64,000 bases of DNA from an uncultured Candidatus Saccharibacteria bacterium. GTDB taxonomy: Bacteria; Patescibacteriota; Saccharimonadia; Saccharimonadales; JAGQNJ01. The notes below the pieces were generated by a model, which was given only the letters and a program-made list of their open reading frames with translations, was not told where the DNA came from and ran no database searches. Positions within the stretch are counted from its first letter, which is position 1. Every line of letters starts with the position of its first letter. The DNA lies in the NCBI GenBank assembly GCA_964491925.1, contig CAZBGZ010000002.1, positions 113,492 to 177,491 on the forward strand. The letters run 5' to 3'. Both the position numbers and the translations under genes were made by a program. Of this stretch, positions 1 through 64,000 are shown one piece after another.

Positions 1-1
1 C

Positions 2-463
2 CAAGTCATCTATTAAAACTAGTGGCAAAAAACAATCTGATGCCGCTTCGGGACCATTATGATGGAATCTCATGACTACAAAAGGGTCAGTGTTTTCTGT
101 GCCCTCTGCCCCATTGGGCCACACCAACATATTCACGTATCCTCCAACCAAATTGCATGGTCTACTCAAGGGTTGTGGGCCACGCTCCGTAGGGATGTAC
201 ATACCTGATGTTTGAACAGAAAAAAAATGACCCCCGAAGAGAGTTCTTTCAAGATTTTTAAATTGTCTAACAGCGTTATACAGCATAGATTCTCTACTGT
301 CAGGGTCGATAGCTCCCTCAGAAAAAAGATAGTTGATTTCGCCCTCGGCAATAGCCAAGACTGCAAGCGCACTGGGGGCATTGATCGGAAATGCTGGCAT
401 TCCTTCGAAATACGAAATAGGCACAAACTCTCTACTACTCATAATCAGTGATTGTAGACCCAT
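2..463 (-). CDS. hypothetical protein, C-terminus cut by the window edge (N-terminal ~150 aa present)
   Basis: I checked this frame triplet by triplet and it is open from ATG 463-461 (alternative ATG 442-440) to position 2 with no stop. It translates as (MGLQSLI)MSSREFVPISYFEGMPAFPINAPSALAVLAIAEGEINYLFSEG... It is absent from the ORF track because it has no stop inside the window. It is longer than the track ORFs 166-426(-) and 212-451(+) that overlap it. I recognise no family. Confidence 0.4.
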   Translation of the reverse strand, partial: MGLQSLIMSSREFVPISYFEGMPAFPINAPSALAVLAIAEGEINYLFSEGAIDPDSRESMLYNAVRQFKNLERTLFGGHFFSVQTSGMYIPTERGPQPLSRPCNLVGGYVNMLVWPNGAEGTENTDPFVVMRFHHNGPEAASDCFLPLVLIDDL

Positions 464-505
464 TAATAAAAAGTTGGAATACTTCGGACCAGAAACTGAT
501 GGAGG

Positions 506-1876
506 CTATTGAACTATTTTTGATAGTTCGGATATTTTTATGCGTTTTTGTTTGGTAGTGTCGCGGTCGCGAACTGTCACTGTATCGTCTTCGAGAGTGT
601 CAAAGTCTATTGTTACGCAGTACGGCGTACCAATCTCGTCCTGTCGGCGGTAGCGCTTGCCGATGTTTCCATTGTCATCATATTCGCACGCATAATCTTT
701 TTTAAGCATCGCGTAGATTTCTTGAGCCTTTTTCACCAACTCAGGCTTGTTTCGCAGTAGTGGACTTACAGCAACTTTTACGGGGGCCAAAGACGGATGG
801 ATTTTTAGGACGGTGCGGGTTTCACCGTTTATTTCTTCTTCCACATACGCATCTGCAATTACAGCCAAGAACATCCGTCCCACGCCGACTGAACTCTCTA
901 TAATGTGTGGGATGTATTTTTTATCTGTTGCTTGGTCAAAATAACTAAGATCCTTGCCACTACCTTTTTGGTGCTGTGTTAGGTCATAATTACCACGGGC
1001 GTGGACACCTTCTAGCTCTTTGAAACCGAAAGGATAATTATATTCGATGTCATAGGCTTCTTTGGCGTAAAACACCAGATTTTCGTGCTTGTGCCACTTT
1101 AGGTTTTTTTCCTGGATCCCAATAGTTTTATAAAAATCCCAGCGATATTGGCGTAGCTTTTCGTAGCCTTCCATCTCGGCTTCTGGCGATAAGAAATATT
1201 GCATTTCCATCTGCTCAAGCTCGCGGGTCCGGAAAATAAACTGGCGCGGACTAATCTCGTTACGAAAAGCCTTTCCAATTTGGGCAATACCAAACGGTAC
1301 TTTTACCCGGGCGCTGTCCAGAACATTTTGATAGTTAACATAAATCCCCTGGCATGTTTCACCTCGCAAATAAGAAGGATTATCGTCAAAGTTGTCGCTA
1401 AAGTTGCCTAGATTAGCTTTTACTAGTAAGTTAAAGTTTTTTACTTGCCCAAAATCCTTTTTGCCACAGTTAGGACATTTTATCTCTTTGCGATGCTTAT
1501 CAAATAGTTTGTTAAGTTGGTCCTCTGACATTTTCTCATCTGCCTGCTCGCCTAGCTCTTCTAATGCATGGTCTGCTCTAATACGATTTTGGCAGTTTTT
1601 GCATTCGACTAATGGATCGCTAAAGCCGCCAACGTGGCCGCTAGCCTTCCAAATATCAGGATGCATAAAAATACCGCTATCTAGACCAACGATATCTTGA
1701 CGCATCTGAACCATATATTTCCACCAGGCACTTTTTAGGTTATTTGCCAGCTCGACACCGTATGGGCCATAATCATAAACTCCAGCAAACCCACCATATA
1801 TTTCACTACTCTGAAATACAAAACCACGGCGTTTACATAAACTAACAATGTCTTCGAGACTTACTTTTTTACTCAT
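506..1876 (-). CDS. glyQS: glycine--tRNA ligase (dimeric alpha2 class II type)
   Basis: 456 aa. The N-terminus 'VSLCKRRGFVFQSSEIYGG..GVYDYGPYG' is the hallmark of GlyQS-type GlyRS. Class II core and anticodon-binding C-terminus are present. Confidence 0.9.
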   Translation of the reverse strand: MSKKVSLEDIVSLCKRRGFVFQSSEIYGGFAGVYDYGPYGVELANNLKSAWWKYMVQMRQDIVGLDSGIFMHPDIWKASGHVGGFSDPLVECKNCQNRIRADHALEELGEQADEKMSEDQLNKLFDKHRKEIKCPNCGKKDFGQVKNFNLLVKANLGNFSDNFDDNPSYLRGETCQGIYVNYQNVLDSARVKVPFGIAQIGKAFRNEISPRQFIFRTRELEQMEMQYFLSPEAEMEGYEKLRQYRWDFYKTIGIQEKNLKWHKHENLVFYAKEAYDIEYNYPFGFKELEGVHARGNYDLTQHQKGSGKDLSYFDQATDKKYIPHIIESSVGVGRMFLAVIADAYVEEEINGETRTVLKIHPSLAPVKVAVSPLLRNKPELVKKAQEIYAMLKKDYACEYDDNGNIGKRYRRQDEIGTPYCVTIDFDTLEDDTVTVRDRDTTKQKRIKISELSKIVQ

Positions 1877-1902
1877 CTTGGTACTTATTGTACCAGATAT
1901 GA

Positions 1903-2415
1903 TTATTTCTTAAGTGCCTGCATATCGAGGCCAAGTTGGCAGGCAACAACAAAATCGTGCGCTGGCTTAGAAGTGTCACCAGGCAAAGGTAGTATCTGAT
2001 CGTCCTTCAATGCCCCTAACTCCATCTCGCCTCCTGGCGATATAGTTACCACAAAGCCATCGACAGGTTCATCTACTTCCAAAGCAGAACTGCCTGCAAA
2101 TCGCAAAAACTGCACTGGCAGTCGCGAACCGTCAGAGTCAAGACGCACATCTGTCAGGCTTACTCGTACACCAGCTTTAGTTTTTTCTGCTTTAATCTTG
2201 GCGGTTTGGTCTACTGTCATCCCTGGCTCAGTACCTGGCACATATCCTATGCAAATGCCCCTATCCATAAAAGGTAAATGTGCCCGCACAGAGCAACTTT
2301 TGTCCCTGCGACGATGGCGTAACTTTTTTATCATCTCCCCCATCCGACCAGCATAGTATTCTCCGTCATTAAGTAACCAAGGCTCTAGTTCTGGGTCAAC
2401 GTGTCGAGAATTCAT
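1903..2415 (-). CDS. hypothetical protein
   Basis: 170-aa ORF packed between glyQS and the next ORF on the same strand. No motif recognised. Confidence 0.5.
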   Translation of the reverse strand: MNSRHVDPELEPWLLNDGEYYAGRMGEMIKKLRHRRRDKSCSVRAHLPFMDRGICIGYVPGTEPGMTVDQTAKIKAEKTKAGVRVSLTDVRLDSDGSRLPVQFLRFAGSSALEVDEPVDGFVVTISPGGEMELGALKDDQILPLPGDTSKPAHDFVVACQLGLDMQALKK

Positions 2416-2473
2416 ATGATAATTATATCACTTTTAGCAATATTTGTAAACTATTTGCTTGTGTATCTGTATG

Positions 2474-2956
2474 TCATGTTCGTTTAGATATTGCATCCAG
2501 ACACACGCGTGCGTAAGATCCGATGTCGAACGAGTCCGCTCCAGGAAAAGCTACCTCTCCAGCAGTATCACCAACCCCTATCAAGTCTTGACCGCCATCA
2601 TAACTAATTCGAACCGCCAGAGTATTGAGATCTTCAGACTCTGGTTGAGGGAGAATTAGACCCGTCTCTGTTAAAACCCCGACTACTGATGTTGTTTCTC
2701 CAGTACCTATTCTACGAAAATCTCTTAACCCAACTAGTGTAGTTCCCTCGGGCTCTAACTGTAACACTAAATCTGCCAGTGAGTTTGGCGTTGCGTTTAA
2801 TCTGGCGCAGTGTAAGCTAATTGCACCATTCACAATAGGAACTCGAACGGGCCTTAAATCAGGCGGAGGTTCTGGAGCATAAAGTTTTTTGGTAATTCGC
2901 CCAGCACGTTCGAAATTATTCAAACCCAACTGAGCAGATATATCCACTTTTTGCAT
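2474..2956 (-). CDS. hypothetical protein (possible distant paralogue of 1903-2415)
   Basis: 160-aa ORF on the same strand. It shows weak by-eye similarity to its neighbour ('GLILPQPESED' vs 'DQILPLPGDTS', 'AQLGLNNF' vs 'CQLGLDMQ'). Confidence 0.5.
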   Translation of the reverse strand: MQKVDISAQLGLNNFERAGRITKKLYAPEPPPDLRPVRVPIVNGAISLHCARLNATPNSLADLVLQLEPEGTTLVGLRDFRRIGTGETTSVVGVLTETGLILPQPESEDLNTLAVRISYDGGQDLIGVGDTAGEVAFPGADSFDIGSYARVCLDAISKRT

Positions 2957-2991
2957 TTATATATTTTAATATATTTCGGTTAATCTGTAAA

Positions 2992-3681
2992 TTACTGGCT
3001 CGTCGATTGCATAATTAAAGATTTCAATAATCCCTCTAGGTCTTCGAGTATTTGGCCTACCCCCTCTATAGCAGCTATTTTCTGCGGAGGTTCGCCCAAT
3101 AAAAGCCGCATCAGCTTGATGTGGCTATCCCGGTAAGTCCCCTGCTCGTGGACAAAAAAAGTTTGAGTGTCAAAATCAAAGTGATAATTGTTGTTCGGCT
3201 CCAACTTTGCTCCCTTTTTATCTGTTAATAAATTGGGCGTGTGACCGCGTAGGCGCAACAACTGCATATACTGCCAGCTTTCACTAAGCACAATACTGAG
3301 GCTTGAATCGTTTAGAGCGTGCAGTGTTTGTAGTAGTACTTGATAATATTCTGGCTCGCTATGTCCTGGGGTTACAGAATTGATGAGTTTCAGTGAGTTA
3401 TAGGCTGCAGTTGTGCGATTAATTTCTTTTACGATTTCACCATAATGAGTTATTAACCTGCTGGAAACAAGCGTTCCAATATCTCGTTTCCCTCGGATAA
3501 AAGTTATATCGCTAATACTGAACAATTCAATACCCCCAGCAAGCTTGCTTTTTTCTTTGCGAACGCCCCTGGCTATCAGGCTTTGCTTGCCCTGATCAGA
3601 GGTTATGACCGTAATAATCCTATCCGCCTCACCGAAGTTAATGCGGCTAAGAACTATCCCCGTTGTGTTTATCTTGTTCAT
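2992..3681 (-). CDS. recO: DNA repair protein RecO
   Basis: 229 aa. The N-terminal OB-fold signature 'TGIVLSRINFGEADRIITVITSDQGKQSLIARGVRK' is typical of RecO. It overlaps the upstream gene by 4 nt. Confidence 0.75.
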   Translation of the reverse strand: MNKINTTGIVLSRINFGEADRIITVITSDQGKQSLIARGVRKEKSKLAGGIELFSISDITFIRGKRDIGTLVSSRLITHYGEIVKEINRTTAAYNSLKLINSVTPGHSEPEYYQVLLQTLHALNDSSLSIVLSESWQYMQLLRLRGHTPNLLTDKKGAKLEPNNNYHFDFDTQTFFVHEQGTYRDSHIKLMRLLLGEPPQKIAAIEGVGQILEDLEGLLKSLIMQSTSQ

Positions 3682-4055
3682 TTTTCAACTGCCAGTTTTA
3701 CCATTTTTACTAAAGTCTCTAATCTCATGGATGGTTTATAGCAATAATCCGTTATTCCTAAGCGCTCGCATATTTCTGTTGTCAATCCTAAGTCCTGTTT
3801 CGAAACATTAGAACATATAATTATGGGCTTTGATTTTAAATCACTATGTGACCTTAACTCGTAAAGCAACTCAATCCCGTTATTATTTGCTAACTGAATC
3901 TCCATAACAATACAGTCTGGATCATGCCTGTCTATGTATGAAATAGCATCCTGGGCAGTTTTTACAGCAGCAACATCGTAACCGGCGCGCTTTAAGACGC
4001 TAGAATAGGTTTTGCCTAGAATGGTATCTGGCTCCACCAATAGTATTAGGGCCAT
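3678..4055 (-). CDS. receiver-domain protein with Glu at the phospho-acceptor position (atypical or pseudo-receiver)
   Basis: Receiver-fold pattern: 'ILLVEPD', 'PDCIVMEIQLANNNG', 'IIICSN', 'DYCYKP'. I chose the start at ATG 4055 (MALILLVEPD). The track start at 4100 would overlap the upstream ORF by 37 nt. Confidence 0.65.
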   Translation of the reverse strand: MALILLVEPDTILGKTYSSVLKRAGYDVAAVKTAQDAISYIDRHDPDCIVMEIQLANNNGIELLYELRSHSDLKSKPIIICSNVSKQDLGLTTEICERLGITDYCYKPSMRLETLVKMVKLAVEK

Positions 4056-4063
4056 ATAAAACA

Positions 4064-4780
4064 CTATAACAGGGTTAATTGTTGGCTCGCCATAAGCCAT
4101 GCAAATAAACCGACATTACCTCGATAGTGGCCGAACTTTAGCCGAGATTCCATAGCCTCAAAAAGACGATCGGCCAGGTATACTCCTGCACCACTGTTAC
4201 TAGTCATAGTTTTGGCTGGTTGACGAGCATTCCCGTAAAGCTTTCGGGCTAATTGCAACTCTTGGGCCGAGAACTGACAATTATCGCTAGACACCCCGGT
4301 AACAACACCTCTGTTTGATTTCGAGGCGGTCAGCATAATCTGTTGCTTTGAAGAAATGCCCGAACTTACGAATGTATAAGCAATACTAGCTAGCGCAGCC
4401 CTCAGGGCTCGCACATTAGACATAACTTGACCACATTTACCATTTACTCTGATGTCTAGGTTGGTGTCATAGAGTTTTGAGAGTTTGTATAAATCTTGGG
4501 CCGTATCATAAAGAACGGCCGTGACTGAGACCGGCTCTAGTTCTAACTGTTGCTGTTCTCCTATAAGCTGGGTTGTAAGGATATAGCCATCCAACAATCT
4601 CAAAGCATTTGAGGCAGTCGTTTCAATTATCTGCAGATTATTGCCATTATCTATTTGTCCAAGTTCAGCAGATCGAGCAATTTGCATCAATGGTAGCTTT
4701 AACTCTTCGGACAATGCGCGCATCAGCCGAGTATTAGAATCGTCGACCACCCCTGTTACTTTCAACACATATACCCTCAC
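4064..4780 (-). CDS. histidine-kinase-like protein lacking the phospho-His (His to Glu) and with degenerate ATP-binding boxes
   Basis: 238 aa with no TM or sensor domain. 'LMRALSEELKLPLMQI' sits where the HisKA H-box 'SHELRTPL' would be. A G2-like 'SGAGVYLADRL' and a C-terminal 'GNVGLFAWL' are retained. Confidence 0.55.
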   Translation of the reverse strand: MRVYVLKVTGVVDDSNTRLMRALSEELKLPLMQIARSAELGQIDNGNNLQIIETTASNALRLLDGYILTTQLIGEQQQLELEPVSVTAVLYDTAQDLYKLSKLYDTNLDIRVNGKCGQVMSNVRALRAALASIAYTFVSSGISSKQQIMLTASKSNRGVVTGVSSDNCQFSAQELQLARKLYGNARQPAKTMTSNSGAGVYLADRLFEAMESRLKFGHYRGNVGLFAWLMASQQLTLL

Positions 4781-4824
4781 TTATTATAAAGCTATTGTAT
4801 CACGATGACGCGAACGAATTTTGT

Positions 4825-5487
4825 TTACGGAGTGAATTTGAAGTTTGCTAGAATGTTTTTTTCAAAGTCTTTATTGAACTGATCTGCTTCTGTCCAGATT
4901 CTGATTGTTTTATCCCTAAGAGGCAACAAAACCAATACGCCGTTTTCTTGATTGCCTATATCACCAGTAAGTCGTGACCCAATTATGTTTTCTACGTTCA
5001 CTGGCTTGTATGGACTAGCCTTGGTTTTGCCTTGTTTTACGCTAGAGTCGAAAGATTGTAACTCGTCTGCGTATGGCCTATTTGTAACCTGGACTCTCAG
5101 CGCAAATGACGTATCCGACTGTAACCCCGGAACAAAATTCGGATGGAAATAGCCATCAACACCCATAGAGCTCTTCCCGCTCTCGTCTACATAAGCACTC
5201 CAGGTTTTAGGATATTTTATAGTAACACTCCCATATGACGCAGGCCCTTTGTACTCTTTTAAGGGTTGCTTCTCGCGCTCGATAAACTCGTTATCCTTTG
5301 TGGTCGCTGTTTCTTTTTTAGCTATATCAACAGCAGTCGCAATTTTTTCATCAACGTTATTCTTATAATCTTGCCGACTAGAGTAAGCCCACAGACCAAA
5401 ACCCAAGCTAGCAAAGAAAAATACCAGGCTAAGTATGAGTGGTATCAGTAATATATTTATAGAACCATCTTGGCCCGTTCGCTTCAT
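4825..5487 (-). CDS. membrane-anchored extracytoplasmic protein, unknown function
   Basis: 220 aa. One N-terminal TM segment (ILLIPLILSLVFFFASLGFGLWAY) is followed by a soluble domain. No motif recognised. Confidence 0.6.
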   Translation of the reverse strand: MKRTGQDGSINILLIPLILSLVFFFASLGFGLWAYSSRQDYKNNVDEKIATAVDIAKKETATTKDNEFIEREKQPLKEYKGPASYGSVTIKYPKTWSAYVDESGKSSMGVDGYFHPNFVPGLQSDTSFALRVQVTNRPYADELQSFDSSVKQGKTKASPYKPVNVENIIGSRLTGDIGNQENGVLVLLPLRDKTIRIWTEADQFNKDFEKNILANFKFTP

Positions 5488-5531
5488 ACTGCTAATGGTA
5501 TAACATTACAATACACTCTGGCAAGCTATAT

Positions 5532-6032
5532 TTAGTACTTGTATAGGTATAGGCCTTCTATTTGCTTGACTGGTTTCTTGCTATTGATGATGAACGCGAA
5601 ACTGACCAAAGAGATATTTTTTAGTTTTGACTGGGTAATTTTTTTATCCAGTTTTTCCATATAAGGCTGTAGTAAAAACACAAAAATGCCGTCGGTTTTC
5701 GGCCATTCAGCCTTCCAATAGTTCCCCCATATTATTTGGACTTGTTTGCGATACTTGAATGTAATCAACTTTGAATAAATCACCAGTAGCGGGTTTAGTT
5801 CGTATCCAACTGCATTGAGACCCCGACCCGCCGCAGCACGCAACAACCGACCATCACCACTGCCTAGCTCCAGTAGAGTCTGGCCTTTTTTTAAATTGAG
5901 CATTTTTAATGCCAAAGGTACTTTAGCGCGCAAAGTCGGTAAATATGGTGCTCCGTAAGCTACAACAAAGGTAAATGCAATAAAAACGATCGCGCATACT
6001 AACAGGGTTGTATTCCAGATAATATCAAGCAT
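5532..6032 (-). CDS. class I SAM-dependent methyltransferase with N-terminal TM anchor
   Basis: 166 aa. It has an N-terminal hydrophobic helix, then a motif I-like 'LLELGSGDGRLL' and 'AVGYELNP'. Confidence 0.6.
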   Translation of the reverse strand: MLDIIWNTTLLVCAIVFIAFTFVVAYGAPYLPTLRAKVPLALKMLNLKKGQTLLELGSGDGRLLRAAAGRGLNAVGYELNPLLVIYSKLITFKYRKQVQIIWGNYWKAEWPKTDGIFVFLLQPYMEKLDKKITQSKLKNISLVSFAFIINSKKPVKQIEGLYLYKY

Positions 6033-6048
6033 ATTTTGGCCTAAATAA

Positions 6049-6270
6049 CTATTTATTCACTCTCTTTAGGGTATTTTCAGCAGTATCTAGATATTTTTTT
6101 ATCTGTTTTGTTATTTTTGTAGCCTGCTCGAACTTAATCACCGCCTCGTCTATATCTATTTCTTCACTCTGTAACTCAGAAATTATCGTGTCTAGTTCTT
6201 CCTGAAGTTCTTTATAAGATTTTTTGTTAACCATGTCTCTATTGTACCTCTGCTTTCGTTGTTCCATCAT
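6049..6270 (-). CDS. xseB: exodeoxyribonuclease VII small subunit
   Basis: Small helical protein ('SYKELQEELDTIISELQSEEIDIDEAVIKFEQ') directly downstream of xseA. The alternative start ATG 6234 (MVNKKSY) would remove the 32-nt overlap with xseA. Confidence 0.75.
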   Translation of the reverse strand: MMEQRKQRYNRDMVNKKSYKELQEELDTIISELQSEEIDIDEAVIKFEQATKITKQIKKYLDTAENTLKRVNK

Positions 6271-7345
6271 AAAATTCTATTACTACTTCATCACCAGCAA
6301 TTACGGCTGTTTTTGACTTAACTACACTGTTATTCTTTCTAACCACAGAATAGCCTCTCTTGAGGACGTTTTGAGGGTTGAGACTACCAAGTATATCTTC
6401 TCTGGATTTTAGGAAAAGCTTACTATTTTCGACTTTGCTCTCGATTTTATGAGCCATCATTTCAATTATTCTGTCTATTTCATGCCTGGTATTATTAATA
6501 ATTGACTTAACCAATTGTTCGACAATAACAGCCCGTTGTTCTGCATGGCTAATGACGTCATTCTTGTCTGGGACCAGTAGTTCTGCAGCATTGCTTGGCG
6601 TACTCGCATGAACATCCGCAACTCTTTCGGCTAGACTAACATCACGTTCGTGCCCGATTGCCACCAAAGTTGGTGCTCTACTACCAGCAATAGCCCGTGC
6701 AACTTGTTCTATACTAAATACCTGTAAGTCATCAAGGCTACCACCACCCCTAGTTATGACTAGCACTTCTGGCGGATTCGATAGCTGGTTGAAATGTGAT
6801 ATTGCCGACACAATCTGTTTTGGGGCATCATCCCCCTGGACCTGAACATCGTAATGCAGAATTTCTACACCTGCCCATCGCGCATTTAGTATTTTAGTGA
6901 AGTCGCTAAACGCTGCAGATTCTCCCGAAGTTATCAAGCCTAAGCTGCGGGGTGGATACGGAATTGTGCGTTTTCTGCTAGTGTCAAACAGGCCTTCTTT
7001 TTGTAGTTTTGCTTCTAGTAATTTGCTGGCTTTTTTTATTGTGCCTTCCCCAGTTAGACTAATCAATTGGACATTAATGCTGAAGCCAAACTGAGGGTGC
7101 AACTGTGGTGCCCCACTGACTTTCAGCAACATTCCGTCCGTCAGTGGCCCTGGTAGTTGGTAAATTGTCCCGAAGAATTTAACACTAGAATACTCGTCTT
7201 TGAGGTCAAAATAGACCCACCTATTTTTGCTAACTCGGAAGTTGCTCAGCTCGCCCTCAATGGTTACGACTGGATAGGCATAGTTAATTGTTTGATTAAA
7301 AACTGCTACAAAATCCGTAACAGTGAACAAGATATCCTGGCTCAT
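6239..7345 (-). CDS. xseA: exodeoxyribonuclease VII large subunit
   Basis: 368 aa. It has an N-terminal OB-fold region (VAVFNQTINYAYPVVTIEGELSNFRVSKNRWVYFDLKD) and a catalytic core 'ITRGGGSLDDL'. It is paired with xseB. Confidence 0.85.
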   Translation of the reverse strand: MSQDILFTVTDFVAVFNQTINYAYPVVTIEGELSNFRVSKNRWVYFDLKDEYSSVKFFGTIYQLPGPLTDGMLLKVSGAPQLHPQFGFSINVQLISLTGEGTIKKASKLLEAKLQKEGLFDTSRKRTIPYPPRSLGLITSGESAAFSDFTKILNARWAGVEILHYDVQVQGDDAPKQIVSAISHFNQLSNPPEVLVITRGGGSLDDLQVFSIEQVARAIAGSRAPTLVAIGHERDVSLAERVADVHASTPSNAAELLVPDKNDVISHAEQRAVIVEQLVKSIINNTRHEIDRIIEMMAHKIESKVENSKLFLKSREDILGSLNPQNVLKRGYSVVRKNNSVVKSKTAVIAGDEVVIEFYDGTTKAEVQ

Positions 7346-8385
7346 GCCTGTTTTTCTTGGTAACGAAGAGCGCGGTGATAAAAATAATAACCTGGCGGAA
7401 GTTGTAATCCCATATTGAGGATTCGATAAGTGATGGTTATGGGTATACTAACTCCCGCCGGAACGCCTGCGGAAGCCAAAACCCCAGTCATCAAGGCTTC
7501 ATAAATACCTACTCCTCCAGGGAGTACCGAAACCAGACCAGCAAAATTAGCTATTGCGTAAGCAAGAATAATCGCACCAGGGTTAACCCACTGCCCAAAA
7601 GCTATGTAAACAACATAAATAGTAAGTATTTCAGCTACATTTGCCATCAGAGCATGCACCAGAGGACCGCGAAGCATATGAGGGTTACCCTTCATGACCA
7701 TGTAATTTTCGTGTAATTCAGTAAATATCTCTCTAACTTTGGTGATATTAATTGTTTCTGGATGCTTGGGCCGAAAAATATGAATAAGTCTATTGATAAA
7801 CCGGGTCAAGTACGTAAAAAATCCGTTAATTCGTCTTTCGCTACCGACTATAAACATCGCGCCGAGTGTACCCACCAGCAGCAATGTAGCTAACGAGCCA
7901 GCTATCAAAATAGCCATATTACTTGCGTCACCACCGATGGCTAAAATAATGAGACCGACAAAAAGTAAAATTTGGAAAGACACAAAAAGTAAAATGTAGC
8001 GAAGCATCTGAACCAGGGTTGATTTACCCGGGCTGACACCAAACGATTTCATGCGCACCCCAAAATATGATAGACCTGTTACGCCACCGCTAGGAAACAC
8101 ATTGTTAACAAAATTTAGCTCCAGAGTAACCATCAATAACTTTGCATATCTTACATGATTGTGCATGATCCGAAGCAGCGATTGATACATTTCAGCTATC
8201 GAATGATAGTTCAGAACTTGTGCCGGTATCATCAAGAGCAACGCCCAAGTATCCAGATTCTTTAGATTTTGCATTGTATCCAATATCTGGTCGCGTACGC
8301 CGTATATTAGCAATGCCAACGCCAAAAGCGTGACAATATTTATAATAACTTTCCATGGAATTGATCGTTGTTTTGCTTTAGCCAT
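7342..8385 (-). CDS. flippase-like / lysylphosphatidylglycerol-synthase TM-region family membrane protein
   Basis: 347 aa with about 8 hydrophobic segments. The basic N-terminus plus the first helix pattern is typical of the UPF0104 / LPG_synthase_TM family. Assigned from memory. Confidence 0.5.
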   Translation of the reverse strand: MAKAKQRSIPWKVIINIVTLLALALLIYGVRDQILDTMQNLKNLDTWALLLMIPAQVLNYHSIAEMYQSLLRIMHNHVRYAKLLMVTLELNFVNNVFPSGGVTGLSYFGVRMKSFGVSPGKSTLVQMLRYILLFVSFQILLFVGLIILAIGGDASNMAILIAGSLATLLLVGTLGAMFIVGSERRINGFFTYLTRFINRLIHIFRPKHPETINITKVREIFTELHENYMVMKGNPHMLRGPLVHALMANVAEILTIYVVYIAFGQWVNPGAIILAYAIANFAGLVSVLPGGVGIYEALMTGVLASAGVPAGVSIPITITYRILNMGLQLPPGYYFYHRALRYQEKQA

Positions 8386-8426
8386 AAGACGTATGACTGT
8401 TATTATACTGCAAAATTACGATATAG

Positions 8427-9653
8427 ATGCCTTTGCATCGTCCCATAATTGACCGAGTCCTATATACTCTAAAGTTGATGAGTAAAACTATATGCATACT
8501 TGGTCGCCAACCATCACTGGGATTAGCAGAGTTAGAGAGTTTGCTGGGGGCAGATATTATCCGAGTAATCAACCCAGATGTTGCCCTGCTGGACGTCGAT
8601 CCTGAAGCTATGCCATTTTCGAGATTAGGAGGCACAGTAAAAATAGCAAAATTGATTTACGAGTTCCCGGAAGCTGAATGGAAAGAAGTTCGATTATACC
8701 TCGAGAAAACAGTCCCGAATCATTTAGATAGTGTGCCTGAGGGCAAGTTTACTCTGGGGCTTAGTGCGTACGGTCTTAACGTTAGTCCAAAACAACTGCT
8801 CGCGACTGGTCTCAGTATAAAAAAATCAGTCAAAACAGCAATTGGTCGTTCGATTCGACTAATTCCAAATAAAGATCCTGCTCTGAATAGTGCTCAGGTG
8901 ATCCACAATAAGTTAACATCGCCGAGCGGTTGGGAGTTGATTTTCGTAAAATCTGGAAATAAAATTTTGATGGGTCAAACAAAAAAAGAGCAAGATATTG
9001 AAGCCTACACCGCCAGAGACCAAAAAAGGCCTAAGCGCGATTCGGTTGTGGGTATGTTGCCGCCAAAACTAGCTCAGATAATAATTAATCTAGCAAATCC
9101 AGCCGAAAGTTCTACTATACTGGATCCGTTTTGTGGCACTGGTGTTATTTTGCAAGAAGCCCAGATTATGGGGTATAACAGCATTGGCACAGATATAGAG
9201 CCCCGAATGGTGGAATATGCCCAAGAAAATTTGGGCTGGTTGCAAAAATTTGTTAATAACCCCTCCTTGCAAGCTTCCCTAGAGGTTGCCGATGCTACTA
9301 ACCATACATGGACGCAAAGTTTTTCCAGTATCGCTTGCGAGACCTATTTAGGACGCCCCTTTTCACACGTTCCAGACACAAAAACGCTAGAAAAAGTCAT
9401 GCAAGATGTTCATTTGATTCACAAAAAGTTTCTTTCGAATATTGCCTCACAGACCAAAACAGGTTTTCGAATGACAATAGCCGTGCCAGCCTGGAAAATA
9501 AAACAAGGTTTTATTCACCTTAAAACCCTTGATTCTCTCGAGGAATTGGGGTATACTCGTATAAGTTTTGTTCATGCGAGCAATAAAGATTTGATTTATC
9601 ACCGCGAGGGCCAAATTGTTGGTCGCGAGTTAGTCACAATAGTAAGGAAATAA
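8427..9653 (+). CDS. UPF0020/Trm11-like SAM-dependent methyltransferase (putative RNA methylase)
   Basis: 408 aa. Motif I 'ILDPFCGTGVILQEA', then 'GTDIEPRMVEYAQENL' and 'VADATN'. Motif IV looks atypical ('IACETYLGRPF'). The alternative start ATG 8478 (MSKTICILG) is plausible. Confidence 0.6.
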   Translation: MPLHRPIIDRVLYTLKLMSKTICILGRQPSLGLAELESLLGADIIRVINPDVALLDVDPEAMPFSRLGGTVKIAKLIYEFPEAEWKEVRLYLEKTVPNHLDSVPEGKFTLGLSAYGLNVSPKQLLATGLSIKKSVKTAIGRSIRLIPNKDPALNSAQVIHNKLTSPSGWELIFVKSGNKILMGQTKKEQDIEAYTARDQKRPKRDSVVGMLPPKLAQIIINLANPAESSTILDPFCGTGVILQEAQIMGYNSIGTDIEPRMVEYAQENLGWLQKFVNNPSLQASLEVADATNHTWTQSFSSIACETYLGRPFSHVPDTKTLEKVMQDVHLIHKKFLSNIASQTKTGFRMTIAVPAWKIKQGFIHLKTLDSLEELGYTRISFVHASNKDLIYHREGQIVGRELVTIVRK

Positions 9654-9654
9654 T

Positions 9655-9927
9655 ATGTCACACGTCAAAGCAGGCGGTACAAGTAAAAATAACCGAGATT
9701 CCCAAGGACAGCGTCTTGGCGTAAAACTATTTGGTGGCGAAAAAGTTAAGACTGGACAAGTAATTGTCCGTCAGGTTGGCATGAACAAGCGTCCAGGCAA
9801 AGGCACTTTTATATCTAGAAACTTTACCATCCACGCAAAAAAAGACGGAATTGTACAATACAAAACACGTCGCTTCAAACTATTCACTGGCAAGACTGCC
9901 CCCCGAACCGAAGTAACCGTAGAATAA
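9655..9927 (+). CDS. rpmA: 50S ribosomal protein L27
   Basis: 90 aa. 'MSHVKAGGTSKNNRDSQGQRLGVK..G..V..G.IIVRQ' pattern. Confidence 0.9.
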   Translation: MSHVKAGGTSKNNRDSQGQRLGVKLFGGEKVKTGQVIVRQVGMNKRPGKGTFISRNFTIHAKKDGIVQYKTRRFKLFTGKTAPRTEVTVE

Positions 9928-10016
9928 ATATTAGATTTCTCAGTACGTCTTTTAACACAGTCAGTTAGCATCAATACCGCCGAGCGCAAACTCTGTTTTC
10001 TCTGTTTATTATAATT

Positions 10017-10397
10017 TTACACTCTGCCAAGGTGGTGTTTGATACGCTCAACGACGTCAGCAATAACAACTTGTGATTTTACTAGATAGTCGTCTGCTCC
10101 TAACTTTTCGGCTTTGTCTTTATCGGAATCTTGACTCAATGCAGTCAGCATCACTACTTTCAGATTGGCTGTTTCGGGCGTGTTTCTGAGTATGTCGAGG
10201 ACATCAAATCCACTAACTTTAGGCATCATTACGTCCAAAACAATTAGGTCGGGCTTATATTCTATGGCGGAAGCTAGGGCATCTTCACCGTTGGGTACGC
10301 GTTTAACAGCAAACCCTTCCGTCTCGAGACGCATTTTATAAACATTCGCTAAGCCATCGTCGTCTTCGACTAAAAGTATCTTTTTTTGTGAACTCAT
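10017..10397 (-). CDS. single-domain response regulator (CheY-like, canonical)
   Basis: 126 aa. 'ILLVEDDD', 'PDLIVLDVMMPKVSGFDVL', 'VVMLTAL' and 'DDYLVKS' show that all receiver signature residues are present. There is no output domain and no kinase nearby. Confidence 0.85.
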   Translation of the reverse strand: MSSQKKILLVEDDDGLANVYKMRLETEGFAVKRVPNGEDALASAIEYKPDLIVLDVMMPKVSGFDVLDILRNTPETANLKVVMLTALSQDSDKDKAEKLGADDYLVKSQVVIADVVERIKHHLGRV

Positions 10398-10511
10398 ATA
10401 CTGCTCATGGTAATATAATTACGCTATTTTTGCAAACTCAGAATTGAGCACGCTTACAGCCAGTCGAATTGGTAGTTTCAAAAGCTTTTTCAACCCAAAA
10501 AGTCTAGCGTG

Positions 10512-12125
10512 TCAAACAAGCAAACTGTGGATGAACCCCTCGAATAACGCTTGTGGGCGATTCGGACGTGAGTTAAATTCTGGATGAAATTGACTAGCTA
10601 CAAAAAATGGATGGTTTGTGGCTTCTATCATCTCTACTAGGTTGCCATCAGGAGACTGTCCGCTGACCTGGATACCCCAATTCTCATATTTATTCACATA
10701 TTCATTGTTGCATTCATAGCGATGGCGATGGCGCTCTTGAACTTCCTTTTTTCCATATAATTTGGCCGACAAACTACCCTTCTTAAGCTTGCAAGTATAG
10801 TTGCCAAGTCGCATGGTCCCGCCAGTTTCTTCTTTTCCTTTTTGGTCAGCCATAGTATGAATAACTGGATTACTCGTTGTATCGTCAAATTCGAGTGAAT
10901 TGGCGTCTGTTAGTCCAGCATTTCTGGCGGCCGCTATAACGCCAACTTGTAGTCCTAAACATAGTCCTAGATATGGTGTTTTGTGTTTTAGAGAGTACTG
11001 CGCGGCAATAACCTTGCCCTCGACTCCCCGTTCGCCAAAACCACCAGGAACTACAATACCATCTACTTTCTTAAGTATTTTAGCGGCAAGTGCAGAGTTA
11101 TTTTCTAACGCCTCCGCATCAACCCATAAGTACTCAAGCCCAACATTGTTGTGCCAACAAGCACTCTTTAAGGCTTCCATGACACATATATAGGTGTCCT
11201 CATTGTCTAAATACTTTGCAATGATACCAATTCGAACGGTCTTTCTCGGTTTTGCAACTATCGTGCCGACCATTAATTCCCATTCTTTCAGATTTGGTCG
11301 CCTAGCATGCAGACCTAGCCTGTTTACGATATAGTCCCCAATTCCCTGCTTTTCCAGAGTAAGCGGTACTTCGTAAACTGTCCTGGCATTCGGCAAAATA
11401 GCAATTCCGGCTTCCGGGACCCCGCAAAACGCGCTTAGCTTGCCTTTGATATTTTTTTGCCCAGGAATGGCTTCCGAGCGAGCTACCAGAAGGTCCGGCA
11501 CGATTCCCATGCTACGCAGGTCCCTAGTGGCATTTTGTGCCGGTTTCGTCTTTATCTCTTTACTGGTAGATAGATATGGTAGGTACACTACCTGGACATT
11601 CATACAATTCTCTCGCCCTACCCGCATGCCATATTCGCGTATCGCTTCGAAAAATGCAGGACTTTCATAATCACCAACTGTTCCTCCAATCTCTACAATA
11701 TGAACGTCGAAACCTTCGGCTGCCTTTGCAACAAACTCTTGAATAGCGTTTGTAAAATGTGGCACAACCTGTACTGTTTTACCTAAAAACTTACCATCTC
11801 TTTCGTCGTTGATCAATTTTCTTAGTACTCTACCGCTCATTACAGAGCTACTTTGTGTCAATTCAACATCCAAAAACCGCTCGTAATGGCCCAGATCGAG
11901 GTCGGTTTCGGCACCATCTTTCGTAACAAAGCATTCACCGTGTTCTGCAGGGTTTAATGTACCAGCATCTACATTTAGGTATGGATCAAGTTTTTGTATA
12001 TTTACTTTTAGGCCACGCGCCTTTAAGATGGTGCCAATCGAGGCGGCGGTTATACCTTTGCCGAGCCCTGATAATACTCCGCCTGTAACAAAAATATATT
12101 TAGTCTGCCGCCTTGTTAGCGCCAT
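10512..12125 (-). CDS. pyrG: CTP synthase
   Basis: 537 aa. 'KYIFVTGGVLSGLGKGITAASIG' at the N-terminus and a C-terminal glutamine amidotransferase domain 'GLCLGLQ'...'HRHRYE'. Confidence 0.95.
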   Translation of the reverse strand: MALTRRQTKYIFVTGGVLSGLGKGITAASIGTILKARGLKVNIQKLDPYLNVDAGTLNPAEHGECFVTKDGAETDLDLGHYERFLDVELTQSSSVMSGRVLRKLINDERDGKFLGKTVQVVPHFTNAIQEFVAKAAEGFDVHIVEIGGTVGDYESPAFFEAIREYGMRVGRENCMNVQVVYLPYLSTSKEIKTKPAQNATRDLRSMGIVPDLLVARSEAIPGQKNIKGKLSAFCGVPEAGIAILPNARTVYEVPLTLEKQGIGDYIVNRLGLHARRPNLKEWELMVGTIVAKPRKTVRIGIIAKYLDNEDTYICVMEALKSACWHNNVGLEYLWVDAEALENNSALAAKILKKVDGIVVPGGFGERGVEGKVIAAQYSLKHKTPYLGLCLGLQVGVIAAARNAGLTDANSLEFDDTTSNPVIHTMADQKGKEETGGTMRLGNYTCKLKKGSLSAKLYGKKEVQERHRHRYECNNEYVNKYENWGIQVSGQSPDGNLVEMIEATNHPFFVASQFHPEFNSRPNRPQALFEGFIHSLLV

Positions 12126-12189
12126 GTTGTTCGCCTGCCCTCTCGTTTACAGATTATATACTACCAAGAAACAAGTCGTTTACGCAATA

Positions 12190-13401
12190 TTAATTACCAT
12201 GTAACAGTCTCACGGCTGCATCTTTTTGTGGATCTTGTTTGGTCTTTATGTCTTCGTCCGTAAATTTTATCTTTTTGTCCGGATCGATTCCTTGTTTATC
12301 TATGTTCCGGCCACCAGGGGTATACCAACGAGCAATCGTAACTTTTAGCACACCTCCGCTAGGAATTTGAATTAAATTTTGCACACTTCCTTTCCCATAA
12401 GACTTCTCGCCCATAAGTGTTGCTGCCCTATTATCTTTTAGGGCTCCGGCCAATATCTCGCTGGCGCTGGCGCTACCACCGTCGATAAGTACGACTGTTG
12501 GTTTGCCACCCAAAATTGGGGCACTAGTGTCGGATGTGTGCGTTTTTATTACCTCTCCACCACGTCGCTCGGTCAAAACAACCTTCCCTTCGCTAATCCA
12601 GAGCTGACTCAAACTAACCGCGCTGTTTAGTAACCCGCCTGGATTCCCCCTAACATCAATAATTACGCCCTTGACCCCTTTATTTTTAAACTCTTGGGCA
12701 GCTTTTTCTGCCAAGTCAGCAGTTTCTTCACTGAAGGTTGTTATTTTCATGTATCCGATATTGCCGTTGATAATTTTGGATTCTACACTGGGTATTTTTA
12801 TAGTTTCTCTAACAATTTCAAAATTAAGCTCTTTACCATCTCTAGCTACCTGCAACTTTACGGTTGAACCTGATGGTCCTCTGATAGAATCTACAGCCTG
12901 GCTGATAGTCATACCTGAAGCAGGCTTGTCATCAATCGACACAATAACATCTTTTGATTTGAGACCTGCTTTTTGAGCTGGGTATCCAGCTATTGGTGAA
13001 ACGACAACTATGCTGCCCCCATCTTTCCCGAGTTCTGCGCCAATACCGCTAAAAGTACCGTTCAGGCTGTCATCAAAATCTTTTGTTTCTTTAGGGTTAA
13101 GATACTCTGTATAAGGGTCACCTGTGGATTCAGCCAAGCCATGTTTGATGCCATTTAGTAGTGTTTCGGTTGTCAATTTGCCGTCGTAGTTTTGTTTTAT
13201 TTCATCGTAAACTTGCTCTACGCTACCATAGTCCAGATTTTTGGGGAGCGTGGCATTCTCACTTTGAACCTTATTGATATAATCAGCCGTTATTCGTCCT
13301 GATCCCAAGCCCCATCCAAGCATAAAAATTGCAACGGATGCCAAAACTATTACAGAATATCGCCCAAGAAATCTAAACGAACTTTTTTTGTTTGATGACA
13401 T
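12190..13401 (-). CDS. ctpA: S41 family C-terminal processing peptidase with PDZ domain
   Basis: 403 aa. N-terminal TM, a PDZ domain ('SPIAGYPAQKAGLKSKDVIVSIDDK') and catalytic motifs 'GGSASASEILAGALKD' and 'GEKSYGKGSVQ'. Confidence 0.85.
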   Translation of the reverse strand: MSSNKKSSFRFLGRYSVIVLASVAIFMLGWGLGSGRITADYINKVQSENATLPKNLDYGSVEQVYDEIKQNYDGKLTTETLLNGIKHGLAESTGDPYTEYLNPKETKDFDDSLNGTFSGIGAELGKDGGSIVVVSPIAGYPAQKAGLKSKDVIVSIDDKPASGMTISQAVDSIRGPSGSTVKLQVARDGKELNFEIVRETIKIPSVESKIINGNIGYMKITTFSEETADLAEKAAQEFKNKGVKGVIIDVRGNPGGLLNSAVSLSQLWISEGKVVLTERRGGEVIKTHTSDTSAPILGGKPTVVLIDGGSASASEILAGALKDNRAATLMGEKSYGKGSVQNLIQIPSGGVLKVTIARWYTPGGRNIDKQGIDPDKKIKFTDEDIKTKQDPQKDAAVRLLHGN

Positions 13402-13451
13402 AAATCTAAGTATACAACAGCGTGATGATTAGCGTAACCTGAATTTGTCTC

Positions 13452-14585
13452 TTAGTAACTTCTAGTTTGGTAACTAAGTTGGCCTGTGAGATAAGTATTG
13501 TACTCGGATGTCGTAAAGTTGTTGCCAGAGACGCTCTGGACATACATTGCATGACCCCAATAGCCAGAAGTACTGATTGCAACATCACCTGGCATTGGTG
13601 TTCGGTAAATGGGTATGCCACGCGCTGCTGCTGCCCCTACCCAATCTCTAGCATTGCCATAATATGATGGGGCAGATCGTCCTGATGCTGCGACTGCCCA
13701 TGCAGCATACGATACACACTGCCTAGTGCAGTAGCCCCAAGGGTCTGGCCCGTCATTATCAACACACCCAGGCCCTGGACTCATGCCAAAACCTGCGTTT
13801 TTGTACGGATAGCTCCCGGGGCTAAAACTTTTTACAGTACCCGGAAAACGCAAGAAATAATAACCACCGTCCGGGTTAAAGTTAGCGACTCTCTGAGAAG
13901 CAATCAGTTTATCTATTTTCTCTTGATTGTTCTTAGTTTTTTGGTTGTAGTTTTCTCTTTGATTTTGGTTCAGCGACAGAAGGCTCCGCTGCTCACTCCG
14001 GCTAGAAGTTAATTGAGATTGTTGTTGTTTCTGATCTGCTAGAAGCGTCTCCACTTGCTCTTTCTGATCCCCGAGTTGATGCTTTAATTTATAAATAGTA
14101 TCAAGAGTAGATGTTATTTTATCTTGCACGGATGTTCTGTATTGTTCTTTGTCCACAAACTCGCTCAAGTCGCTACTAGAAGCCAACATCTCTAAGGTAG
14201 AAATATCTCCCTCTAAATACATGGCTCTTATATTTTCACCTAAAAGGTCCTGCTGTTTTTGAAGTTCTTGTTCGGCCTTTTTTATTTCCCTCGCCAATCT
14301 CGCTTGCTCTGCCTCGTTAGCATTTATCTTCCCCTGTAATTGGCTAATCTTTGCCTCGAGTTTATTTATCGCATCTTCGTAACTGACGGCTTGGTCTTCT
14401 AAATTCTCAACTTTTTGCTGGTTTTTGGCATTTTCACGTTGTAATTGGTTAATCTGGTCCTGAATACTAGCAAAAACCGGTGTAAAACCAACTCCTCCCA
14501 CGAATATAAATGCAGAAATTATGGCAGTTGCTAAATATCGTTTTTTTAGTCTCGGATGGTCTTTTTTGAACTGTTTTTGTTTCAT
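13452..14585 (-). CDS. coiled-coil + CHAP-domain peptidoglycan hydrolase (PcsB/CwlO-like)
   Basis: 377 aa. It has a signal or TM segment and about 200 aa of heptad-like Q/E/K-rich coiled coil. The C-terminal CHAP domain reads 'CTRQCVSYAAWAV...GDVAIS...GHAMYVQSV'. It lies immediately downstream of ftsEX. Confidence 0.75.
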   Translation of the reverse strand: MKQKQFKKDHPRLKKRYLATAIISAFIFVGGVGFTPVFASIQDQINQLQRENAKNQQKVENLEDQAVSYEDAINKLEAKISQLQGKINANEAEQARLAREIKKAEQELQKQQDLLGENIRAMYLEGDISTLEMLASSSDLSEFVDKEQYRTSVQDKITSTLDTIYKLKHQLGDQKEQVETLLADQKQQQSQLTSSRSEQRSLLSLNQNQRENYNQKTKNNQEKIDKLIASQRVANFNPDGGYYFLRFPGTVKSFSPGSYPYKNAGFGMSPGPGCVDNDGPDPWGYCTRQCVSYAAWAVAASGRSAPSYYGNARDWVGAAAARGIPIYRTPMPGDVAISTSGYWGHAMYVQSVSGNNFTTSEYNTYLTGQLSYQTRSY

Positions 14586-14665
14586 ATTGTTCGTCGATTT
14601 ATATCGACTTTTAATAAGCTCTAGCAGTATAGCATACCCCCTGTTAATTAATCAATGACTGTGTA

Positions 14666-15610
14666 TTATTTTGTGCTTTTGAATTTAAGGTACCGTCTGG
14701 TCGCTATCATGGAAGATACGGCACCAATTAGTATACCAAGCGTAAGCTGTATAGCAAGTATCAGCCAAAAATGTTTTGCAAAATAGTCACTTGCGTACTG
14801 AATGTCAAGCAAGCCCAATGTGCTGGCGTTGAATGCGTTGCTTTGTATAGAGAATACTATGCTACATAGAACCACTGAAATTATTGCAGACACGACTCCA
14901 TAAAAAACTGTCTCAACAACGAACGGTCCTCTTATGTACCACGTACTGGCTCCCAGCAATCTCATTATTGTCAGTTCGTCCCGTCGGTTAAATATTGCCA
15001 TCCGAATAGTGTTGAAAATTATTAGCATTGAAATCATTGCAAATACCACCACGCCCACTATCCCAGCTCGTCTTATAAATGTTGTAGCGCTACCGATTTT
15101 GTCAATCGCCTCTTTTCTGTCTCCAGAGTAAGAAGTTTGATCAGCCTGGAGTTCTTTAACTTCTGGCTTTTCCAAAAACTGCCTAATCGGCTCAATGTTA
15201 TCCGGGTTCGTCGGCTTAATTCTCAAACCAGCTGGTAACGGGTTATCAGTTTGTGATATCGCGAGTAAAAGCTTCAAGTTATCTTTATTTTGTTCTTTAT
15301 ATCGGTTAAGGGCATCTTCCTTTGTGTCATATTCAACGACTTCCACAGAGTCAAGAGTTTTTAAGTCGCTAATCAGTTTATCTTTCTGCTCTGTGCTAAC
15401 AGTGTCTTTCAAATATACTGATATATCAATTTTGTCGGTTATCTGGGTAATAGTATTAGCAAAAGTTGCATTGGCTATAACCGAGAACAACACAATACTA
15501 AGCGTGATAACCATCACAGCTATGGCAGCAACAGCCAACCAGGCATTTCGGAAAAAGTTAACAATACCTGTTTTTACTATTCTTTCAAATGTAATAAATT
15601 GTCGCCTCAT
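14666..15610 (-). CDS. ftsX: cell division permease-like protein FtsX
   Basis: 314 aa. TM1, a large extracytoplasmic loop and three C-terminal TM segments. It overlaps ftsE by 4 nt. Confidence 0.85.
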   Translation of the reverse strand: MRRQFITFERIVKTGIVNFFRNAWLAVAAIAVMVITLSIVLFSVIANATFANTITQITDKIDISVYLKDTVSTEQKDKLISDLKTLDSVEVVEYDTKEDALNRYKEQNKDNLKLLLAISQTDNPLPAGLRIKPTNPDNIEPIRQFLEKPEVKELQADQTSYSGDRKEAIDKIGSATTFIRRAGIVGVVVFAMISMLIIFNTIRMAIFNRRDELTIMRLLGASTWYIRGPFVVETVFYGVVSAIISVVLCSIVFSIQSNAFNASTLGLLDIQYASDYFAKHFWLILAIQLTLGILIGAVSSMIATRRYLKFKSTK

Positions 15611-16293
15611 ACTCCGCTCGAATACCTTCCCTGTGCTTTATCACTAACTATTTTTCCACCGTCAATAGTTATGACTCGTCTCTTCAGCTTATTAACAATT
15701 TCCTGGTTGTGGGTAGTCAATAAAACGGTCGTCCCATATTTATTAATTTTTTCCAAAACCTTTATTACATCCCAGGCATTTTTTAGGTCTAAATTTCCTG
15801 TTGGTTCGTCTGCGATTAATATTTTAGGTTGCCTAGCTATTGCCCTGGCTATTGCGACTCTTTGTCTTTCACCCCCAGATAATTGCCGTGGATACTGTTT
15901 CTCTTTGTTTTTTAATCCAACTATTGCCAGGACCCTTGGTACAGTATGTTTGATTTCATTATTGCTTGCGCCGACAATTTCTAGCGCAAAAGCTACGTTC
16001 TCGAAAACTGTCTTGTTTGGTAATAATTTAAAATCCTGAAATACCACACCGATTTTGCGACGAATTAACGGAATTTTTTTATCTTTAAGGTGCTCATAAT
16101 CGATCCCGCCGACAACAATTTTTCCGCTATTTGGGCGTTCTTCGCGTGTCAGCAACTTCAGAAATGTAGATTTTCCAGCCCCACTCGCTCCAACAATCAC
16201 AACAAATTCTTTGGGTTCAACGTGCAAAGAAACCCGGTCCAACGCCACGTTCGTTTTATTATATACCTTAGTTACCCTATCAAGTAGAATCAT
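15607..16293 (-). CDS. ftsE: cell division ATP-binding protein FtsE
   Basis: 228 aa. Walker A 'GASGAGKST', ABC signature 'LSGGERQRVAIARA' and Walker B 'ILIADEPTGNLD'. Confidence 0.9.
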   Translation of the reverse strand: MILLDRVTKVYNKTNVALDRVSLHVEPKEFVVIVGASGAGKSTFLKLLTREERPNSGKIVVGGIDYEHLKDKKIPLIRRKIGVVFQDFKLLPNKTVFENVAFALEIVGASNNEIKHTVPRVLAIVGLKNKEKQYPRQLSGGERQRVAIARAIARQPKILIADEPTGNLDLKNAWDVIKVLEKINKYGTTVLLTTHNQEIVNKLKRRVITIDGGKIVSDKAQGRYSSGV

Positions 16294-16368
16294 CAGATTA
16301 CTATTATAACAAAAGCATTTTAATAAAGAAGTGCTGTAATCACGAGTTTCCCACTACTAGTTGTGCAG

Positions 16369-17457
16369 TTAGTTTTTACCAATATTTGACTCTAGATAGG
16401 CGTTAATAAACAGGTCCAGGTCACCGTCTAGCACTTTTTGTACATCGTTTGACTCTTGTTTTGTCCGTAGGTCCTTTACCTGTTTATAGGGGTGCATTAC
16501 GTAAGACCTAATCTGATTGCCCCACTCTGCGGACTGATTCGGCCCCTTTAACTCGTCGATTTTTTCTTTATGTTGCTCAAGTGTCATTTGCACCAGTCGC
16601 GATCTAAGAATTGTTAGTGCGGTTTCCTTGTTTTGAAGCTGCGACCTTTCATTCTGAATAGAAACAGTAATCCCTGTTGGTATATGTGTCACCCGTACGG
16701 CAGAATCAGTAGTGTTAACAGACTGACCACCATGCCCCCCGGCTCTGTAAACATCGATTTTCAAGTTTTTTTCATCCAAAACTACTACTTCAGGTTCGTC
16801 GATTTTTGGCATTATAGCTACTTTTGCGAAACTTGTTTGCCTGAGGCTGTCAGCATTATATGGGCTAAGTCGGACTAACCGATGAACGCCGTGCTCTCCT
16901 TGAAGCAGACCAAATACGAATGGCCCATCGATTTCAACAGTTGCACTCTTTATTCCGGCTTCTTCGCCTGGAGTTGCAGTGATTAGCTTAACATCAAAAC
17001 CATGTGCTTCTGCCCAACGAGTGTACATTCTCTGCAGCATAGAAGCCCAATCCTGAGCATCAGTCCCACCTGCCCCCGCATATATATCCATTATCACATT
17101 ATTGTCATCATAAGACCCGGAAAACTGTAGCTCTGTTTTATGTAGCTCGAAGTCTTTTTTTAGCTGTAAATACTGTTTTTGTAGATCATTTTCCATGCTT
17201 GCATCACCAAAAGCAACCAGCTCAAGAAGTTCGTCACATGCAGTTTCTATATTTTTCCAAAGCTCTATACGTTTTTCTAAATCAGATGTTCGTTTCATCG
17301 TATCTTTAGGATCGTTTGAATTATTCCAAAAATCAGGCGACTGAATTATTTTTTGTAATTTTTCGTACTCTTTTACTAGCTCACTTAAGCCAATAGCGTC
17401 AACTGCGGAATTTATCTGTTTCTGCAGATTATTTAACTGTTTTTGAAGCTCTTGCAT
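16369..17457 (-). CDS. prfB: peptide chain release factor 2 (single ORF, no programmed frameshift)
   Basis: 362 aa. 'AGGTDAQDWASML', 'RLVRLSPYNADSLRQTSF' (the SPF position reads SPY) and '[23 protein letters not shown]'. The full N-terminal domain is in the same frame. Confidence 0.9.
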   Translation of the reverse strand: MQELQKQLNNLQKQINSAVDAIGLSELVKEYEKLQKIIQSPDFWNNSNDPKDTMKRTSDLEKRIELWKNIETACDELLELVAFGDASMENDLQKQYLQLKKDFELHKTELQFSGSYDDNNVIMDIYAGAGGTDAQDWASMLQRMYTRWAEAHGFDVKLITATPGEEAGIKSATVEIDGPFVFGLLQGEHGVHRLVRLSPYNADSLRQTSFAKVAIMPKIDEPEVVVLDEKNLKIDVYRAGGHGGQSVNTTDSAVRVTHIPTGITVSIQNERSQLQNKETALTILRSRLVQMTLEQHKEKIDELKGPNQSAEWGNQIRSYVMHPYKQVKDLRTKQESNDVQKVLDGDLDLFINAYLESNIGKN

Positions 17458-17492
17458 ATATTAATACGCATTATAGCAGTAGATATGAATCT

Positions 17493-17801
17493 CTAAAGAA
17501 TAGCTAAAACAAGAACGGCTAACGCAAGTAGCAGAACTACTCCCCCGACCATAACTAGAAAAATTTTCTTCTGTGGTGGTTTGGTCAGTGTTTCTGGCAT
17601 AACTTGCCCTGCAACGGGAGAATTATTTACAGGAGGTTGTACGACACTTTCGGCTGGCGTTGAGCCTTCTGGTGATGGATTTCCTACCGATGTTGAACCA
17701 GAGTTATTAGTGGGCTCCGTATTTACAGGATTACTGTTATCGCTTGGAGGGGGAGAACCTGGCCCTGGTATTGGGTTAGTCCCCATTTGTTGTTCATCCA
17801 T
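17493..17801 (-). CDS. Pro/Ser/Asn-rich low-complexity protein with C-terminal TM anchor
   Basis: 102 aa. A disordered P/S/N/G-rich region is followed by 'IFLVMVGGVVLLLALAVLVLAIL' at the extreme C-terminus. A Shine-Dalgarno-like 'AAGGAGAG' lies upstream. Confidence 0.5.
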   Translation of the reverse strand: MDEQQMGTNPIPGPGSPPPSDNSNPVNTEPTNNSGSTSVGNPSPEGSTPAESVVQPPVNNSPVAGQVMPETLTKPPQKKIFLVMVGGVVLLLALAVLVLAIL

Positions 17802-17934
17802 AAGTTAACTCTCCTTATTTTTATGTGTTAGTTTAAGTTTACTCCCGCGCTTATGGTTTTGTAAACCTAAGCCAGTCCCCACCGATAAACTCACCTTTTT
17901 GGTTTTAGTGAATTAATCAACTTTATATTTGTAA

Positions 17935-19221
17935 CTACCGCCACAAAGGTTTTAAGTGGTTTTCTAACTCGACCACAAATTTTTCACTGCAGCTTCCCAG
18001 TATACCCAGCCCCCCTACTTTTTCATCGAATAAGCTATTGGCCACCTTAATCATTTTATCTTTTGTAACTCGTTCGATTCTATTGGGAACCTCGTAGTAA
18101 TCTTCTATAAATTCGTCAAAAAAATAACGCGTGCTGTAGCCGGATGCCGTGCCCCCGACTGTCTGAGCGCTACGCTGATAGCGACCTAATGCGTATTGTT
18201 TGGCACTTTCTATATCTTCATCGCTAATCTTTCCATTCCGAAGAAATAATATTTCACGAGTAATTATATCGAAAAGTTTAGCAGTGTTCTGAGGCAACAC
18301 TTGTGCAGCAAACCACCAATTACTGCCGCCGTTCCAGCGTGCGTATGACGAACTCATGCTATATACTAATCCTTGTTCTCGAGCCGCACCATAGATTCTT
18401 GAATGCAATGTTCCTGTTAGCATATTGTTAGCTAGCGCTAAAGCGTCAGTCTCCCCATTCTCCATCCATGATTTCATAAAAGTATCTATGCAAAAATAAA
18501 GATTATCAACCGTTTTGTTTTCGATATACATCGGTGTAGCTAGACTTTTTGGGTGCTCTACTGGCAATGCAACTCGACCGGACTTTGTTGGCAAAGCAAT
18601 AGATTCTAACATTTTAACCACCGTATCTTGCCTGCTTTTTGGTAATTTGCCGGCTACTACAAAACGAATATTGTCGGTAGTGTGGGTTTTCTCGTAATGA
18701 GCACGAACATCGTCCAATGTTACATTCTTCATGACTTTTATTCGCTCTTGGTCAGTCATTGCACACAACCCGTATTTTTCACGCAACGCTAAACCAAGGT
18801 GCCGGAAGTGGTTATTGGACCTAGCAGTTAATTCTTCTGAAACATTTCCAAATTCTGCCTGAAACTCCTCTTCTAAAAACAATGGCTTGGTTATTGCAAA
18901 AATATAGAGGTCTAGTACCCTCTGCCATTCAAAGTCAGCGCACTCAACTTCGTAAGTAATATCATATGCACCGGTAGATGCATTATAATAAGCTCCGTTT
19001 TTTTCTAGTTCTGCCTGAAAATCGCGAGCGTGAGGAAACTTCTGATTTGCGTTAAAAATCAGATGCTCTAAAAGATGTGCTGTTTCCCACTTTTCTCGTT
19101 TTAAAAGATATTCCCCCGCCCGAAAGTTTATTTCACAGGACATTACGCTCGCGTCGGGAATATTTATAAACAGACCTTTTGCGCCATTTTTTAATTTTAC
19201 TTCGATGACTTGGTGCTTCAT
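17935..19221 (-). CDS. M16 family (pitrilysin/insulinase-like) zinc peptidase
   Basis: 428 aa. Inverted zinc motif 'HLLEHLIF' (HxxEH) near the N-terminus and a two-lobed length. Confidence 0.8.
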   Translation of the reverse strand: MKHQVIEVKLKNGAKGLFINIPDASVMSCEINFRAGEYLLKREKWETAHLLEHLIFNANQKFPHARDFQAELEKNGAYYNASTGAYDITYEVECADFEWQRVLDLYIFAITKPLFLEEEFQAEFGNVSEELTARSNNHFRHLGLALREKYGLCAMTDQERIKVMKNVTLDDVRAHYEKTHTTDNIRFVVAGKLPKSRQDTVVKMLESIALPTKSGRVALPVEHPKSLATPMYIENKTVDNLYFCIDTFMKSWMENGETDALALANNMLTGTLHSRIYGAAREQGLVYSMSSSYARWNGGSNWWFAAQVLPQNTAKLFDIITREILFLRNGKISDEDIESAKQYALGRYQRSAQTVGGTASGYSTRYFFDEFIEDYYEVPNRIERVTKDKMIKVANSLFDEKVGGLGILGSCSEKFVVELENHLKPLWR

Positions 19222-19235
19222 TTTAACAAAGGTAT

Positions 19236-21875
19236 TTAGCGTTTTCGACCCTTAGCACGTCGTTTTCGCTCGGCTTTTCTGGATTTAGCTTTTGTTGTTT
19301 TTTTCTTTGCAATATTTCGCGGTTGTCTTATTGGCTCGTCAGTTGACTCTGCCTGTTGCAGGCTGGGTTTTGCCGCGACAAAATCTGTTTGCTTAAATTC
19401 TTCAGCTTCTAGAATCTTGTCGGCATTACTTATAGAGTTTCTCGCAGCGCGAGTTAGCTCGGTTTCAGTTGGAATATCCAACAAATCCTGGCTGACCGGG
19501 TGTGCAGTATACAAAGCCCGCAGTACTTCTGTGCGTAGCTCTACTTGCATCTCTTCAAACAGTGCCTGTGCTTGGCGACGATATTCGACTAACGGATCTC
19601 TCTGACCTACACTTATCCAACCAATTCCATTCCTTAAGTGATCCATTTCCTCTAGGTGCTGCATCCACAAATTATCTAATGCTTGCAAGTAAATATCACG
19701 CTCCACTTTTCGCATTATTTCAGATGTAAATACTGTTTCTCTACCTTCATATAATTCTAGGGCTTTCTGTTTGAGAACTATCGGAAATTTACTAATATCG
19801 GTATCGAACAAGGCATCTAGTGTAGGTTCATCAAATGGGAAGGTCTCGCGTAATACGTCCTCAAAACCGGCCTGTGTTGCGCTTGGCGAACGCGCCAATG
19901 ACTCAACTTGATCACCGATCATTGCTTTTATTCTGGCGCTTATATCGGGTTGTTTTAAAATTTCTCGACGCATTGTGTATGTAGCCTTACGGTGCCGGTT
20001 CATTACATCGTCATACTGAACAACATTTTTCCGTTGATCAAAGTGAAATCCTTCAACTTTCTTTTGAGCGCCTTCCAAACTTTTCGATATAAATCTATTT
20101 TCAATCGGAGTGTCTTCGTTATCTGTTAATCGGTCCATAACAGCTGCAATTCTATCTCCACCAAATATTCTCATTAAATCGTCCTCACAACTGACAAAAA
20201 ACTGGCTAGCTCCCGGGTCACCTTGGCGGCCAGATCTACCCCTAAGCTGATTATCGATTCGCCTGGACTCATGCCGCTCCGAACCAAGCACGAACAAGCC
20301 CCCTAGTTTCTTTACTGACTCATCTAGCACAATGTCGGTCCCGCGTCCGGCGATGTTAGTTGCAAGTGTGACAGCTCCCTTTTTCCCGGCAGCGGCAACA
20401 ATATGCGCCTCTCGTTCGTTATTCTTGGCATTTAGCATTTGATGCGGGATCTTTGCCTCGCCCAATAACTTGCTTAGGAGTTCGTTCTTTTCGATAGACA
20501 CGGTGCCGATCAACACGGGCTGACCCTTCATATGCATAGCTTTAACTTCTTTAACTATTGCTCTAAACTTCCCTGCTTCGGTTTTATAGATTCTATCTGT
20601 TTTGTCGTCACGGATTACAATCTTATTTGGCGGAACTTGTACTACTTCCAGTTCATAAACTTGATGGAATTCTTCACTTTCAGTTTCCGCAGTACCAGTC
20701 ATCCCAGCTAGTTTTTCGTATAAACGGAAGTAGTTCTGGAAACTAATGCTGGCTAGTGTCATAGATTCCTCTTGCACAGGAACACCTTCTTTTGCCTCGA
20801 TTGCCTGGTGCAAACCTTCGTTATAACGACGTCCTTTCAGTAAACGCCCAGTAAATTCATCAACGATTACAACCTCGCCGTCTTTTGTCACTACGTAGCT
20901 TTTATCTCGCTGGAATAGCGCCTGGGCTTTTAGCGATTGTTCCAAATGGTATAGAGTTCTAATATTATCGTTTGCATAGAGGTTATCAACCCCCAGCATT
21001 TTTTCTACTTCTTCAACCCCCTCGTCGGTCAGAACAACCGAATGATGTTTTTCGTCTTTCACGTAATGCTTTTCTTCAGAGAGGCGTTTAGTTAGCCGCG
21101 CAAACTGTTCGTATGCAGTTGCACTGGCTGTAGCTGGTGCAGAAATAATTAGTGGGGTCCTAGCCTCATCGATAAGTATCGAGTCAACTTCGTCAACAAT
21201 TGCATAATGGAGCGGTCGTTGACGTAGTTGGTCCTCTTCGCGGACCATGTTATCGCGCAAATAGTCAAACCCGAATTCATTATTTGTACCATAGGTAATG
21301 TCGGCAGCATAGGCCTCCTGACGAGAACAAGGTTTTAGGTGGCGCAGTCTTGGGTCCTCGTGATCGCTATTTTCAAACTTTGAATCATAAATGAAAGATT
21401 CTTCAGGAATAATCACGCCAACACTAAGTCCCAAAAAATCATAAACTGGCGCCATCCATCCGGCATCACGCTGGGCAAGATAATCGTTTACCGTTACCAA
21501 ATGAGCTCCTTTACCGGTAAGTCCGTTCAAATACAGAGGGAGCGTGGCAGCAAAGGTTTTTCCCTCACCAGTTTTCATCTCCATAACGTTCCCTTCGTGC
21601 AGGACCATTCCACCAATCAGCTGAACATCAAAATGACGCATTTTCAAAGTTCGGAGTGCCGCTTCTCTGGCAACAGCGAAAGCATCGGGTAGTATTTTGT
21701 CTAGAGAATCTTTTTTTAATCTCTTGCGAAGCTTGTCTGTCTGCTCTTTCAGCTGTTTGTCAGATAGTTTTTTGTACTTCGATTCTAGCGCGTTAACTTC
21801 AATAACCCGCTTTTTTAGCCTTTTCAACGTTTTTACTTGGGGGTCTCCCAGAATTTTTTTTAGTACTTTTTTCAA
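19236..21875 (-). CDS. secA: preprotein translocase ATPase SecA
   Basis: 879 aa. 'MRHFDVQLIGGMVLHEGNVMEMKTGEGKT', 'DEVDSILIDEARTPLIIS' and 'TNIAGRGTDI'. It has a Lys/Arg-rich C-terminal tail and no Cys-rich zinc finger. Confidence 0.95.
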   Translation of the reverse strand: MKKVLKKILGDPQVKTLKRLKKRVIEVNALESKYKKLSDKQLKEQTDKLRKRLKKDSLDKILPDAFAVAREAALRTLKMRHFDVQLIGGMVLHEGNVMEMKTGEGKTFAATLPLYLNGLTGKGAHLVTVNDYLAQRDAGWMAPVYDFLGLSVGVIIPEESFIYDSKFENSDHEDPRLRHLKPCSRQEAYAADITYGTNNEFGFDYLRDNMVREEDQLRQRPLHYAIVDEVDSILIDEARTPLIISAPATASATAYEQFARLTKRLSEEKHYVKDEKHHSVVLTDEGVEEVEKMLGVDNLYANDNIRTLYHLEQSLKAQALFQRDKSYVVTKDGEVVIVDEFTGRLLKGRRYNEGLHQAIEAKEGVPVQEESMTLASISFQNYFRLYEKLAGMTGTAETESEEFHQVYELEVVQVPPNKIVIRDDKTDRIYKTEAGKFRAIVKEVKAMHMKGQPVLIGTVSIEKNELLSKLLGEAKIPHQMLNAKNNEREAHIVAAAGKKGAVTLATNIAGRGTDIVLDESVKKLGGLFVLGSERHESRRIDNQLRGRSGRQGDPGASQFFVSCEDDLMRIFGGDRIAAVMDRLTDNEDTPIENRFISKSLEGAQKKVEGFHFDQRKNVVQYDDVMNRHRKATYTMRREILKQPDISARIKAMIGDQVESLARSPSATQAGFEDVLRETFPFDEPTLDALFDTDISKFPIVLKQKALELYEGRETVFTSEIMRKVERDIYLQALDNLWMQHLEEMDHLRNGIGWISVGQRDPLVEYRRQAQALFEEMQVELRTEVLRALYTAHPVSQDLLDIPTETELTRAARNSISNADKILEAEEFKQTDFVAAKPSLQQAESTDEPIRQPRNIAKKKTTKAKSRKAERKRRAKGRKR

Positions 21876-21931
21876 AAAACTATTCCTCTACTTTAAAACC
21901 AGAAAATAACTCAGTTGCAAGTATAACAAAT

Positions 21932-22297
21932 TTAACGTATTGAATGCGACTTGATTTTCCTAATTAAGTTACGTGCAAACCTTTTTTTTGTATGTTTTTC
22001 TTTATATTTCTTAATCAAGTTTTTTAGCTTTGTCTCTACAATATCTACGGAAGCAAACATATTCATGGTTGTTTCCGACAACTTTATACTGTCATGGGGT
22101 AAGTACAAAACTACATCACATGTATATTGTTTTTTCTCTTTTATTTTTTGCTCTTTTAGTTTTACTTCGACGTGTGCCGACTCTCGAGCCTTTCTGGGCA
22201 GGTATTTGTCCATGTTACCTATTTTTTTAACGATGTATTTATTTAGTTTTGGCTCAATGTCCATGTGAACACCAGCGATTTCCATTTTTGAAATCAT
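21932..22297 (-). CDS. hpf: ribosome hibernation promoting factor / RaiA family (short form)
   Basis: 121 aa. 'IEPKLNKYIVKKIGNMDKYL....AHVEVKL' and 'DMFASVDIVETKL'-like pattern of the sigma-54 modulation/S30EA family. Confidence 0.7.
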   Translation of the reverse strand: MISKMEIAGVHMDIEPKLNKYIVKKIGNMDKYLPRKARESAHVEVKLKEQKIKEKKQYTCDVVLYLPHDSIKLSETTMNMFASVDIVETKLKNLIKKYKEKHTKKRFARNLIRKIKSHSIR

Positions 22298-23595
22298 AAA
22301 ATAATTTCCTTTCCATTCATATATTTCTTAAGCGCCTTCGGAATTCGAATCTTCCCGTCACTTGTCTGGTTGTTCTCCATAATCGCCTTCATTATCCGTC
22401 CCAAAGCAAATGCGGTTGCATCATTGGTATGTACAAATTCTAATTCCCCACCAGACCTCCTGACTCTTGTTCGTAGGCTACGAGCCTGGTAGTCCGTCAT
22501 GTAATCTGCGGTGTGCGTTTCTCTGTAATCATTTTGGGCTGGCATCCATGTATTAATATCTACCCCCTGCGCATTAGGGCCTCCGATGTCGGCGGTGCAT
22601 TTCTGAATCAACTGATAAGGTAGCTCTAGTAAATTAACAAGATATTCTTGCACTGCAACTAGTAATTTATGCTCGTCTAAACCAGTTTCTGCAGTGCTAA
22701 ATACCTCCATTTCAATTTTATCAAATTGATGCATTCGAAAAACACCTTCGGTATCTTTTCCGTACGATCCAGCCTCGCGCCTGAAGCTTGTGGCGTAACC
22801 AACATATCGAATAGGTAAATCCGCCTCATCCAAAATTTCATTCATGTACATAGTGCAAAGGCTATGCTCTGCGCTTGCATTCATCCAAAGCTCATCATCA
22901 GCTAGTTTGTATGTAACCTCTTGGGCATCAAGCCTTCCAGACGCAGCGTATGGTTCAGTCTTCACCATTGCAGGAGGCAAAATTGGCACAAAAGCTTTCG
23001 GTTTAAGATTTAGATTTTTGTCTTGGATTAATTTATTGATTATTGATTCGTCGGCCAGAGTATCAAAAACCAACTGTATAGTCGCAAACTGCAGATGCAC
23101 TAAATCACCTTTTATATATGCAAAGCGAGTTCCAGCAACTTTGGTTGCTCGCTCTTTATCAATAGTGTCGGTTTGCATACCGAGCTCTGCATCGCTTTTT
23201 GGTTGAAAATCAAACTTTGGCTGATCGCCGACAGTGTCGATTACTTTATTCTCATCTTCGCTGGCACCAATTGGTACTTCGTCCAGCGGCATATTCGGAA
23301 CTTTATTTAAAAGTTCATAAAATTGTTTTTCAGTTTTCGCTAAGTCTTCTTCCAGTTTTACTGATTTATCTTTGAGCGCTTTGCCCTTCTTTACCTGGTC
23401 TTCATTTGGTTTCTGGCCTTTGGCACTAGACGCCAACTCGTTACGCTCTGCTCTTAGGGCTTCTACTTTTTGCTGGAGTTCCCGTTTTTTATTATCTAGA
23501 TTTAGCAACTCGGCTGTATCTACGTCGTAGCCTTTATGCTTAGACTTCATTTTAACTAACTCAGGGTCATCCCTCACAATTTGGATATCTATCAT
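22294..23595 (-). CDS. serS: serine--tRNA ligase
   Basis: 433 aa. 'MIDIQIVRDDPELV' with an N-terminal coiled-coil arm. Class II motifs 'FRREAGSYGKDTEGVFRMHQFDKIE' and 'GRIMKAIMENNQ'. Confidence 0.95.
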   Translation of the reverse strand: MIDIQIVRDDPELVKMKSKHKGYDVDTAELLNLDNKKRELQQKVEALRAERNELASSAKGQKPNEDQVKKGKALKDKSVKLEEDLAKTEKQFYELLNKVPNMPLDEVPIGASEDENKVIDTVGDQPKFDFQPKSDAELGMQTDTIDKERATKVAGTRFAYIKGDLVHLQFATIQLVFDTLADESIINKLIQDKNLNLKPKAFVPILPPAMVKTEPYAASGRLDAQEVTYKLADDELWMNASAEHSLCTMYMNEILDEADLPIRYVGYATSFRREAGSYGKDTEGVFRMHQFDKIEMEVFSTAETGLDEHKLLVAVQEYLVNLLELPYQLIQKCTADIGGPNAQGVDINTWMPAQNDYRETHTADYMTDYQARSLRTRVRRSGGELEFVHTNDATAFALGRIMKAIMENNQTSDGKIRIPKALKKYMNGKEIIL

Positions 23596-23658
23596 ATTAC
23601 CTCTATTATAACTCTATATACAACCAAGAGAAAGTATAAAGCTTTAGTTGTCGGGTTT

Positions 23659-24444
23659 TTAATTTATCTCAGAAGTTTTTCTATTTTTTAAGTGTTTTAA
23701 TGTTAATTCTGTGCGTTTCTTGGCATATTCGCAAAAATCACAAGCGCCGCCCATGGCAGCGGTACCTACCGCTGGCATATCGCCTTCCAGGCATTTTTTC
23801 ATATGAATCAAGGCCTTTTCTACCCATTTGTCACTGCCCTTGTACGCAATAACCTTCGTGCGAAATTCTATTTTATTATAAAATCCTTCCATATCAAGAC
23901 GCCCATTGGCATAAACAAAATATCCTGTGTCGCTTACTTTGAAACCATTTTGTCGAAGCAGCCATTGATAGATTTCCATCTGACGTTTGTAGGCAATCTG
24001 CCAATCGGCATCTATAGTTACTTCGGCTGACTTGGCGGTGGCTTTGTAATCAACAACTATCAACTCTCCGTCGTCGTTTACCCACACATCATCAACAGCG
24101 CCAGTGACTAAAAAATTGGATTTTTTATCTACGACCTGTACACCGATAAAATTTTCTCGCCATGTATCCAAGTCTTTGTGCGCAAACGGAATTGCCGGCA
24201 CTCTGTATTCTTCCATAATTGGATGCGGTGTTTTTGTTGCTCGGTGAATATCAAACTCTTTTTTTAGCAACTCATCTACTGCAGAGTTTATTCTGAATGG
24301 TGGCCCACTGGGACGTTTTATCTTTAGCCTATTATCCAACCAAAAACAACGCGGGCACTGCATAAAAAGTTCGATTTTGCTGCGGCTAACTTTAAACGGA
24401 TCACTTTGTCCGGGCTCGAATGGTTTTGTGCGTTGATAAACCAT
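23659..24444 (-). CDS. PD-(D/E)XK nuclease family protein (Cas4/RecB-nuclease-like), stand-alone
   Basis: 261 aa. 'VVDYKATAKS' (D/E-x-K) and 'QMEIYQWLL' (QxxxY). Cys pairs occur at both ends ('QCPRCFW' and 'ACDFCEY'). Confidence 0.6.
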   Translation of the reverse strand: MVYQRTKPFEPGQSDPFKVSRSKIELFMQCPRCFWLDNRLKIKRPSGPPFRINSAVDELLKKEFDIHRATKTPHPIMEEYRVPAIPFAHKDLDTWRENFIGVQVVDKKSNFLVTGAVDDVWVNDDGELIVVDYKATAKSAEVTIDADWQIAYKRQMEIYQWLLRQNGFKVSDTGYFVYANGRLDMEGFYNKIEFRTKVIAYKGSDKWVEKALIHMKKCLEGDMPAVGTAAMGGACDFCEYAKKRTELTLKHLKNRKTSEIN

Positions 24445-25074
24445 TTATCTTTTTCCAACTTTTTCTATTGCACCAAGAAGATCATTAGGTTTCTGTATCA
24501 ATACATCCGGGCCGGATGCTTTTAATATTTTTTCTCCGTTAAACCCCCAGGCTACAGAAATGATTGGGATGCCTAGTTTTTTGGAAGCATCAATGTCTCG
24601 CACTTCGTCACCAACATACAGGCAGTCGGCTTTATCTATTTTTTTCACTTTTAAAAACTTCTTTAGGGCGCTAGTTTTACTAAATAATCCAATGCCGCCT
24701 TGTACGTCACCGAAACAATCTGATAGCTCGTTCCTCTTCAGGAATGACCTAATATTGCCCTCGCTATTAGAACTGAGAACGTATAGCATGTAGCCCTCAT
24801 TTTTTATCGCTTTAATCTCATTGCCCAAGCCTGGAATAATTTTTAGTTCATCCATGCGTTGTTTTATCATCGTCCGCCCTTTGACTACTAGTCGCAAAAT
24901 CCGACTATAAGGTATCCCGCTTTCTTTTAGCACCGCCCGCATCGGCAGGTTTCGTAGTCGCATTTTCTCTGATTCTGAAAGATTCAGGGGCCCCAATAGT
25001 TGCTCGGCAATTTCAATAACTAGCGGTAAACTGTCAGCCAACGTGCCATCAAAATCAAAAATTATATGCCTCAT
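24445..25074 (-). CDS. HAD-superfamily hydrolase (phosphoglycolate-phosphatase-like)
   Basis: 209 aa. Motif I 'IIFDFDGTLADS', motif II 'VLSSNS' and motif IV 'YVGDEVRDIDA'. Confidence 0.8.
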   Translation of the reverse strand: MRHIIFDFDGTLADSLPLVIEIAEQLLGPLNLSESEKMRLRNLPMRAVLKESGIPYSRILRLVVKGRTMIKQRMDELKIIPGLGNEIKAIKNEGYMLYVLSSNSEGNIRSFLKRNELSDCFGDVQGGIGLFSKTSALKKFLKVKKIDKADCLYVGDEVRDIDASKKLGIPIISVAWGFNGEKILKASGPDVLIQKPNDLLGAIEKVGKR

Positions 25075-25192
25075 CTCAGTTTTATTTTACTACAAAAGGG
25101 GTAATCTAGAGAGAACAAAAGCTCACCCGGCCTTAGGCTAGTTAGAAGATAAAGTGAAGCGCGCAAATATCCCACTACAATTTGCATGTTTA

Positions 25193-25311
25193 GGCCGTAA
25201 TAGAGTAGTAAGATGCGCGGCGACAGCGAGTATCGTAAATTGGACGTACTTTCGGTACGTCCAATGCGAAACACAGCTGACAACAAAGCAGATTGCTGCT
25301 CTATTACGGCC
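25193..25311 (-). repeat. structured GC-rich intergenic element, copy A (13-bp terminal inverted repeats, internal hairpins); homologous to 53669-53797
   Basis: GGCCGTAATAGAG (25193-25205) is the exact reverse complement of CTCTATTACGGCC (25299-25311). There is an internal perfect 10-bp hairpin, TTGGACGTAC/tttcg/GTACGTCCAA (25240-25264). The 3' arm overlaps the heliorhodopsin stop codon (25304-25306). The strand is assigned from the flanking transcription direction. Confidence 0.55.
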
Positions 25312-26113
25312 GTAATGCGCCGAAGAAGACTTGCCACGCAAGTGCCGACTTAGCAACCAGGCTCAGAATCATATAAACACGCTCGCCATACAAATACTCT
25401 GCCCACTTGCCTTTTCGCTTGTACTGCAAATACATATTTATTGCAAAACAGTTAAAGAACAAGAATAGGCTGCCGTAAATAAAGTATACGAATGTTGGAA
25501 TTTGCCCACTACCATACACATTTGCCCCCCAGAAATAAATTCCTATAACAATCCAAGGTACAATACCAGCCTTGCTACCCAGAATGAAACTTAGCCAATT
25601 AACCTTTTTAGACTTGCCATTCCAAGACTCCATTAGTAACCCTGTGCCATTCATTATTGCCGTAAGCATAAATATCATCAGTAAACTGGATAAGTCATAA
25701 ATGCCTGACAGCATCGCAATTGCGATCATCATGGTGCTTGCACTAAATGCATACTCTATCCAACGAACCTTATTTATGTGGTTTTTAAGATTTTTCTCGT
25801 AGGATTTTCGCAGTTTTGTGGCAACCAGTGCATGTGCAATTGCTGACATAAAAAAGAAAGCCGCTACTATATATGCCAGGTTCACATCAAACAAATTTTG
25901 AGTTGCTGGGACTAATTGTGGCTGCCCCGCGGAAGAACTAAGAGTATCTAGCGTGATAAAATTTGTACTTACCGGGAAGGTTGCAGCTTTTGCTAGCAAG
26001 ACTACTGCGATACCCTGCACAGCGTGTAGTATGGCCAGAGTTACGTTCCATTTATGAAGGCTTTCAAATGAAATTTTTTGTTTTTTCTTCAATGATATTG
26101 ATTGTTTTTTCAT
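25304..26113 (-). CDS. heliorhodopsin
   Basis: 269 aa with 7 hydrophobic helices. By-eye alignment to heliorhodopsin 48C12 as I remember it gives 'RWIEYAFSASTMM' (48C12 'RWVEYSLSSSVMI'), 'GIVPWI' and 'SLFLFFNCFAINMYLQYKRKGKWAEYLYGERVYMILSLVAKSALAWQVFFGALRP', near-identical to the 48C12 C-terminus. The Schiff-base Lys is in 'SLVAKSA'. Confidence 0.85.
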   Translation of the reverse strand: MKKQSISLKKKQKISFESLHKWNVTLAILHAVQGIAVVLLAKAATFPVSTNFITLDTLSSSAGQPQLVPATQNLFDVNLAYIVAAFFFMSAIAHALVATKLRKSYEKNLKNHINKVRWIEYAFSASTMMIAIAMLSGIYDLSSLLMIFMLTAIMNGTGLLMESWNGKSKKVNWLSFILGSKAGIVPWIVIGIYFWGANVYGSGQIPTFVYFIYGSLFLFFNCFAINMYLQYKRKGKWAEYLYGERVYMILSLVAKSALAWQVFFGALRP

Positions 26114-26141
26114 GATGTAAGTTTATCACATCAATTAATAG

Positions 26142-27152
26142 TTATTGGCTCTTGGTTGTCAGTGACGTATAGGAATCTCCTGACTTGACCAATACCAAAG
26201 TTTCGTGCGGACCCAGACTTTGTTCGCTTGTACTTTCATCTCCGAAACTATCCTTTATATCAATAATTACTTCCCCTACACTTGGAACTGCGTGCATGCC
26301 ATGTGATTCAAGCCCAGCATCAAAAGCTGCCCATGTGCCCAAAAAAAGTCCTACAGGGACTCCAACCCGAATCAATCCCCGTTTCCACCAGGGCTTTACC
26401 CCCGTGGTTAACTCACCAAATTTTGTATTTAATGCAATGAGCCGTTTAATTGACGCTCCGGCCAACTCTGTCCCTAACATTGCAATATCCAAAGGTTTTA
26501 ATTTATAACCATCCTGCAAGTCTTTGTAATTGGTTTTTGAGATCCATATTCTCGCCTGTTCTCCGACGTTATTATCGCGAGGAGGTGAAGTTTTTTCTGA
26601 GGCCTCTTCGGGCACCATCACTCTGTGCTCTATTCGTTCCTTAATGCCTGCGAGTATTGGGGACTCAGTGCTTGTACGCCTTTTCAGTCTAGACTGCACC
26701 CTAATTAGAAATTCGTCTCTAGCTCGCAACTCTTCGTTGCCTTTCACCATAAGTTTCACGTTTTTGCGAACCGCCTCAAGCCCAAAAGTATCACGCAAAG
26801 TCTGGCTATAGATGCGTCTGGATTGGGCCCTGTCGCCGCTGGTCAACGTCTGCCCAATGTTAACAGCGTCAAATAATCTATCTTCTGTAGATCGCGGGTG
26901 TTCCTCTGTAGGAGGGAGCGCAGCAACACATGCAGCAATTGATAAGACTAATGGTCCAAGAATGTCTTTCGCCTGTTCGACTGTTGGCTTTTCTGGTGGC
27001 ATTGACTGCGTGCGTGTCTCAACTTCAGCCATAATGTCATCCACGGGGATATCTGAGGCTCTGGCAAGGAGAGCTGAAGCAGCCTTCATATCACTATCTA
27101 CCGTTATGGCAGCCCTAAACTGATTGCTCGCGTCTATTAAATCCACATCCAT
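26142..27152 (-). CDS. hypothetical single-pass membrane protein upstream of heliorhodopsin
   Basis: 336 aa. A charged helical N-terminal ~250 aa, one TM ('GLIRVGVPVGLFLGTWAAFDAGL') and a ~60-aa C-terminal tail. It is on the same strand with a 28-nt gap to the heliorhodopsin start. Confidence 0.55.
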   Translation of the reverse strand: MDVDLIDASNQFRAAITVDSDMKAASALLARASDIPVDDIMAEVETRTQSMPPEKPTVEQAKDILGPLVLSIAACVAALPPTEEHPRSTEDRLFDAVNIGQTLTSGDRAQSRRIYSQTLRDTFGLEAVRKNVKLMVKGNEELRARDEFLIRVQSRLKRRTSTESPILAGIKERIEHRVMVPEEASEKTSPPRDNNVGEQARIWISKTNYKDLQDGYKLKPLDIAMLGTELAGASIKRLIALNTKFGELTTGVKPWWKRGLIRVGVPVGLFLGTWAAFDAGLESHGMHAVPSVGEVIIDIKDSFGDESTSEQSLGPHETLVLVKSGDSYTSLTTKSQ

Positions 27153-27230
27153 AATGTTATTCTATAATATATATCATGATTTGTAAATGTTAAATGCTTA
27201 AGAAAGACTTAATTTTGATATAGTTATTAT

Positions 27231-27491
27231 ATGGATAGATTGATTATTGATGTTCGTGAACCAGAAGAGTATGCTCGTGCTCATGTTAACGAGGCCATCA
27301 ACATACCGCCAAGTGAACTAATGGCCGGCAGCGATAAATTGAAAAGCACGCCCAAAGACACCGAGCTAATCCTATACTGTGTCAGCGGTTCCAGGTCTAA
27401 CGTGACTGCGCACATTTTGCAGGGCCAAGGTTTTACCAACATAGTCAATGGCATAAACCAAGATCAGGTCAAAGCTAAATACAATCTATAA
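27231..27491 (+). CDS. single-domain rhodanese-like sulfurtransferase
   Basis: 86 aa. 'LIIDVREPEEYARAHVNEAINIP' and the active-site loop 'LYCVSGSRS'. Confidence 0.8.
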   Translation: MDRLIIDVREPEEYARAHVNEAINIPPSELMAGSDKLKSTPKDTELILYCVSGSRSNVTAHILQGQGFTNIVNGINQDQVKAKYNL

Positions 27492-27558
27492 AACACTGCT
27501 TAGGCATTGGGAAATTGGATAATATCTTTCTGGTGTATAATTACACTTAAGGTAAAAT

Positions 27559-29265
27559 ATGAACCCTGAAACAATTCAGTCACAAGACCCAATTCCCCCT
27601 CAGTCTCCGGTCATTGCCCCTATAAGCCCTGAGCCAAAACAATATAGAAAACATAAGCAACTAGTGATTTTTGGAGCACTTTTATTTTTCGTTATTTTAG
27701 GTGTATTTTTTGGTGTAAGACATCTTAATAAACAGAATCCAGCAGAGGCTGAGTCAAAAACACTAAAGTCATTTGGTGTTATTGGTGACGGCACCTCAGA
27801 CGACACAGTTGCTCTACAAAAAGCTATTGACTACACAAGCAAAAAACATGGGATACTAACCGTTCCCCCTGGTAGATACCGTATAACAAAACCGCTATTC
27901 ATGAAATCCAATCTTCGGCTCCGTGGCACGCCTGGCAAAAGCATCATTGTGCAAACAGAAAGCCCTTATGACATGGTGCTCGGTAATGCTTTTCCGTCCA
28001 ATTATGATAAGCGCAAGCCAGATTTTCACGGAAAACGCGGATATTTTGAAAACTTGGCTACCAAGCAAACTACTTGGGCTAAAGGATCAAATTCTCTTAC
28101 GCTGAAGTATCGTAGTGACGTCAAAAAACTCAAAGCCGGAGAAATAGTGTGCGTTCGTTCAACGAAGCAATTTGACAATAATGATGGTTGGAGTCAGCCG
28201 GATTTTGTACAATTCACCCGTATTGAAAAAATCTCTGTTAAGAGTCGCCATCTTACATTTGCCGACAAGGCCCTGAATAACATTGGTGACCCTCAGGACG
28301 GCCCGCCACAAATATGTAAAATAGATGGCTATAATCCACATCTAAGCTATATCATGGATCGCGATGTTCCTTGGTATGCAGTACAATCATCTGAACTATC
28401 AGGGATTGTTTTCGAAGGTGGCGAGATCGGGCTGGCTGCTGGCTTGTGTTATTCTTGCATCGTAAAAGATATACAATTTAGGGGCGTCGATAGTCCAATA
28501 GCCCTTAACGCTTTAGTAAAAAACACGTTCACCAATATTTCGGGTGATTACACCACAGAGGCGGTCGAGGCTGCAATGTCTTCGACTCAAACCACATTCA
28601 AAAATCTAAATTTTACTTATAGACCAATTAGCTGCTCCCTAAAATCACAGCCAGATCCCCTTAAATGTTCCCCGCCAGTTCCATCGTCTAAACGTCCGGC
28701 AAACTGTTCGATAGCTCAATACCCCAATCCAATGGATTGTCCGCTGGTTGCTTCACCGGCAATATCGGTTGGAGAGCGTTCTGTGGGTATAACGTTCGAT
28801 AATTTCACCCTAACTGTTGGTCAAAATGCAACCCTACATGGCCGGCTAATTGGCATTGGTGATGCCCAAAACATACGCATCATAAACTCTCACATCAATA
28901 CTAGCGGTGGTGGTGGCCAGCAAGTTTTCGAGATCCGGGGCAACTACAATGCTGATGCCGGCTCAAAATTCCTTGTGAAAAACTACACTATTGCAAACAA
29001 TGTCATAAAACTGGGGATAGCAAAAGAACAGCTTGCAATAATAGTCGGTAGCAAAAAGCAGCCAATCCAAAATTTACACTTTAGTAATAACAAGTGGTCA
29101 GGGACCAGAACATCGACCGGACAAGCCTACTGGGCAGGAAATTACGTAAAAAGCTGGTCTGTTACCAACGAATCTATCCCTGTTGCTACCCACTTCCGTG
29201 TCACCCATGATGCAACGCATTTCAATAACGACCCAGTTACAAAAAACGTAACATTCGGTAACTAG
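27559..29265 (+). CDS. membrane-anchored right-handed beta-helix protein (pectate-lyase-superfamily / tailspike-like glycosidase or lyase)
   Basis: 568 aa. Pro-rich N-terminus plus a TM segment ('LVIFGALLFFVILGVFFGV'). 'FGVIGDGTSDDTVALQKAIDYTSKKHGILTVPPGRYRI' matches the Pectate_lyase_3-type N-terminal signature. There is also a Cys/Pro-rich insert. Confidence 0.6.
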   Translation: MNPETIQSQDPIPPQSPVIAPISPEPKQYRKHKQLVIFGALLFFVILGVFFGVRHLNKQNPAEAESKTLKSFGVIGDGTSDDTVALQKAIDYTSKKHGILTVPPGRYRITKPLFMKSNLRLRGTPGKSIIVQTESPYDMVLGNAFPSNYDKRKPDFHGKRGYFENLATKQTTWAKGSNSLTLKYRSDVKKLKAGEIVCVRSTKQFDNNDGWSQPDFVQFTRIEKISVKSRHLTFADKALNNIGDPQDGPPQICKIDGYNPHLSYIMDRDVPWYAVQSSELSGIVFEGGEIGLAAGLCYSCIVKDIQFRGVDSPIALNALVKNTFTNISGDYTTEAVEAAMSSTQTTFKNLNFTYRPISCSLKSQPDPLKCSPPVPSSKRPANCSIAQYPNPMDCPLVASPAISVGERSVGITFDNFTLTVGQNATLHGRLIGIGDAQNIRIINSHINTSGGGGQQVFEIRGNYNADAGSKFLVKNYTIANNVIKLGIAKEQLAIIVGSKKQPIQNLHFSNNKWSGTRTSTGQAYWAGNYVKSWSVTNESIPVATHFRVTHDATHFNNDPVTKNVTFGN

Positions 29266-29269
29266 ATTC

Positions 29270-29920
29270 ATGAAAATAAAACGTAGTTTATTACTTGGGT
29301 TCAGCCTCTTTGTTGGATTATTTTTTGTCGCTAGTTCACACCCCAAAAATGCCTCAGCCGCCGCCCGAATCAGCATATCTCACAGTACTGTTAACCTAAC
29401 TGAGGGTGAATCCCAAGTTATAACAATAACTCTCGATGAACCTATTATCGCACCAGGTCCGGACGACGGTTATGTCGATATCGATATCGATGTAGATGGA
29501 TCAGACAGAATTTCGCTTGATACCGAAGCGGTCTCTATCCCAGCATCAGAGTGGTTTCAGCCCCACACATTTATCGTTACGGCCATCGATGATGGTATCG
29601 ATAACGGTGACGAGACTGCATCTGTTATAACCTTGAGTGCTGTTTCTAATTCTGAATACTATAGCGGTTTTAACGCCGCTAATGTTTCTGTCAATGTCAC
29701 TGATAATGACGATACACCTGCCGTAGCTGACACAAGCAATTCTACTAGCCAAGATAACGAACAATCCAATACAACCACCGTCGCCGTACTCGCCAACACT
29801 GGCCAAGATGTCCAATCCGTCACATACCTGGCGTATTCACTTCTCGTGGTCGGGCTAGCCTACCGATTTCTGCACTATGTTTTGTACAAAAGAGGTCGTT
29901 ATAATAAAGCAAAGCGATGA
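29270..29920 (+). CDS. sortase-anchored surface protein with Calx-beta-like domain (LAxTG sorting signal)
   Basis: 216 aa. A signal peptide and a Calx-beta-like acidic domain ('VNLTEGESQVITITL...TAIDDGIDNGDETASVITL'). The C-terminal 'LANTG' is followed by a hydrophobic helix and the basic tail 'KRGRYNKAKR'. Confidence 0.7.
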   Translation: MKIKRSLLLGFSLFVGLFFVASSHPKNASAAARISISHSTVNLTEGESQVITITLDEPIIAPGPDDGYVDIDIDVDGSDRISLDTEAVSIPASEWFQPHTFIVTAIDDGIDNGDETASVITLSAVSNSEYYSGFNAANVSVNVTDNDDTPAVADTSNSTSQDNEQSNTTTVAVLANTGQDVQSVTYLAYSLLVVGLAYRFLHYVLYKRGRYNKAKR

Positions 29921-30546
29921 CTGTTAACGCCAAAACACCTTTGAAAATAGTAGAGGAAGTCTTTAGTAGCCTGACCCACGGCCTTGGCGCCGTACTAGGG
30001 ATAGTTGGCTTGATAGTCGGCCTTATCATGTTGGATGCATCGACAGCTTTTACAATTAGTTTTTGGGTCTATTCAATCTGTTTAGTACTACTAATGACAA
30101 CATCATCCCTATACCACGCGCTAAAATTCACTCGCGCCGCCAAAGTGTTTCAAATACTCGATCACGGTGCAATATTCTTGTTGATCGTAGGTTCTTTCAC
30201 TCCGTTCATTGTCGCAATGTACAATGGGTGGCCGATGACTATTTTATTGGCATTCGTCTGGGGGTTAGCTATTGCAGGGGTTGCCTTGAAAGCAGCCATG
30301 CCCAAGTCTATGGCAAAATTTGGGGTTGGCATTTACATAGCTTATGGATGGCTAGCGATCCTGTTTACTCCAAAGATGAGTTCCTTGCCCACCAACGTAA
30401 TGTGGTTACTTTTAATAGGTGGGGTTCTATATACTACTGGCGCAATATTTTTAGCCAGCAAGAAACCCTTCATGCATGTTACCTGGCATGTGTTCGTTGT
30501 GGCCGCTGCTTGTATACATTATTTCGCCATTTTGGGACTAGCCTAG
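29917..30546 (+). CDS. hemolysin III / PAQR family membrane protein
   Basis: 209 aa with 7 TM segments. 'FSSLTHGLG', 'SSLYHAL', 'LDHGAIFLLIVGSFTPF' and 'HVFVVAAACIHYFAI'. It overlaps the upstream gene by 4 nt. Confidence 0.85.
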   Translation: MTVNAKTPLKIVEEVFSSLTHGLGAVLGIVGLIVGLIMLDASTAFTISFWVYSICLVLLMTTSSLYHALKFTRAAKVFQILDHGAIFLLIVGSFTPFIVAMYNGWPMTILLAFVWGLAIAGVALKAAMPKSMAKFGVGIYIAYGWLAILFTPKMSSLPTNVMWLLLIGGVLYTTGAIFLASKKPFMHVTWHVFVVAAACIHYFAILGLA

Positions 30547-30595
30547 CCTTTTTTGCACAAATACAGCCCCTCTAGGACGAACCCTACTAAGCGTT

Positions 30596-30642
30596 GTAAT
30601 CATACGATCATTTAAACGAGCTTTCGCTCGCAATATGATTAC
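30596..30642. terminator. compound hairpin between convergent genes (candidate bidirectional terminator)
   Basis: GTAATCATA (30596-30604) pairs with TATGATTAC (30634-30642). An inner hairpin is CGAGC-tttc-GCTCG (30617-30630). There is no flanking U-run, so terminator function is uncertain. Confidence 0.3.
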
Positions 30643-30655
30643 TTGTAGACTTTAG

Positions 30656-30859
30656 CTAGACATTAAGAAGTTGCAACACGTGGTACAAAACGTAGGCTGG
30701 CCATACACAGGCTTTTAGAAAAGCTGCGATAATGTTCCAGAACCCGTCGACTTGGCCGACGAAATAGACCACCGCCCCAATCCATGCTACGAACAGGACG
30801 AAACCTGCTGGACCACCACTGTTGTTTACTACGTTTGCCGTTTTTTTAGCTTTTCCCAT
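30656..30859 (-). CDS. small two-TM membrane protein, unknown function
   Basis: 67 aa with two hydrophobic helices after a basic N-terminus. It is adjacent to the PspC-domain gene. Confidence 0.5.
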   Translation of the reverse strand: MGKAKKTANVVNNSGGPAGFVLFVAWIGAVVYFVGQVDGFWNIIAAFLKACVWPAYVLYHVLQLLNV

Positions 30860-30873
30860 AAACTCTCCTTTAG

Positions 30874-31092
30874 TTATTTATCTGTTTTCTCTGGCATTAC
30901 CACAGCTGCGATTATGTATCCCAATAACCCAGGAAATAACCCAGTCATAATTGATGCGATGACCCAACCTAACCTGACTAACGTAGGATCCGCGTCAAAA
31001 TACTCTGCGATTCCGCCACATACACCAGACAACATTTTGTCATCAGATGATAAATATAACTTTTTTACTCCTTTTTTTGCAGACGATGCCAT
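30874..31092 (-). CDS. PspC-domain membrane protein
   Basis: 72 aa. '[36 protein letters not shown]' is a classic PspC domain plus one TM segment. Confidence 0.8.
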
Positions 31093-31163
31093 AATAGATT
31101 GTCTCCCTTCCTACCTACTATTTTACACCCTAAATGCTAGCTCTTGCCAGTATCAGATAGTAT

Positions 31164-31565
31164 CTAATTAGTGAACTGAGCCATTCTTTGGGCATAACGG
31201 AACAATGCCTCGTAAGCCGCGTCTTTTTCTCTCCATGCAACAGGATATGTTCTTTCTCGATCTTCTGACTGATAAAAAAAGCCTTTCCTCTCTGTTGCCC
31301 TGCAAAGCAGCACCATAACATCATGTCTCATAGCCGCAAACCCAGCAATCATTTCAGCCCTCTCTGTTCTAAGAAGAACATGGTCTTGAACGCGATCATA
31401 AGTTGGCATCACCCTATAACTAGAATCGTCGGCCACCGAAAAGCCCTGCAAACCAAGCTCGCTATCGATCACCTGCACTAGATGAGTCCCAACATCCTCT
31501 AGCAAAGCCGCATTGGTTCTAACATCCATTAGTTCAAAGGCGACTTGCGCTCTACGTTCAGACAT
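31164..31565 (-). CDS. hypothetical protein
   Basis: 133-aa ORF with soluble, Arg/Asp/Glu/Ala-rich composition. No motif recognised. Confidence 0.45.
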   Translation of the reverse strand: MSERRAQVAFELMDVRTNAALLEDVGTHLVQVIDSELGLQGFSVADDSSYRVMPTYDRVQDHVLLRTERAEMIAGFAAMRHDVMVLLCRATERKGFFYQSEDRERTYPVAWREKDAAYEALFRYAQRMAQFTN

Positions 31566-31698
31566 AATTTTTATATACTACAATGTTATTTGATTTTTTC
31601 AAAATTTTAATTGGAGTATAGATTTTTATTAAGGGTTAGATGCTGGTATTTATTCATCACGCAAGCACTGACCTACAATCGTTCCCAGTATATTTTTT

Positions 31699-32298
31699 CT
31701 AGTTAAGTAAATCGTCCCAATCACCATGCGGAATCTGCAAAGCCAACGCTTGGGCTCTTGCGGTTGCCCAACCTTCATCCAATAGACTTAGGGCAAACTC
31801 CATACCTATTTCAGCCCCCAGGCCCACATCTTCATCAGCATTTGATACCGCAACATAAGTACCGACCAAATCAATGAAATCACCTGCATCAGGTTTGTGT
31901 AGTGCCCGCGCCACTTCATTCCTCTCTGCAATAATTTCAATTTGTCGTTCCGCCGATGCACTCTCCAGATCTTTTATGCCAAGATGGTCCACATTGATGC
32001 CAACAATCGCTAGCCCAGCAAGGGGCTGCACCAAACCCGAACTACAGTAGGCTGAAAAAATAAGACTGGCACATTCAATGAAAGTTTCTCTAAACTGGTT
32101 TTTTGCCGGGTCAATTGTTGGCTCTGGGTATATTAGACGGCATATTCTCTGCATGTATGCTGGTAGTCCGGTCCTGATTGTCTCCTTTTGGGCAGCGTCA
32201 ATAACTACTTTTAGTCCAACATCTGCAATAAGGCCCTCAATAACACCACACGTTGTTAGTTCGTATCTTTCAGGTAGCAATTCTTGCGGTGTAGCCAT
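31699..32298 (-). CDS. hypothetical protein
   Basis: 199-aa ORF that looks acidic and soluble. No motif recognised. Confidence 0.5.
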   Translation of the reverse strand: MATPQELLPERYELTTCGVIEGLIADVGLKVVIDAAQKETIRTGLPAYMQRICRLIYPEPTIDPAKNQFRETFIECASLIFSAYCSSGLVQPLAGLAIVGINVDHLGIKDLESASAERQIEIIAERNEVARALHKPDAGDFIDLVGTYVAVSNADEDVGLGAEIGMEFALSLLDEGWATARAQALALQIPHGDWDDLLN

Positions 32299-32371
32299 AG
32301 TTTACTCTACCAGTTTCAATCTAAATTAGACTATTTGCAAGCATTAAAACTATGCGAAAAACTGAATAATA

Positions 32372-33904
32372 CTAAGAAGTGAGGCGTAAGCGTGCAATCA
32401 ACCAATTACGTGGCAGAATACTTAGAAACCACCCCGCTCTAGGACCAGATGTTTTTGCAATCAAAGCCAGATAAAGAGTTATGAAAAGTTCTCGTGACTG
32501 AAGGCCAGATGTTTCTTTCAAATCATATATGGCTTTATGGAACCATTCTCCATCAGCATCCTTCGGCGCATCTGTGATTTTGTTAGCCAGTTCATTCATG
32601 AATTTCCTTTGTAATGTGCTAAATTGTTTTGAATCTACTTTATCGGCCAGTGAAAATTTTATATCATCTGGCGCATATTTTTCTAACCATTCATCTATAA
32701 AACGAAGTTCATTTTTAATAACACCCGCCTGCTCACTCGCTACATCTGCATGTTCTGTTCGTTTAATGACATCGATTGTCATATCAGCGTCTTTCAACGA
32801 TGCTTGGTAGCTAGCCACCAAATGAGAAAAGGGGATATTGCTAACAGTGCGTTCAGAAATCCCGTAATTACATAGGTCTATTAGTTGTTTCTCTGACTCC
32901 GACTTATCAGGCTTCGCTAGCAATTCGCTGTATTCATCAACGATGCGCATCAATGTTTCGCCTTCATCAAAGAATAACTGCTTTTCAGGTGCAAACTTGA
33001 GCATAAAATACCAAACAATTTCCGGTGGCAACATATCCAATAGTTGTGCGGCAGTAATTGTATCGCCGCCGCTTTTGCTCATTTTTTTTGTTTCGCCTGT
33101 TCGATTAATAAAATGATAAGGAATTGGATATGGTGCGTCGTGATTGAACACATTTTTGACAATAGAAGCACCGGTTTCATATGAACCGCCTTTTGTGGCG
33201 TGGTCGCGACCAAACGGCTCGGCGTCTACACCCAGCAATGCCCAGCGTGCAGGCCAATCAATCCGCCAATTCAGCTTTACCTTGCCATCTGTGTAGCTAA
33301 TTGTCTGGGGTTTTCCATCTTTGTCTTCGTATCGTATCTGTTTTTTGCCCAGATCAATTTCTAAAAATTTTCGATTTTTCAAATAGCCATCTTCGATAAC
33401 TTGGACCGGCGACCAGTTTTCGTCCAATTTCCTGCCAGATATTTTTTCTAATATAGTTCTGATTTCTGCGATTGAGCCTAAAGCTTGTTCAATCGCCAGA
33501 ACAAAAAAGCCAGATCTATATTTTTCATGTGCACGCATGAGTTCCATTTCTAGACGAAGATCCTCAGCCACTTTTGGTAACTCTGCTAAATAATAATCTG
33601 CGTAGCCTTTACTAGACCCATCCGGCGCTGGCACATCACAAAGTGGCAAACCAAGATACTTGGCATAATTTTCAGGCAAACCCTTCGGCACCTTTCGAAA
33701 TACATCTAAATCATCGGAAACATGGATATGCCGGCTATCGCGCCCCCGACGCTTTAGTTCGCGCATAATAACCTCTGCTGTCATAACCTCGCGCAATGTC
33801 CCCACGTGGTAGGCACCAGATGGAGATACGCCAGAAGAAACCAGAATTTCCCCCTTAGGCTTGCGCTTGATCAGCTCATCGACAACATTATTTAACCACT
33901 GCAT
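32372..33904 (-). CDS. lysK: lysine--tRNA ligase, class I (archaeal/spirochaete type)
   Basis: 510 aa. 'SSGVSPSGAYHVGTLREV', 'DDLDVFRKVPKGLPE', 'RIDWPARW' and 'KMSKSGG' align by eye with the class I LysRS of Borrelia and archaea. Confidence 0.85.
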   Translation of the reverse strand: MQWLNNVVDELIKRKPKGEILVSSGVSPSGAYHVGTLREVMTAEVIMRELKRRGRDSRHIHVSDDLDVFRKVPKGLPENYAKYLGLPLCDVPAPDGSSKGYADYYLAELPKVAEDLRLEMELMRAHEKYRSGFFVLAIEQALGSIAEIRTILEKISGRKLDENWSPVQVIEDGYLKNRKFLEIDLGKKQIRYEDKDGKPQTISYTDGKVKLNWRIDWPARWALLGVDAEPFGRDHATKGGSYETGASIVKNVFNHDAPYPIPYHFINRTGETKKMSKSGGDTITAAQLLDMLPPEIVWYFMLKFAPEKQLFFDEGETLMRIVDEYSELLAKPDKSESEKQLIDLCNYGISERTVSNIPFSHLVASYQASLKDADMTIDVIKRTEHADVASEQAGVIKNELRFIDEWLEKYAPDDIKFSLADKVDSKQFSTLQRKFMNELANKITDAPKDADGEWFHKAIYDLKETSGLQSRELFITLYLALIAKTSGPRAGWFLSILPRNWLIARLRLTS

Positions 33905-33946
33905 AGTTTACTCTAGCTTACCTCAGTTAGATTTTATTCGCTAGTG

Positions 33947-34414
33947 CTATGAAATACTAACTACCTTGTAGGTAGACGTGTCTGCTGGTGTCACTATTTC
34001 AACTTTTTCACCTACTTTGCGGCCCATCAAAGCCTTGCCTATCGGCGATTCATCAGAAATTTTACCGTTTATGGGGTCGGCTTCAACAGTCCCTACAACT
34101 TTAAATTCTTTAGTTTTGCCACCATCATCAACCCCTATTAGTTTTACTCCAGAACCAAGTCGAACCTTGCTGTCGTTAGTTGGCTTCTTAATAATCTCTA
34201 CATTCAGCAAAATATTCTCGATTTCTGCAATTCGTCCTTCAACGTTTTCTTGCTCTTCTCTTGCGTTGGTGTATTCAGCATTTTCTGCCAGATCACCAAA
34301 CTCGCGAGCCGATTTAATGCGCTCTGCTATTGGCCCACGTTGTGCTACAAGCTGATCACGCTCTTGTGTTAGCTCCTCTACACCCTCTTTGGTTAGATGA
34401 AATTGTTTCTTCAT
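33947..34414 (-). CDS. greA: transcription elongation factor GreA
   Basis: 155 aa. 'LTKEGVEELTQE...I..AREFGDLAENAEY..AREEQ..VEGRI.EIE' and the C-terminal FKBP-like domain 'ISDESPIGKALMGRKVGE'. Confidence 0.9.
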   Translation of the reverse strand: MKKQFHLTKEGVEELTQERDQLVAQRGPIAERIKSAREFGDLAENAEYTNAREEQENVEGRIAEIENILLNVEIIKKPTNDSKVRLGSGVKLIGVDDGGKTKEFKVVGTVEADPINGKISDESPIGKALMGRKVGEKVEIVTPADTSTYKVVSIS

Positions 34415-34508
34415 AATGGACCCTTTTTTATTGCTCCTAATTTATCCTTGCATCTGTTATTTATTTGTTTCTGCGCTCAGGAGTCGCTGTATTATAACAA
34501 CCCTCGTC

Positions 34509-36203
34509 CTACCTGGCTAGCTTTTTTAATAGTTCGTCCTTGCATAGCATTTTTGTATCTTTGTCTGTTCGCTTCTTGTACTCGTACTTCTCCGCTTCAA
34601 CAGTCTTAGCACTGATAACGACACGGTGTGGAATGCCAATCAGGTCTGCATCAGCGAACTTTTCACCTGGGCGAATATCTCGGTCGTCATATAGAACTTC
34701 CACGCCCTCTTTCTGCAAAGTTTTGTACAAATCATCAGCAGCCTCAGTTACCCGCTCTTCGTTGCCCAGACTAGCTAAATAAACTTTGAACGGCGCCACA
34801 TTTTCAGGCCAAATAATACCCCTATCGTCACTGTGAATTTCAGCAATTGCGGCCATGGTACGTCCTATACCAATTCCATAGCAACCCATATAATATTTCT
34901 GTCTTGAGCCCACCTCATTTGTGTATTCAGCCCCCTTCATGAGATCTGAATAGTGATATCCTAGCTGAAATATATTTCCTACTTCGATACCCTTTCGCTC
35001 AATCATTTTCTGGCCAGTTGGAGCAATATATCCAGCTTTAGCGAGTTTGATATCATAGTATTTTTCTGGCTCTTTTAAGTCCCTACCAAAATTAACGTTA
35101 ACCGAGTGGAAATTTGTTCGGTTGGCTCCCATTTCAAAATTTCGCCTACCCTCCATGGACTCATCCATAACGATAACAACATCTTTTGGCAAGTTGAGTA
35201 GTCCAGCATAACCAACTTCTGCACCTGTAACACGTTTTACCGTTTCGGCAGAAGCCAATGATAATGGCGAACCTTGTACTATAGACTGTAATTTTGTCTC
35301 GTTGATGTCAAAATCACCACGAACGGCTGCTGCCACAACCCTATCTTGCTCGTCCTCGAACAAAATTGTTTTCGTTGTCTGCCTAGGAGTAATATTCAAA
35401 AATTTCGCTAATTCGTCCACACCAATGATGCCTTTTCCTTCGACTTCTTCCATTGGTCGTTCGGATTCATCACTCTTCTGTGTATCGTATTTAAAGGTCG
35501 CTACATCTTCATGAGCAGCGTACTCGCCATCTTCTGTTGTGAAGTATGTGCTTTCCCCAATCTTAGTTTCGGCTACAAATTCGTGACAGTATTCTCCACC
35601 AATGTATCCATTGTCCGCAGCAACCACATCAGTTTTTAGACCCAATTCGTTAAATATTTTACTGTAGACGTTCCACATCTGTTGGTAAATTTCTTTAAAC
35701 TGCTCTTCAGTACTAAAACTATAGGCATCCTTCATGATGAACTCTCGAACGCGTAATAATCCACCCCGAGCACGCATCTCATCACGAAACTTCATAGAGA
35801 ACTGATACAAGTTAAATGGTAAATCTTTGTAACTAACGTTGAATTTGCGTACAAGATCAACAATCATCTCTTCAGCCGTGCCGCCTAGTACAAAATCTGC
35901 CCCGCGTCGATCGGTAATTTTCATCAGCTCAAAGCCAGTTGTGTCGGTACGGTTAGTTTCTTTCCATATTTCCAGGGGATGAAGAACAGGAGTAACTATC
36001 TCCTGAGCACCGGCACTATCCATATGATTACGTACTATATTAATTATTTTGTCGTGAACTTTTAGACCTAAAGGCAGCAAGTAGTACCTACCAGCCGTAG
36101 ACTCGCGAATAAAGCCCGCCTGAGTTAACAAACGGTGTGAATCGATCTTATAGTCGGCGCCTTCGTTCTTTGATGTTTTCCCAAAAAGTTGTGAGTATTT
36201 CAT
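34509..36203 (-). CDS. proS: proline--tRNA ligase (bacterial type with insertion domain)
   Basis: 564 aa. 'MKYSQLFGKTSK......SHRLLTQAGFIR', 'FRDEMRARGGLLRVREFIMKDAYSF' and the C-terminal anticodon-binding domain. Confidence 0.95.
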   Translation of the reverse strand: MKYSQLFGKTSKNEGADYKIDSHRLLTQAGFIRESTAGRYYLLPLGLKVHDKIINIVRNHMDSAGAQEIVTPVLHPLEIWKETNRTDTTGFELMKITDRRGADFVLGGTAEEMIVDLVRKFNVSYKDLPFNLYQFSMKFRDEMRARGGLLRVREFIMKDAYSFSTEEQFKEIYQQMWNVYSKIFNELGLKTDVVAADNGYIGGEYCHEFVAETKIGESTYFTTEDGEYAAHEDVATFKYDTQKSDESERPMEEVEGKGIIGVDELAKFLNITPRQTTKTILFEDEQDRVVAAAVRGDFDINETKLQSIVQGSPLSLASAETVKRVTGAEVGYAGLLNLPKDVVIVMDESMEGRRNFEMGANRTNFHSVNVNFGRDLKEPEKYYDIKLAKAGYIAPTGQKMIERKGIEVGNIFQLGYHYSDLMKGAEYTNEVGSRQKYYMGCYGIGIGRTMAAIAEIHSDDRGIIWPENVAPFKVYLASLGNEERVTEAADDLYKTLQKEGVEVLYDDRDIRPGEKFADADLIGIPHRVVISAKTVEAEKYEYKKRTDKDTKMLCKDELLKKLAR

Positions 36204-36305
36204 TGTTATTCCTTATTATAGCGTTTTTTTAATTATACGTTGATTTCAGTTTTATTGATTAAGTTCCAAGAGCTAAACAGCTGACTGGTTCTCACAATTC
36301 TACCA

Positions 36306-36336
36306 AAATATAAAAATCCCCTTTATATCGAGGGAT
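36306..36336 (-). terminator. candidate intrinsic terminator downstream of the CPBP protease gene
   Basis: The minus strand reads ATCCCT-cgatataaa-GGGGAT followed by TTTTTATATTTT. The stem is short (6 bp including one G-U). Confidence 0.45.
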
Positions 36337-36440
36337 GTAATATTTTTCCTTTTTTAATAAATAATCAATTACACCCGAACGGGCACCGTGGGTTCATAAT
36401 AAAGTGTGCTTATCAGATGGATCATCATTGTTATTGTATA

Positions 36441-37091
36441 TTATCTTACCTGTATAATAAACAGTAGCACGAAAGCTATGCCGTTTTTCAACATATGAAG
36501 CATGATAGACGCGCCAAGCCCTCCAGTTTTCTCTCGAAGATATATTAAAACCAACGATAAAGCGAATGTATCTATTGCCGCTACCCATAAAAGTGGTGCG
36601 CCACTGCCGAACTGGAGGTGAGCCAAAGCAAACATCGCACTAGTTATGATTACGGACGGCCAAAGTGAGAGCTTTGTTTTTAACCCTGTATATAAAAATC
36701 CTCTGGCAAGTATTTCTTCGACTATTGGAGGCAAAACTACTAAGCTCATGAACACCAAAATTAGCTCCCATCCTTGCTGAGCTGACTCGAAACCAATTTT
36801 TTGATTTTGGGCAAAGTTTATATCTGGGAAAATCGTCTTAACTATTATTGTAATAATAAGGTATAGCAAAAAATACACGCCGAAACCGGCAACTGCGTAG
36901 CCTGCATCTTTTAATCTAGGCCGTACTAGGCCAATAAATCCGAATTTGACATCTTTAACTCGCAGAAAAACCCACACCGTTAGAAGCACTGTGCTTTCGA
37001 TTAGAAGGATAAATATGAACTGTCCCACTGCGGTTTTAAGCCATGATTGAATGTCGCCAGTATTCCAACCAATTAGTAAAGGCAGCGTCAA
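36441..37091 (-). CDS. CPBP family intramembrane glutamic endopeptidase (CAAX protease/Abi)
   Basis: 216 aa from a TTG start. 'PIVEEILARGFLYTGL' (EExxxR) and 'AMFALAHLQ'. The frame stays open upstream to 37244 without a canonical start. Confidence 0.75.
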   Translation of the reverse strand: MTLPLLIGWNTGDIQSWLKTAVGQFIFILLIESTVLLTVWVFLRVKDVKFGFIGLVRPRLKDAGYAVAGFGVYFLLYLIITIIVKTIFPDINFAQNQKIGFESAQQGWELILVFMSLVVLPPIVEEILARGFLYTGLKTKLSLWPSVIITSAMFALAHLQFGSGAPLLWVAAIDTFALSLVLIYLREKTGGLGASIMLHMLKNGIAFVLLFIIQVR

Positions 37092-37225
37092 AACCAGAAA
37101 ACTAGAGATAATTTGCGAGCCAAGATAAGTAGTGATTGTCAGTGCTACGGTTTGAATGGGTGTCCAGAAAGTCTTTTTATTTGTGGATCCTTCTGATAAG
37201 GTTATGGAAGGTTTTTCGGTGCTAC

Positions 37226-38359
37226 TCAGAAAAACCTCCTTACATCAATAACTGTTATCAAAAGAAATAGCCCCATCAGCGCTATAAAACCAGCACCGTG
37301 TATCCGTTCTTCGACTTCTTTAGTCAGTTTTTTATGTCGTACTCTGTATAAAAGTGTCACAAAAAGCCTACCTCCGTCTAGTGCTGGAATGGGCAGTATG
37401 TTCATTATTGCCAATGTCAGCGAAATAATCGCAATGATCATTAGTATAAATCGGAAACCAAGCGTAGCCCCGTCCTTAATTACGACGAATATCCCCACCG
37501 GGCCTGAAACCTGGTCTGCGGCCTTTGCTCCATTACCCTGAAACACATTACCTATCGCTGTTCCTATCCCCTGCAATGTCAGTTTTGTAAATTGCGCGGC
37601 AGTACCCACTGCCACAATAGGCGCTGACCAAGTAGAGCGCCTAACGGAATACTCTGTCGGGACAATTCCCAGATAGCCCTTTGGTTGATCTGTTTTCTTA
37701 GAATCTTCGACTTCATTTCTGCTACGTAATCCTATGTCATTTATGGTGTGTTCTTTACCATCACGACTGTATTTGACACCTATTTTGAGTCCCTCAAATG
37801 CATGAGTCAGATGAGTAAGGTCCTGCGGAGATTGCACAGCATCACAATATGGAGTTGAGCAAGCAGGAGCATGGATTGCAATTAACTGATCACGCACCTT
37901 TAAACCAGCTCGCTCAGCGGGTGAGCCGGGTTCAACATAGGCAATAAGTATATTTTGCTGAACCGTTTTAGTATCTGACGGCACGGAAAATTGATTATCG
38001 ACTAACTTTGGCATTCCAATCACTGCAAGTAGTGTCAAGATACCGAGCGCCGTGGCAAGATTCATCGCTACACCAGCCGTCATGATTTTTACCTTATCTT
38101 TGAGTGATGCAGCCCCATAACTACCAGGTGTAGTGTCTGAATCATGCTCCCCCTTTAGCTTGACGAACCCCCCTAGCGGCAACAGATTAATGCTCAGTAG
38201 CATCTTACTTTTTAGTCTTTTGCTCCATACTTTAGGAGGAAATCCTAACCCGAATTCTTCAACCTCTACTCCCGCTCGTCTAGCGGCTTTGTAGTGGCCC
38301 CATTCGTGCACAATTACTAGACAAACAAATAAAACTAGCCCCAAAATTAATAATGTCAT
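37226..38359 (-). CDS. rseP: RIP metalloprotease RseP (M50 site-2 protease) with PDZ domain
   Basis: 377 aa. 'VIVHEWGHYKAARRAGV' (HExxH), a PDZ domain 'GSPAERAGLKVRDQLIAI' and 'NILPIPALDGGRL'. Confidence 0.9.
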   Translation of the reverse strand: MTLLILGLVLFVCLVIVHEWGHYKAARRAGVEVEEFGLGFPPKVWSKRLKSKMLLSINLLPLGGFVKLKGEHDSDTTPGSYGAASLKDKVKIMTAGVAMNLATALGILTLLAVIGMPKLVDNQFSVPSDTKTVQQNILIAYVEPGSPAERAGLKVRDQLIAIHAPACSTPYCDAVQSPQDLTHLTHAFEGLKIGVKYSRDGKEHTINDIGLRSRNEVEDSKKTDQPKGYLGIVPTEYSVRRSTWSAPIVAVGTAAQFTKLTLQGIGTAIGNVFQGNGAKAADQVSGPVGIFVVIKDGATLGFRFILMIIAIISLTLAIMNILPIPALDGGRLFVTLLYRVRHKKLTKEVEERIHGAGFIALMGLFLLITVIDVRRFF

Positions 38360-38370
38360 ATTATCGTAGC

Positions 38371-39063
38371 CTACTTTCCATGTCGTCTTTTACGTTTTTT
38401 ATATTCTTCAATAACATCATCCAGGTCCTTTGCACAGAAATCCGGCCAACATTTATCCAAAAACATTAATTCGGCATATTCCGACTGCCACATCATAAAC
38501 CCGCTTAAACGTTTCTCCCCAGAAGTCCTAATAATCATATCCAATGGCGGAAGATTTTTTGAATACAAATATTGTTCGAACTTTCCAGGGGTCAGAGTCT
38601 TTATTTCGTTAGCTGGGACTGTTTTTATTGCATCTATAATCTCCATTTTCCCGCCGTAATTAAAACATAGTGCGACAGTTCCATTCGTATTTTGCGAGGT
38701 TTTTTCAATTGTCCTATCTAGCGCTTTGATCACTTTACCGTCCAAACCTTCTCTACTGCCTAAAACTAAAATTTTTATTCCTTTTTCGTTAAATACATCC
38801 AGATATTTTTCCACGACCCTCAATACTAACATCATAAGATAGGATACTTCTTCCTGTGCTCGTTGCCAGTTCTCGGTCGAAAATACGAAAGCTGATACGA
38901 ACTGTATCTTGCGGTCAAAACACTCAAGAACTATCTCTCGGAATACTTCCGCCCCCTGCTTATGCCCTTCAAGGGTCGGAAGCCCGTGTTGTTTTGCCCA
39001 TCGGCGATTTCCGTCAAGTATAATTCCTAAATGGACTGGTGGTGGGTTATTTTCTGTCATCAA
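38371..39063 (-). CDS. uppS: isoprenyl transferase (undecaprenyl-diphosphate synthase)
   Basis: 230 aa. 'HLGIILDGNRRWAK', 'FSTENWQR' and 'IRTSGEKRLSGFMMWQSEYAEL'. Confidence 0.95.
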   Translation of the reverse strand: MMTENNPPPVHLGIILDGNRRWAKQHGLPTLEGHKQGAEVFREIVLECFDRKIQFVSAFVFSTENWQRAQEEVSYLMMLVLRVVEKYLDVFNEKGIKILVLGSREGLDGKVIKALDRTIEKTSQNTNGTVALCFNYGGKMEIIDAIKTVPANEIKTLTPGKFEQYLYSKNLPPLDMIIRTSGEKRLSGFMMWQSEYAELMFLDKCWPDFCAKDLDDVIEEYKKRKRRHGK

Positions 39064-39104
39064 TACTCACTATTGTATCAGTAATATCCGTGCCTGCTGC
39101 TCCA

Positions 39105-39668
39105 CTAAACAGTCATTATCTCTTTTTCTTTTGCTTGCGCTAAAGCATCTATTTTTGTTTTGAATTCGTGAATCGCTTCATCTAGTTGTTTTTCGAAACG
39201 GCTAAAGTCGTCCTCGCCGATATCCTTGCCCTTTTTTAGTTTTTCAGCACTCTCTCGGGCTTCGTGTCGAATATTACGCATACGAATCATTGATTCCTCA
39301 GTTTTTGTGCCGAGTTGTTTTACTATTTCGCGCCTTCTTTCCTCTGTTAAAGGCGGTATAGGCAGTCTAATTATTCGTCCATCATCGGTCGGGTTGAGCC
39401 CCAAACTCTGATTGTCTCTTATTGACTGAGTGATGACCTGCAGGTTGTTTGGGTCGAAAGGAGTCAGCTGCAACATCTGTGACTCCGGGACAGTAATACT
39501 GGCGACTTGATTTAACGGAGTTGGAACGCCATATGCTTCTACCATAACCCCATCAAGCATTCCGGGGTTAGCTCTACCGGTACGCATTTTTTTTAGTTCA
39601 TTTTCTAAGTGTTCGACGTTTTTATTGAGATTATCTTGAGCTGTCTTCATTAAATCGTTTGTACTCAT
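39105..39668 (-). CDS. frr: ribosome recycling factor
   Basis: The RRF pattern 'RTGRANPGMLDGVMVEAYG...PLNQVASI' is present. I chose the start at ATG 39668, preceded by 'AAAAGGAAGTAGT'. The track start at 39689 adds 7 aa. Confidence 0.9.
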   Translation of the reverse strand: MSTNDLMKTAQDNLNKNVEHLENELKKMRTGRANPGMLDGVMVEAYGVPTPLNQVASITVPESQMLQLTPFDPNNLQVITQSIRDNQSLGLNPTDDGRIIRLPIPPLTEERRREIVKQLGTKTEESMIRMRNIRHEARESAEKLKKGKDIGEDDFSRFEKQLDEAIHEFKTKIDALAQAKEKEIMTV

Positions 39669-39748
39669 ACTACTTCCTTTTCTGGGCACTAGTTACATCA
39701 CTTAGTATATCAAACCTGGAGATGTGATATGCGGCCTCTTCTCAGCGA

Positions 39749-40345
39749 TTATTCTACTTCGCCCAGTTGCATGCGAGCAAAACGTCTAACAACGATGTTT
39801 TCACCCAACTTTGCCATCTGCTCCTTGATGTACTGATCCACAGTAATGTCTGGGTTTTTAACATAAGGTTGCTGCAGTAAACATCGCTCACCAAAATGCT
39901 TCTTTACCATTCCCTCAACTATTTTTTCAATCATTTCAGCTGGTTTTCCGTCTGTTTTTGCCTTTTCCGAAAATTCAGTTTCAATTTTTGTTTTTTCTTC
40001 TTCGGGAACGTGATCTACAGAAGTGAATTGCGGTGCTGAAGCAGCGACATGCATGGCGATGTCTTTGACTAGTCCTGTAAAAATTTCGTTTCTAGCAACA
40101 AAGTCGGTCTCGCAGTTTACTTCCACCAATACTCCGATGCGATTGTCGTGGTTATAAGTCCCAATAAGTCCGGCTCTAGCCTCTCGCTCTCCGCGCTTTT
40201 CAGCCTTTGTTAGACCTTTTTTGCGCATAGCAGCCAGAGCAGTGTCGAAGTCGCCCTTAGCCTCTTCTATGGCCTTTTTTGCATCAGTTAGGCCAACCCC
40301 TGTTAGGTTTTTTAGCCGCTTAACATCCTCTAGAGAAACCGTCAT
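39749..40345 (-). CDS. tsf: translation elongation factor Ts (short form)
   Basis: 198 aa. 'VKRLKNLTGVGLTDAKKAIEEAKGDFDTALAAMRKKG' and 'VEVNCETDFVARN'. Confidence 0.9.
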   Translation of the reverse strand: MTVSLEDVKRLKNLTGVGLTDAKKAIEEAKGDFDTALAAMRKKGLTKAEKRGEREARAGLIGTYNHDNRIGVLVEVNCETDFVARNEIFTGLVKDIAMHVAASAPQFTSVDHVPEEEKTKIETEFSEKAKTDGKPAEMIEKIVEGMVKKHFGERCLLQQPYVKNPDITVDQYIKEQMAKLGENIVVRRFARMQLGEVE

Positions 40346-40346
40346 C

Positions 40347-41072
40347 TTATTTTTCCTCCTCTTTCTCAGGTGCTTGTTTTTGTTTAGCTTTGCCAGATAA
40401 AATTGCCTGCTCTATATAATCAGCTACTAGCTGTAGAGCTTTAATTGCATCATCATTACACGGTACTGGGTAGTTTATGTTGGTGGGGTCTGCATTAGTG
40501 TCAACCAAAGCTACCACTGGAATGTTTAACTTTTGGGCTTCTTTAACTGCGTTTGAATCATGTAGGATATCAAATACCAAAACAGCCCCTGGCCGTGCAA
40601 CCATATTTTTTATGCCACCGTACTGGTGATTCATAGCTTCGATTTCTTCCTGATAACGCTGTAATTCTAATTTGTTATATTTTGCAGACAGTTCACCAGA
40701 CTCCATTTTTGCTTCTAAATCTTTAAGATGTTTTACGCGACCACTAATAGTCTTCTGATTAGTCAACATTCCACCTAGCCAACGGTTAACAACAAATGGC
40801 ATGTCTGTTTTCTCAGCCAAGTTCAACGCTATAGCTTTGGATTGTCTTTTTGTGCCAACAATCAGAATCTGTTTGCCGGACGCAGATGACTTTTCTAAGA
40901 ACTCTAACGCTTCTTTTAGCTTCACAACGGTTTGCGTTAGATCAATTATGTGACTACCATTTTTCTTACTATGTATATATTGGGCCATTTTTGGATGCCA
41001 ACGGCTAGTCTTGTGCCCAAAATGTGCCCCAGACTCTAGTAACTTTTTTATATCTACATCAACTGTAGCCAT
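40347..41072 (-). CDS. rpsB: 30S ribosomal protein S2
   Basis: 241 aa. 'LLESGAHFGHKTSRWHPKM' and 'ILIVGTKRQ', in the rpsB-tsf-frr-uppS gene order. Confidence 0.95.
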   Translation of the reverse strand: MATVDVDIKKLLESGAHFGHKTSRWHPKMAQYIHSKKNGSHIIDLTQTVVKLKEALEFLEKSSASGKQILIVGTKRQSKAIALNLAEKTDMPFVVNRWLGGMLTNQKTISGRVKHLKDLEAKMESGELSAKYNKLELQRYQEEIEAMNHQYGGIKNMVARPGAVLVFDILHDSNAVKEAQKLNIPVVALVDTNADPTNINYPVPCNDDAIKALQLVADYIEQAILSGKAKQKQAPEKEEEK

Positions 41073-41175
41073 TATTTTGATCCTTCTTTCTTCGGTAGAG
41101 CTTTCTCGGAAACGTACCTACACGGTAATCGCCCAAGAGGATTCGTCGCTCTCCTGTTATTAATATTACCCAACA

Positions 41176-41204
41176 ACTATAACAGATAGGCCTGACTAAA
41201 GCAA
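41176..41204 (-). promoter_or_regulatory. candidate sigma-70-type promoter for rpsB
   Basis: The minus strand reads TTGCTT (41204-41199), a 17-nt spacer and TATAGT (41181-41176). This would give a ~95-nt leader containing an AGAGC...GCTCT stem. Confidence 0.4.
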
Positions 41205-41211
41205 CGTAAGA

Positions 41212-41240
41212 TTGACTCGAGGCCAACAGATGTGTATACT
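41212..41240 (+). promoter_or_regulatory. candidate sigma-70-type promoter for rpmE, back to back with the rpsB promoter
   Basis: TTGACT (41212-41217), a 17-nt spacer and TATACT (41235-41240). Only 11 nt separate the -10 box from ATG 41252, and no Shine-Dalgarno sequence is visible. Confidence 0.45.
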
Positions 41241-41251
41241 TACCTTCTGTT

Positions 41252-41617
41252 ATGAAAAAAGATGTTCACCCAAACAATTATCGCCCAGTTGTGTTTCAAG
41301 ACCTCAATGACAACACATCTTTTTTAACACGCTCTACCGTCGCGACAACCGAGACTATAAAATGGGAAGACGGCAATGAATACCCATTAGTAAAAGTTCA
41401 TATTAGTAGTAGCTCCCATCCTTTCTACACTGGTCAAGAAAAGCTAATGGATATAGAAGGTCGCGTTGATAAGTTCAAGGCACGTGCACTAGCCGCAGAA
41501 AAAGCCCGCGAAGCACGCACATCAGCGGCAAAGAAAAAATCGACAGTAAAAGCTGCTAAAGACGAAAAAAAGGCCGCAAAAGTCGAAGCCTCAAAACCAG
41601 TCACTGCTGATAAATAA
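41252..41617 (+). CDS. rpmE: 50S ribosomal protein L31, type B (no CxxC), with Lys/Ala-rich C-terminal extension
   Basis: 121 aa. '[15 protein letters not shown]' and '[17 protein letters not shown]'. There are no zinc-binding Cys pairs. A ~40-aa A/K-rich tail follows. Confidence 0.85.
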
Positions 41618-41633
41618 CTACGAATCATTCAAA

Positions 41634-41670
41634 ACCATCTGTTTTTAAGACAAACAGGTGGTTTTTCTTT
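41634..41670 (+). terminator. intrinsic terminator after rpmE
   Basis: ACCATCTGTTT (41634-41644) pairs with AAACAGGTGGT (41652-41662), giving 11 bp including one G-U. TTTTTCTTT follows. Confidence 0.7.
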
Positions 41671-41689
41671 ATACTAAGAAGGAAAATTT

Positions 41690-42745
41690 ATGACAAACGA
41701 AACAGATTTACGAAACGAACTCGCCAGGATTCAAAAAAAATTGGAAGATCCTGCTATTTATAGCGATTCCTCCTACCCAACGCTAGCCAAGCGCCAAAGC
41801 GAACTAGAGCAAATAATTGGTTTATTTAACGAGAGAAAGCAATTAGAAAAAGCCAAAGAGCAGGCTCAGCCCCTGCTAGGCGAATCAGATAGCGACATGG
41901 CCGCACTAGCCCGTGCAGAGATCTATGAAACTGAGACAAAGCTCTCAGTTCTGAATTCTGAGCTTTCGGCATTACTTATCCCTAAAGACCCGAACGACGA
42001 GCGAAACGCTATTATCGAAATACGGGCGGCGGCTGGTGGCGATGAAGCCAGCTTATTCGCAGGTGATTTGTATAGAATGTACCTGCGATGGGCCGAAAGA
42101 AATAATCTTAAAACTGAATTAATCAGCGAGAGTAGCAACGAAACCGGTGGATACAAAGAAGTAATTTTCGAAGTAAAAGGTGAAAATGTCTATAAACAGC
42201 TAAAGTTTGAAGCCGGCGTTCACCGAGTGCAACGAGTGCCAACAACGGAGAGTCAAGGTCGAATCCACACGTCTACGGTCACAGTGGCGGTGATGCCGGA
42301 GGCCGAAGAAACTGATGTAGAAATTAATCCGGCTGATCTTCGGATAGACACATTCAGGGCTTCGGGGCATGGTGGACAGTCAGTCAACACGACTGACTCA
42401 GCAATTCGCATTACGCACTTGCCCACTGGGCTGGTCGTTGCCAATCAAGACGAAAAATCTCAAATCAAAAATAAAGCTAAAGCAATGGGCGTACTTCGAT
42501 CACGTCTATTGCAGCTGAAAATTGAGGAAGCAAACGCCAAAGAATCCGAAAAACGAAAATCTTTAATCGGCACTGGCGATCGAAGCGAGAAAATCAGAAC
42601 CTATAACTTTCCTCAGGACCGAATTACAGACCATCGAATTGGATACTCACGAAGTAATGTCCCAGCCGCTCTGAGTGGTGATATAGATGACATTTTACAA
42701 GCATTAGGAAATTATGATAGACAACTACAAACTGATGCGACTTGA
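41690..42745 (+). CDS. prfA: peptide chain release factor 1
   Basis: 351 aa. '[20 protein letters not shown]' (PxT motif) and '[25 protein letters not shown]'. Confidence 0.95.
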
Positions 42746-43544
42746 TTCATGGCTCGATTTAGCACAAGCAAGCCTAAAATCAGCGGGCATATCATCAGCA
42801 AGACTCGATAGTGAGCTTATTGCTGCCTTCGTCATCAGCAAAACTCGAATATGGATTCACTCGCACCCAGAATACCAACCGACTATTGATCAACAGAAAA
42901 CCTTATCTGATCTCCTCAAACGTCGCAAGGCGAATGAGCCAATCGCATATATTCTGGGTGAAAAAGAATTCTATAATCGTAGTTTTTGCATCAATAAAAG
43001 CGTTCTAGTCCCGAGGCCGGAATCAGAATCATTGGTGGAGCTAGCACTTACAATAAAAACTACAGATTTAAAACTTATTGACGTAGGAACTGGTAGTGGG
43101 GTTTTAGGGATTACAATTATTTTGGAACAACCAAAGTGGGGAGCACACCTAACTGATGTCTCGAATGATGCTCTCGTAGTCGCCACAATAAATGCGGCGC
43201 GTTACAAAGTCGAAAAGTTAGTAACAATACGCAAACAGAGCCTATTAAATAAAGACAAAAATGAATACGGTCTAGTTATAGCTAACCTTCCCTATGTACC
43301 AGACAATTTTCGCAACAATAATGATCTCCGTGCGGAGCCATCAATTTCTTTGTTCTCAGGGAGTGACGGTCTCGACTTGTACCGTGAATTTTTTGCTCAG
43401 ATTAAAGACCGTAAATTGAAACCTTTCAATATAATAACCGAGTCGCTAGTATCTCAGCATATTGAATTAGAAAAACTAGCTTCAAGAAGTAACTATCGCC
43501 TTCTATCGACAAAAGGCCTAGGTCAACATTTTGTGTTGGTTTAG
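42714..43544 (+). CDS. prmC: release factor glutamine N5-methyltransferase PrmC/HemK
   Basis: 276 aa. '[15 protein letters not shown]', motif I '[13 protein letters not shown]' and 'VIANLPYVP' (an NPPY variant). It lies downstream of prfA, and the alternative start at 42735 is possible. Confidence 0.85.
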
Positions 43545-44764
43545 TCCTGTGGTATTAACTCTAGCTTCAACTGAACAGTTTTTTCTTTGCCGTCTCTCAA
43601 GTATGTCACCGTAACTGTCTCTCCGACTGCAAATCTACTGACTACGGAGTTTAATGGAGTAGTTTGCGTGACTTTTTTGTCATTTATCTTTGTGATAATA
43701 TCGCCCGACTCCAACCCCGCTTTACTAGCTGGTGAGTTTGGTAAAATACTTGGCTGGCTATCCGATCCTTCGGGTATATAGGCGCCCTCCTTTGGGCTTT
43801 GTCTCAATTCTCTGGCATTGTCGGTTGTTAGTTGAATATATCGAACACCAACATACGGCCGTAACAACTTACCCTTTTCTATTACGCCTTTAATTAGTCC
43901 TTTTGCGTCATTTACAGGTATGGCGAATCCTATATTCTGTGCGTCCCCCGCAATTGCAGTGTTGATACCAATAACTTCTCCGTCAGAATTTACAAGTGGG
44001 CCTCCTGAATTACCTTGATTAATAGCAGCGTCTGTCTGGAACAAATTCTGGAGACTTTCGACGCCACTCTGTCCATCGCTGGCGTCCACGCTCCGTCCAT
44101 ATCCAGAAACAATCCCAGACGTTACAGTATTCTGAAATTGACCTAAAGCATTACCTATGGCTACCACCATGTCACCTACCCGCATATTATCCGAGTCTCC
44201 TATCTTAGCTGGAATCAGCTTCTTGCCCTTGGTATCTGTAATTTTTAAAAAAGCTACGTCAAGAGGATCTGTCTCGTTCGTCCTTCCGACAACTCGTACA
44301 TTCTCGAACACTGTACCATCTGACATTATTATGCTAATGTTCGTCGAACCATCGGGGACTACATGGCGGTTGGTTATTATGTAACCATCTTCACTAATTA
44401 TGAATCCTGTTCCAGCACTTTGCTCTGCAATTGACTGGCCCGAAAATGCATCTCTGGTACTACCTCCTGTGACGTTAACGGATACGACGCTCGGGCCCAC
44501 GTTTTTAGCAATAGAACTGATTAGTTCACTTTCTTCAGAAACAACCCGCTTAGCATTGGTCGTATTATTTGATTCTCCCCCGTCAAGCAAATATGCGCGC
44601 GCGCCCAACATTCCACCCGCAAAACCGACACTCAAAACTAGAAAAACACTAAATAATATTTTATAAACTTTTTGCTTGCTACTACCTCCAACTTGATTAT
44701 TTGGTCGAACGACAGAGTCGCCTAAATCAGAGTATATTTTATTATCGTTTTTCTTCTCATCCAT
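43541..44764 (-). CDS. htrA: HtrA/DegP-family S1C serine protease with PDZ domain
   Basis: 407 aa. N-terminal TM, 'ITNRHVV', 'DVAFLKI', 'GNSGGPLVN' and a C-terminal PDZ domain 'SPASKAGLESGDIITKIN'. Confidence 0.9.
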   Translation of the reverse strand: MDEKKNDNKIYSDLGDSVVRPNNQVGGSSKQKVYKILFSVFLVLSVGFAGGMLGARAYLLDGGESNNTTNAKRVVSEESELISSIAKNVGPSVVSVNVTGGSTRDAFSGQSIAEQSAGTGFIISEDGYIITNRHVVPDGSTNISIIMSDGTVFENVRVVGRTNETDPLDVAFLKITDTKGKKLIPAKIGDSDNMRVGDMVVAIGNALGQFQNTVTSGIVSGYGRSVDASDGQSGVESLQNLFQTDAAINQGNSGGPLVNSDGEVIGINTAIAGDAQNIGFAIPVNDAKGLIKGVIEKGKLLRPYVGVRYIQLTTDNARELRQSPKEGAYIPEGSDSQPSILPNSPASKAGLESGDIITKINDKKVTQTTPLNSVVSRFAVGETVTVTYLRDGKEKTVQLKLELIPQD

Positions 44765-44785
44765 TTCTTGACCCCCCTAATTCTT

Positions 44786-45535
44786 TTAAACTGTTTTATC
44801 TCCCCAAGAAGAAAAAACCAATACTACTATTGTTATGGCTACCATTATAAAAATGAACTGCTTCTGTATTAGGCTAGATAGTTTATCGTTTTTCTGTAAG
44901 TAGTACATGGTACCCAAGCCAAAACCAAATACACTAAGCAGTAAAGTAACCTGCGAAACAAGACCATAGTACAACAGCCAATGGCTTAGCACCCAAGCTA
45001 GAGCTGCTCCAAAATAGGCCCAAATATCAGACAAAAACCGTGTATAGGGCTCGTCAAAAGCACTAAAAAAGTGCCTAGCAGATACATAAGTCACAGCGCC
45101 AGTTCCTACTACTAATATATAGGTCTCCGGGCCACCACCGACTAGATACAAAGCCATCAGCCCGAATATTTGAGCTATTAAAGCCTGTATTGAAACCCCC
45201 AGAAGAGTTGCGCTCGGTTTAATGAGCAATAACCATGTCATATAAACAACAGTCCATATGATTTGCCATATTTGTGAGTTTGTTTGTGTCATGAAAAGAA
45301 CAATCGACACTCCGACTACAATATCTACCGCATTTGCCCTTATATATGCGAACCAGTGCCTCGGCCTAACAGCTAACACCCGCCACTTACTCAAAAGTAC
45401 TATACCAATCGCCAGTTGGGACAAATTTATTCTTACTAAAATATACGCAATTAACGGGAGTAGGATTGTAAGCACAAGATGTACTACATGTGAATAGCCA
45501 CTCGCAGGACGAATTCTTTTAATTACTTGTTTCAT
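44786..45535 (-). CDS. polytopic membrane protein, unknown function
   Basis: 249 aa with about 7 hydrophobic helices. It overlaps the upstream LCP gene by 17 nt. Confidence 0.55.
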   Translation of the reverse strand: MKQVIKRIRPASGYSHVVHLVLTILLPLIAYILVRINLSQLAIGIVLLSKWRVLAVRPRHWFAYIRANAVDIVVGVSIVLFMTQTNSQIWQIIWTVVYMTWLLLIKPSATLLGVSIQALIAQIFGLMALYLVGGGPETYILVVGTGAVTYVSARHFFSAFDEPYTRFLSDIWAYFGAALAWVLSHWLLYYGLVSQVTLLLSVFGFGLGTMYYLQKNDKLSSLIQKQFIFIMVAITIVVLVFSSWGDKTV

Positions 45536-47093
45536 TTTTCCCTATTATTATAACAAAATCAGCCACCCCAGGATCAATCCCCGTAGGTAAGCTGCCGGTA
45601 ACTTGTGTTTTAAAACGAAGTTCCAAATAACGTTTGGTATACTTTTTATCCCCATCCCTCAGGTCAATGACTTGAGTTTTTTCATAGGTTCGTGTCGGTG
45701 CATCACCTGTTTTTGCGACGTTATAGCCGTAGCCCTTTAATATCTTAGAATATTTTGTAGCTAACCCAGGAGTGGCTGTACCATTGAGTACTATAACCGA
45801 AGCATTTTCTTTCTTTAAGTAACCATCTTTTAGCTTTGTTCTCACATAACTCTGTATGTCACTGTAATCATACAGCCCGGCTTTCGGTATAACTACAGAT
45901 AGCCCAGCAATGTTATCTGTAGTAACATAGTCGTTTGGAGGGTCTGCAAGGCCTATTGAAGTGACTTTGTGGCCCTCAACATCTTGCGCCACATCGTATA
46001 GCTTCATTATGTCATCAACACTCAGATCAGTTTCAGCGTGTCTACCGAAAGCATCAATGAGCTGTGATAATTTAAGAGGGTTTCCAAAAGTTCCAAGACT
46101 TAAGGCTTTGTCCCTCAATGCAACTAAAACTTCTCTTTGACGCTCGGCACGGTCAAAATCTCCCCTGGCGCTACCGTGCCTTGATCGCGAATAAAGTAAA
46201 GCTTTCTTCCCGTCAAAATGCTGCATGCCTTTTTTAGCAATTACAGGACTCCAGTTATTTTCCCAGGCCACTGTTGGATCATAAAGTTCTTGTTTGACAT
46301 TTATATCAATGCCCCCAACCGTATCTATGGCTTTTCTGAAGGCCTCAAAGTCAACCATTGCGTAATAGTGAATCGGCAAGCCAGTTACTTCTTCGGCGAC
46401 TTTTTCTGTGGATTTTATTGCTATTTTTTCAGCCTCTTTTTTTGACTTTCCCTGATAGATTGCTTGTTGTTTAGCTGTCGCATAAATAGCGTTTATTTTC
46501 ATAGAACCGTCGCCTGGCATTTGAGCATAAAGGTCCCTGGGTATACTGAGTAACCCTATTTCTTTCTGGCAAGTGTCGATACTCGCTATCATAATCGTAT
46601 CAGTCAGATCCGCACCATCATGACCGGGGCCGCCCTTACCTAATAGCAATACATTTACTCTACCGTCGCCTTCGTTTTTTAGGAGTTCAGGGGCAACTTC
46701 GCAATCTAGAGCCAAGGCGCTTGTCCCGCCCTGAAATATTTGATTGGCTCGCAAAAAAGCAAACCCTACTAAAAAACCTGCAAACAATAACGCTAATGTA
46801 GTCGTTGCCAAGAATCCCTTTTTTATTCTCGGTTTCCACTTTTTTGATTTTTTTGATCCTTTTTTTTGTTTGACAGGCTCTTCAATGCTCATATCGATAC
46901 TGTTTTTGTATGCAGGACGTCTTCCTAGCCGGCTAGGATCAGGGATATTACCACTACTGCCCAAAGTTCTAGGGTTGTAGCCATCTGGAGCCTTAAAACT
47001 ATCGTTATTCTTTGTCACTGGAGCTCTTCTAACAAATCCATCGACGCTTTTGGATCGAGTTTTACTTGTCGGATGAGGCTTAAAATTATCCAT
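45519..47093 (-). CDS. LCP (LytR-CpsA-Psr) family cell-envelope phosphotransferase with LytR_C domain
   Basis: 524 aa. Basic cytoplasmic N-terminus, a TM segment, 'VNVLLLGKGGPGHDGADLTDTIMIASID' and 'INAIYA'. The C-terminal domain reads 'VIVLNGT.TPGLA'. Confidence 0.85.
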   Translation of the reverse strand: MDNFKPHPTSKTRSKSVDGFVRRAPVTKNNDSFKAPDGYNPRTLGSSGNIPDPSRLGRRPAYKNSIDMSIEEPVKQKKGSKKSKKWKPRIKKGFLATTTLALLFAGFLVGFAFLRANQIFQGGTSALALDCEVAPELLKNEGDGRVNVLLLGKGGPGHDGADLTDTIMIASIDTCQKEIGLLSIPRDLYAQMPGDGSMKINAIYATAKQQAIYQGKSKKEAEKIAIKSTEKVAEEVTGLPIHYYAMVDFEAFRKAIDTVGGIDINVKQELYDPTVAWENNWSPVIAKKGMQHFDGKKALLYSRSRHGSARGDFDRAERQREVLVALRDKALSLGTFGNPLKLSQLIDAFGRHAETDLSVDDIMKLYDVAQDVEGHKVTSIGLADPPNDYVTTDNIAGLSVVIPKAGLYDYSDIQSYVRTKLKDGYLKKENASVIVLNGTATPGLATKYSKILKGYGYNVAKTGDAPTRTYEKTQVIDLRDGDKKYTKRYLELRFKTQVTGSLPTGIDPGVADFVIIIGKNETSN

Positions 47094-47215
47094 AAATGTA
47101 GATGTAAGTATAACGTTTTTGCTATAAATTTGAAAGTTAGTTTAGTCCAAAACGAACTAAGATATTCACCTCTAGCACACTGAATGAAAATACCGTATAG
47201 TGCAGTGTACAAACC

Positions 47216-47881
47216 ATGACAAATGACAACCATTCAGAGCAGACAAATCAAGAGACAAATACAACAGATGCAGTAACTCGGCGAATAGACACCAGCAAAC
47301 CGTCGAAAAAACCACATGCGCTAAAAGAGATAGTCTCAACAGCACTTTTGCTCGTTTTTGCCCCCATTGCAGCGATAATTTTTACGGCTTTTATTTTTCA
47401 ATTCTACAGAGTTGATGGCCAGAGCATGGAACAAACACTACAGCCAAACGACCGCCTAATAGTATATAAACTTCCAAAAACTATTTCTTCAATTACACAC
47501 AATACATATATGCCATCTAGGGGCGAAATAATCGTGTTTTCTTTAAACGAGAAAAGTTCAGTCGGCCAGAACGAGTCAAGGCAACTAATTAAGCGTGTTA
47601 TTGGATTACCCGGTGACCGAGTCGTTGTGCATGGCGGCAAAGTTACTATTTATAATGACGCTCACCCAAATGGATACAATCCCGACGAAAACACGCCTTA
47701 CGAGCAAAGCACTCAACCAACATCCGGAGAAGCCGACGTAACAGTTGGTGACAATGAAATATTTGTGATGGGAGATAACAGAAGTAACTCTCTGGATTCA
47801 AGAGTTTTTGGGGCAATCAAAGCAGATGAAATAGTCGGCAAACTAGTTTTGAGAGTATTACCCTTCAAGTCTTTCGAATAA
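47216..47881 (+). CDS. lepB: signal peptidase I
   Basis: 221 aa. A TM segment, 'VDGQSMEQTLQPNDRLIV', 'IKRVIGLPGDRV' and 'GDNRSNSLDSR'. Confidence 0.9.
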   Translation: MTNDNHSEQTNQETNTTDAVTRRIDTSKPSKKPHALKEIVSTALLLVFAPIAAIIFTAFIFQFYRVDGQSMEQTLQPNDRLIVYKLPKTISSITHNTYMPSRGEIIVFSLNEKSSVGQNESRQLIKRVIGLPGDRVVVHGGKVTIYNDAHPNGYNPDENTPYEQSTQPTSGEADVTVGDNEIFVMGDNRSNSLDSRVFGAIKADEIVGKLVLRVLPFKSFE

Positions 47882-47884
47882 CTG

Positions 47885-48775
47885 TCAGTTGATTTTTCTA
47901 AGTAGCGAGATTATTCTTGCCAAATCTTCGTCTGATGAAAAGTGTAGTTCTAGTCTGCCGCCCTTTGCCGTTCGTCTTATGCTCACGGGCGTTTTCAAGT
48001 AAGCTCCCAGTTGCTTCGTTTCTTTTGTAGTGGTCGCCATTTTGGCTTTTGCCTCTTTGGGGCCAGACGACCCTTGTTTGGCTGTTACAACGAACTGTTC
48101 AGCCTGCCTGACGGACCAACCATTGCTAATAATGCTCGTTAGTAATTCCTGTTGTTTTTGACTGTCACCCCTAAGAGCCAAAATAGCTCTAGCGTGTCCT
48201 TCAGAAATTTTACTCTCAAATAATGCTTTCTTGGCGCTATCCGGCAAATTCAGCAATCTAACTATATTATTTACTGTTGCTGGTGCTTTGCCGAGCCTCT
48301 TTGCGATTGATTCGTAAGTCATGCTGAACTGATCATGTAGGCGCTCGATCGATGCTGCCTGCTCGAGAGGAGAGAGGTCCACTCTTTGAACATTCTCGAC
48401 AATAGCAATCTCCAATTGTTCTAGTTCTTCGTGCGACCGGACGAGCACAGGGACTTCTTTCAAGCCAGCAATTTTAGCCGCTCGCCAACGGCGTTCGCCG
48501 GCAATCAATATAAACTTATCATTTTTTTTCGTAACTACGAGTGGCTGAACAATCCCGTATTGTTTTATAGAACTCGCCAACTCATTGAGAGCTGTTTCAT
48601 CAAAATGTTTGCGTGGCTGATCAAGATTTGGTTCGACTAATTGGTGTTTAACTTTCTGGACTTTTTCCGAAGTTACCTCAAGAATAGACGCATCGAAGTC
48701 AGTCGGTATTAGTGCATCGAAGCCTTTGCCTAATCCCTTATTTTTAGATACTAATCCCATTTCACTATTGTACAC
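47885..48775 (-). CDS. parB: chromosome partitioning protein ParB
   Basis: 296 aa. 'GLGKGFDALIP', 'QPRKHFDE..L.ELA.SI...G..QP' and 'GERRWRAAK'. The alternative start ATG 48760 is possible. Confidence 0.9.
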   Translation of the reverse strand: MYNSEMGLVSKNKGLGKGFDALIPTDFDASILEVTSEKVQKVKHQLVEPNLDQPRKHFDETALNELASSIKQYGIVQPLVVTKKNDKFILIAGERRWRAAKIAGLKEVPVLVRSHEELEQLEIAIVENVQRVDLSPLEQAASIERLHDQFSMTYESIAKRLGKAPATVNNIVRLLNLPDSAKKALFESKISEGHARAILALRGDSQKQQELLTSIISNGWSVRQAEQFVVTAKQGSSGPKEAKAKMATTTKETKQLGAYLKTPVSIRRTAKGGRLELHFSSDEDLARIISLLRKIN

Positions 48776-49523
48776 GTTCTTCTATCTCTTTTGTCAATTG
48801 TTTGTAGCTTCTGGCCCCCTTTGACCACTTATCATGTTCGGCAATTGTTTTGCCATGGCTAGGCGCCTCGGCTAATCTAACGTTCCGAGGTATTACTGTA
48901 TTAAACAGCTTGGCGCCAAAGTGTTTTTTTAGCTCATCATAAACCTGTGAAGACAAGGATGTACGACTATCGTACATTGTTGCAACTACTCCTAGAATTT
49001 CCAGGTCCGGGTTTAATCCTTGCCTAATACGTTGCACGACTCCTAGCAACTGGCTAAGCCCTTCCATGGCGTAGTATTCAGTCTGTACAGGTATCAACAC
49101 ATAGTTGGCAGCTGTCAGTGCATTGATCGTCAGTAGTCCAAGCGCCGGAGGACAGTCTATTAGTATATAATCGTACGCTGCACTAGAAAGCGCCAACTTT
49201 AGCTTATTTTCTCGTTGCAATTCCGATGATAGGTCCGTTTCTGCGGCAGCTAAAGACGCTTTGGATGGCAAAATATGTATGCCAAGTCTCTCTATTGGTT
49301 GTACTGCGTCGGCCAAAGAAACTGCTCCCATAATTACATCATAGGTAGATTGTTCCACCCGCTCTCTGGGCAACCCGATACCGCTAGTTGCATTACTCTG
49401 TGGGTCTAGATCAATAATAAGGACCGATTTACCTTGTTTCTGAAGGTAAGTTGCGACATTAATTGTAGTCGTCGTTTTGCCTACCCCACCTTTTTGATTA
49501 ATAACTGCGATTATTTGTGTCAT
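48765..49523 (-). CDS. parA: chromosome partitioning ATPase ParA/Soj
   Basis: 252 aa. Deviant Walker A 'NQKGGVGKTTTT', 'LIIDLDPQSNAT' and 'ILIDCPP'. Confidence 0.9.
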   Translation of the reverse strand: MTQIIAVINQKGGVGKTTTTINVATYLQKQGKSVLIIDLDPQSNATSGIGLPRERVEQSTYDVIMGAVSLADAVQPIERLGIHILPSKASLAAAETDLSSELQRENKLKLALSSAAYDYILIDCPPALGLLTINALTAANYVLIPVQTEYYAMEGLSQLLGVVQRIRQGLNPDLEILGVVATMYDSRTSLSSQVYDELKKHFGAKLFNTVIPRNVRLAEAPSHGKTIAEHDKWSKGARSYKQLTKEIEERVQ

Positions 49524-49631
49524 TTAGTCCTCTATGCCTCAATACACAGATTATCACTTTTGATCATATCCGCACAACAATCATGACTAGAGAATAACTA
49601 GCCATATAATACCAGCGTTTTAATACTGGTA

Positions 49632-49940
49632 CTAAGAGATCTTTTTTATTGTTAGCTGTGTTTGGTGTTGACGATGTCCATGAACTTTTTTAACGCGTTT
49701 CTTGGACTTGTATCTTATCGATGTAACTTTATCGGCCTTGATTAAAGGCCGCGTCACTTCTGCTGTTACTTTCGAGGCACTAACATCTGGTGTACCCACC
49801 GTAGTTTTGTCGCCGTCTATTACTAGCAGAGGTGTGAAGTCCATCGTCTTTTTTGCTTCTTTCATATAGTCAACTTCGAGCGTATCGCCCTCTGTTACGA
49901 CGTATTGATTTCCACCGACTGCTATTACTGCTTTTTTCAT
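49632..49940 (-). CDS. rplU: 50S ribosomal protein L21
   Basis: 102 aa. 'AVIAVGGNQYVVTEGDTLEVD' and 'K.KKR...GHRQ..T.L.I..I'. Confidence 0.9.
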   Translation of the reverse strand: MKKAVIAVGGNQYVVTEGDTLEVDYMKEAKKTMDFTPLLVIDGDKTTVGTPDVSASKVTAEVTRPLIKADKVTSIRYKSKKRVKKVHGHRQHQTQLTIKKIS

Positions 49941-49986
49941 GATTTATTTCCGGATACTTTCTAAAAAGAATTTTAGTTACCAATAG

Positions 49987-50015
49987 ATACTACCAGAGTT
50001 GCTCGCCTCTGTAAA
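49987..50015 (-). promoter_or_regulatory. candidate promoter for rplU
   Basis: The minus strand reads TTTACA (50015-50010), a 17-nt spacer and TAGTAT (49992-49987). An 8-bp inverted repeat TGCTCGCC/GGCGAGCA (50000-50007/50039-50046) abuts the -35 box. Confidence 0.35.
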
Positions 50016-50167
50016 GTGTCGACTTATATTAAACACCTGGCGAGCACAATGTCCTCAGTATGGCCTACCTAGACCTGTGCTATGACAGAAGTTCCTATCG
50101 TATGATTTTGTTTTTATTGGATTTTTTTGTTTATGGTACACCCATACCACCGATTATATACTGAAAT

Positions 50168-53089
50168 TTAGGCTTTTTTTAGTGATATTTCTAACATTTC
50201 GCCTTCAACTTTCACTTCCCCTTGGTAGCCCAGATCTTTCTTCGTAATACTTAATTTAGTCGCAAGCGTTTCCGATTTGATTGTATCGGCGTGCTCTTTT
50301 ATGGCCTCAGAGATATTCTTATCGTTCGAGACAAGAGAAAGTTCAATTCTATCATCGACATTCAACTCTGCCTTCTTCCTAGCATTTTGCACGTGTCGCA
50401 CAATCTCCCGCATAATGCCCTCTCGCTTTAATTCTGGAGTGATCTCAAAGTTCATGGTTATACCATTGGGTTTAGTTGCCGAAACAACGTAGGTAGCAGG
50501 TTTAACATTTAGCTCTTCCTCTAAAATGCTTTTAAACCCATTAGAGGAAAGTTGGCGTTTAGTCGTCACTATTGGGCCCGGTAACGGCTGGCGAACCTTG
50601 ATGCCATTATCGGCTCGTCCGCTCAGCCCGAGATTTATCATTGTTCTCATCATTTCCATATCATCCAGCATTGCTTGGTCTTTGATTCCCGCTTCAGGCC
50701 AATCGCTAAGGTGCACTGATTGGGGCATACCTAGACCTTCAGTTAGCTCTCTCCAAAGGTGATCGCTTAGAAATGGTGCCCATGGTGCAAGAAGTTGGCA
50801 AAGTCGCGTTAATGTATACCAAAGTGTCTCGTATGCCTGTTGTTTATCCGTATCATCTTCAGTCTTCCAAAACCGACGCCTAGAACGGCGAATATACCAG
50901 TTACTCATATCATCAATTAGCGCAAAAATAGGCTGAATAGCATGAGCTAACTTGAAGTTATCAGCCAGAGTCGTAACCTCTTCTATGGTTTCATTGAGTC
51001 TGGCTAGCATCCACTGGTCGAGAACATTAGTGCTCTTAGGTTCAACCCCAGGCTTTGACGGCTTCCAGTCATCAATATCTGCGTACATCTTGAAAAAACG
51101 ATACGAGTTCATCAAAGTGCCCAGAACATTTCGATTCAAATCTTTCAGGCTACTCCTGTCAAAGCGCATGTAATCGGCCGTTTGCGTGGCCTGAGTACTG
51201 GAAAGAAGAAACAATCGCAGACTATCTGCCCCTTCGTCTTGAAACACTTCCTCAACAGGAGGATAGTTTTTGAGACGTTTACTCAGTTTCTGCCCGTCCC
51301 CAGCCATAATCATGCCGTTAACAACAACATTTTTATAGGCCGGGCTATCGAACAATATAGTCGACACAACATGCTGAACATAAAACCAAAGCCTCGTTTG
51401 ATCCAGCCCCTCTATAATAAAGTCTGCAGGAAAAGTGCTCTTGAAAGTCTCTTTATTTTCAAACGGATAGTGCTGTTGGCCTATGCTCATACAGCCTGAT
51501 TCAAACCAACAGTCCAGAACTTCTTCAACCCGTCGATACGTCTTACCGTCCTTTTTTATCACAACGTCGTCAATTTTTGGTCTATGGACATCAGATAAAT
51601 CTAATGTTTCATCTCTGGCAAGCTCCTTGAGCTTATCGTAACTGTCGACCACCATATAGTCATCTTCATCGTCTTCATTTACCCAAACTGGCATTGGTGC
51701 ACCCCAGTAACGATTTCTAGACACTGACCAATCGCGAGCACCTTCTAGCCACTTGCCAAAACGCCCATTCTTAATATGTTCTGGTACCCAGTTAATTTCT
51801 TCGGCAGTCTTAAGTAGCTGCTCCCGAATAGCCGAAACCTTGATAAACCAACTCGAGATTGCATAGTACATTAACGGGGTATCACAGCGCCAACAGAAAG
51901 GGTAGGTATGAGCAAATGTATCTGCTGCATAAACTCTATTGAGCTTTGCCAAGTGTTCGATGATGTATTTATCAGATTTCTTGAAGAACATACCTTTGAC
52001 TTCGTCATACCCAATGCCACCAGTTACCTTACCACTGGTATCGATAGTTTTGATTACTGGCACATTATTGTCTTGGCCAAGGTTCAGGTCATCTTCACCA
52101 AAGGCAGGTGCCACGTGCAAAACCCCGGTGCCGTCGTCAATGCTCACAAAACCCGCAGTCCAAACTTTATAAAGGTTCTCTGCGCCCTCAAGATTTTTAG
52201 CATCATCTACCTTAAAAAGTGGATCATACTCTTTACCTACCAGTTCAGTGCCCTTAACTTCTTTCTCGATATGGTAGTCATTACTGCTAAGAATTTCAAG
52301 TCGCTTCTCTGCTAGAACAACGGTTTCTTCTTTCCCATCATCGTCTTTGAGTCGGACATATACATACACCTCTTCAGGGTTAACGGCGATGGCAGCATTA
52401 CCTGGTAGAGACCAAGGAGTTGTAGTCCATCCAAGCAAAAACGCTTCCTCGTCTTTCAGCTTAAACTTTACATACAAACTAGGGTCAGACACATTGTCTT
52501 TGTACCCATCATTGACCTCAAAATTTGACAGCGGAGTTTCACACCGTGGGCAGTACGCTGTACTTTTGAACCCTCGGTATAACAACCCCTTGTCGTTAAT
52601 CTGTGATAATGCCCACCAAACACTTTCAGTATAGGTATTATCGACAGTTGCATAATAATTGTCGTAGTCACTCCAGCGGCCAAGACGCTGCAATAGAATC
52701 TCCCACTCTCCCTTGTACTTAAAGATAGAATCTCTGCAAGCATTATTGAATTTCTCAAGGCCTAGCTCTAGAATTTGCTTCTTGCCACTGACTCCGAAAT
52801 CTTTTTCGATTGCATATTCTACAGGCAAACCATGACAATCCCAGCCGTTGCGACGGGGAACGTAGTACCCCCGCATAGTTTTATATCGTAAAACAGCGTC
52901 TTTGATGCTGGTAACTAGACTATGTCCAAAGTGTGGCAAGCCATTAGCAAACGGAGGACCATCATAGAAACTAAAATATTTACCGCCTTCACGCTGCTTG
53001 AGGGTTTTTTCAAAAGTGTGTTCTTTTTGCCACAAGGCAAGTATCGACTCTTCTATAGCGGCTAGATTTGACTTTTGCTGGTCACTCAT
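50168..53089 (-). CDS. ileS: isoleucine--tRNA ligase, type 2 (eukaryote-like)
   Basis: 'FYDGPPFANGLPHFGHSL' (HIGH region) and 'GQKLSKRLKNYPP' (the KMSKRLKNYP-type KMSKS loop of type-2 IleRS). The start is placed at ATG 53089, preceded by 'AAGGAGAAAGAGTCTA'. The track start at 53122 adds 11 aa inside the leader. Confidence 0.9.
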   Translation of the reverse strand: MSDQQKSNLAAIEESILALWQKEHTFEKTLKQREGGKYFSFYDGPPFANGLPHFGHSLVTSIKDAVLRYKTMRGYYVPRRNGWDCHGLPVEYAIEKDFGVSGKKQILELGLEKFNNACRDSIFKYKGEWEILLQRLGRWSDYDNYYATVDNTYTESVWWALSQINDKGLLYRGFKSTAYCPRCETPLSNFEVNDGYKDNVSDPSLYVKFKLKDEEAFLLGWTTTPWSLPGNAAIAVNPEEVYVYVRLKDDDGKEETVVLAEKRLEILSSNDYHIEKEVKGTELVGKEYDPLFKVDDAKNLEGAENLYKVWTAGFVSIDDGTGVLHVAPAFGEDDLNLGQDNNVPVIKTIDTSGKVTGGIGYDEVKGMFFKKSDKYIIEHLAKLNRVYAADTFAHTYPFCWRCDTPLMYYAISSWFIKVSAIREQLLKTAEEINWVPEHIKNGRFGKWLEGARDWSVSRNRYWGAPMPVWVNEDDEDDYMVVDSYDKLKELARDETLDLSDVHRPKIDDVVIKKDGKTYRRVEEVLDCWFESGCMSIGQQHYPFENKETFKSTFPADFIIEGLDQTRLWFYVQHVVSTILFDSPAYKNVVVNGMIMAGDGQKLSKRLKNYPPVEEVFQDEGADSLRLFLLSSTQATQTADYMRFDRSSLKDLNRNVLGTLMNSYRFFKMYADIDDWKPSKPGVEPKSTNVLDQWMLARLNETIEEVTTLADNFKLAHAIQPIFALIDDMSNWYIRRSRRRFWKTEDDTDKQQAYETLWYTLTRLCQLLAPWAPFLSDHLWRELTEGLGMPQSVHLSDWPEAGIKDQAMLDDMEMMRTMINLGLSGRADNGIKVRQPLPGPIVTTKRQLSSNGFKSILEEELNVKPATYVVSATKPNGITMNFEITPELKREGIMREIVRHVQNARKKAELNVDDRIELSLVSNDKNISEAIKEHADTIKSETLATKLSITKKDLGYQGEVKVEGEMLEISLKKA

Positions 53090-53092
53090 TAG

Positions 53093-53300
53093 ACTCTTTC
53101 TCCTTAGAAATATAAAAATCACCTCGAAAGGATTTGTCTGGATCCCTAATAGGGAGGTACCATCCAGATTCCTTCAAGGTGATTTCCTTAAAAGCACTCG
53201 TTTGTCAGCTGTTTCGGGCTTACCCGGTGGGTTCTAATCGACCAGTCAGATCTTTCTTCCCACTCCTCGCAGTTGATAGCTGCTACTAACGGACTAACTA
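53093..53300 (-). promoter_or_regulatory. T-box riboswitch leader of ileS (Ile specifier AUC candidate, intrinsic terminator)
   Basis: On the minus strand the T-box core is 'AAUCUGGAUGGUACCUCCC' (plus 53152-53170). The terminator arms are 'AAATCACCTTGAAGGAATCTGGAT' (53162-53185) and 'ATCCAGACAAATCCTTTCGAGGTGATTT' followed by a TTTTTAT run (arm plus run, 53112-53143). A hairpin 'GCAG-CUAUCAA-CUGC' (53269-53283) displays AUC followed by A. The candidate promoter is TAGACT-17-TATAGT (53331-53303). Confidence 0.7.
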
Positions 53301-53365
53301 AAACTATAACGCATTTATGACAACTAGTCTATGTCTATCTGTTTGCAGTGGATTTACCCGTACTG

Positions 53366-53632
53366 TTAGCGTTCTACTAAGTAAGCTGCTACCTCGTTAA
53401 TCAGCGGCAAGGGCTCCCCTGCCCACATGTTTTGCATAGATCCATCTTCTGCCGTTGCTAGTACCGCAGGGTACTCTGTTATGTCATATAGTTCTGCCAA
53501 ATCAGAGCCTTGTTTGGTGTCAATATCGATTAGCTCTAATTGCCCAGCTGTTCTTCTTTCGAACTCGTGTACAAACTCCTCAACCACACGTCTGTGTTCT
53601 GATTTTTCCCGGTAAAGCACGACCACTTTCAT
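53366..53632 (-). CDS. small thioredoxin-fold-like protein without CxxC (unknown function)
   Basis: 88 aa. The beta-alpha-beta pattern 'KVVVLYREKSEH...' and 'ITEYPAVLATAEDGS' resembles a thioredoxin or glutaredoxin fold. The sequence contains no Cys. Confidence 0.4.
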   Translation of the reverse strand: MKVVVLYREKSEHRRVVEEFVHEFERRTAGQLELIDIDTKQGSDLAELYDITEYPAVLATAEDGSMQNMWAGEPLPLINEVAAYLVER

Positions 53633-53668
53633 GCTTATAGGTTACCACAATTAACTAGGTCTTGTGAG

Positions 53669-53797
53669 CCCTAGGGACACATAGGTAGGCAGAGTGCGCG
53701 ACACGGCCGAAGTACGCAATAGAGATGTACATACAATACATTGACCGCGTACAAGAGGCCCTACAACAATGCAGTCTATCGCCTATGTTTCCCTAGG
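53669..53797 (-). repeat. structured GC-rich intergenic element, copy B; homologous to 25193-25311
   Basis: CCCTAGGGACACATAGG (53669-53685) pairs with CCTATGTTTCCCTAGG (53782-53797) with one mismatch. A nested hairpin has GTACGC (53712-53717) pairing with GCGTAC (53747-53752), enclosing ATGTA/TACAT. The 3' arm overlaps the nrdJ stop (53793-53795). It shares 'tag..a.(a/g)tgcgcg' and 'acaacaa(a/t)gcag' plus a 7-nt spacer with copy A. Confidence 0.55.

Positions 53798-64000: not shown

Follow-up and report, generated by a model that had tools for sequence, protein, structure and literature searches.

What becomes of a two-component system when the phosphorylation sites of both partners are gone? 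Among two-component proteins, pseudo-kinases and pseudo-receivers are common yet poorly understood. In a stretch of 64,000 nucleotides from an uncultured Candidatus Saccharibacteria bacterium (the window) a kinase-like gene is followed by a receiver-like gene and then by recO. An initial annotation, made from the sequence, proposed that both sites had changed to glutamate and that the two proteins form a co-evolved module that works without phosphoryl transfer. The locus therefore raises the question of whether such a pair is decaying or maintained, and how it may act.

Both genes are found on the minus strand where they had been annotated. The kinase-like open reading frame occupies 4064-4780 in the ORF listing, where it extends to a GTG at 4780. 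The GTG at 4768 is the likelier start on sequence grounds, because the closest homologues are 234 amino acids long and a GAGG lies upstream; the predicted pseudo-histidine kinase thus has 234 aa (4064..4768). The single-domain, aspartate-less pseudo-receiver (3678..4064) may start at GTG 4064 (128 aa) or at ATG 4055 (125 aa). The ATG is the start in most homologues and in the initial annotation, and the GTG is the start of the 128-aa NCBI protein P0121, which is 100% identical across the 125 receiver residues queried (3678-4055). The kinase-like stop codon overlaps the receiver GTG by 1 nt (TAGTG), and the receiver stop overlaps the recO start by 4 nt (ATGA), so that recO lies directly downstream of the pair as first described. 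RecO (2992..3681, minus strand) is the third gene of this packed unit; its product matches RecO_N (73 bits), RecO_C and TIGR00613 (87 bits). Upstream of the pair is a gene for a predicted 220-aa product with an N-terminal transmembrane helix and no family match (4825..5487, minus strand). A scan of positions 1800-6300 gave 10 promoter-like sites against 10.8 expected from shuffles, and no internal terminator was seen between the three genes. Only gene packing can therefore be claimed for the unit.

The kinase-like protein contains neither a sensor nor a transmembrane region and is comprised of a DHp helical hairpin and a degenerate CA domain. It has no match in Pfam or NCBIfam, HATPase_c included; the family has no model in either collection and its members are mostly annotated as hypothetical. 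The AlphaFold2 (AF2) model (pLDDT 90.6) has a DHp hairpin followed by an alpha/beta CA (Bergerat) domain. The best Foldseek matches of this model are HK853, DivL, CusS and RetS (E to 3e-11, TM about 0.7), with HK853 the best PDB match (E 3e-11, TM 0.7 across 233 columns). A profile of the family matches PDB kinases (E 2e-5) with 'AEELKLPL' opposite 'SHEFRTPL', and an HMM built from the canonical orthologues described below matches the window protein at E 1e-13. Model, structural matches and profile agree on the DHp and CA layout of the initial annotation.

The phospho-His (H-box) column is occupied by Glu21, the GAA codon at 4706..4708 (minus strand) within 'LSEELKLPL'; phmmer, hhalign, the PDB-kinase profile and a MAFFT alignment with canonical orthologues all place the same residue in this column. 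Alignment to the canonical orthologues also bears out that the N-box Asn, which serves Mg-ATP binding, and the G1 Asp (DxGxG), which contacts adenine, are missing and that the G2 glycines are retained. Among 266 homologues the G2 motif 'SGAGV' includes two glycines, found in 191 and 252 proteins respectively, and the ATP lid segment is conserved. The HisKA phosphatase motif (H-E/D-x-x-T/N) is absent, the H+4 position being Leu in 179/266. The protein therefore has the DHp and CA fold of a competent HisKA kinase and lacks the phospho-His, the Asn and DxGxG residues and the phosphatase motif. By sequence and model it would be a pseudo-histidine kinase in the sense of Collins and Childers, a kinase fold in which at least one kinase function is lost (summarised in PMC12632262). 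An anti-sigma GHKL kinase of the SpoIIAB/RsbW type was considered and rejected, those proteins having no DHp hairpin.

The receiver matches Pfam Response_reg (PF00072) with 60.6 bits (E 1.9e-16; cut-off 30.2). Of the Pfam assignments that the initial annotation had proposed to check, that of the receiver is thus secure, and those of the kinase-like protein (HisKA and HATPase_c) gave no match. The AF2 model of the receiver (pLDDT 84.7) has the (beta-alpha)5 fold and is similar to RR468, the top PDB match, and to KdpE (TM about 0.8); FrzS is among both the sequence and the structure matches. In alignments with CheY and PDB receivers, Glu55 (GAG codon, 3900..3902, in 'IVMEIQL') occupies the phospho-Asp column (CheY D57), and Glu11-Pro12 (4029..4034) stands in place of the metal-binding Asp-Asp (CheY D12/D13). 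Ser85 (3810-3812), equivalent to T87, and the active-site Lys110 (3735..3737; CheY K109) are retained; all of these codons are on the minus strand. The substitutions and the retained residues are those read from the sequence at first. The protein thus has the fold, Ser/Thr and Lys of a phosphorylatable receiver and lacks the phospho-Asp and the Mg2+-binding acidic pair (DD). It falls under the definition of a pseudo-receiver as a recognised receiver that has lost at least one of five active-site residues, here including the Asp (PMC12632262).

A canonical kinase and receiver are present at the identical syntenic position in other Saccharimonadales (L081, L083, L084, L085 and L091), in the shared order xseA-xseB-methyltransferase-membrane protein-HK-RR-recO; the 4825..5487 neighbour accompanies the pair at this position in dead and canonical clades alike. 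The canonical kinases (for example L083, L085 and P0287) contain His, N-box Asn, DxGxG and GLGL and match Pfam HATPase_c, whereas the window protein lacks the His, Asn and DxGxG and has no such match. The residues H, N, D and G are found in 120/120 canonical homologues. The canonical receivers contain the acidic pair (DD; ED in L083), D, S/T and K, where the window receiver has Glu-Pro, Glu, Ser and Lys. Canonical and dead pairs share their synteny, their sensorless architecture and their lengths (about 245 aa and about 124 aa in the canonical pairs), and the motifs 'LEPV', 'ELRSHxDL' and a C-terminal 'QLxLL' are common to the canonical and window pairs. Identity between window and canonical proteins is 24% for the kinase, 33-46% for the receiver, 36-41% for RecO and 41-45% for XseA; identity with the dead-clade loci is 40-70% for RecO and 44-62% for XseA, so that the housekeeping genes on the flanks, too, are further from the window in the canonical loci.

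The dead and canonical clades are reciprocally monophyletic in an unbootstrapped neighbour-joining tree. On these comparisons the canonical H/D pair is the ancestral state, and the ancestor of the dead pair was a working kinase, cytoplasmic and sensorless, with its single-domain receiver. Orthologues with ordinary H/D residues had been named in advance as a sign of recent decay. They do exist at the same position, and since they form a separate, reciprocally monophyletic clade they mark the ancestral state and not a recent loss. Because a working pair occupies the identical position, the dead state, as read from these sequences, is a clade-wide derivative of a working system. The link to recO is close, with the order kinase-receiver-recO found in 73/73 loci that reach far enough; it is, however, uninformative on the glutamates, because the canonical pairs have the same linkage, which predates the change. 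A canonical paralogue on a dead-clade contig was suggested by P0390 and P0106, for both of which the longest contig is given as 27,137 bp; this was rejected, as they come from separate samples and the shared length is a coincidence.

Conservation within the dead clade differs between the two former phosphorylation sites. Across the 266 kinase homologues the His column contains E in 214, D in 24, Q in 13 and H in 4, with A, N, R, Y and L in the remainder. These counts come from protein searches and exclude the 80 genome loci, which were found with a pattern (AE[EQ][LV]K[LV]PL) that forced the column. The N-box Asn column is mainly S, A, V, T or G and the G1 Asp column mainly S, G, T, A or V, neither Asn nor Asp being among the five commonest residues of its column. 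In the receivers, Glu is present at the phospho-Asp column in 77/77 genome loci and in five further loci (82/82), irrespective of the residue at the kinase His column. The acidic-pair columns are E in 78/78 and P in 77/78 (S in one), Lys is found in 77/77 and Ser or Thr in 77/77. After the Glu-Pro, Asp is replaced by Asn in many members. The co-evolution of two glutamates that had been proposed is therefore only partly supported: Glu is found on both sides in the window, but the receiver keeps its Glu no matter which residue the kinase has. Loss of His-to-Asp phosphotransfer on both sides is well founded on these alignments.

It could be argued that such a pair consists of non-functional relics on the way to loss, as both catalytic centres are destroyed. 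Of the 80 genome loci, 76 have both genes near full length; the remaining four are cut off by the end of the contig, which falls within the receiver gene or ahead of it. Adding the window and five further loci to the 76 gives 82 pairs, in which the open reading frames are intact across lineages as distant as 32-40% identity. A comparison of the window with L001 gives dN/dS values of 0.088 (kinase homologue) and 0.086 (receiver), and both genes are under purifying selection. Many residues are invariant, and these reduced genomes of roughly 1 Mb shed dispensable genes. We regard relics as the least probable explanation of the pair, and recent pseudogenisation is rejected on the dN/dS of about 0.09 and the breadth of the clade. 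The further expectation that the state is conserved holds, in 266 kinase homologues devoid of the Asn and Asp and in the receiver Glu at 82/82.

Phosphate might also still be transferred by unconventional chemistry, either through another residue phosphorylated by another kinase or through His-bearing members that resemble ChpT or Spo0B. Four family members have His at the H-box column, and ChpT and Spo0B are themselves built from a DHp bundle and a degenerate CA domain; the window protein has such a bundle and a CA-like domain predicted not to bind ATP, but it has no phospho-His. P0250, the earliest-branching member of the family, keeps His at this column, and a metagenome scan for His-retaining members with a dead CA domain returned one locus, L090, whose kinase is 98% identical to P0250. 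The partner receiver at L090 already has Glu-Ser and Glu, so that the acceptor Asp is gone. The Asp that follows Glu-Pro is often Asn, and the ATP-binding residues are all gone. Residual phosphotransfer is accordingly very unlikely. The same sequences suggest that the kinase His was lost last, after the CA domain and the receiver Asp, an order that rests on one lineage because only L090 was returned.

We therefore turn to functions that would need no phosphate. In the kinase homologue, conservation is highest in helix 1 around the His column, with an entropy of 1.49 against 2.13 for the CA domain; entropies were compared within the clade only, as the dead and canonical sets were sampled at different depths. 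Residues I30, A31, R32, E35 and L36 of the kinase homologue are each at least 90% conserved. The receiver contains a conserved beta1-alpha1 block ('LLiEPd..La..Y') and an invariant helix-3 block ('EFLYELRSH'), the latter forming a surface common to the canonical orthologues. The best structural matches of the two proteins, HK853 and RR468, are a cognate pair. Kinase and receiver genes are adjacent, with stop and start overlapping or nearly abutting, in 82/82 pairs.

With moderate confidence, and by analogy with DivL bound to phosphorylated DivK, we propose that the pair forms a phosphorylation-independent kinase-receiver complex. The two proteins would dock in the classical way, helix 1 of the DHp domain against helix 1 of the receiver. 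The receiver Glu, with the retained Ser/Thr and Lys, may hold an active-like, 'permanently phosphorylated' conformation, and a dimer of the kinase homologue would bind this form as the pseudokinase DivL binds phosphorylated DivK. Glu is the commonest replacement of the phospho-Asp in pseudo-receivers and can act as a phosphomimetic, although this role has been disproved for some of them (PMC12632262). A specific contact between the two glutamates is unlikely because the kinase column takes E, D, Q, H, N or A while the receiver Glu is constant; two carboxylates placed face to face would also need Lys110 or a metal between them to offset their repulsion. Output may pass through the helix-3 block shared with the canonical orthologues. 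Control has probably shifted from phosphorylation to protein level, through translational coupling with recO, or alternatively to a ligand on the still-conserved former ATP lid ('ARQP...SGAGVFVAD').

The two proteins may instead have been repurposed independently, the receiver as a constitutively active adaptor of one domain and the kinase homologue as a dimeric scaffold with another partner, and remain neighbours through an inherited operon. Since the loss of catalysis the kinase homologue has diverged much faster than the receiver (24% against 33-46% identity to canonical orthologues) and is also further from them than RecO (36-41%), which could reflect a new job acquired, and the receiver Glu is independent of the kinase His-column residue. 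PsmA, a Streptomyces pseudokinase, works, independently of its receiver domain, through its kinase-like N-terminal part (PMC12963549). No covariation signal was found between the two proteins (MI with APC; 82 pairs, Neff 75); the top pairs lie at variable termini and loops, and the test is without power because the interface positions are nearly invariant. On the other side are the close adjacency kept in every pair and the position of the best-conserved segment around the former His, and we consider separate functions improbable.

The window also includes a canonical orphan single-domain receiver (10017..10397, minus strand), which adjoins rpmA, matches PF00072 with 84 bits and retains DD, D, T and K, the full active-site set of the normal receiver first annotated there. 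This protein is a possible interaction partner or competitor of the pair. The dead kinase could have ceased to serve its operon partner and bind the phosphorylated form of the orphan, the Glu receiver being a constitutive competitor or decoy for the docking site. In the canonical clade, L091 likewise has a 127-aa Response_reg gene at the same position beside rpmA, the docking helix of the kinase homologue is highly conserved, and DivL provides a precedent (PMC4211667). Against this, no phosphodonor for the orphan receiver was found within the 64-kb window, and the tight translational coupling of the dead kinase and the Glu receiver suggests a 1:1 partnership. A decoy is thus also a low-probability explanation.

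The complex of kinase homologue and receiver that we favour can be extended to a broader reading, which is tentative and on balance doubtful. A complete two-component system may have been turned, in one evolutionary step in Saccharibacteria, into a signalling module that works without phosphate. In it the Glu-locked receiver and a dimer of the dead kinase would form an obligate complex, the state of which might be set, in place of phosphorylation, by a small ligand or metal bound either to the conserved former ATP lid or to the acidic His/Asp junction. Its downstream target would be that of the working orthologue, possibly the flanking repair and recombination functions (ExoVII, RecO) or the orphan canonical receiver. 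If true, the locus would be a natural before-and-after pair for the replacement of phosphorelay logic, as the catalytic version survives at this position in living sister lineages.

In the literature on two-component systems in Saccharibacteria, Patescibacteria and Southlakia nothing was found on this pair, and the canonical kinase and receiver at the same syntenic position in other Saccharimonadales are new. In this operon the two partners are both dead, yet purifying selection has kept them throughout a deep clade whose genomes are very small. The intact version at the same locus in relatives provides matched natural controls for the function of a phosphate-free pair, and these also bear on the order of residue loss and on whether Glu mimics phosphorylation. 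The impact is limited in that each kind of degeneracy has a precedent by itself, as initially recognised and as DivL, PsmA and the pseudo-receivers illustrate, and in that function and output are putative.

ChpT and Spo0B are small soluble dimers with a DHp-like bundle and a CA-like domain in which ATP binding has been lost. With their phospho-His intact they pass phosphate from one real receiver to another, whereas the window protein has Glu and a partner that lacks the acceptor Asp.

DivL of Caulobacter crescentus is similar to the window protein in having a kinase fold in which the phospho-His is replaced. It has no kinase or phosphatase activity, binds ATP poorly, and keeps its response-regulator docking face, through which it binds phosphorylated DivK without catalysis (PMC4211667). 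DivL contains Tyr at the His site, PAS sensor domains and a membrane anchor, whereas the window protein contains Glu and no extra domain. DivK is a real receiver that can be phosphorylated and is served by kinases of its own, whereas the partner receiver in the window is dead.

In PsmA, Glu, Asp or Gln occupies the His column, and the CA domain is degenerate (PMC12963549). The H-box residue is Glu in S. venezuelae and Asp, Gln, Val or Tyr in orthologues, a spectrum that matches the dead-clade column; the phosphatase motif is lost, the ATP-binding motifs are degenerate and the protein works through contacts with other proteins (PMC12963549). This large hybrid pseudokinase exceeds 1,270 residues, has DivIVA as a binding partner and contains a receiver domain with Asp, whereas the window pair consists of separate proteins and its receiver has Glu. 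No canonical positional orthologue has been described for PsmA; the window pair has them.

The window receiver resembles the plant PRRs, fungal Rim15p and bacterial FrzS, in which the receiver fold is kept, the phospho-Asp is replaced and function is independent of phosphorylation (PMC12632262). Most characterised bacterial pseudo-receivers are orphans (PMC12632262). Unlike the plant PRRs, Rim15p and FrzS, the window pseudo-receiver is translationally coupled to a dead kinase of the cognate type.

The kinase homologue, its receiver and recO form three tightly packed genes on the minus strand, in that order. The kinase-like ORF covers 4064-4780; the gene itself is likely to be 4064-4768 because the closest homologues have 234 amino acids and a GAGG lies six bases upstream of the GTG at 4768. 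The receiver gene ends at 3678 and has two possible starts. GTG 4064 overlaps the kinase-like stop codon by one base (TAGTG) and is used in a 128 amino acid NCBI protein (P0121) that is 100% identical across the 125 residues queried; ATG 4055 agrees with the N-termini of most homologues. The recO gene (2992-3681; RecO_N 73 bits, TIGR00613 87 bits) starts inside the receiver stop codon (ATGA), as the initial annotation had reported. A promoter and terminator scan of the locus gave no more signals than shuffled sequence and showed no terminator separating the three genes. Between recO and glyS lies a stretch of variable length that holds two minus-strand ORFs of 170 and 160 amino acids (1903-2956) with no Pfam match, each preceded by a promoter-like site (11/12 and 10/12 matches). 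This gap differs widely among related loci, being about 30 nt in the shortest and 2.5 kb in the longest.

Both proteins had been described as two-component-like. In profile HMM searches the receiver matches Response_reg with 60.6 bits (cut-off 30.2), and the kinase homologue has no Pfam or NCBIfam match. The AF2 model of the kinase homologue (111-sequence alignment, pLDDT 90.6, pTM 0.89) shows two long helices, spanning residues 10-40 and 45-70, with an alpha/beta domain after them. Its top Foldseek match in the PDB is HK853 in complex with RR468 (E 3e-11, TM about 0.7, 233 columns), followed by DivL, CusS, an EnvZ chimera, ZraS and RetS. The family profile matches the hybrid kinase 6qrj (E 2e-5), then CpxA, DivL and ZraS; in these alignments 'laeeLklPL' lies on 'lsheFrtPL'. 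The best-scoring CpxA chain, 4biz_A, is a variant with Glu at the His position ('SEELRTPL') and scores slightly above the wild-type chains ('SHELRTPL').

The phospho-His column falls on Glu21 by phmmer (EnvZ chimera), MAFFT (canonical orthologues) and hhalign (HK853, of which only the well-known motifs were used). Aligned with canonical orthologues, the protein has neither the N-box Asn nor the G1 Asp, retains two G2 glycines in 'SGAGV' and has Leu at H+4, the phosphatase T/N position. Sensor and membrane segments are missing, and the H-box is preceded by only about 16 residues. The kinase-like layout, the Glu for His, the missing sensor and the degenerate nucleotide-binding boxes with a G2-like remnant had all been noted from the sequence, and all are confirmed.

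The receiver model (pLDDT 84.7) has the (beta-alpha)5 receiver fold, with RR468 as its best PDB match (TM about 0.8). To place the residues, the protein was aligned with CheY in MAFFT and, pair by pair in HMMER, with solved receivers. The phospho-Asp D57 of CheY corresponds to Glu55, the metal-binding pair D12/D13 to Glu11/Pro12, T87 to Ser85 and K109/P110 to Lys110/Pro111. These assignments agree with the earlier description of a Glu at the phospho-Asp, an altered acidic pocket and a retained Ser and Lys. Judged by its residues, the protein is an aspartate-less pseudo-receiver as defined in PMC12632262. Sequence and structure prediction give a receiver with no acceptor Asp or Mg site and a kinase homologue with no acceptor His, ATP-binding Asn/Asp or phosphatase T/N. 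The loss of the acceptors, ATP-binding residues and Mg site excludes, on these predictions, His-to-Asp phosphotransfer in the pair.

A word-indexed search found 182 relatives of the kinase homologue, none with a recorded Pfam domain; all names that give an organism are Saccharibacteria or an evident mislabel. When 1.84 billion cluster representatives were searched exhaustively with a profile, 293 matched at E <= 1e-30. Among 266 members the His column is E in 214, D in 24, Q in 13 and H in 4 (A, N, R, Y and L are rare). In place of the N-box Asn the usual residues are S/A/V/T/G, and in place of the G1 Asp S/G/T/A/V; Asn and Asp are not among the commonest residues of these columns. At 80 loci from species-representative genomes the genes follow, with hardly any variation, the order xseA-xseB-methyltransferase-membrane protein-kinase homologue-receiver-recO-(variable)-glyS. 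The partner receivers at these loci, which were not chosen by search pattern, have Glu at D57 (77/77) and D12 (78/78), Pro at D13 (77/78), Ser/Thr at T87 (77/77) and the Lys (77/77). Five further pairs, with N, D, Q, A or H in the kinase column, all have the receiver Glu. The initial annotation had proposed a co-evolved Glu/Glu module. The kinase column varies whereas the receiver Glu is fixed, which speaks against strict Glu/Glu co-evolution and against a specific Glu-Glu contact. Inter-protein covariation in paired sequences gave only noise.

Compared with its 93% identical relative L001, the window gives dN/dS values of 0.088 (kinase homologue), 0.086 (receiver) and 0.028 (recO). At greater depth the pair diverges in amino acid sequence at about the rate of RecO. 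The low dN/dS of the pair and the family-wide residue conservation rule out decay; the dead pair is a conserved state. Of the initial interpretation, the loss of phosphotransfer and its long-standing conservation are upheld. In the comparison with L001, dS is uneven across the adjacent genes (2992-4768), at 0.46 for the kinase homologue, 0.47 for the receiver and 1.29 for recO, which could reflect recombination or codon-usage constraint. Over about 450 amino acids, GlyRS (506-1876) is 81-86% identical to its counterparts in L022 (6322-7665), L047 (5787-7154) and L071 (6937-8277). For the proteins encoded next to it (kinase homologue, receiver, RecO, XseA), identity between these loci and the window is only 36-56%. 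These sequence identities suggest lateral exchange of glyS among Saccharibacteria.

The most distant receiver match (P0140, 36% identity) has DDD, D, S and K present. Its contig has the gene order of the window locus, and the gene in the kinase position encodes a sensorless protein of 244 amino acids with a Pfam HATPase_c domain and the motifs 'AAHELKAPL', 'NFADNALHY', 'DYGPGL' and 'SSGLGL'. The 120 close homologues listed for this kinase include two named Candidatus Saccharimonadales by NCBI; H, N-box Asn, G1 Asp and G413 are each present in 120/120 and the G2 glycines in 119-120/120. Loci L083, L084, L085 and L091 have identical synteny, including a lysyl-phosphatidylglycerol-synthase-like gene, a UPF0020 methyltransferase and rpmA, and canonical partner receivers. 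An HMM of the canonical kinases matches the kinase homologue (E 1.1e-13) and nothing else within the 64-kb window. With HK853 as root, a distance-based neighbour-joining tree without bootstrap, to be taken as indicative, shows the dead and canonical kinases as reciprocally monophyletic.

Identity to the window is 36-41% for RecO and 41-45% for XseA in canonical loci, against 40-70% and 44-62% in dead-clade loci. The flanking housekeeping proteins are thus also more distant, and the dead/canonical split therefore follows organismal lineages. Kinase identity is 24% in canonical and 32-93% in dead-clade loci, receiver identity 33-46% and 32-91%. It follows that the kinase, unlike the receiver, has changed far more since the split than the neighbouring proteins. 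Orthologues with ordinary His and Asp, taken beforehand as a sign of recent decay, do exist in synteny; they form a separate clade in the neighbour-joining tree and do not imply decay of a state conserved clade-wide. The canonical loci share the gene order, which removes any special meaning from the linkage to recO. In both clades the gene directly upstream of the pair encodes a membrane protein (4825-5487, minus strand; 220 amino acids, one N-terminal transmembrane helix, no family match), a candidate partner. The orphan canonical receiver beside rpmA (L27) in the window (10017-10397, minus strand) has a counterpart in L091 (504-887, a 127 amino acid Response_reg gene). L083 (GCA_033792395.1, contig JARAUW010000001.1, 957,675 bp) is named Streptomyces caniscabiei, yet its contig has the full Saccharibacteria gene order here; GC content over the 10.7 kb of the locus is 52%. 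The genome of a Saccharibacteria epibiont was probably included in a Streptomyces assembly, and L022, labelled Limnocylindria, looks like a similar mislabel.

Four family members keep the His and have already lost the CA-domain Asn and Asp. One of these four, P0250, splits off before all other members of the dead clade (neighbour-joining, without bootstrap). In L090, the sole locus retrieved for this type (kinase homologue 98% identical to P0250), the partner receiver already has Glu-Ser and Glu. Tentatively, and on this one locus, the loss of ATP binding and of the receiver Asp would have come first; the His, by then useless, would have drifted later, mostly to acidic or amide residues. Alternatively, the His of P0250-type members may be a reversion.

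We infer that the kinase homologue and receiver act as a phosphorylation-independent complex. Their adjacency and coupling are strict (82 pairs). The best-conserved part of the kinase homologue is the helix-1 segment around the former His (entropy 1.49, CA domain 2.13), in which I30, A31, R32, E35 and L36 are each at least 90% conserved, and the receiver beta1-alpha1 block is also conserved. Their nearest solved structures are the cognate pair HK853/RR468, and DivL, a dead kinase with its docking face kept, binds a phosphorylated receiver (PMC4211667). The invariant receiver Glu with its Ser/Thr and Lys may represent a phosphomimetic state; this fits an idea discussed in PMC12632262, a review that also notes cases in which the idea has failed. 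The helix-3 block 'LL(H/Y)E(L/F)RS(H/Y)xD' is common to dead and canonical receivers, and would thus be a candidate output surface older than the change. The former ATP lid 'ARQP...SGAGVFVAD' is conserved without its catalytic residues and might, speculatively, have a new ligand or contact role.

Each half of the dead pair has precedents. In ChpT and Spo0B the CA domain is dead and the His is kept, where the kinase homologue has Glu and DivL has Tyr; RetS can be added to the kinase-like precedents. The window receiver has pseudo-receiver counterparts in plant PRRs, Rim15p and FrzS. PsmA resembles the dead kinase family in its degenerate CA domain and in having Glu, Asp or Gln in place of the His, but unlike the dead pair the receiver Asp is kept (PMC12963549). 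The His is missing in 0.9% of HisKA domains and the Asp in 2% of receivers (PMC12632262). Our non-exhaustive literature searches found no paper on the Saccharibacteria pair, and no account of an operon whose two cognate partners are both dead, conserved across a clade and matched by canonical positional orthologues. The dead and canonical pairs offer a clean natural before-and-after comparison for pseudo-two-component biology in reduced genomes.

Follow-up and report, generated by a model that had tools for sequence, protein, structure and literature searches.

The window, that is, the whole 64,000-nt stretch of the Candidatus Saccharibacteria contig analysed here, carries two imperfect hairpin elements, each overlapping the stop codon of the gene located upstream. 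Copy A lies at the end of a heliorhodopsin gene, flanked by a HAD hydrolase gene according to the annotation of syntenic loci, and copy B at the end of nrdJ. Both genes, and the sense orientation of the elements, are on the minus strand, which corrects an earlier description of this DNA made from the sequence only.

Hairpins at the heliorhodopsin and nrdJ stop codons

The features of the two loci are as follows.

25304-26113, minus strand: heliorhodopsin gene, 269-aa ORF (PF18761 in syntenic loci), stop inside copy A
25193-25311, minus strand (sense, the strand of the upstream gene): copy A, 119-nt imperfect hairpin element, as read from the sequence
25299-25311, minus strand: 5' arm of the terminal stem, GGCCGTAATAGAG, containing the last heliorhodopsin codons and the TAA stop
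25280-25296, minus strand: conserved 5' sub-terminal block, GCAATCTGCTTTGTTGT
25240-25264, minus strand: apical 10-bp hairpin of copy A, from sequence and fold
25208-25222, minus strand: conserved 3' sub-terminal block, CGCCGCGCATCTTAC
25193-25205, minus strand: 3' arm of the terminal stem, CTCTATTACGGCC, exact reverse complement of 25299-25311
25303-25316, gene/element junction: perfect 14-bp palindrome, ATTACGGCCGTAAT
53793-56570, minus strand: nrdJ, B12-dependent ribonucleotide reductase, 925-aa ORF, stop inside copy B
53670-53797, minus strand: copy B, 128-nt imperfect hairpin element, nrdJ TAG stop (53793-53795) in the 5' arm
53763-53774, minus strand: 5' block of copy B, CTGCATTGTTGT
53691-53702, minus strand: 3' block of copy B, GTCGCGCACTCT

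The preliminary description had recognized a repeated, multi-helix hairpin abutting stop codons, and all its statements on the sequence of copy A are borne out. GGCCGTAATAGAG at 25193-25205 exactly reverse-complements 25299-25311; the inner hairpin TTGGACGTAC-tttcg-GTACGTCCAA is found at 25240-25264, with its TCGTA/TGCGA extension; a smaller hairpin, AGCAG-caat-CTGCT, is found at 25287-25300; the 14-bp palindrome contains the heliorhodopsin TAA (25304-25306, minus strand). The stop codon resides inside the 5' arm in both A and B. The element had been called GC-rich, and its GC content (47–51%) exceeds that of the window (42%), but the enrichment is only mild. A second copy had been placed on the nrdJ stop codon, where it does exist, with a span one base shorter than that originally proposed.

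Copies A and B are diverged members of one family. They align with z = 6.0 in the same orientation, versus 0.1 in the opposite one, and the pattern of three blocks common to both has 0.00 chance occurrences expected in the window. GCAATCTGCTTTGTTGT and CGCCGCGCATCTTAC in copy A have their counterparts in CTGCATTGTTGT and GTCGCGCACTCT in copy B; the ends of copy B are unlike those of the other members known. Fold z-scores range from -5.4 to -9.8, and none of 200 shuffled sequences folded equally well; the RNA fold of copy A measures -54 kcal/mol in sense (z -6.7) and -66 in antisense (z -9.8) orientation. Two covariance models, R1 and R2, score copy A at 137.9 and 130.4 bits and copy B at 101.7 and 99.8 bits, respectively, values which are partly circular as both copies are in both seed alignments. 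No third copy was detected in the window by R1 with filters off, the next match (53103-53194, 15.5 bits) being a hairpin in the ileS leader.

Since all the heliorhodopsin homologues among the matches listed end in (R/Q)P* (120/120; 119 LRP, one LQP), the CGG CCG TAA at the left end of copy A belongs to the native coding part of the gene. The palindrome ATTACGGCCGTAAT and the 3' arm generate a 9-nt direct repeat, ATTACGGCC, around copy A. This repeat, and a 7-nt one flanking copy B, are uninformative about insertion because they are parts of palindromes. Read as a TA duplication, copy B fits (inside TAG) and copy A does not.

A coding role was considered, as the upstream frame remains open across A, B and a further copy described below (C), the 5' block keeping the same frame. 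The idea was dropped: the peptides are unconserved, two tandem stops occur in A, and in-frame stops in a fourth copy (D).

Distant copies and family architecture

A pattern scan of metagenomes matched 13 stretches. Eleven were chance matches in genes or terminators, one was again the nrdJ locus of a close relative (L089), and one was a new member, residing in a contig (L109) of a Desulfovibrio-like bacterium which carries two copies.

L109 7054-7176, minus strand: copy C (47.3 bits, E = 2e-8, with a model built without copy C)
L109 11854-12080, minus strand: copy D, from its sequence ends and a marginal R2 match

The family thus occurs in two phyla. Copy C has two exact 15-mers in common with copy A, corresponding to the last 15 nt of GCAATCTGCTTTGTTGT and to the whole of CGCCGCGCATCTTAC, as well as the GGCCGT/ACGGCC ends. 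Because R2, run with filters off on L109, recovered copy C and missed copy D, membership of the latter rests on its ends and on a marginal 25.5-bit match (E = 0.038). The 26-nt 5' end of copy D matches a two-fold degenerate pattern derived from C and D (2 Y positions), for which 2 matches were found versus 0.00 expected. C and D are bounded by the terminal repeats CAGGCCGTTGAAAAA...TTTTTGAACGGCCTG, the 5' ends differing at two pyrimidine positions and the 3' ends being the same. Copy A features GGCCGT...ACGGCCT at the same spacing, the ACGGCCT of its 3' arm being common to both. The two copies differ in length (123 nt in C, 227 nt in D), having conserved ends and a variable centre. The host genome is about 64–70% GC and the flanking genes are 64–75% GC, the element 45–47% GC. 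In C the hairpin begins 3 nt past a TAG stop codon, and in D 1 nt past one, downstream from genes for an FtsX-type permease and MarC, respectively; these are unrelated to each other, as to heliorhodopsin and nrdJ. Copy D has the MarC stop codon on one side and a canonical bidirectional terminator on the other. L109 encodes an integrase in a tRNA-linked island; two conserved genes lie between this island and copy C.

Taken together, the four copies define an undescribed family of small imperfect palindromes, about 120–230 nt in length, with no room for a gene. The best-preserved members end in CAGGCCGTT...AACGGCCTG, the centre is variable, and two conserved sub-terminal blocks, AATCTGCTTTGTTGT and CGCCGCGCATCTTAC, are not complementary to each other. 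In 4/4 loci the stop codon of the upstream ORF is 0–3 nt away, in the same polarity. Neither the spread over two phyla nor the range of lengths had been foreseen in the preliminary description.

Two copies were found in each sampled stretch, of 64 kb and 17 kb. In 1.8 Mb of fetched loci, among them 12 Saccharibacteria nrdJ loci and about 60 from Actinomycetota, R2 had no match beyond A, B, C and D. Three scans of viral contigs gave chance matches only, blastn against plasmid, phage and E. coli collections gave no real match, and a look-up of spurious-ORF clusters, used as a proxy for further copies, found nothing. Target-site duplications are not visible at C or D. The Pfam tables for syntenic loci, together with two Pfam scans that left five ORFs without a hit, point to no transposase or integrase in the window, and an autonomous parent element was not found in the sampled DNA.

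Gain, loss and constraint on pairing

The family has been gained and lost between related genomes. Copy A is present in four relatives (L001-L004) with 96% identical heliorhodopsins, and absent from relatives in which this protein is 88%, 83%, 83% and 80% identical, where the spacers measure 76, 3, 41 and 42 nt, respectively. Copy B is present in L089, a relative with 98% identical NrdJ, and absent from a relative (82%) with a 40-nt spacer (L092), as well as from 12 other Saccharibacteria loci. An empty site for copy C is found in an 85% relative (L111) with a 19-nt spacer. Empty sites, which the preliminary description had proposed to seek in sister genomes, are available alongside filled ones for A, B and C. 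Exact insertion boundaries are unreadable, because the empty-site relatives are only 80–88% identical at the protein level.

Pairing within the element is maintained by compensatory substitutions. In a seven-sequence alignment, 22 of 37 pairs have changed on both sides; paired cells amount to 88%, versus 26–39% when partners are slid by 1–3 columns, and none of 500 shuffles reaches the observed value, counts which lean towards the model structure to which the alignment was fitted. Comparison of orthologous copies A, in the window and in L003, gives 26 unchanged pairs and 8 (of 37) changed on both sides and still paired; no pair of the window copy became unpaired. The loop-proximal GTAC...GTAC pairs of the apical hairpin either do not vary among the seven sequences or covary. 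Further copies and covariation, on which the preliminary description had made its proposal depend, have thus both been found.

Divergence of the element lags behind that of four-fold sites. Identity between copies A is 0.72–0.74, versus 0.59–0.60 at the four-fold sites of heliorhodopsin, and between copies B 0.81, versus 0.72 for nrdJ. Conserved blocks are largely unpaired, and at columns 38/106 all seven sequences have the same U-G pair on the sense strand. The strand which folds better is antisense for A and C, also with DNA parameters, and sense for B. This inconsistency leaves an action of the sense-strand RNA putative, and counts of G-U versus A-C mismatches revealed no consistent asymmetry between strands.

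Relation to known repeats and possible origin

The preliminary description recognized no named RNA family in the element, and Rfam bears this out. Rfam 15 has 0 matches at gathering thresholds in the whole window; at E<=10, A, B and the region of copy D gave noise or terminator-like fragments only, and in L109 only a tRNA was matched. Neither tRNA nor tmRNA genes were detected in the window. Full-text searches of the literature, for the motif sequences and for such elements in Saccharibacteria, returned nothing pertinent. Resemblances to the MOBQ oriT nick region, dif/Xer sites and the terminal repeat of IS26, as to SRP RNA and domain V of group II introns, were discarded, the matching bases being unconserved across family members.

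Several families of bacterial repeats are similar in design. ERIC/IRU and RU/YPAL elements are non-coding imperfect palindromes of ~125 nt, fold into one long hairpin, and vary in presence between related genomes. The 127-bp ERIC/IRU repeats, like the related elements, lie near the ends of ORFs, in intergenic DNA that is transcribed, and are thought to affect mRNA stability. They differ from the present family in that they occur in other host phyla, show no sequence similarity to it, and, in the case of ERIC, are not defined by strict contact with stop codons and a single polarity; copy D had no blastn match in 5,426 E. coli genomes. Correia/NEMIS repeats of Neisseria and other bacterial MITEs similarly have terminal inverted repeats, conserved ends and a variable or deleted centre, form co-transcribed hairpins and are polymorphic for insertion. 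Unlike Correia/NEMIS and IS630/Tc1-type MITEs, C and D are not flanked by TA or other duplications, no parent insertion sequence was found, the copy number is apparently low, and the ends are unconserved in copy B. REP/BIME and REPIN sequences are extragenic palindromes found just past stop codons, REPIN hairpins measuring ~100 nt. REP units, of 20–40 nt, carry a GTAG or CGTC tag, form inverted doublets and are mobilised by RAYT transposases. They stabilise the upstream mRNA, and those near a stop codon can disturb the termination of translation. The present family has no conserved GTAG/CGTC tag (GTAG is found on the plus strand in A and B, GTGC in the orthologous L003 copy), its conserved blocks are not mutual reverse complements, and no RAYT gene was found in the sampled DNA. 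REP families are species-specific, whereas the stop-codon hairpins cross phyla.

The family is best explained, with somewhat better than even confidence, as a MITE-like hairpin element which spread horizontally and is co-transcribed with upstream genes as a 3'-UTR stem-loop. It may have spread as non-autonomous mobile DNA, inserting at or just after stop codons, possibly at sites resembling its own GGCCGT end. Co-transcription with the upstream gene would follow from the location of the element, which precedes the first promoter or terminator behind the stop codon. The large stem-loop could block 3'-to-5' exonucleases, insulate the upstream ORF from the downstream gene, or both, an action modelled on that known from REP, ERIC and Correia elements. 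The blocks which are conserved and unpaired may be the binding site of a mobilising enzyme or of an RNA-binding protein. Among the three options offered by the preliminary description, MITE-like insertion is the one most directly supported, by the empty sites, by the ends of C and D, identical but for two pyrimidines, and by the low GC content in a high-GC genome. The 3'-UTR RNA option is compatible with it and probably describes the mode of action, in view of the compensatory changes, the fixed polarity and the location of copy D ahead of a terminator. The native coding sequence at the left end of copy A is not predicted by a simple insertion model, and counts against the MITE-like reading, as do the missing target-site duplications at C and D, the failure to find a transposase or parent element, the two copies per sampled stretch, the deviating ends of copy B and the inconsistent folding strand.

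Strong covariation around largely unpaired conserved blocks, fixed polarity to the upstream ORF in 4/4 loci, evolution slower than at synonymous sites and the invariant sense-strand U-G pair would also suit a non-mobile family of structured RNAs, cis-acting or derived from 3'-UTRs. Hairpin and conserved internal loop would then bind a protein, for instance an RNase or a chaperone, or be the source of an sRNA processed from the 3' end of the mRNA, the patchy distribution resulting from repeated loss and rare gene-linked transfer. We regard this as unlikely: the upstream genes are unrelated and suggest no common regulatory logic, a low-GC element in a genome of about 64–70% GC points to recent import, identical C/D ends around a variable centre are a transposon-like architecture, A and C fold better in antisense orientation, and Rfam has no match. 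The better fold of A and C on the non-coding strand, DNA parameters included, agrees with an action at the DNA level, where an extruded single-stranded hairpin or cruciform would be a substrate for recombination or nicking, or a site for a nucleoid protein. Candidates are attC-like sites, ends recognized by HUH/Y1 transposases (IS200/IS605 PATEs) and targets of IS110 type. C and D lack target-site duplications, which are also missing in HUH, IS110 and site-specific systems; the fixed orientation could reflect replication-strand bias, nearly all neighbouring genes being co-oriented; and the native GGCCGT at the left end of copy A is expected if recombination needs an end-like target. Integron attC sites, in particular, are imperfect palindromes of variable length (57–141 nt) which follow or overlap the upstream stop codon in fixed polarity, have stems little conserved in sequence and feature unpaired or extrahelical bases. 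Inspection of the ends (GGCCGTAAT/ATTACGGCC, CCTAGGGA/TCCCTAGG, CAGGCCGTT/AACGGCCTG) revealed no R'' (RYYYAAC) or R' (GTTRRRY) core site, however; neither the window nor the syntenic loci yielded a gene for an integron integrase, a Y1 transposase or a RAYT; the neighbours are core genes whose synteny is conserved, not cassettes of an array; and IS200/IS605 elements end in a pair of short, separate hairpins rather than a single one of 120 nt. An action of this kind is accordingly judged improbable, more so than a structured RNA.

That the hairpins are ordinary independent terminators, or functionless decaying relics with a fortuitous similarity between A and B, is largely refuted and retains very little credit. 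The elements do lie downstream of genes, UAUUUCU follows copy A of the L001 type, and the nrdJ-nrdH spacer of other Saccharibacteria contains unrelated hairpins or canonical terminators. Against this, the 3' flanks of A (TAAACATG), B (GCTCACAA), C (GCAATGAC) and D (GCGCAAGG) have no T-run, a scan for intrinsic terminators found none at the A and B loci, and a separate canonical terminator is located behind copy D. The A/B similarity (z = 6) is orientation-specific, exact 15-mers are common to two phyla, and compensatory changes speak against neutral decay.

The MITE-like reading may be carried further, to a new class of mobile structured element which homes, in one polarity, to the nucleotides of stop codons or right behind them, perhaps by recombination at GGCCGT-like sequences which keeps the upstream protein unchanged, and which is then selected as a portable 3'-UTR module, moving between phyla as distant as Saccharibacteria and Desulfovibrionales. 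In this full form the proposal is doubtful, and is put forward tentatively. REP, ERIC, Correia and MITE repeats are normally lineage-specific and loosely placed relative to genes. What sets the present family apart are four independent insertions in two phyla, all touching a stop codon in one polarity, which leave the upstream proteins intact and in which compensatory changes preserve the pairing, at less than the synonymous rate. If these features hold on whole genomes and transcriptomes, the family would offer a tractable case of a horizontally spreading 3'-UTR module and possibly a new targeting rule for a non-autonomous element and, to our knowledge, would be one of the earliest repeat families reported from Saccharibacteria, whose genomes are very small and poor in repeats. 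For annotation, long hairpins overlapping stop codons in these genomes should be taken neither as terminators nor as riboswitch-like regulators.

Hairpin elements at two gene ends

Two hairpin elements, copies A and B, span the stop codons of unrelated genes. The genes around copy A are on the minus strand. The main features are:

24445-25074 (-): HAD hydrolase, next gene after heliorhodopsin
25193-25311 (-): copy A
25193-25205 paired with 25299-25311: terminal stem of copy A, 13 bp
25240-25264: apical hairpin of copy A, 10 bp
AGCAG/CTGCT: small hairpin of copy A
25303-25316: palindrome at copy A, 14 bp, with the TAA stop inside
25304-26113 (-): heliorhodopsin, 269-aa ORF (PF18761 annotation in syntenic loci; 6,337 homologues found)
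53670-53797 (-): copy B; the 5' arm holds the TAG stop of the nrdJ ORF
53793-56570 (-): B12-dependent ribonucleotide reductase, 925-aa ORF

In gene sense, copy A is a 119-nt imperfect hairpin with the heliorhodopsin stop codon within its 5' arm. Its stem, both hairpins and the palindrome had been noted in a preliminary description of the sequence, and all were found again at the coordinates given there; the second copy claimed behind nrdJ was confirmed too. A small glutaredoxin/NrdH-like ORF lies 160 nt downstream of the reductase ORF. On both strands, copies A and B are far more stably folded than shuffled sequence (z -5.4 to -9.8), and likewise with DNA parameters. Comparable structures are lacking at most other gene ends of the window; stop-codon-spanning hairpins are therefore no general habit of the source genome.

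Aligned globally in the same gene-sense orientation, A and B score 6.0 sd above dinucleotide shuffles, a value reached by none of 500 shuffles; when copy B is inverted, the score equals the shuffle mean. As judged from these alignments, the two copies are homologous and polar. Their terminal stems are wholly unlike (GGCCGTAATAGAG vs CCTAGGGAAACATAGG), and the sub-terminal 5' and 3' blocks, CTGC(T/A)TTGTTGT and GTCGC(C)GCGCA, are common to both. A and B are the only matches to the block pattern in the window (0.00 expected), and no third copy was detected in the 64 kb by covariance model, filters off included. The view that the element is repeated and belongs to no named RNA family holds, as Rfam 15 gave no match at gathering thresholds and none at E<=10. 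Searches by blastn of plasmid, phage and E. coli collections gave no match, and no tRNA or tmRNA genes were found in the window.

Orthologous copies and empty sites

Relatives were obtained via heliorhodopsin and nrdJ homologues (percentages are protein identities). Copy A is present in loci L001-L004 (heliorhodopsin 96% identical), and absent from L005 (88%, 76-nt spacer), L006 (80%, 42 nt), L113 and L114 (83%; spacers of 3 and 41 nt, respectively). Copy B is present in L089 (nrdJ 98% identical), and absent from L092 (82%, 40-nt spacer) and from 12 further Saccharibacteria loci, which feature canonical terminators or unrelated hairpins instead. Between the window and L001/L003, identity is 0.59-0.60 at four-fold sites of heliorhodopsin vs 0.72-0.74 in copy A; between the window and L089, 0.72 at those of nrdJ vs 0.81 in copy B. 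The elements evolve at a somewhat lower rate than synonymous sites. Given these rates and the presence in close relatives, A and B have been vertically inherited since those relatives split.

A 13-bp hairpin (CCCATAGAGCTTT...AAAGCTCTATGGG) lies over the stop codon in L005. It has ATAGAGC/GCTCTAT in common with the base of copy A, and, as compared by eye, 8 of 12 loop positions agree with the 5' block; the hairpin is tentatively viewed as an internally deleted remnant of the element.

Other changes were noticed at both loci. A segment of ~57-66 nt after copy A (25133-25195), bounded by TTAGGC as a 6-nt direct repeat (25133-25138 and 25190-25195, plus strand), is missing from the 96% relative L001, and is a second small indel abutting copy A. 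The HAD hydrolase gene is itself an indel: two HAD genes reside at this position in L005, none in L006, L113 and L114. A PD-(D/E)XK nuclease gene directly follows heliorhodopsin in L006 and L114, and is separated from it in L113 by an opposite-strand HD-domain gene. In other Saccharibacteria, the nrdJ-nrdH spacer hosts an unrelated long hairpin with nearly perfect arms of ~23 bp in L013, an unrelated ~75-nt hairpin starting 3 nt past the stop in L036, and a long-stem terminator in L016; the position seems prone to palindrome acquisition.

Members in a Desulfovibrio-like contig

One scan of a metagenome collection with the three-block pattern gave 13 stretches, roughly as many as chance alone would yield by our own estimate; 11 are chance matches, and one is L089 once more. 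L099 belongs to L109 (JGI contig Ga0180007_10000287, 90 kb) and, under a model built without it, reaches 47.3 bits (E = 2e-8). The host of L109 is a Desulfovibrio relative, and the arylesterase of the contig shares 81% identity with that of D. ferrophilus. Genes of L109 have 64-75% GC, vs 45-47% in the element. Two members were located:

L109 7054-7176 (-): copy C, 123-nt hairpin
L109 11854-12080 (-): copy D, 227 nt

Copy C starts 3 nt past the TAG that ends an FtsX-type permease gene. It has in common with copy A two exact 15-mers (AATCTGCTTTGTTGT and CGCCGCGCATCTTAC) and, at equal spacing, the ends GGCCGT...ACGGCCT. In an 85% relative, L111, just 19 nt separate the same convergent genes. Copy D, which starts 1 nt past the TAG stop of a MarC gene and has a canonical bidirectional terminator downstream, was detected with a second model, its score marginal (25.5 bits, E = 0.038), and was not recovered with filters off. 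The pattern CAGGCCGTTGAAAAAYGGYAATCTGC, built from C and D, fits copy D and has two matches in L109 vs 0.00 expected; C and D differ at both of its pyrimidine positions. The 3' end ...GCATCT..CC.TTTTTGAACGGCCTGC is the same in both, and it is mainly the ends of copy D that suggest membership in the family. Its greater length is due to two extra internal segments of ~55 nt, which pair with each other.

Copies A to D thus mark four independent loci in two phyla. All four have the polarity of the upstream ORF and lie 0-3 nt from its stop codon; we infer that the probability of random intergenic placement producing both is negligible. An island adjoining a tRNA gene, made of an integrase, an AlpA-like gene and an AAA_25/HTH gene (L109 1699-5452), lies ~1.6-5.4 kb from copy C, with two conserved genes between.

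Pairing, insertion and nature of the family

Among 37 consensus pairs of copy A, 26 are unchanged between the window and L003, 8 are changed on both sides yet still paired, and none paired in the window is unpaired in L003. In a seven-sequence alignment, 88% of cells hold standard pairs vs 73% with partners shuffled among sequences (observed level reached in 0 of 500 shuffles), 26-39% pair when partners are slid by 1-3 columns, and both sides changed in 22 of 37 pairs. Fitting the alignment to the model structure somewhat inflates these figures, yet sliding the partners and comparing with L003 both give a clear result. Pairing is maintained across the family. As a palindrome pairs on both strands, this points to neither the RNA nor the DNA level. 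The better-folding strand is antisense to the genes for A and C, sense for B, and G-U and A-C counts have no consistent strand bias.

No target duplication was found at copies C and D. At copy B, TA may be read as duplicated within the TAG stop, TTCC-TA-[GGGAAACATAGG...CCTATGTGTCCC]-TA-GGGCTC, a reading that would leave the nrdJ stop codon intact. The scheme does not fit copy A. There the left end GGCCGT, spaced from the 5' block as is usual in the family, is the native gene end, CGG CCG TAA (Arg-Pro-stop). Heliorhodopsin terminates in (R/Q)P in 120 of 120 homologues among the matches listed (119 LRP, 1 LQP), and CGG CCG TAG ends the gene in L006, where the element is lacking. The native left end might, speculatively, be due to the element inserting by recombination where the target resembles its own end. 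No transposase or integrase came up in two Pfam scans (five of the ORFs scanned had no match) or in the Pfam tables of the syntenic loci. The upstream frame stays open past the stop codon(s) through A (25193-25303), B (53670-53792) and C (L109 7054-7179), and the 5' block is read in it each time (NLLCC, RLHCC, NLLCC). The read-through peptides are otherwise unrelated and copy D has in-frame stops, hence the open frame is regarded as incidental.

Several features of the family are those of small non-autonomous mobile elements of the MITE, ERIC or Correia kind: its ends are conserved around a centre of variable length, sites are filled or empty, a gene would not fit inside and, in the Desulfovibrio-like genome, the base composition is foreign. 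The preliminary description had left several explanations side by side and is supported in part: the MITE-like and 3'-UTR readings are favoured. Termination, also proposed there, was rejected: no T-run follows the hairpin of A or B, a scan for terminators was negative at both loci, and an ordinary terminator is essentially excluded. The family may also be a non-mobile structured RNA, or a site of recombination or nicking at the DNA level (attC-like, HUH-type or IS110-target-like).

Lying past a stop codon and ahead of the next promoter or terminator, the element is likely co-transcribed with the upstream gene. Pairing maintained below the neutral rate implies that the hairpin is of consequence for the host or for the element. 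Under the favoured 3'-UTR reading, the most economical function would be that of a stem-loop which either shields the upstream mRNA from 3' exonucleases or sets it apart from the downstream unit. Such protection or separation by 3' stem-loops is established for REPs, and proposed for ERIC and Correia elements. The family belongs among small palindromic interspersed repeats, and is unusual for strict stop-codon contact, single polarity, compensatory evolution and occurrence in two distant phyla.

Other hairpins were noticed in the window. Immediately before the isoleucyl-tRNA synthetase start, the leader has an inverted repeat at 53116-53185 (26-nt arms, 77% complementary). With a weak score under the element model (15.5 bits) and no Rfam match, it is probably a leader hairpin unrelated to the family. 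In the nrdR-nrdJ spacer (56571-56698), which is 90% identical in L089, above four-fold site conservation, a strong hairpin (GGGGCTGCCTCAAG...CTTGAGGGAGCTGTCCCC) lies directly past the nrdR stop codon. A lone plus-strand gene at 8427-9653, amid minus-strand housekeeping genes, encodes DNA methyltransferase domains (N6_N4_Mtase, UPF0020).

Follow-up and report, generated by a model that had tools for sequence, protein, structure and literature searches.

A widespread family of ~120-nt palindromic hairpins at gene ends, represented by two copies in a Saccharibacteria chromosome segment

The window, that is, the whole stretch of 64,000 nucleotides analysed here, is a gene-dense chromosome segment with a GC content of ~42%. 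About 85% of its genes lie on the minus strand, the GC skew is negative over the entire window, and the plus strand is C-rich. The whole window is devoid of tRNA genes. The nearest named homologs of two of its genes, nrdJ and the gene of a heliorhodopsin, belong to Saccharibacteria/Saccharimonadales. Each of these genes is abutted by a long hairpin-forming element: copy B is located between the stop codon of nrdJ and a gene of 88 aa, and copy A between the stop codon of the heliorhodopsin gene and a HAD hydrolase gene, with both neighbouring genes on the minus strand in either case (Table 1). A genome-wide habit of placing hairpins at every gene end was considered and rejected, since apart from A and B a single hairpin was conspicuous, the one after nrdR, which is unrelated.

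Table 1. Features of copies A and B and of the genes that they abut (window coordinates)
Feature	Position	Strand	Evidence or remark
Copy B, entire element, divergent family member, 129 nt	53669..53797	+	model scores, fold
Copy B, P1 5′ arm (CCTAGGGA.ACATAGGT.GG.AGA)	53670..53693	+	minimum-energy and centroid fold, inverted repeat
Copy B, P1 3′ arm	53775..53797	+	contains nrdJ stop codon 53793-53795
Copy B, 5′ conserved block UGCGCG (TGCGCG in DNA)	53695..53700	+	family consensus AGA-UGCGCGGCG
Copy B, 3′ conserved block ACAACAAUGCAG (DNA ACAACAATGCAG)	53763..53774	+	family consensus ACAACAAAGCAG-AU
Copy B, distal domain, three helices P3, P4, P5	53705..53760	+	fold; deleted in L213
Copy B, P3 GGCC/GGCC	53705-08 / 53757-60	+	fold
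Copy B, P4 GTACGC/GCGTAC	53712-17 / 53747-52	+	fold
Copy B, apical P5 GATGTA/TACATT	53724-29 / 53737-42	+	fold
nrdJ, B12-dependent ribonucleotide reductase	53793..56570	-	stop codon inside copy B 3′ arm
Copy A, canonical family member	25192..25311	+	R1 42.7 bits, R3 98.4 bits
Copy A, 5′ block UGCGCGGCG	25214..25222	+	block comparison, consensus
Copy A, 3′ block ACAACAAAGCAG	25280..25291	+	block comparison, consensus
Copy A, apical hairpin TTGGACGTAC-TTTCG-GTACGTCCAA	25240..25264	+	carries family motif CGUAC..GUACG
Heliorhodopsin gene	25304..26113	-	last three codons and stop (CGG CCG TAA) in copy A P1 stem

The plus strand of copy B folds with a predicted free energy of -54.4 kcal/mol (z = -6.5 compared to shuffled sequences). 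Its terminal arms, 53670-53685 and 53782-53797, are 16 nt long and 94% complementary, as expected from the single mismatch reported in an earlier note on this DNA, and the 3′ arm does carry the TAG stop codon of nrdJ. The UGC of the 5′ block and the GCA of the 3′ block form helix P2. Within the 3′ block the string CAACAAUGCAG is unchanged in all five variants of the B site. Relative to the family consensus described below copy B is an outlier (52 bits), characterized by AGAG-UGCGCG-ACAC, ACAACAAUGCAG-UC and the apex AUGUAC/AUACAU. Downstream of the TAG 47 in-frame codons are open in the window, and the frame is open also in L003 and L213. Readthrough of the nrdJ stop codon was rejected on account of the sequence TAG TAA in L214 and TAA TAG in copy A.

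The 3′ arm of copy A overlaps the heliorhodopsin stop codon (25304-25306). Folding of its plus strand yielded about -65 to -67.2 kcal/mol (z = -9.05 compared to shuffles), whereas the value for the minus strand was -54 kcal/mol. The C-terminus ALRP of the heliorhodopsin is native in all homologs.

The earlier note had regarded A and B as copies of one element. All coordinates and strings that it gave for the two copies are present in the sequence, and the 7-nt spacing between the 3′ block and the 3′ arm is identical in A and B. The Smith-Waterman score of A against B was 150, compared to 84 +/- 13 for shuffled sequences, but other stretches of the window reached 143 and 139, therefore the pairwise alignment was dropped as a proof of homology and model tests were used instead. 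A covariance model (R1) built solely from two orthologous sequences, copy B and B′ of L003, found copy A at full length and on the same strand with 42.7 bits (E ~3e-7, E-values being rough). The next unrelated match scored 12.7 bits, and the reverse complement of copy A, an equally long hairpin, less than 8 bits. A and B are therefore related, and the relationship is specific for orientation. Of the two comparisons of A and B, the pairwise alignment was marginal and the structure-aware test decisive.

A model search of ~72 kb, comprising the window and 7 kb before its start, detected copies A and B only. Further members came from metagenomes, to which the block pattern led; in this respect the blocks shared by A and B, as noticed earlier, proved to be genuine motifs of a family. 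The two-block pattern retrieved 25 metagenome loci, which is about the chance expectation. In 13 of the 25 loci models R2 and R3, the latter representing the family, matched the element over its full length, with scores of 26-104 bits, and the models also recovered copies that do not match the block pattern. Altogether the block scan and the subsequent model searches yielded about 17 additional full-length copies. With the same models copy B scored 151.7 bits (R1), 140.6 bits (R2) and 51.9 bits (R3, E ~7e-11). Two copies each were found in L229 and L242, on either side of lepA. L232, from a Proteobacteria genome bin, has six copies spread over 13.6 kb of a single strand; three of these form a near-tandem run. 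The 90-kb contig to which L232 belongs has one more copy, L237. The hosts named in the database are Pacebacteria/Paceibacterota, a Patescibacteria bacterium and the genome bin designated 'Proteobacteria bacterium'. As a control, a model search was made in 1.58 Mb of unrelated DNA, namely actinobacterial nrdJ loci together with viral contigs that had matched a looser two-block pattern; one match of 19.6 bits (E = 0.13) was obtained. The looser pattern was abandoned as a search tool, as it was swamped by chance matches in sequence collections. An origin from phages or plasmids was also rejected: there were no matches, and the sole viral pattern match failed with the model. The element belongs to a widespread family, of which copy A is a canonical and copy B a diverged member.

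The common fold, a rod built of five helices, has the motifs AGA-UGCGCGGCG, CGUAC-loop-GUACG and ACAACAAAGCAG-AU. P1 is a long terminal stem of 16-20 bp, variable between copies, with a weak consensus (AGGCCGUUCAAAAGUAG...). The arms of different copies are not unrelated, as this weak consensus is common to them. After P1 the consensus reads AGA-UGC-GCGGCG, followed by variable P3 and P4. P2 is a 3-bp helix (UGC/GCA) with tandem G-A positions at its flanks, and GCGGCG faces ACAACAAA in an asymmetric internal loop. The apex has the form GAG-N-CGUAC, variable loop, GUACG-N-UGAG, and the 3′ part consists of ACAACAAA-GCA-GAU and the 3′ arm of P1.

Covariation was analysed in a MAFFT alignment of 15 sequences, which was not fitted to the structure and from which RNAalifold predicted 33 pairs. 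Compensatory double changes were present in 26 of the 33 pairs. Pairing was observed in 84.8% of the cells, compared to 30-41% with slid partners, and none of 500 shuffles reached the observed values. Compensatory substitutions across independent sequences, the generic hallmark of conserved structured RNA, are thus found in this family.

Close relatives of the window provided a more detailed view of the evolution of both sites. Copy B is present, in varied forms, in contigs encoding NrdJ at 96-98.5% protein identity. In L003 and L215 ~13% of the sites differ from the window copy, L216 has an extra 4-nt duplication, the copy in L214 is far more diverged, and in L213 the entire distal half between the two GGCC repeats is deleted. 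The ortholog of copy A (A′) was found in contigs encoding a heliorhodopsin with 96% identity (L207-L211). In L212, where the heliorhodopsin identity is 88%, the A site carries no more than a 13-bp stem, with a loop that retains a resemblance to the AUCUGCUUUGUUGU block. Where the heliorhodopsin gene of L212 has synonymous changes, the far hairpin arm has changed accordingly. The loss of the distal half of B in L213 and the reduction to a 13-bp stem in L212 indicate that the full architecture is sometimes dispensable. nrdJ relatives of 81-82% identity have a spacer of 40-48 nt and no element. Gene order is the same in these relatives, and nrdJ is followed by hairpins with T-run terminators. The B site is empty only at this level of divergence (~82% NrdJ identity), at which intergenic DNA cannot be aligned. 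A short hairpin preceding the 88-aa gene in L004/L005 was considered as the outer stem of an 'empty' B site and rejected, as it aligns to a conserved stretch, the 40 nt that precede the start codon.

Divergence between A and A′ amounts to ~30% of the sites, compared to 28.5% at third codon positions of the heliorhodopsin gene; for B and B′ the corresponding values are ~13% and 20.7%. Between A and A′ 11 of 44 pairs have changed on both sides and are still paired, compared to 0-2 in slid controls; in P2, for example, UGC/GCA was replaced by UAC/GUA with pairing kept. Divergence near the third-codon rate, combined with restored pairing, argues for selection on the hairpin rather than decay of a dead insertion. 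The proposal that helices are kept through different sequences was thus borne out in two data sets, the 15-sequence alignment and the orthologous A copies. The claim of conserved blocks fared less uniformly: they are motifs of the family, yet they drift in orthologs (TACGAG and CCAACGAAGTAG in A′, TTAACG in L214). Concerted evolution or co-evolution of A and B was rejected, because the blocks are lost in A′, whereas GCAACAATGCAG is kept in B″ of the same lineage. The element is not a mutational hotspot either: L207 and L208 differ at five element sites and are identical in the near flanks, and this difference of 4% is unremarkable compared to the region-wide 2.7%.

Both sites are filled in all close relatives. 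There were no extra insertions in the regions that overlap between close relatives, and no copy of the element was detected in ~300 kb from other Saccharibacteria. A and B are old and vertically inherited in the Saccharibacteria lineage of the window.

The position of the element relative to genes follows a rule. For 17 of 23 copies the distance of the 3′ end of the element from a convergent stop codon is -12 to +4 nt, counted for convergent ORFs of at least 80 aa and in the element's own orientation. The orientation shared by A and B relative to the upstream gene is therefore a property of the whole family, and the question of which genes carry the element at their 3′ end has a broad answer: the abutting genes include nrdJ, heliorhodopsin, lepA, secA, tuf, leuS, murJ, fpg, gspF and an ftsX-like gene. 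The gene-proximal arm, whose consensus ...CUUAUGAG... reads CTCATAAG in the sense of the gene, often supplies the stop codon in use. Exceptions are the copies within the tandem run and those in L234 and L241, which lie just upstream of metK and lepB, respectively, on the same strand. In L229 and L242 an ordinary terminator follows beyond the element, which places the element inside the 3′ UTR and shows that it is not itself the terminator. There is no doubt that the element is part of the sense 3′ UTR or of an intercistronic transcript.

The two strands differ in stability. In 21 of 23 copies the more stable fold is that of the strand antisense to the abutting gene (means -50.5 and -41.5 kcal/mol, Wilcoxon p = 7e-5). 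Random 120-nt stretches lean in the opposite direction, by 2.6-3.7 kcal/mol, in three of the four loci tested, and almost no lean was found in the fourth, L239. The A lineage has eight G-U pair types and no A-C mismatch. Family-wide, G-U and A-C pairs occur in ratios of 63:20 and 64:38 in two alignments, both of which were model-fitted, with some resulting lean to G-U. Taken by itself, the B lineage does not clearly prefer either strand. If cytosines were deaminated on the sense strand, which is exposed as the lagging template, the bias would go in the opposite direction, therefore the asymmetry was interpreted as selection on the plus strand. We read the selected form as probably being the single strand antisense to the abutting gene, in the window the plus strand; this is the strand on which the earlier note had drawn the structure. 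As judged from the GC skew and from the ~85% of genes that are antisense to it, the favoured strand would be the leading-strand template.

Signals for the transcription of the plus strand were searched for. There is no conserved plus-strand promoter: TANNNT hexamers show no positional enrichment, and no -10 box occurs at a fixed distance upstream. The sequence TTGACC-18-AACAAT inside copy B was considered as a dedicated promoter and rejected, since it is absent from A and deleted in L213. No terminator-like site and no T-run were found at A or B on either strand, and T-runs are missing from the flanks of 15 copies, with the exception of L241. As no T-run follows the hairpin, the element does not have the form of an intrinsic (Rho-independent) terminator. 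A functional structured RNA, as suggested earlier, is a candidate reading only; the plus strand has neither a conserved promoter nor a terminator.

The interpretation to which we attach about even confidence is that copies A and B are ~120-nt interspersed palindromic repeats, which selection preserves at the ends of genes in the form of a single-stranded hairpin. The family may have arisen and spread as a non-autonomous mobile hairpin. The two observations from which we infer mobility are the copy number and the cross-phylum distribution; neither target-site duplications nor a linked transposase were found in the loci examined, and none of the sites formed a clean filled/empty pair. The copies would persist since the folded plus strand acts at gene ends. 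In our model the plus-strand form is most likely RNA produced by convergent or antisense transcription. As a best guess, the hairpin could serve as a boundary at which transcripts entering the gene in reverse are stopped or processed, with the internal loops as a putative binding site for a conserved factor.

The strong covariation and the loop nucleotides that are invariant across phyla could also be explained by a true small structured RNA gene family, which we consider unlikely. Under this explanation each copy would encode a rod-shaped plus-strand RNA of ~120 nt, convergent with the neighbouring gene and capable of putative protein binding through its G-A-rich internal loops, and the copy number would reflect gene duplication. 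The better fold of the plus strand in 21 of 23 copies fits such an RNA, as do the ends closed by a long stem, a feature of many stable RNAs, and the two copies that are found upstream of a same-strand gene (L234 metK, L241 lepB) and not at a stop codon. However, a promoter-like box at a conserved distance and a terminator are both missing, and six copies in 13.6 kb, three of them near-tandem, are unlike an RNA gene. Moreover, the distal half can be deleted, the blocks drift in orthologs, and no Rfam family matches.

Quite unlikely, in our estimate, is a single-stranded DNA site, in which a recombinase or an HUH/tyrosine transposase (attC, REP/RAYT or IS200/IS605-like) would act on the folded plus (bottom) strand, and the orientation rule would reflect the direction of replication rather than transcription. 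The resemblance to attC extends to several features. Like attC, the element is an imperfect palindrome of similar length located just 3′ of an ORF, often overlapping the stop codon, and it combines fixed orientation, variable sequence and a conserved fold in which the strand antisense to the ORF is folded. In chromosomal integrons the attC bottom strands are reported to lie on the leading-strand template, and the same placement is predicted for the favoured strand here from GC skew and gene orientation. The lack of target-site duplication is what single-strand mechanisms predict, and the copy at position 3614 of L232 is flanked by GTAGGCC...GGCCTAC. On the other hand, inspection of the element ends revealed no copy with the attC core sites RYYYAAC / GTTRRRY (R″/R′), and a GTAG tag is present in one of 24 copies only. 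The element differs from attC also in having no integrase or cassette array: no recombinase was found in the loci examined, and the neighbours are syntenic housekeeping genes (nrdJ, ileS, lepA, secA, tuf, murJ), not cassettes, whose order is the same in relatives without the element. Nothing in attC corresponds to the conserved internal-loop motifs. In IS200/IS605 the structured top strand is on the lagging-strand template, whereas the favoured strand of the element is inferred to be the leading-strand template. Finally, tolerance of G-U pairs and tandem G-A motifs are more typical of RNA.

An oversized hairpin at the 3′ end of the sense transcript, acting as terminator or mRNA stabiliser for nrdJ and heliorhodopsin with an incidental or convergent similarity of A and B, would occupy the exact place of the hairpin-plus-T-run terminators that relatives have after nrdJ, and both strands fold well, in the B lineage the sense strand as stably as the plus strand or more so, but this explanation is improbable given the lack of a T-run after the element on the sense strand, the separate canonical terminator beyond it in L229 and L242, the conservation of motifs across phyla with orientation-specific model matches, the A-C mismatches that the sense strand has where the plus strand has G-U, and the background of the same loci, which leans in the opposite way. 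A structure optimised on the antisense strand is the reverse of what a 3′-UTR stabiliser or terminator predicts, and this provides a clear testable hypothesis.

We return to the repeats kept as single-stranded hairpins at gene ends. The genomes of Patescibacteria are very small and contain little non-coding DNA. In such genomes a 120-nt element that is kept by compensatory evolution over 30-50% synonymous divergence is likely to do something. Identical loop motifs in unrelated phyla, along with the high density in one genome, suggest horizontal spread and a shared factor encoded by the host or by the element. In a bolder version, to which we give a low probability, the family would represent a new class of structured non-coding RNA or folded single-stranded DNA, common to Patescibacteria and one proteobacterium or more, made from the antisense strand of housekeeping genes right at their stop codons, whose conserved purine-rich loops (GCGGCG opposite ACAACAAA, tandem G-A) recruit a conserved factor and which forms a polar gene-end boundary, for example by stopping or processing convergent antisense transcription. 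For annotation, a model of the family would help, as it would keep false ORFs from being called, and gene ends from being misplaced, where the element occurs.

The element family is absent from every catalogue searched, and we regard it as a new family. No match was found in Rfam 15, either with the whole window at gathering thresholds or with both copies at E-values up to 10, and the literature on the motif strings and on hairpin repeats in candidate phyla contained nothing specific. In its level of covariation and its conserved loops the element is comparable to the curated RNA motifs of the structured RNA families in Rfam. The closest known classes are the REP/BIME/REPIN and the MITE-type repeats. 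Being interspersed and multi-copy, the element fits with REP, ERIC and MITE-type palindromes no less well than with classical RNA genes.

REP, BIME and REPIN sequences are multi-copy non-coding palindromes, which occur mainly 3′ of coding regions and are sometimes clustered (PMC3733652, PMC2817692). REP units are 20-40 bp long and have a GTAG or CGTC tag at one end; REP dimers fold into larger hairpins, roles in termination or mRNA stability have been proposed for them, and they lack target-site duplications (PMC3733652, PMC2817692). The element resembles these repeats in being multi-copy and clustered (the six copies of L232) and in its sites at stop codons. It differs from REP in forming a single rod of ~120 nt, with the conserved sequence in internal loops and not at the foot of the stem, where GTAG was found in the one copy out of 24 mentioned above. 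No RAYT (Y1) transposase gene was present among the annotated loci; the known hosts of the element include Patescibacteria, and the family is not known to be linked to a RAYT transposase. A relation to the E. coli REP sequence (GATGCGGCG) was rejected, as BLAST did not detect any match of the element to E. coli genomes.

ERIC/IRU (127 bp), Correia/NEMIS (107-155 bp) and RUP (107 bp) are non-coding repeats of less than 200 bp, which have terminal inverted repeats and fold as a whole into a long stem-loop (PMC2229807). Repeats of this MITE type insert into the ends of genes or beside them, where they can provide stop codons, and the effects of ERIC depend on orientation (PMC2229807). The element shares the size below 200 bp, the non-coding nature, the terminal inverted repeats and the long stem-loop. 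None of 24 copies had TA on both sides of the maximal hairpin, whether at its ends or directly beyond them, and a target duplication of the TA or YTAR type was unsupported among them. No direct repeats flank the copies, the palindromic ends making short duplications hard to see. The presence/absence polymorphism of MITEs between close strains, which would indicate recent mobility, was not observed, both sites being occupied in all close relatives. The distribution of conserved sequence also sets the element apart: its terminal arms are variable and its internal loops are conserved, which is the reverse of a terminal repeat recognized by a transposase. Further differences from MITEs are the spread across phyla and the favoured strand, which is antisense to the abutting gene. 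If the element does act as a polar gene-end boundary, this would be a function with no described counterpart among REP, ERIC and MITE elements.

Upstream of the 88-aa gene, a segment of about 36-40 nt that reaches from that gene's start codon to copy B, the diverged family member at the nrdJ stop codon, is near-invariant in all element-carrying relatives. Conservation persists even at 43% third-codon divergence, with one or two changes in the close relative L214, and the segment probably serves as the gene's promoter or leader. On the minus strand, 47 codons are open in frame past the nrdJ TAG, through copy B, and would encode a Cys-rich peptide. The frame is also open in the relatives L003 and L213, but in L214 the sequence reads TAG TAA. 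That the frame stays open is probably coincidental, a by-product of the palindrome.

Features in the window and in the compared contigs
Feature	Sequence	Coordinates	Strand	Description
Heliorhodopsin gene (PF18761)	window	25304-26113	minus	
Inverted repeat at ileS start	window	53116-53185		26-nt arms, 77% complementary, 18-nt spacer
Spacer, copy B to 88-aa gene	window	53633-53668		
Open frame past nrdJ stop	window	53653-53795	minus	
Hairpin between nrdR and nrdJ	window	56640-56695	minus	strong, GGGGCUGCCUCAAG...CUUGAGGGAGCUGUCCCC, ~56 nt
Three family copies	L232	5847-6376		near-tandem; flanked by ChaN-like and AMP-binding enzyme genes
Hairpin 3′ of nrdJ	L155	10256-10325		
Hairpin 3′ of nrdJ	L135	12790-12860		

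Other hairpins occur around nrdJ. In most relatives the gene is followed by ordinary terminators (hairpin and T-run). Long hairpins of 66-70 nt lie directly 3′ of nrdJ in two other Saccharibacteria (L155 and L135); they are unrelated to the family. Upstream of nrdJ, the nrdR stop codon is followed after 8 nt by a hairpin that is more stable on the sense strand (-31.6 kcal/mol versus -24.6 kcal/mol on the other strand). It had no match in Rfam, and it is unrelated to the stop-codon repeat family and stands outside it. The inverted repeat at ileS covers the first bases of the gene and reaches upstream, within a 243-nt intergenic region; it had no Rfam match and is therefore not recognisable as a T-box.

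The near-tandem copies of contig L232 are members of a diverged sub-family (UGCAAGGC...GCAACRNCGCA), and canonical copies are present on that contig too. The same contig encodes, at 12612-13139, a domain similar to the Cap15 cyclic-dinucleotide receptor. Close Saccharibacteria homologs of the window heliorhodopsin, whose stop codon is overlapped by the canonical copy A, number in the hundreds; (A/T)LRP was the C-terminal end in all 13 heliorhodopsins inspected (the window protein and 12 homologs).

In a short-read assembly of the same strain the contig (L002) breaks inside copy B, ending 29 nt past the nrdJ stop. Such hairpin repeats may break up metagenome assemblies, and may therefore be under-counted. 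Copy B itself varies among the close relatives. Comparison of L213 (12774-12848) with the window (53705-53760) revealed that the distal half was wholly deleted, exactly between the two GGCC repeats, and in L216 four nucleotides, GGTG, are duplicated in the 3′ arm of the terminal stem P1 (element orientation). The deletion and the duplication look like the slippage events typical of long palindromes.
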